In this document: positions 1-8,270 of the stretch, piece after piece
Layout of the letters: each line of letters starts with the position of its first letter
Numbering within the stretch: position 1 is the first letter of the stretch
Assembly: GCF_035285525.1 (NCBI RefSeq)
Contig: NZ_JAYKGW010000152.1
Location: 1-8,270, forward strand
Source of the DNA: Okeania sp.
Lineage (GTDB): Bacteria > Cyanobacteriota > Cyanobacteriia > Cyanobacteriales > Microcoleaceae
DNA: 8,270 nucleotides
Reading direction: 5' to 3'
The notes under the pieces: model-generated
Told to the model about the DNA's origin: nothing
Databases searched by the model: none
The model's input: only the letters and a program-made list of their open reading frames with translations
Program-made: the position numbers and the translations under genes

Positions 1-936
1 ATTGAAGACTGGCGAACTGATGAAGTTTGGCTATATTTAATGCAGTGGGAAAATCCTTGGGGAAATAGTAATCAAGATTTACTAGCAATGTATCGAGGTG
101 CAACGGAAGATAATGAATGTCCGTTAGTAGTTGATACTTCTACTCCTAGTTGTGGAAGTTCTCGGTTTGGATGCTGGGTTTGCACTTTAGTAGATACTGA
201 GAAGTTTATGTCAGTAATGATTCAAAATGATGAAGAAAAAGAATGGTTACAACCATTAGTAGACTTGCGTAAAGAACTAGATATTTCTGACAGAAATAAA
301 AGAGATTTTCGGAGGATTTGGGGTACAGTTCAACTGTTTGAACGGAAAGTAGATGGTGAAGTTTCTGTGGAACCAATACCAGGTCCTTACAAAAAAGAAT
401 GGCGGGATACTTTACTGAGAAAACTATTAGAAGCTCAAACAAAAATTCGGGAAACTGCTCCAGAAAATCTGCGAGATATTACTCTTATTTCTTTGGAAGA
501 ATTGAGTGAAATTAGACGTATTTGGTTGGAAGAAAAACACGAGTTTGATGATAGTTTACCTCGCATATATGAAGAGGTAACAGGAGAAGAATTTCAAGAT
601 TGTCGTCCTGGTGCAGGAATAAGTCTTTTAGGTAGTGATGAATGGTCTGTTTTAGAAGAAATATGTAATGAGGATGAAATGCACCTTGAACTTATGGCAA
701 AACTATTAGATACAGAACGGCAATATTATATTAAGTCTCACCGATATAGGATTTATGAAAGTCTCGAAAAATGTTTTGAAACAAGTTCTCGTTCTAAGGA
801 AGAAGCTATTCAAAATGCTCATAATAAAAGAGATTTAAAAGAAGCTGTCGAGACAGGAAAAGTGTCAGAGAAAATTAAACAATTAAGTTGGGCAAATATG
901 AAGTTTTCTCGTCAAAGCTCAATAGATAATGAATAA
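1..936 (+). CDS. dndC: DNA phosphorothioation protein DndC (PAPS-reductase-like ATP pyrophosphatase, 4Fe-4S). C-terminal ~311 codons only; the 5' end lies left of the window.
   Basis: Frame 1 is open from nt 1 (IEDWRTDEVWLYL precedes the listed Met at 40), so the ORF is 5'-truncated. It contains the cysteine cluster C-x10-C-x6-C-x2-C (NECPLVVDTSTPSCGSSRFGCWVCT) with the SRFGCWVCT motif I recognise from DndC. A clear DndD lies co-oriented downstream. Stop TAA at 934-936. Confidence 0.88.
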   Translation: MEDWRTDEVWLYLMQWENPWGNSNQDLLAMYRGATEDNECPLVVDTSTPSCGSSRFGCWVCTLVDTEKFMSVMIQNDEEKEWLQPLVDLRKELDISDRNKRDFRRIWGTVQLFERKVDGEVSVEPIPGPYKKEWRDTLLRKLLEAQTKIRETAPENLRDITLISLEELSEIRRIWLEEKHEFDDSLPRIYEEVTGEEFQDCRPGAGISLLGSDEWSVLEEICNEDEMHLELMAKLLDTERQYYIKSHRYRIYESLEKCFETSSRSKEEAIQNAHNKRDLKEAVETGKVSEKIKQLSWANMKFSRQSSIDNE

Positions 937-1090
937 TGAATAATTACTTTTCTCTTTTGATAAATCTCTATTTTTTCCAGTCTGAGTCAGAGGCAAAAAT
1001 TATCTGTTTTTTTAGCAAGAAAATTTGATTTTTCAGATGATGAAAATTTATCTGAAAAACTTATATCTGGAAAACCTCTATTTTCCCAGT

Positions 1091-1157
1091 GGTAGTTCTA
1101 TATATGTAGTTATAAGTTAATGTAAATGATTAGTTCTTAACATTAATGTTGAAAATC
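1091..1157. repeat. Left terminal inverted repeat of the 1.8-kb insertion.
   Basis: Pairs with the reverse complement of 2852-2918 (28/31 outer, 51/67 total). Confidence 0.7.
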
Positions 1158-1167
1158 TTACCGAATA

Positions 1168-1273
1168 ATTAAGGAATGAGAATTAAATAATATCCACAAA
1201 AATTGGCTAGAAGTACCGCACTAAAATGCTCCTGTACAGGAAATCTGGAAGTTAATAAATTCTCATTCCTAAT
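1168..1273. repeat. Small IR-bounded unit (13-bp perfect stem, 73-nt interior).
   Basis: AGGAATGAGAATT at 1172-1184 is the exact reverse complement of AATTCTCATTCCT at 1258-1270. The ATTA/TAAT flanks extend the pairing imperfectly. Confidence 0.55.
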
Positions 1274-1280
1274 AATTAAT

Positions 1281-1521
1281 AATTAGGGTTTGCTGAAAAA
1301 GTCTGATGGTAGAGGTAGGGAGTAGTTAGGAGTCAGGAAAAATAAGAGTTATAAAGGAATTAGTTAGCAGAATTGTCTCTTGATTTTTCTCTAAAGCGCG
1401 AGCTTTTTGTTCTAACTTTTTTAATCTTTTTGACCTAAAAGCTGATACTTTTTTCCAACAAACAAGTTGCTAAAATCTTTATTTTTAAATTCTTTCATAT
1501 TTCTATACGCAAGCCCTAATT
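1281..1521 (+). repeat. MITE-like non-coding module, copy E1 (241 bp), nested inside the 1.8-kb insertion.
   Basis: The left end is AATTAGGGTTTGCTGAAAAAG. The right end reverse-complemented is AATTAGGGCTTGCGTATAGAA (12/13 over the first 13 nt). Internal blocks CTCTTGATTTTTCT, TTTTTGACCTAAAAGCTGATACTTTTTT and ATATTTCTATACGCAAGCCCTAATT are shared with the copies at 4983-5802. Confidence 0.7.
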
Positions 1522-1614
1522 ATTCATTCAACAATTCAGGTTGAAAGCCTCCCTTTATTAGGGAGAAAAATGAAAAATTTTCCTTTGAGTCAATCCCCTT
1601 TTTTCAAGAAGGGG

Positions 1615-1649
1615 TAATTATTAATTATTAATTGTTCATTATTAATTGC
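1615..1649. repeat. Heptanucleotide tandem repeat (TAATTAT)n, 5 units, STRR-like.
   Basis: The units read TAATTAT TAATTAT TAATTGT TCATTAT TAATTGC. The same heptamer array recurs at 5798-5839. Confidence 0.8.
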
Positions 1650-1725
1650 TGAATTCTTTCCTGCTTAAAAATTAAAAAATTATTGTGTAGGCGATCGCCT
1701 TCCGCAAAGCTCCGCTAACGCTGTA

Positions 1726-1731
1726 TATAAT
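1726..1731 (+). promoter_or_regulatory. Candidate -10 box (TATAAT) for the hydrolase gene.
   Basis: A perfect TATAAT lies 26 nt upstream of the ATG at 1757, and a second TATAAT is at 1750-1755. No convincing -35 or Shine-Dalgarno. In AT-rich DNA such hexamers arise by chance. Confidence 0.25.
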
Positions 1732-1756
1732 CAGCTATAAAATTATCAGTATAATT

Positions 1757-2812
1757 ATGTTAAAAAGAACTTCCCTAATTTTTCTTGTTATATCTATATC
1801 TATGTTTACAAGTACGATTTTTATTTACAAGAATAACGCAGCTAAAACAGAATCTTATAAATTTGTACCTTCAAAATCTTATAAATTTGTACCTTCAAAA
1901 TCTTATACATCTCTACCTTCAGAATCTTATAAATCTCTACCTTCAGAATCTTATAAATCTGTACCTTCAGAATCTTATAAATCTGTACCCTCAGAATCTT
2001 ATAAATCTGTACCCTCAGAATCTTATACATTTGTACCTTCAGAATCTTTGAAAGATATAGCAATGAACAGCGGTTTATCTGAAGAAGCTAATATTACAGT
2101 TTGCAACCTCAAAGGACTATGCGAACATCTCAACGGGAATGAACAACTCCTTAGTGTTGCTAGCTTAATGAAGCTACCTATTGCTGTAGCACTTATCGAA
2201 AAAATAACTACAAACAATATAGATATTAACACTCAAATTTATCTAGAACCAGAAAATTTTACTGAAGATAATTCAACCTTAGATGCAGGAAACAATTATA
2301 CTTTAAAAGAACTGTTATCTGAAATGATTATTAATAGTAGTAATATTGCTCCTAATCAATTAATAGATTATTTGAGTCGTAGTTATATCAACCAAGTATT
2401 AGAGGAACAGGATTATAAAATATTAAGAGTCAATTCTAAATTCATAGGTGATTATATTATTCCATATGATATGGGATTCATTCCTAATACTGCAAATAGT
2501 GATGAACTTACTATAATGATGGTCCGTATTTATAGCAATCTTCATTTAACACACTATAAATTATTAGCTACTTTACTTGCTCAACAGCACGATCATGATT
2601 TAGGATTTACTGCATTAGAAAATACTAAAGTTCAATGGATGGGAGAAAAAACAGGTCAAAATGCTGGAGTTCTTGGTACTACTTTGGCTATAAAAGTATC
2701 AGGGGAAATTTATATTATTACTGTAATAGATGATGGAGATTATAGCGAAATAGCCCTTCGCAAATCTATTACCAATATCGCCGATTATATTTTCAAAAAA
2801 GAATCTTTTTGA
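1757..2812 (+). CDS. Exported/membrane-anchored class-A beta-lactamase-fold serine hydrolase with an N-terminal octapeptide repeat linker.
   Basis: The N-terminus is hydrophobic (LIFLVISISMFTSTIFIY), followed by 8 copies of (E/K)SY(K/T)(F/S)(V/L)PS. The three class-A motifs occur in the correct order: S-x-x-K (ASLMKLP, nt 2162-2173), S-D-N equivalent (INSSNIAPNQL) and K-T-G (GEKTGQ). No omega-loop Glu could be assigned by eye. Confidence 0.75.
   Translation: MLKRTSLIFLVISISMFTSTIFIYKNNAAKTESYKFVPSKSYKFVPSKSYTSLPSESYKSLPSESYKSVPSESYKSVPSESYKSVPSESYTFVPSESLKDIAMNSGLSEEANITVCNLKGLCEHLNGNEQLLSVASLMKLPIAVALIEKITTNNIDINTQIYLEPENFTEDNSTLDAGNNYTLKELLSEMIINSSNIAPNQLIDYLSRSYINQVLEEQDYKILRVNSKFIGDYIIPYDMGFIPNTANSDELTIMMVRIYSNLHLTHYKLLATLLAQQHDHDLGFTALENTKVQWMGEKTGQNAGVLGTTLAIKVSGEIYIITVIDDGDYSEIALRKSITNIADYIFKKESF
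1850..2050 (+). repeat. In-frame 24-bp tandem repeat, 8 full units plus a 9-bp partial unit (consensus GAATCTTATAAATCTGTACCTTCA).
   Basis: Unit boundaries fall at 1850, 1874, 1898, 1922, 1946, 1970, 1994, 2018 and 2042. Units differ by only 0-4 nt. The repeat encodes the ESYKSVPS repeats of the 1757-2812 ORF. Confidence 0.95.
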
Positions 2813-2851
2813 TGGCGATATATTCAGACTACTGGTACTTAAACATTTTCT

Positions 2852-2918
2852 GATTTCAGAAATTAATGTCATCACTTAATGGCTTATATTAACATATCAC
2901 TACATATACAGAACTACC
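2852..2918. repeat. Right terminal inverted repeat of the 1.8-kb insertion.
   Basis: Its reverse complement matches 1091-1157 (28/31 outer, 51/67 total). The tip ...ACATATACAGAACTACC ends 70 nt upstream of the dndD ATG. Confidence 0.7.
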
Positions 2919-2988
2919 AAAAAATCAAGTTAATTATCTCGCTAATTTTCTCCCTATTCTCTACTCCGTATTCCCTAAAAAAACTAAA

Positions 2989-4971
2989 ATGATTTTTCTA
3001 GAACTCGTCTTACAAAACTTCGGACCATACTTCGGTAAACAAACAATAAACCTTCGCCCTACTAACACTAACCATCCCCGTCCGATCATCTTATTTGGAG
3101 GTATGAATGGAGGCGGAAAAACTACTCTTTTAGATGCTATTCGTCTGGCACTTTATGGTCATCGTGCCCAATGTTCAACTAGAGGAAATTTAACTTATGG
3201 TGACTTTCTTTCTCAATGCGTAAATCGCAATACTCCTCCTACAGAAAAAACTCGAATTGAATTAGCTTTTGAACATATTCAAGACGACCAAGTTGTAGAA
3301 TATCGTATCGTTCGTACTTGGGAAAAAAATCCGAAAGATGGTAAAGATAATCTAGGAATCCTTGATGGGGAATGGCCTGATTCTTACTTAGCAAATACCT
3401 GGGATGAATATATAGAAAATCTCTTACCTTTGGGAATTTCTAATCTATTTCTTTTTGATGGAGAACAAGTAAAAGAGTTAGCTGAACTAGAAATACCACC
3501 ACCTTCAGTCGTAGATGCAATTCAATCATTATTAGGATTAGAATTAGCCGAACGTTTGGCAGCAGATTTAGATATTTTAGTGACTCGGAAAAAGAAACAA
3601 CTTACTAAGACTAAAGAAATAGCAAATTTAGAAGAAATTGAACAAAAACTTCATCAGCAAAAAACAGATTTGGAAGTTGCTACAAAAAAATTGAAAGATT
3701 TAGAAAAGCAATTAGATAAATCTCAAGAAAAGCAAAAAAAAGCCATGAGAAAATTTGTCTCAGAAGGAGGAAAAATTGCTGCGGAAAAAAGTCAGTTAGA
3801 ACAAGAGTTTAAAGATGTAGAATTGGAAATGGATAATGCTCGTCAAAAAATGGTTGAACTTGCTGGGGGTGCTTTACCTCTAGCTTTAATTTCTCCCCTT
3901 TTGGAACAAGCAAGTTCTCAAGGCGATTTAGAAATTTTACGTCAGGAAGCTGAAATTGCTTTGGATGCTTTTCAGGAAAGAGATAAACGTCTACTTGATT
4001 ATCTGAATAATTTATCTATTCCTATTGATAAAGTTAGTAAAATTGAAGAGTTTCTCAATCAAGAAAATTTGACCCTGAAAGAAGAGATTAATCAAGTTGA
4101 TGAACCTTGGTTATTGGCTGATGAAGAAGCTTTAACTTTATTAGAAAATTTGTTGCGCAATGACATTGAAAATTCTCGGAAAAATGCTCAAGAAAGTTTA
4201 AGTAGTTTGCAAGATTTGGAAGTAGAAATAAATGTTCTGGAAAAACAATTAGCAACCGCAGCATCTCCCGAAGCTTATGAACTTTTAGCAACTGCTTTGG
4301 AAGAAGCGCAAACTGAGTTAGCAAGAGTACAAGTTGCTTGTGAAAATAGTCAACGCGATCGCAAAAATTTGGAGGATGCGATTAATAAAACTAAGAAAGA
4401 ATTGTTTAATTTTACCGACGAAACTATGGAGCGTCAAAATATTCAACATATAATTAATTCTTCTGCCAAAGTCAAGCAAACTTTACAGCTATTTAAAGAT
4501 AAATTAACTGTCAAAAAACTCAATAAATTAGAAATAGAAATTACTGAATGTTTACGTTACCTTTTGCATAAGTCTGACTTAGTTCATCGCATCGCTATTG
4601 ATACTCATAATTTTGCTCTTTCTCTCTATGATAATCAAGGCAAACTTGTTCCTAAACATCGAATATCTGCTGGAGAAAAACAACTTTTAGCAATTTCTTT
4701 TTTATGGGGTTTAGCAAGAGTTTCTGGTAGACGTTTACCTGTGGTTATTGATACACCTTTAGGTAGGTTAGATTCAGAGCATCGGCAAAATTTAGTTGAA
4801 CGTTATTTCCCTGCTGCTAGTCATCAAGTAATTCTCTTATCTACTGATACTGAAGTTGGTAAATTAGAAGTAGAAAATTTGCGTAATTTAGAAGCGATCC
4901 AATACGAATATTTGCTCAAATATGATTCTCAAAAAAATCAAACTAATATCAAAAAAGGTTATTTCTGGTAA
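2989..4971 (+). CDS. dndD: DNA sulfur modification protein DndD (SMC/ABC-like ATPase).
   Basis: The protein is 660 aa. The N-terminus MIFLELVLQNFGPYFGKQTINL plus Walker A GGMNGGGKTT (nt 3097-3126) matches the DndD family start. The middle is a long coiled-coil-like, E/K/L/Q-rich region. The C-terminus has the signature-like ISAGEKQLLAISFLWGLA and the Walker B/D-loop LPVVIDTPLGRLD. The gene lies co-oriented downstream of dndC. Confidence 0.9.
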   Translation: MIFLELVLQNFGPYFGKQTINLRPTNTNHPRPIILFGGMNGGGKTTLLDAIRLALYGHRAQCSTRGNLTYGDFLSQCVNRNTPPTEKTRIELAFEHIQDDQVVEYRIVRTWEKNPKDGKDNLGILDGEWPDSYLANTWDEYIENLLPLGISNLFLFDGEQVKELAELEIPPPSVVDAIQSLLGLELAERLAADLDILVTRKKKQLTKTKEIANLEEIEQKLHQQKTDLEVATKKLKDLEKQLDKSQEKQKKAMRKFVSEGGKIAAEKSQLEQEFKDVELEMDNARQKMVELAGGALPLALISPLLEQASSQGDLEILRQEAEIALDAFQERDKRLLDYLNNLSIPIDKVSKIEEFLNQENLTLKEEINQVDEPWLLADEEALTLLENLLRNDIENSRKNAQESLSSLQDLEVEINVLEKQLATAASPEAYELLATALEEAQTELARVQVACENSQRDRKNLEDAINKTKKELFNFTDETMERQNIQHIINSSAKVKQTLQLFKDKLTVKKLNKLEIEITECLRYLLHKSDLVHRIAIDTHNFALSLYDNQGKLVPKHRISAGEKQLLAISFLWGLARVSGRRLPVVIDTPLGRLDSEHRQNLVERYFPAASHQVILLSTDTEVGKLEVENLRNLEAIQYEYLLKYDSQKNQTNIKKGYFW

Positions 4972-4982
4972 TATAGAACTAC

Positions 4983-5206
4983 TTGAATCGGGAATAGGGA
5001 ACAGGTGCGAATTTCTATTTTTTTATTTACTTTTTGATTTGTCACAACCTATTTAAGATTGCTATATCACCTCTAATTTTTCTGCCCAACTCTTGCCCAA
5101 ATACTAACTTTTTGACTTAGGCAAACATCTGGTACTTTTTTACTGCCTAAAATGACTAAAACCTTTAGATATAAATCCTTTTATATTTCATCAGCAATCC
5201 CTAATT
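4983..5206 (+). repeat. MITE-like module, copy E0. Lacks the canonical left end and abuts the dndD stop.
   Basis: It shares CTCTAATTTTTCTGCC, AAATACTAACTTTTTGAC, CTGGTACTTTTTT and the right end ...CAGCAATCCCTAATT with the other copies. Its last 80 bp are identical to the corresponding part of E2. Confidence 0.6.
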
Positions 5207-5584
5207 ATAGTTTGCTGAAAAAGTCTTTTAGTCCGAGGGAGGAGTCAGAATCTAGCAATTCTGCAATCCAGAAGGAATAGTCATTACAAAAGAGGTAGGA
5301 ATAAGAATTATCTCTTGATTTTCTGTCACAATTAGCCAAAAATACTAATTAGCGTTGGTAATTTAATTGGTGGGATAATTTTTGAATAGGGGTGATTCCC
5401 ATTACTTACTCTAGTTAAATATTTAGAGGTATTAAAAACAGATTACTTTTCAAACTTTATCCCTTGATTTACCAACGCTGACTTTTTAGCTTTCCCGACC
5501 TAAAATCTGGTACTTTTTTACTGCCTAAAATGACTAAAACCTTTAGATATAAATCCTTTTATATTTCATCAGCAATCCCTAATT
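5203..5584 (+). repeat. MITE-like module, copy E2 (382 bp, or 253 bp without the nested insert).
   Basis: The left end is AATTATAGTTTGCTGAAAAAG. The right end reverse-complemented is AATTAGGGATTGCTGATGAAA, which is 17/21 to the E1 left end. It overlaps the neighbouring copies by the shared AATT. Confidence 0.7.
5351..5479. repeat. Nested 129-bp IR-bounded insert inside module E2.
   Basis: AGCGTTGGTAA at 5351-5361 is the exact reverse complement of TTACCAACGCT at 5469-5479 (12/13 with one more base). The insert interrupts E2 just after the conserved AAATACTAAYT block, ahead of the TTTTTGAC-type block that follows it directly in E0. Confidence 0.6.
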
Positions 5585-5802
5585 ATAGTTTGCTGAAAAA
5601 GCAGAGTGTGGGAACTGTAGTCCGGGTGGGAATAAAAATAATTAGGAGGAATAATTGTTCCTTAATTTTTCTGCCATAGCTAGCCTGAAATGCTAACTAA
5701 TTGAAGTGTTTTTTGCTGAAATAAGTACACTTTTTTTGACCCAAAAAAGGTAAGTACCTTTATGTATCAATGCTTTGATATTTCCATACGGAAACCCTAA
5801 TT
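5581..5802 (+). repeat. MITE-like module, copy E3 (222 bp).
   Basis: The left end AATTATAGTTTGCTGAAAAAG is identical to that of E2. The right end is ...CATACGGAAACCCTAATT. Internal blocks CCTTAATTTTTCTGCC, AAATGCTAACT and TTTTTTGACCCAAAA are shared with the other copies. Confidence 0.7.
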
Positions 5803-5839
5803 ACTAATTGTTAATTATTAATTATTAATTATTGATTTA
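5798..5839. repeat. Heptanucleotide tandem repeat (TAATTAY)n, 5 units plus a degenerate sixth.
   Basis: The units read TAATTAC TAATTGT TAATTAT TAATTAT TAATTAT TGATTTA. The array starts within the right end of E3 and ends 13 nt before the ATG at 5852. Confidence 0.8.
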
Positions 5840-5851
5840 ACCTATTTTTTT

Positions 5852-6532
5852 ATGTCAAAAAATAGAATTGCTAAAACTTCATTATTTTTTATAATATTTG
5901 TAGTTATTTGCTTGAATATTGGTTACTTTACTCCGAGAAATTTGAGTAATAATTCTGATGATTTGAACTTCTCAAATAAGACCATACCCATATATGTTTA
6001 TAATATGGGTATTCATACAGATATTCTACTTCCAGTTCAAACCAAAATTTGGGATTGGCAACAACATTTAAACTTAAAATTAATAGCTAATCCATCAATT
6101 TCCATAAATTATCTAGCTTTTGGTTTAGGCGATAGAGCTTATTTTCTAGAAACTTATAATCAGACATCATTACCAATCGTGACAGCTTTGAAAGCTCTAT
6201 TCCTACCAACACCTTCTGCAATCAGAGTATTAGCTTATCAAAATATTCCTCAAAAATATGAAATTAAATGTGTTATGATTAGTCAATCTAATTATCTAAT
6301 TCTAACCAAATTTATCAATAATTCTTTTCAATTTGATGCCCAAAATAATAGAAAAATTATCAAAATAGACCCTAATTATAAAGTTGGTTTTTATGCAGGA
6401 AAAGATACCTATTCAATTTTAAGAGCTTGTAATGATTGGACAGCAGAAGCTCTGAGATTAGCAGGAATAACAACTCCTCTATGGTCAGGACTTTCTAGCT
6501 CAATTATGTATCATCTTAATGATAACTGCTAA
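5852..6532 (+). CDS. Membrane-anchored DUF2459/TIGR02117-like hypothetical protein.
   Basis: The protein is 226 aa with an N-terminal TM helix (LFFIIFVVICLNIGYF). The motifs GIHTDILLP, AFGLGDRAYF and a C-terminal ACNDWTAEALRLAG resemble what I recall of the TIGR02117 (DUF2459) family. This is a motif-level call only. Confidence 0.55.
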   Translation: MSKNRIAKTSLFFIIFVVICLNIGYFTPRNLSNNSDDLNFSNKTIPIYVYNMGIHTDILLPVQTKIWDWQQHLNLKLIANPSISINYLAFGLGDRAYFLETYNQTSLPIVTALKALFLPTPSAIRVLAYQNIPQKYEIKCVMISQSNYLILTKFINNSFQFDAQNNRKIIKIDPNYKVGFYAGKDTYSILRACNDWTAEALRLAGITTPLWSGLSSSIMYHLNDNC

Positions 6533-6696
6533 TAACTGCGATCGCTTTCTTAAATTCAAAATTCAAAAGTTCGAAATTTGTAGGTGTGTGACGGCATCCT
6601 TTTTTCAATTTTGGGGAAACTCCAGAAATTTTTCCTCACGCACCTTTTTTTGGGATTGGTAGACGATTTATAGTGCGTTACTGACACGCCTAAAAA

Positions 6697-6800
6697 TGTA
6701 GGTTGGGTTGTTGCTTGCTAACCCGTAGCGGTACGATAGTGAAACTCAACAAAGCCATACTATTATTGGTGTTCGGTTTCGTTCCTTAACCCAATCTACA
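6697..6800. repeat. Degenerate copy of the cyanobacterial GTAGGTTGGGTT...AACCCAACCTAC inverted-repeat family.
   Basis: TGTAGGTTGGGTT at 6697-6709 matches the reverse complement of AACCCAATCTACA at 6788-6800 (12/13). The internal GGTTTCGTTCCTTAACCCAATCTACA resembles the common TTGGGTTTCGTTCCTCAACCCAACCTAC repeat of filamentous cyanobacteria. Confidence 0.6.
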
Positions 6801-6854
6801 GCTACTTCATCAAATGCCTATTCCTGATGGTTGGTTAAATGAAACCTAATCTCT

Positions 6855-6907
6855 CAGCCCCCCCCTTCCCAGAAGCGCTTTGGGGGAGAGGTCTTAACCT
6901 ATGTTCT
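6855..6907 (+). repeat. G/C-rich dispersed repeat, copy 1 (CAGCCCCCCCCTTCCCAGAAGCGCTTTGGGGGAGAGGTCTTAACCTATGTTCT).
   Basis: It recurs in direct orientation at 6939-7028 with an internal insertion. Confidence 0.8.
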
Positions 6908-6938
6908 GAAGCTAGAGCCGCTATAAAAGCTAACCCCC

Positions 6939-7028
6939 CAGCCCCCTTCCCAGAAGCGCCTTGGGGGAGAATAACTCCCCTCTCAAAAGTAGGAGAGGGG
7001 TTGGGGGAGAGGTCTTAACCTATGTTCT
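6939..7028 (+). repeat. G/C-rich dispersed repeat, copy 2, interrupted by a 30-bp hairpin element flanked by a 10-bp duplication.
   Basis: CAGCCCCCTTCCCAGAAGCGCCTTGGGGGAGA is followed by ATAACTCCCCTCTCAAAAGTAGGAGAGGGG, then a second TTGGGGGAGA, then GGTCTTAACCTATGTTCT. The insert has an 8-bp stem (CCCCTCTC/GAGAGGGG). Confidence 0.8.
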
Positions 7029-7165
7029 TCCCTGCAACACCAGACTTGAATAAATTATTTCCCTAAAAAAAGAGCCACTATTTTCCCACAATACTTATTT
7101 AATTAGATAATATAACAACTTTTTCTGCTTGTCAAGTGCGACCGCTATCAAATCCGTAAACCAAA

Positions 7166-7193
7166 GTAGGGACGTTCCATGGAACGTCCCTAC
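7166..7193. repeat. Perfect 28-bp palindrome GTAGGGACGTTCCATGGAACGTCCCTAC (REP-like).
   Basis: The sequence is self-complementary over all 28 nt, with CCATGG at the centre. It lies about 95 nt beyond the alsS-like stop in the convergent intergenic region. Confidence 0.9.
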
Positions 7194-7231
7194 AGGATGG
7201 TGAGGTACACTTAAAAATTAACCTCTATCTT

Positions 7232-7272
7232 TGTAACACAACCTTCCAGGTTGTTACAGCCTTCAAGGCTGT
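7232..7272 (-). terminator. Two adjacent, similar hairpins just downstream of the acetolactate synthase stop. Possible intrinsic terminator.
   Basis: On the minus strand the hairpins read ACAGCC-TTGAA-GGCTGT, then AACAACCT-GGA-AGGTTGTGTT (2-nt bulge). Both are built on CCTKGAAGG. An AATTTTTAA tract follows only about 20 nt later, so this is not a canonical stem plus U-run. Confidence 0.35.
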
Positions 7273-7286
7273 GTCACCACTCATTA

Positions 7287-8270
7287 CTAAATCGCACAAC
7301 TCAAACCACCTGACTTTTTAGTAAAACGAGCATTCTCCCGATAATCAACCCGACAATCTATCACCGCAGGAACATCTTGAGCAAGCGCCTCCTTCAAAAT
7401 AGGAACTAAATCCGCAGCAGACTCTACTCGATAACCCTTCAAACCGAAACTCTCTGCAAATTTCACAAAATCAGGATTGCCAAACTTAATAAAAGAAGAC
7501 GTACCAAAATGATTTTCCTGCTTCCACTCAATCAAACCATAACCGCCATCATTAAAAATCAAAGTCACAAAAGCAGTACCCACCCGCAAAGCAGTTTCCA
7601 ACTCTTGACAGTTCATCATAAACCCACCATCTCCTGTTACTGCGACAACCTTGCGGTCAGGATAAACCAACTTGGCAGCGATCGCTCCCGGAATCGCAAT
7701 ACCCATCGCCGCAAAACCATTAGAAATCAAACAAGTATTAGGGCGATCGCAATGATAATGTCTAGCAATCCACATTTTATGGGCACCAACATCAGAAATC
7801 ACAATATCCTCCGCACCCATAACCTGGCGTAAATCATAAATTAGTTTTTGAGGTTTAATCGGAAACCCATCATCCTTACCATATTCCTCATATTCAGAGC
7901 GCATATTTTTTCTAATTTCTGATATACTCGGACTTAATTTATTTATGCGCTCCGAACGTCGTAAAATTTCATTCAAAGAATCAGAAATATCTCCAATTAT
8001 TTCTGCAATTGGAATATAACTGCTATCAATCTCCGCATATTTTTCCCCCACATGAATAATCGGAATTTCCCCTTGAGGATTCCATTTTTTCGGTGAATAT
8101 TCAATCATATCGTAACCAATTGCAATCACCAAATCTGTTTCATCAAAAGCACAACTAATATAATCGCGTTGTTGTAAACCAGTCGTCCATAAAGACAAAG
8201 GATGAGTATAAGGTATCACACCTTTACCCATAAAAGTATTAGCAACCGGAATATTTAATTGTGTAGCAAA
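7287..8270 (-). CDS. alsS: ThDP-dependent acetolactate synthase, catabolic AlsS type. C-terminal ~327 codons only; the 5' end lies right of the window.
   Basis: The minus-strand frame stays open to nt 8270 (FATQLNIPVANTF precedes the listed Met). The ThDP-binding motif GDGGFMMNCQELETALRVGTAFVTLIFNDGGYG lies at about nt 7548-7634. The C-terminal FGNPDFVKFAESFGLKGYRVES...VIDCRVDYRENARF closely parallels Bacillus AlsS as I remember it (FGNIDIVKYAESFGATGLRVES...IIDVPVDYSDN). Stop TAG at 7287-7289. Confidence 0.8.
   Translation of the reverse strand, partial: FATQLNIPVANTFMGKGVIPYTHPLSLWTTGLQQRDYISCAFDETDLVIAIGYDMIEYSPKKWNPQGEIPIIHVGEKYAEIDSSYIPIAEIIGDISDSLNEILRRSERINKLSPSISEIRKNMRSEYEEYGKDDGFPIKPQKLIYDLRQVMGAEDIVISDVGAHKMWIARHYHCDRPNTCLISNGFAAMGIAIPGAIAAKLVYPDRKVVAVTGDGGFMMNCQELETALRVGTAFVTLIFNDGGYGLIEWKQENHFGTSSFIKFGNPDFVKFAESFGLKGYRVESAADLVPILKEALAQDVPAVIDCRVDYRENARFTKKSGGLSCAI

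Follow-up and report, generated by a model that had tools for sequence, protein, structure and literature searches.

A segment bounded by terminal inverted repeats and carrying a serine hydrolase gene lies between dndC and dndD in an Okeania genome

Among transposase-less elements, MIC231 of Bacillus cereus is a mobile insertion cassette (MIC) derived from IS231, and Nezha of the Nostocales is a cyanobacterial MITE. The MITEs of cyanobacteria are AT-rich, intergenic, and bounded by terminal inverted repeats. MICs share with them the terminal inverted repeats and the lack of a transposase, and are patchily present units of ~1–3 kb that carry one or a few passenger genes. They show target-site duplications, and their ends match those of an IS or Tn3-family transposon resident in the host. 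MICs are a recognised category in published work (PMC3913671, PMC2600179, PMC4337579), with described examples including the qnrS2 and qnrD MICs of Aeromonas and Proteeae, and the Tn3-derived, TALE-gene MICs of Xanthomonas (PMC2600179, PMC3913671, PMC5444012, PMC4337579).

The window analysed here, an 8,270-bp stretch of DNA from an Okeania MAG, holds a segment with many of these properties between two genes of a dnd cluster (Table 1). The reading frame of dndC extends past the 5' edge of the window and ends in a stop codon at 934–936, with the gene calls confirming both the 2,052-bp gap between this stop and the start of dndD and the co-orientation of dndC, the hydrolase gene, and dndD, as proposed in a first-pass annotation made from the letters alone. 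Relatives have a DGQHR/DndB-like gene, encoded on the opposite strand, upstream of dndC; the corresponding region falls outside the window here. The 880 bp 3' of dndD contain a DUF2459 gene specific to the lineage, together with MITE-like repeats.

Table 1. Features of the dndC–dndD region, in window coordinates.
Feature	Position	Strand	Evidence
dndC, 3' part	1–936	+	TIGR03183 DndC, 366.8 bits vs cutoff 290.4, profile positions 185–446 of 447
Remnant (~1.3 units) of the tandem array of relatives' spacers	937–1090		Similarity to relatives' arrays
Left terminal inverted repeat, begins TGGTAGTTCTATATATGTAG; T1090 possibly flank	1090–1157	+	Repeat scan and own count
Small hairpin-forming inverted repeat	1172–1270		25-nt arms, 84% complementary, 49-nt loop
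Nested MITE-like repeat, 255 bp	1274–1528		Terminal inverted repeats of 20 nt, 90% complementary
Second dispersed repeat, ~130 bp	1530–1660		Copies in relatives, TRF, terminator scan
HIP1 octamer GCGATCGC, upstream of the hydrolase gene	1691–1698		Read from sequence
PBP-A / class-A-beta-lactamase-like serine hydrolase, 351 aa, WP_324237340.1	1757–2812	+	PF13354
Right terminal inverted repeat; A2919 possibly flank	2852–2919	-	Repeat scan and own count
Conserved dndD-proximal segment, intact	2919–2988	+	84–87% identity to relatives' last 44–70 bp before dndD
dndD, complete, 660 aa, WP_324237341.1	2989–4971	+	TIGR03185, 699.2 bits vs cutoff 245.85, profile 1–650/650

The first-pass annotation took dndC and dndD to be normally adjacent or coupled, and hence read the locus as an insertion into a tight operon junction. 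This expectation fails in the lineage, with a dndC–dndD gap of 72–3,641 bp (median about 830 bp) and no overlap in any of 64 cyanobacterial loci, the spacer being already long and plastic. In the 15 closest relatives, a comparison set of Okeania, Trichodesmium, and Dapis genomes, the gap spans 184–3,641 bp and is filled in 10 of the 15 by tandem arrays with units of 125–233 bp, as in locus L013, where TRF reports 22.5 copies of a 150-bp unit. Mobile DNA is also found in these spacers, with an IscB (IS200/IS605-type) element in that of Okeania sp. SIO1I7 (L012), and with non-coding sequence directly upstream of dndD in L013 and L016 that matches this element and looks like its remnants. The spacers of other cyanobacteria hold IS200-like Y1 transposases, PD-(D/E)XK_3, Uma2, DUF924, and DUF364/GAF genes. 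These guests resemble the Okeania segment in occupying the same region, in being lineage-specific, and in leaving dndC and dndD intact, but they are of different element types and none carries a hydrolase. Furthermore, transposon-type terminal inverted repeats surround the guest in none of six guest-holding spacers, the REP-like hairpins that flank the IS200-like Y1 transposases of L028 being the only repeats to bracket a guest. The spacer of this clade is a long, fast-evolving tandem-repeat tract in which mobile DNA has landed repeatedly. Because the gap is long, variable, and guest-filled in related cyanobacteria, a "split operon" is ordinary for the group.

The same comparison bears on a further suggestion of the first-pass annotation, that the dnd system is undergoing inactivation, with dndD uncoupled from dndC and the locus decaying, which we consider improbable. 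No dndE-sized ORF lies 3' of dndD in the ORF list of the window, and repeats and the DUF2459 gene occupy the region downstream of dndD, as a decaying locus might show; however, a dndE-sized ORF is likewise missing after dndD in L012, L016, and L018, and the dnd clusters of cyanobacteria have already been noted to be disordered and incomplete (PMC8569181). Both genes are full-length against their profiles, with a dN/dS of 0.10–0.18 relative to relatives (0.13–0.18 for dndD, against 7 relatives), and with DndC 91–95% identical to its relatives in amino-acid sequence. Spacers of up to 3.6 kb occur in relatives with intact genes, and the 70-bp dndD-proximal segment has been kept. Both dndD and the stretch of dndC that the window covers are present and intact, and the suggestion of decay finds no support.

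The inverted repeats themselves stand up to scrutiny. An inverted-repeat scan returns two arms of 68 nt that are 76% complementary, with our own count giving matches of 28/31 over the first 31 nt and 52/68 overall, equal to the 51/67 counted originally once the outermost T/A pair is assigned to the flank. That such a match could fall within the background was put to shuffled controls, with the best local inverted-repeat score between positions 900 and 3050 (28) reached by none of 100 dinucleotide-preserving shuffles (mean 15.3, sd 2.2, maximum 26.5). Additionally, the 21-nt tip occurs at just these two sites in the window at up to 3 mismatches, against a chance expectation of 0. The identity of the arms peaks at the tips and decays inward, as that of transposon ends does, and the arms as read from the sequence are not palindromic, unlike whole MITEs. 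The element is 1,829 bp in length and has the termini TG...CA. Its 68-bp arms contain no ORF and so are not two IS copies of the kind that define a composite transposon. No repeated subterminal transposase-binding motifs were found above chance expectation, and a search of the full window against Rfam returned no family at E ≤ 1.

The outer ends of the element agree within 1–3 bp with the points at which homology to the relatives is lost, with homology to the dndC–dndD spacers of the 15 relatives breaking at 1087–1090 and restarting exactly at 2919. On the dndC side, positions 962–1037 and 1038–1087 match 2 to ~22 tandem copies per relative at 72–94% identity, all within the spacers, and a 13-nt internal repeat is present at 962–974 and 1072–1084. 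On the dndD side, the segment from 2919 contains a degenerate CCCTATT-type heptamer tract and finds its matches in L017, L014, L038, L010, L009, and L019. None of the 15 relatives has the hydrolase gene or either arm in its dnd locus, nor does any of the 80 DndD loci fetched contain them; the element shows presence/absence polymorphism, with no second copy found in the collections searched, and a dndC–hydrolase–dndD arrangement common to all relatives, which would have spoken against an insertion, occurs in 0 of the 15. This distribution marks the element as a true lineage-specific insertion, which entered the spacer only on the branch leading to this Okeania MAG. It sits ~70 bp upstream of dndD and disrupts no gene.

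The alignment sought in order to find an empty site gave a mixed answer, with the hydrolase gene and arms missing from the relatives and no exact empty site in the data. The last array unit at the junction lacks ~93–97 bp compared with the nearest relatives (L009, L038, and L010), and with this loss of ~95 bp of flank the element has replaced sequence instead of inserting cleanly. No genome closer than 91% DndD identity was found among 5.8 billion proteins. A target-site duplication is likewise absent, with the flanks ...TTTTCCCAG(T) and (A)AAAAATCAAG having no common direct repeat, and with the left flank reading ...CCCAG(T) at the junction.

These observations leave some room for an origin without transposition, in which the 1.8-kb segment was gained by illegitimate recombination or break repair and replaced ~95 bp of the array. 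The arms could then be remnants of a donor locus, or two chance-inverted copies of a short repeat, rather than transposase substrates. The absent target-site duplication and the missing flank are what such an event would leave, the ends have no second occurrence in any collection searched, and arrays that range so widely in length among relatives point to an unstable spacer with frequent rearrangement. Random recombination gives no reason, however, for breakpoints that fall on both outer tips, and neither the transposon-like decay of identity from the tips inward nor arms that are not palindromic, as whole MITEs are, is in keeping with it. We therefore regard an origin by recombination as rather unlikely, and a transposable element as the better reading of the segment.

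A chimera of metagenome assembly is barely credible as the source of the arrangement. The window is a complete MAG contig, and the independently assembled Logan contig L001, which reproduces the hydrolase gene, right arm, and dndD at 100% identity, breaks in the 24-bp tandem repeat at 1998, so that the left half is known from one assembly. Against this, the right junction is the one confirmed by L001, and the spacer sequences on the dndC side of the left arm and the dndD side of the right arm meet the element symmetrically at exact breakpoints, which a chimera would not do. The two assemblies also bear on whether the arms are recombination sites of an inverton, at which inversion of the hydrolase segment would alter read-through across dndC, the hydrolase gene, and dndD. 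Inverted repeats that flank a 1.7-kb segment between co-oriented genes would allow for this, but the MAG contig and L001 show one and the same orientation, no recombinase gene is present in the window, and the arms are part of the inserted DNA, being missing from relatives. Typical inverton repeats differ from arms that are long and just 76% identical, and we consider an inverton highly improbable.

The hydrolase gene, which is intact, is the sole real gene of the element, with no ORF of at least 40 aa in 1091–1756 and with all other ORFs overlapping it. No transposase or recombinase ORF was found inside the element, the ORF list and profile searches returning only PF13354 and a sub-cutoff Peptidase_S11 match for the hydrolase; together with the breakpoints against the 15 relatives, this bears out the initial description of a transposase-less insertion bounded by terminal inverted repeats. 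The match to Pfam PF13354 (Beta-lactamase2; E = 3.9e-20, 72.6 bits against a cutoff of 22) and the repeats with copies elsewhere described below likewise agree with the complete serine hydrolase cargo and the nested smaller repeats reported at first. The motifs SLMK (SxxK), SSN (SxN), and KTG of the hydrolase align to those of PDB 4ewf. PF13354 and the SxxK, SxN, and KTG motifs are shared with cyanobacterial PBP-A (Tll2115 of Thermosynechococcus, PDB 2j7v) and class A beta-lactamase-like proteins, and similarity to solved structures is weak (E about 3e-4). In contrast to the PBP-A family, the hydrolase has an additional N-terminal region in which a hydrophobic segment is accompanied by 8 octapeptide repeat copies, encoded by 24-bp tandem repeats at 1848–2048 (TRF: 24 bp x 8.4). 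The protein is probably exported. A beta-lactamase label was rejected, with a score of 27.6 bits against the NCBIfam class A beta-lactamase model NF033103 lying far under the equivalog cutoff of 200.

Homologues of the hydrolase are at most 67% identical and, among the matches listed, none comes from another Okeania or Trichodesmium genome; the cargo is out of place. The neighbourhoods of these homologues are ordinary chromosomal ones, twice behind a DUF4332 gene, and the exact protein is carried by no other contig. A foreign composition of the cargo was considered and rejected, as the GC3 of the hydrolase gene (0.165) is close to that of dndC and dndD (0.19).

Upstream of the hydrolase gene, the element is non-coding and rich in smaller repeats. 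The 255-bp repeat has its arms at 1274–1293 and 1509–1528, and a second nested arm pair at 1270–1300 and 1600–1630 is 31 nt long with 81% complementarity. Copies related to the nested repeats occur at 5170–5500 and 5548–5850 of the window, and in the loci of relatives. The ~130-bp repeat contains a (TAATTAT)n run at 1615–1647 (TRF) and a terminator-like hairpin at 1595–1614 on the + strand (terminator scan), with copies of 72–83% identity outside the dnd spacers of L008, L012, L014, L016, L017, L019, L021, and L038. HIP1 is a hallmark of cyanobacteria. The nested repeats with copies elsewhere, the HIP1 octamer, and a hydrolase GC3 near that of its neighbours indicate that the element has spent some time in such a cyanobacterium.

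The search for other or autonomous copies, proposed in the first-pass annotation, came back empty in the related loci (1.2 Mb) and in the collections scanned. The large collections were scanned for exact matches to the tip only, and the related loci also with a search for diverged arms. An exact-pattern scan for the 19–21-nt tip gave 0 matches in 596 Gb of species-representative genomes and 0 in IMG/VR. The sole match in the JGI metagenomes (L087) was discarded as a chance 20-mer in unrelated coding DNA, on a contig with a serine hydroxymethyltransferase-like gene. Diverged arms, sought with nhmmer and blastn-short in 86 loci, were found only in the window's own Logan copy, and the whole element (1085–2925) had no match in PLSDB by blastn in distant mode. 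No cognate transposase with matching ends was found in the species representatives, JGI metagenomes, IMG/VR, or related loci.

On balance we lean towards reading the segment from 1090/1091 to 2918/2919 as a non-autonomous element of the MIC kind, bounded by terminal inverted repeats and carrying one passenger gene. Of the features by which MICs are recognised, terminal inverted repeats, an unrelated passenger gene, and the lack of a transposase are present, and a target-site duplication is absent. The element shares with known MICs its size of ~1–3 kb and patchy presence, and differs from them in that no matching IS, second copy, or duplication was found in the collections searched, in its nested MITE-like repeats, and in its host, a marine filamentous cyanobacterium. 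Like cyanobacterial MITEs it is AT-rich and intergenic; however, at 1.83 kb and with a complete 351-aa gene it is several times too large, and coding. The earlier remark that it is unusually large for a MITE was thus correct, but a class for such elements had already been named. The true MITE-like units here are the two repeats nested in it, of 255 bp and ~130 bp, not the element as a whole.

In such a scheme, a transposase acting in trans, encoded elsewhere in a genome, would have moved the element. At least two small MITE-like repeats, of types common in Okeania and Trichodesmium genomes, have since invaded it. The missing target-site duplication and ~95 bp may reflect an adjacent deletion, later or concomitant, in the unstable array, and what remains today is probably a single copy, old and no longer mobile. 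The expression of dndD is unlikely to have been critically changed, as a dndC–dndD distance of up to 3.6 kb is tolerated in relatives.

Two bolder, linked, and rather doubtful proposals may be made. The element, whose ends go unmatched across ~600 Gb of reference genomes, may be the earliest known member of a new cyanobacterial transposon family with terminal inverted repeats and the ability to capture cargo genes. The dndC–dndD spacer of cyanobacterial dnd loci may, in turn, be a conserved "landing pad", which would repeatedly collect mobile elements, nuclease-like guests, and tandem arrays whilst both flanking genes stay under purifying selection. A partner transposase, if found, would define the family of the element.

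Whilst the practical consequences are small, the locus corrects an expectation drawn from the dnd operons of Streptomyces and enterobacteria, with dndC and dndD of cyanobacteria not tightly coupled. The cyanobacterial dndC–dndD spacer is a hotspot of insertion and tandem-array expansion, and a gene found between dndC and dndD therefore does not in itself point to a rewired or decaying locus. The cassette, as we read it, would be a clean example of a non-autonomous element moving the gene of a cell-envelope enzyme into a new genome, and such cargo cassettes are little documented in marine filamentous cyanobacteria.

The gap, inverted arms, hydrolase gene, and nested repeats that the first-pass annotation described between dndC and dndD are all present in the window, which is one whole contig (8,270 bp) from the metagenome-assembled genome of an Okeania sp., with 2,052 bp separating the dndC stop from the dndD start. 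A repeat search pairs arms of 68 nt at 1090–1157 and 2852–2919 with 76% complementarity, and our own count gives 52/68 matches overall and 28/31 over the first 31 nt, with identity decaying inward. The top local inverted-repeat score within 900–3050 is 28, against a maximum of 26.5 (mean 15.3, sd 2.2) in 100 dinucleotide-preserving shuffles, and the inverted repeat is thus non-random. Allowing up to 3 mismatches, the 21-nt tip is found nowhere in the window except at the two arms. The element was also correctly described as carrying a complete cargo gene and a nested smaller repeat element, and no transposase: no ORF of at least 40 aa is found in 1091–1756, with the other ORFs within the element all overlapping the gene for the 351-aa serine hydrolase, and both nested repeats have relatives elsewhere in the window (5170–5850) and in related genomes. 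Direct repeats at 5124–5223 and 5502–5601 (100 nt, 99% identical, 378 bp apart) form, with their 3′ portions, the start of two MITE-like copies of the same family as the 255-bp nested unit.

Features of the window, including those inside the element between dndC and dndD
Feature	Position	Strand	Details
dndC, 3′ part	1-936	+	TIGR03183, 366.8 bits
Nested repeat	1274-1528		inside element; 255-bp unit, 20-nt inverted ends 90%
Second nested repeat	1530-1660		inside element
HIP1 octamer	1691-1698		upstream of hydrolase gene
Hydrolase, 351 aa, Beta-lactamase2 domain	1757-2812	+	PF13354, E 3.9e-20; MEB3341910.1 / WP_324237340.1
dndD, complete	2989-4971	+	TIGR03185, 699 bits across whole profile; MEB3341911.1 / WP_324237341.1
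DUF2459 gene	5852-6532		downstream of dndD
Thiamine-pyrophosphate (TPP) enzyme gene	7287-8231	-	downstream of dndD

A DndD-based scan of species-representative genomes yielded 80 loci, ~17 of them from close relatives (Okeania, Trichodesmium, Dapis, and related MAGs, with 80–91% DndD identity), 15 of which carry dndC and dndD on a single contig. In blastn comparisons of 937–2988 with these relatives' loci, 939–1090 aligns to their dndC-dndD spacers, with homology ending at 1087–1090 and returning at exactly 2919, from where it continues to the dndD start (e.g. locus L017 7931–8000 at 84%, and likewise L014, L038, L010, L009, L019, and L021). The intervening 1091–2918 has no match in these spacers, and the hydrolase is encoded in none of the fetched loci. 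The comparative breakpoints therefore coincide with the outer tips of the inverted repeat, and the segment that the arms bound is an insertion confined to this lineage. An independent assembly, a Logan contig carrying the same locus (L001), reproduces the order hydrolase, right arm, and dndD at 100% identity. An artificial join made during assembly is unlikely, the arms being placed symmetrically against the dndC-side and dndD-side flanks, and it is similarly unlikely that the segment is an inverton.

The expectation that dndC normally abuts or overlaps dndD fails in cyanobacteria, with the distance between the two alignments spanning 72–3,641 bp (median ~830) and never an overlap at 64 loci with both genes on the same strand, and 184–3,641 bp in the 15 close relatives. 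Tandem arrays of 125–233-bp units occupy the spacer in 10 of these 15, including a 150-bp unit repeated 22.5 times in Okeania sp. KiyG1 and 6 × 189 bp plus 5 × 226 bp in T. erythraeum IMS101, and window positions 937–1090 correspond to ~1.3 units of such an array. The units are 82–99% alike in up to 22.5 copies (L013, the KiyG1 locus, 4487–7795; L018 5808–7994; also the L007, L008, L014, L016, L017, L019, and L038 spacers), and these Okeania, Trichodesmium, and Dapis arrays occur nowhere outside this spacer in the fetched DNA. Other guests occur here as well, with the spacer of Okeania sp. SIO1I7 (L012) holding a gene for the RNA-guided nuclease IscB (6537–7853; NF040563, E 3.5e-145), and KiyG1 and O. 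hirsuta (L016) sharing a non-coding sequence just upstream of dndD that looks like remnants of the end of the IscB element. Spacers of more distant cyanobacteria contain genes for IS200-like Y1 transposases (L025, L028, L049, L061, L067, L073, L078), PD-(D/E)XK_3 (L063 and other Microcoleus loci), Uma2 (L051, L052), DUF924 (L030–L032), and DUF364/GAF (L043, L044), several of these guests being nuclease-like or transposase-like. Given these long, variable arrays and guests, the spacer was already plastic when the element entered it and has taken up insertions repeatedly; the first-pass reading of an inverted-repeat-bounded insertion stands, and that of a split tight operon does not. For the dnd systems of cyanobacteria, Jian et al. 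2021 (PMC8569181) had already described “various configurations” and “disorder of the operon structure”, and Pfreundt et al. 2014 report a Trichodesmium genome that is 40% non-coding and rich in repeats and transposons (PMC4143802).

Decay of the dnd system, raised as a possible fate of the locus, is unlikely, with dndC and dndD intact against their profiles and dN/dS values of 0.10–0.18 (seven relatives for one gene, four for the other). A 70-bp stretch directly preceding dndD, conserved in relatives, is still present. Consensus scans, which give weak results, find a terminator-like hairpin at 1595–1614, upstream of the hydrolase, and none from the end of the hydrolase gene to dndD, nor does the + strand of 2813–2988 yield any sigma-70-like match. 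Since relatives' genes are intact despite gaps of up to 3.6 kb, we infer that dndD is independent of translational coupling, and on the same grounds the insertion probably has little effect on the dnd system. Neither in the window nor in three relatives examined (L012, L016, L018) is dndD followed by an ORF of dndE size.

Around dndD, relatives display further repeats. The last ~35–65 codons of the gene are repeated in tandem immediately downstream (period ~150 bp, 2–4 extra copies; L013 9884–10441, L018 9905–10354, L007 10025–11090, also L008, L009, and L017), those of T. erythraeum IMS101 being 99% alike. Trichodesmium tandem arrays are known to include duplicates of an adjacent gene's 3′ end, and those of dndD resemble the arrays of Tery_0080 (PMC4143802); the duplication is absent in the window. 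Heptanucleotide microsatellites lie in the ~50–70 bp before the dndD start codon (window ~2950–2988), as (CCCTATT)n in L019, L016, L014, and L013 and (GATAACT)n in L008, L015, and L018, varying from ~1 to 8 copies between genomes, which could alter promoter or RBS spacing. O. hirsuta carries a TnpB gene downstream of dndD (10333–11247) and, directly upstream of dndC, an HNH-domain ORF (4357–5328) weakly resembling phosphorothioated-DNA-binding restriction endonucleases (NF045808, 114.5 bits, cutoff 180), a place where L012 and L018 have no ORF of at least 90 aa. Between dndD and the TPP-enzyme gene, itself syntenic in relatives, lies the DUF2459 gene, which has a counterpart in 0/86 loci and is a second lineage-specific guest, with MITE-like repeats on its flanks (5124–5850 and 6839–7030). 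Within 6861–7028 lie G+C-rich 28–29-nt repeats (CCCCCTTCCCAGAAGCGC.TTGGGGGAGA and TTGGGGGAGAGGTCTTAACCTATGTTCT), two copies each, unlike the AT-rich remainder.

The cargo hydrolase has a hydrophobic N-terminal segment, and a 24-bp × 8.4 tandem repeat in its gene (1848–2048) encodes eight octapeptide repeats; its SxxK (SLMK), SxN (SSN), and KTG motifs align with those of PDB 4ewf, followed among PDB matches by Tll2115, the PBP-A of Thermosynechococcus. It scores 27.6 bits with the NCBIfam class A beta-lactamase model, far under the cutoff of 200, and is properly named a PBP-A-like serine hydrolase rather than a beta-lactamase. Among the matches listed, the nearest homologues are only 52–67% identical, and those with a named source belong to other filamentous cyanobacteria, none to another Okeania or to Trichodesmium; where context is available their surroundings are ordinary chromosomal ones, and two of them immediately follow a DUF4332 gene. 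In third-position GC the hydrolase (0.165) is close to dndC/dndD (0.19), and with the HIP1 octamer upstream this indicates that the donor was a similarly AT-rich cyanobacterium or that the element is old.

We lean towards a non-autonomous element like a mobile insertion cassette (MIC), with terminal inverted repeats and one passenger gene, now a fixed single copy in an insertion hotspot, into which the MITE-like repeats would have inserted after its arrival. Acquisition by recombination or repair, in which the inverted arms are not transposase substrates, is the main rival and a tentative possibility. It accords with the missing target-site duplication (flanks ...TTTTCCCAG(T) and (A)AAAAATCAAG), with the flank deletion, and with the lack of any other copy of the ends, but both breakpoints coincide exactly with the repeat tips, and arm conservation is weighted to the tips. 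Alignment of orthologous junctions, proposed for finding an empty site, confirmed that relatives lack the element and hydrolase, yet the window minus the element, which aligns with L009, L038, and L010, lacks ~93–97 bp of the last unit of the array, the gap falling between CCCAGT and AAGAATC; the event was an insertion with flank deletion, or a replacement. The protein collection holds no genome with DndD identity >91% to the window's, and an exact empty site is not recoverable. The further copies or autonomous partner anticipated by the first-pass annotation did not emerge: the repeat tip has no match in 596 Gb of reference genomes or IMG/VR, and no true match in 1.2 Mb of related loci (profile and short-word searches) or in JGI metagenomes, where the one match (contig L087) was rejected as a 20-mer shared by chance with otherwise unrelated DNA, and the whole element has no match in PLSDB.

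The surprise of a split operon vanishes once cyanobacterial relatives are compared. The recurring layout of dndC, guest, and dndD may merit a study of its own, including whether its nuclease-like guests work together with the modification machinery.

Follow-up and report, generated by a model that had tools for sequence, protein, structure and literature searches.

An 8,270-nt stretch of DNA from the cyanobacterium Okeania sp. (contig NZ_JAYKGW010000152.1; hereafter, the window) carries short repeated modules with inverted ends in the neighborhood of its dnd genes, several of which abut head to tail. What these modules are, how they came to be stacked, and whether they serve the genes that they precede are the questions raised by this locus. 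We consider it probable, at roughly 85%, that they are copies of a nonautonomous MITE, an internal-deletion derivative of an ISCwa2-like insertion sequence (IS) of the IS5 family, and that they became stacked through regeneration of the target TAATTA.

Copies in the window

A previous reading of the sequence alone described four co-oriented copies that share conserved blocks and inverted ends. The blocks and the ends are robust: a repeat search of the window recovered both the common blocks (D6, D8-D10, and D15) and the inverted ends (I17, I24, and I25). The end motif TAATTAGGGTTTGCTGA, at 3 or fewer mismatches, occurs at seven sites (1280, 5202, and 5580 on the plus strand and 1506, 5191, 5569, and 5787 on the minus strand) versus 0.06 expected by chance, and all seven coincide exactly with proposed module ends. 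Seven such sites were found in 0 of 200 shuffled windows. The count of four copies fared less well. When the window was searched with a profile HMM of 245 nt, built from the window copies and 11 copies of other genomes, two copies (E1 and E3) proved to be full length, while E0 proved fragmentary and E2 composite. The features of the array and of E1 are as follows.

1280-1522, plus strand: E1, full-length MITE copy of 243 nt (nhmmer, model 1-244, E = 2e-51)
1280-1285 and 1517-1522: TAATTA ends of E1
1280-1296 and 1506-1522: left and right TIRs of E1, with 0 and 3 mismatches to the end motif, respectively
5072-5207, plus strand: E0, 3' fragment of the MITE (nhmmer, model 104-244, E = 5.9e-22)
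5124-5223, plus strand: junction tract between E0 and E2, 100 nt (repeat family D6, two copies, 99% identical)
5202-5350, plus strand: left part of E2 (nhmmer, model 1-141, E = 2.7e-24)
About 5349-5481, no strand: foreign small repeat nested in E2, boundaries approximate; the MITE model breaks exactly there
5474-5585, plus strand: right part of E2 (nhmmer, model 132-244, E = 1.5e-21)
5502-5601, plus strand: junction tract between E2 and E3, 100 nt, second copy of D6 (repeat search)
5580-5803, plus strand: E3, full-length MITE copy of 224 nt (nhmmer, model 1-244, E = 2.6e-38)
5787-5803: right TIR of E3, matching the end motif
5798-5837, no strand: heptamer array (TAATTAT)n that abuts E3 on the right (TRF, period 7, 5.7 copies)

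Over its full length, E1 is about 70% identical (blastn) to copies in seven of the loci that we fetched for comparison (L028, L034, L005, L064, L009, L054, and L066). E0 closes with a right TIR and TAATTA (5202-5207), has lost two fifths of the element on the left, and matches the right halves of many copies (blastn). E2 (5202-5585) is a single copy that a foreign repeat interrupts, and it measures 384 nt because of that interruption. Its left end is the variant TAATTATAGTTTGCTGA, with 2 mismatches to the end motif, and its right part closes with a right TIR (1 mismatch) and TAATTA (5580-5585). The left end of E3 is the variant TAATTATAG..., as in E2. The nested repeat entered the MITE family block AAATACTAA^CTTTTT; it has 11-nt inverted ends of its own, read off the sequence as AGCGTTGGTAA (5351-5361) and TTACCAACGCT (5469-5479), and it has homologues elsewhere, with positions 5364-5486 being 83% identical to L006:3439-3561 and 78% identical to L056:3680-3795. 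No ORF of 50 aa or more was found in 1280-1522 or 4972-5851.

Neighboring copies had been said to overlap by the palindrome AATT. The overlap is real, and what they have in common is the 6-nt palindrome TAATTA, inside which AATT lies, at 5202-5207 and again at 5580-5585.

A family of dispersed cyanobacterial repeats

The modules are MITE-like, as the sequence-only reading proposed: they are short, noncoding units with inverted repeats at their ends, and their copies are numerous and dispersed. When reference genomes were scanned with the left end, at least 120 stretches matched, so the modules are not confined to the window locus; 117 of the 120 matches listed are cyanobacterial, with Okeania (59), Dapis (13), Trichodesmium (10), Crocosphaera (8), and Microcystis (5) among them. 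Over the fetched loci, the profile HMM identified at least 187 pieces and at least 72 full copies in unrelated flanks, and these family counts, like those of the scan, refer to reference-genome loci rather than to the source genome itself. Among the matches listed, the 72 full copies range from 199 to 289 nt (median, 254), and 0 of 93 near-full copies overlap a long ORF. The ends of the family consensus are TAATTAGGGTTTGCTGA ... TCAGCAAGCCCTAATTA, and the purine-rich stretch of the modules is a variable heptamer microsatellite.

ISCwa2 as the probable parent type

In Crocosphaera watsonii, the same ends enclose an element of 1709 bp, TAATTAGGGTTTGCTGAA ... TTCAGCAAACCCTAATTA, which encodes a 508-aa transposase with matches to DDE_Tnp_1_2, DUF772, and the NCBIfam IS5 model NF033578 (E = 2.9e-148). 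The NCBI name of this protein is "IS5-like element ISCwa2 family transposase," and its relatives are named ISCysp16, ISCysp17, and ISCysp18; these names in the NCBI annotation follow ISfinder. Elements of the ISCwa2 type are present in both C. watsonii and C. chwakensis.

The likeness to the window family is extensive. The left end of the IS is identical to the MITE consensus for 23 of 23 nt, beyond which homology on the left ceases, and the right termini are near-identical. A local alignment of the right 140 nt of the MITE consensus with the final 200 nt of ISCwa2 carries the homology of the right subterminal regions about 110 nt inward, into the part of the IS that separates the start codon of the transposase from the right end. 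Both elements have TAATTA on both flanks, and copies of ISCwa2 also abut head to tail with one common TAATTA. The two differ in that ISCwa2 spans 1.7 kb and has a gene for its own DDE transposase of 508 aa, whereas the window modules are noncoding, measure 224-243 bp, and have the purine-rich heptamer microsatellite where ISCwa2 has its gene. Judged by these alignments, the modules are best classed as a MITE carrying the ends of ISCwa2, a catalogued cyanobacterial IS of the IS5 family, and, its termini being those of that IS, the novelty once claimed for the family fails the criterion that the sequence-only reading itself had set.

The TIRs of about 23 bp (TAATTAGGGTTTGCTGAAAAAGT) would be the sites at which such an IS is recognized by its DDE transposase, and the copies would therefore move in trans, by means of a full-length relative; we infer such mobilization in the source genome. 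The ISCwa2 transposase, compared by tblastn with all fetched loci, matched only Crocosphaera and a Cyanothece fragment. About 0.8 Mb of fetched Okeania, Dapis, and Trichodesmium loci held no ISCwa2-type transposase, and no protein of these three genera was among the best 120 transposase homologues.

TAATTA as a target that is probably regenerated

Both ends read TAATTA in 50 of 61 scored copies; the hexamer is a palindrome and so could be a duplication, a terminus, or both. A single informative copy, L100:1730-1982, is flanked on either side by the nonpalindromic TAAGTA, in direct orientation. One event would account for that pair if at least 4 bp were duplicated, and this one copy favors such a duplication. 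In a paralogous comparison, the MITE of L005 breaks, at TAATTA, a member of the R2 family of dispersed repeats, which is also represented beside E1, and the repeat is uninterrupted in L042 and L026. Moreover, 19 of the 72 full copies (26%) abut an A/T heptamer array, versus 1.4% of random positions; arrays of the heptamer TAATTAT would be insertion hot spots because the target TAATTA recurs in them every 7 nt.

We propose that the elements target the palindrome TAATTA, part or all of which would be duplicated when they insert, and every copy would therefore be flanked by two fresh targets. A later insertion at a flanking TAATTA would yield two elements with one common TAATTA, and repetition of this step would yield arrays. 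Self-targeted insertion at the TAATTA terminus, one of two origins suggested for the array by the sequence-only reading, is its best explanation, and junctions that share TAATTA occur elsewhere in both orientations. Tandem pairs with one common TAATTA are found in genomes (L035, L093, L109, and L073), and 32 junctions were found in metagenomes, of which 17 are head to tail and 6 inverted, ISCwa2-ISCwa2 dimers and one three-element array included. Whole ISCwa2 copies abut at one TAATTA in L128, L130, and L155. Head-to-tail junctions outnumber inverted ones, by about 12-17 to 6 in metagenomes and 5 to 0 in genomes, and this excess exceeds what random insertion alone predicts. Each of the six inverted junctions, head-to-head or tail-to-tail, has one common TAATTA; because both relative orientations occur at TAATTA-sharing junctions, insertion into a regenerated target is favored.

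The second suggested origin, amplification by recombination, would in its strict form derive the array from a single inserted copy, through its tandem duplication in place or through unequal recombination, with no repeated insertion at TAATTA. The head-to-tail excess is what such a process would give, and the window points the same way: the 100-nt tract that covers both junctions is 99% identical between them, and it takes in the left-end variant TAATTATAG, which is found in E2 and E3 and, among the matches listed, in no other copy. A recent duplication would leave long identical units, however, whereas E0, E2, and E3 differ at the family level beyond the tract and have unlike interiors. Duplication could not, moreover, create six inverted junctions that share TAATTA, and whole ISCwa2 copies abut at one TAATTA as well. 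We therefore regard recombination as an improbable sole cause of the array. What survives of the claim is local: beyond the 100-nt tracts, which lie 378 nt apart, the alignment falls to family-level similarity, as a gene-conversion patch would give, and the 99% identity of the tract suggests that local gene conversion or recombination contributed on top of insertion. Under repeated insertion at TAATTA, the subsequent changes would have been the entry of the other small repeat into E2, the loss of the left part of E0, and a gene-conversion patch of about 100 nt that homogenized both junctions.

Reactive junctions are known from IS30, IS256, and IS911, as (IS)2 dimers or circle junctions. By analogy, the abutted junction of the window family (...CAGCAAGCCC-TAATTA-GGGTTTGCTG...) might be a hyperreactive donor and not only a by-product of the choice of target, with tandem dimers of the MITE or the IS acting as transposition intermediates that seed further copies. 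We give this idea little credence, and we know of no IS5-family element for which a hyperreactive abutted junction has been shown. Both the surplus of head-to-tail junctions and the existence of ISCwa2-ISCwa2 dimers would fit it, and neither requires it.

Assembly and the dnd neighborhood

The arrangement of the array rests on the assembly of one contig of 8.3 kb, and such repeats are prone to misassembly. A dispersed repeat outside the MITE family precedes the array and fills the space that the sequence-only reading had given to the left part of E0.

4990-5067, no strand: dispersed repeat, 91% identical to L006:5776-5852

L006 has three further copies of this repeat, which is also present in L017, L114, and L005; it has no match to the MITE profile HMM. 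An independent Logan contig of the same dndD locus breaks before any module, at window position 1998, in a coding repeat of the upstream gene, and at 5047, within the 4990-5067 repeat. These breaks, the single contig, and the two copies of the 100-nt repeat 378 nt apart would suit an assembly artifact in which short-read contigs were misjoined via that repeat. Against this stand many independent assemblies with the same junction type, three-element arrays included, among them isolate genomes (L035, L093, L109, L073, L137, and L155), and we consider an artifact very unlikely.

An association of the modules with dnd genes had been drawn from their position. The syntenic dnd loci of Dapis, Okeania, and Trichodesmium (T. 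erythraeum) have no MITE copy, and we rejected the link because these orthologous loci lack the element, which, on this comparison, would not be ancestral to the dnd locus. The loci of dndD orthologues are syntenic with unrelated spacers, and the regions around dndD differ wholesale between genomes. A search via these orthologues found no base-level empty site for the window's own copies, the regions not being alignable base for base.

Promoters, sRNAs, and RNA structure

Correia-type promoters and tandem sRNA arrays offer models for a functional alternative, likewise raised by the sequence-only reading, in which the modules are promoter- or sRNA-bearing units kept upstream of plus-strand genes to drive or regulate them. 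In the window, both sites do precede ORFs of the same orientation, a promoter-like match falls within E2 (5478-5506), the fold of E3 is somewhat better than those of its shuffles (z = -2.37), and a hairpin of a T run and an A run recurs in the family. Yet both single-sequence folds are unremarkable (z = -1.26 for E1), promoter-like sites number 18 versus 22.6 expected from shuffles, and the TAAAAT box of the E copies, previously thought to be conserved, reads TAAAAC in the family consensus. Searches for RNA genes were equally negative: cmscan of the whole window against Rfam gave 0 matches at E <= 1, a tRNA/tmRNA search of the window found nothing, and RNAalifold predicted 0 consensus pairs for the right halves of 50 copies. 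The 7-pair hairpin beat column shuffles but not slid controls, its pairing of 71.9% comparing with 82.7% and 80.2% when slid by 1-2 columns, and we rejected it as low-complexity complementarity.

The orientation of neighboring genes, for which crude ORF proxies were used, gave no better support. An apparent bias toward co-oriented upstream genes (52 versus 26, p = 0.004) was discarded since it is confounded by convergent and divergent pairs and the corrected test is not significant: in tandem gene contexts, by the same crude proxies, 22 copies have the same orientation and 12 the opposite (p = 0.12). The downstream gene, again a proxy, points the same way as the copy in 39 cases and is convergent with it in 35. 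The conserved blocks are accounted for by homology to the IS end, and they would be inherited IS end sequence rather than a promoter or an RNA gene. We regard a promoter or sRNA role as most unlikely.

Comparison with other MITEs

The genome of Microcystis aeruginosa NIES-843 contains MaeMITEa-h, of 176-429 bp and in hundreds of copies, as well as ISMae6, an IS5-family element of 1686 bp (Kaneko et al. 2007, PMC2779907). Compared by description only, the MaeMITEs are cyanobacterial MITEs similar in size to the window family. Microcystis genomes also have members of the window family itself, of 224-233 bp and with the same ends (L049, L081, L096, and L097), which differ in their heptamer, GGGGTGT. 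Nezha (Zhou et al. [quoted passage not shown] It, too, is a cyanobacterial MITE with TIRs that match an IS of another species and with trans mobilization inferred alike; by this description only, Nezha is shorter (about 130-170 bp) and belongs to a different IS (PMC3184786). MITEs of about 224 bp are also known from Anabaena PCC 7120. Precedents in unrelated organisms, with unrelated sequences, are a Porphyromonas gingivalis MITE with an internal minisatellite (PMC4596501), for a tandem repeat inside a MITE, and the arrays of MITE-like units with ends matching remote IS elements at Thiohalocapsa DGR loci (PMC10907252), for MITE arrays. Neither PMC4596501 nor PMC10907252 reports a self-regenerating palindromic target. 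Our literature search found no description of the window family under its terminal sequence, ISCwa2, ISCysp16, ISMae6, or MaeMITEa; shorter terminal strings returned, among the matches listed, only unrelated primer sequences, and the text of Pfreundt et al. 2014 makes no mention of MITEs.

Implications for annotation and for arrays

A conspicuous repeat structure is thus explained without a new mechanism, as ordinary though tidy mobile DNA, and an intergenic repeat of Okeania, Dapis, and Trichodesmium-like cyanobacteria is now tied to a catalogued IS type. Such elements break short-read assemblies, and masking them aids both assembly and annotation; their annotation as sRNAs or promoters is unwarranted. 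The long, variable spacers of the dnd cluster in this lineage are probably landing pads for mobile DNA and not part of the phosphorothioation system. More generally, where each insertion remakes a palindromic target on either side of the element, abutted arrays are to be expected, and so, by like reasoning, are hot spots wherever a heptamer containing the target is repeated in tandem.

A second dispersed repeat beside E1

E1 is adjoined by a member of a second dispersed repeat family.

1530-1654, minus strand: R2, with 120 blastn matches in the fetched loci

The best match of R2 is in L120, at 88%. The window copy of R2 contains a pair of short G/C hairpins as well as its own (TAATTAT)n array (1615-1647), and in other genomes R2 is often the host of MITE insertions.

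Repeat modules in the window

The end motif TAATTAGGGTTTGCTGA, with up to three mismatches allowed, occurs at seven sites in the window against 0.06 expected by chance, and all seven fall precisely on the proposed ends of modules E0 to E3, the co-oriented MITE-like repeats (short non-coding transposons). The shared blocks and inverted ends were recovered by both repeat search and alignment. We combined the window copies with 11 full-length relatives in a 245-nt profile, which gave the following matches.

Matches of the module profile in the window
1280-1522: E1, model 1-244, E = 2e-51
5072-5207: E0, model 104-244, E = 5.9e-22
5202-5350: E2, left part, model 1-141, E = 2.7e-24
5474-5585: E2, right part, model 132-244, E = 1.5e-21
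5580-5803: E3, model 1-244, E = 2.6e-38

The end sites and profile matches bear out the repeated modules with inverted ends, but not four complete copies at 4983-5802 and 1281-1521, for E0 is partial and E2 is split. What had been taken as the left part of E0 (4990-5067) belongs to a third repeat family unrelated to the MITE, and between the two E2 pieces lies a different small repeat with its own 11-nt inverted ends and homologues in Trichodesmium contigs. Adjoining window copies have the 6-nt palindrome TAATTA in common.

A cyanobacterial family related to ISCwa2

One genome per species was scanned for the exact pattern TAATTANNGTTTGCTGAAAAAG, which gave at least 120 stretches, all counts being lower bounds. 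Among the matches listed, 117 of 120 were cyanobacterial (Okeania 59, Dapis 13, Trichodesmium 10, Crocosphaera 8, Microcystis 5, and several Nostocales and others); the three non-cyanobacterial matches are presumably near the chance level, which we estimate for a 20-base pattern. Profile search of these loci gave at least 187 pieces and at least 72 full copies. The full copies run from TAATTAGGGTTTGCTGA on the left to TCAGCAAGCCCTAATTA on the right, measure 199-289 nt (median 254; n = 72, among the matches listed), and have flanks unrelated to one another; none of the 93 near-full copies among the matches listed overlaps a long ORF. The purine-rich stretch noted earlier proved to be a heptamer microsatellite of variable length directly after the left end (AGGAGAC, AGGAGTC or GGGAGTA in the Okeania group, GGGGTGT in Microcystis). 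Many copies have small palindromic inserts within it, and together the two account for most of the length variation.

A 1709-bp element of Crocosphaera watsonii WH 8501 opens with the MITE left end, closes with the inverted end, and encodes a 508-aa protein with DDE_Tnp_1_2 and DUF772 domains, which matches the NCBIfam IS5 model NF033578 (E = 2.9e-148) and which NCBI names 'IS5-like element ISCwa2 family transposase'. Its near relatives carry the NCBI names ISCysp16, ISCysp17 and ISCysp18, and many cyanobacterial genera have homologues that are 62-79% identical. Over 23 nt the MITE consensus does not differ from the ISCwa2 left end, and its right ~110 nt align to the ISCwa2 right subterminal region. 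The transposase gene reads inward from the right, which puts this region between the IS end and the start codon of the gene. This homology indicates that the series of conserved blocks in the modules' right half is inherited IS end sequence. MITEs are, in the standard picture, internally deleted insertion sequences mobilized in trans when a full-length relative supplies the transposase; by that picture, the present family would be an internally deleted ISCwa2-like element whose copies would have been moved in trans in the same way.

Named cyanobacterial MITEs include MaeMITEa-h (PMC2779907) and Nezha (PMC3184786); the latter source also lists the ~224-bp MITEs that Wolk et al. 2010 described from Anabaena PCC 7120 and cites thousands more (Lin et al. 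2011). The terminal sequence of the modules did not occur in the literature searched, and the autonomous relatives have ISfinder-type names in NCBI annotation. The family is possibly listed already under another name.

The sequence-only reading had also allowed that the modules are promoter- or sRNA-bearing units, and here nothing speaks in favor of a regulatory role. The entire window had no Rfam match at E <= 1, promoter-like sites in 900-6000 numbered 18 against 22.6 +/- 3.8 in shuffles, and the supposedly conserved, -10-like TAAAAT box reads TAAAAC in the family consensus. Folding gave z = -1.26 for E1 and -2.37 for E3, RNAalifold predicted no pairs on 50 right halves, and a hairpin between the T-run and A-run was paired in 71.9% of cells, against 82.7% and 80.2% with the partner slid by one and two columns. 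Orientation in tandem gene contexts was not significantly biased (22 same versus 12 opposite, p = 0.12; a crude test, with genes called as ORF proxies), nor did gene contexts differ significantly (16 convergent versus 8 divergent, p = 0.15). An initial apparent orientation bias was confounded by gene arrangement and is superseded by the corrected tandem count.

A probable self-regenerating target

TAATTA stands at both sides of 50 of the 61 copies with both ends scorable (among the matches listed). Because it is a palindrome, the duplicated length is not readable from sequence alone, and TA, AATT and TAATTA would each fit. One copy, L100:1730-1982, has the non-palindromic TAAGTA in direct orientation on both sides; one event duplicating 4 bp or more would explain this single pair, whereas a 2-bp duplication would require two independent mutations. 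Copies are strongly enriched beside A/T heptamer arrays, for example (TAATTAT)n, in which the target recurs once per 7 nt: 19 of 72 adjoin one, compared with 1.4% of positions drawn at random from these loci. In the window such arrays lie at 1615-1647 and 5798-5837. At one locus (L005) a MITE copy sits at TAATTA in the heptamer array of R2, a second dispersed repeat family, which is uninterrupted in two others (L042 and L026). This comparison, although paralogous, appears to show an insertion event directly.

With TAATTA as the target, each insertion would leave a perfect target on either flank, and a later insertion there would give ...CCC-TAATTA-GGG..., precisely the junction observed. Four additional tandem pairs with the common 6 nt were found in genome loci (L035, L093, L109, L073), and a metagenome scan for abutted ends yielded 32 contigs. 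Orientation by HMM identified 17 of their junctions as head-to-tail (~12 after near-duplicate removal, and including ISCwa2-ISCwa2 dimers and, in L137, a three-element array) and six as inverted, of which four are head-to-head and two are tail-to-tail. Tandem duplication cannot create an inverted junction, so elements must also insert into the regenerated target; these junctions favor the earlier proposal of self-targeted insertion. Head-to-tail junctions are in moderate excess, for which two or more causes are possible and inseparable here: added duplication, or loss of long palindromes, which are unstable in bacteria. What is mildly instructive is this self-regenerating palindromic target and the arrays it produces.

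The dimers lie on contigs Ga0064014_10031 (L128), Ga0064013_1014 (L130) and Ga0064013_1009 (L155), with complete ISCwa2 copies head to tail around one common TAATTA; in L155 both transposase genes are complete (160-1623 and 1857-3320; junction 1655-1660). These are tandem IS dimers, or possibly assembled circle junctions.

Amplification by recombination, the other earlier proposal, stands only in part. Two 100-nt tracts, one across the E0/E2 junction (5124-5223) and one across the E2/E3 junction (5502-5601), are 99% identical, and the left-end variant TAATTATAG occurs in E2 and E3 and in none of 122 other left ends among the matches listed, a pattern that fits a short gene-conversion patch between homologous junctions. 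Tandem duplication of a whole unit does not fit, since similarity drops to family level on either side of the tract; nor can duplication as sole source yield the inverted junctions found elsewhere.

The dnd neighborhood

Layout of the window
1-936, +: dndC, 3' part
937-1756: spacer with E1
1757-2812, +: beta-lactamase-fold protein gene with eight 24-nt coding repeats
2989-4971, +: dndD
4972-5851: spacer with E0, E2 and E3
5852-6532, +: DUF2459 gene
6533-7286: spacer rich in repeats
7287-8270, -: thiamine-pyrophosphate (TPP) enzyme gene, 3' part

The window is a short contig; a Logan contig assembled independently and carrying this dndD breaks off at window positions 1998 (coding repeat) and 5047 (4990-5067 repeat). 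HIP1 motifs (GCGATCGC) are present, which we take to be consistent with a cyanobacterium. Window DndD shares 91% identity with the proteins of both Dapis sp. BLCC M172 and Okeania sp. SIO3I5 and 85% with that of Trichodesmium erythraeum, which places the source among the marine filamentous cyanobacteria of this group. The dnd neighborhood is syntenic, in the order dndB-dndC-dndD-TPP enzyme, across Dapis BLCC M172, Okeania SIO3I5 and T. erythraeum IMS101. None of these three dnd loci matches the MITE profile, which argues that the window copies are lineage-specific arrivals in dnd spacers. Across the window and the three genomes these spacers are long, variable and full of repeats.

Relative to Dapis BLCC M172, a 1.9-kb insertion (1085-2981) between dndC and dndD replaces 328 nt of spacer and contains E1, R2 and the beta-lactamase-fold gene. 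Its edges are 68-nt inverted repeats (1090-1157 and 2852-2919, 76% complementary, GGTAGTTCTATATATGTAGT...), and the start of the arm motif recurs, inverted, at 4972-4983 (ATATAGAACTAC), immediately 3' of the dndD stop codon. The insertion could be a mobile unit with cargo; a search for further copies of the arms found none. The gene inside has 8.4 in-frame copies of CAGAATCTTATAAATCTGTACCTT near its 5' end (1848-2048, 93% matches), encoding an octapeptide repeat C-terminal of an N-terminal hydrophobic stretch.

No dndE-like gene follows dndD in 4972-6532; its neighbor encodes a DUF2459/TIGR02117 family protein, which the Dapis, Okeania and Trichodesmium loci lack at this place. The first called gene 3' of dndD in Dapis weakly matches TnpB-like Cas12f1-like_TNB. 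The last 80-120 nt of dndD (homologous to window 4849-4971) recur in one to four copies 3' of the gene in the orthologous loci (L122:10011-10132; L123:10026-11239; L124:10055-10283) and not in the window. In a highly transcribed Trichodesmium tandem array, every unit carries a duplicated 3' part of the neighboring gene Tery_0080 (Pfreundt et al. 2014, PMC4143802); the two may be one phenomenon. The T. erythraeum IMS101 dndC-dndD spacer, 2.5 kb with no called genes, holds ~10 tandem units of ~189 nt (L124:5954-7828); a related unit has eight copies in Okeania SIO3I5 (L123:6453-7743) and one or two in the window (962-1084).

Other repeats

R2 (window 1530-1654) has a pair of short G/C hairpins (CCCCTTTTTTCAAGAAGGGG, CTCCCTTTATTAGGGAG) along with a (TAATTAT)n tail, with 120 blastn matches in the loci examined. 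MITE copies often adjoin either end; one R2 end in other genomes, TAATTAAGGTTTAAAGCC, resembles the MITE terminus TAATTAGGGTTTGCTGAA. The small palindromic repeat GTAGGGACGTTCCATGGAACGTCCCTAC (window 7164-7195; also in L094, L011, L033 and L065), nested in other genomes within MITE copies, in their heptamer region (L027, L052, L053), is reminiscent of the very small mobile repeats described from Nostoc. Window 6861-7028 contains local direct repeats of a G/C-rich palindromic unit (CCCCCTTCCCAGAAGCGCYTTGGGGGAGA and TTGGGGGAGAGGTCTTAACCTATGTTCT, twice each), and a related hairpin insert, ACCCACCCCTAACCCCTCCCAGGAGGGGA, breaks the heptamer region in many Okeania MITE copies.
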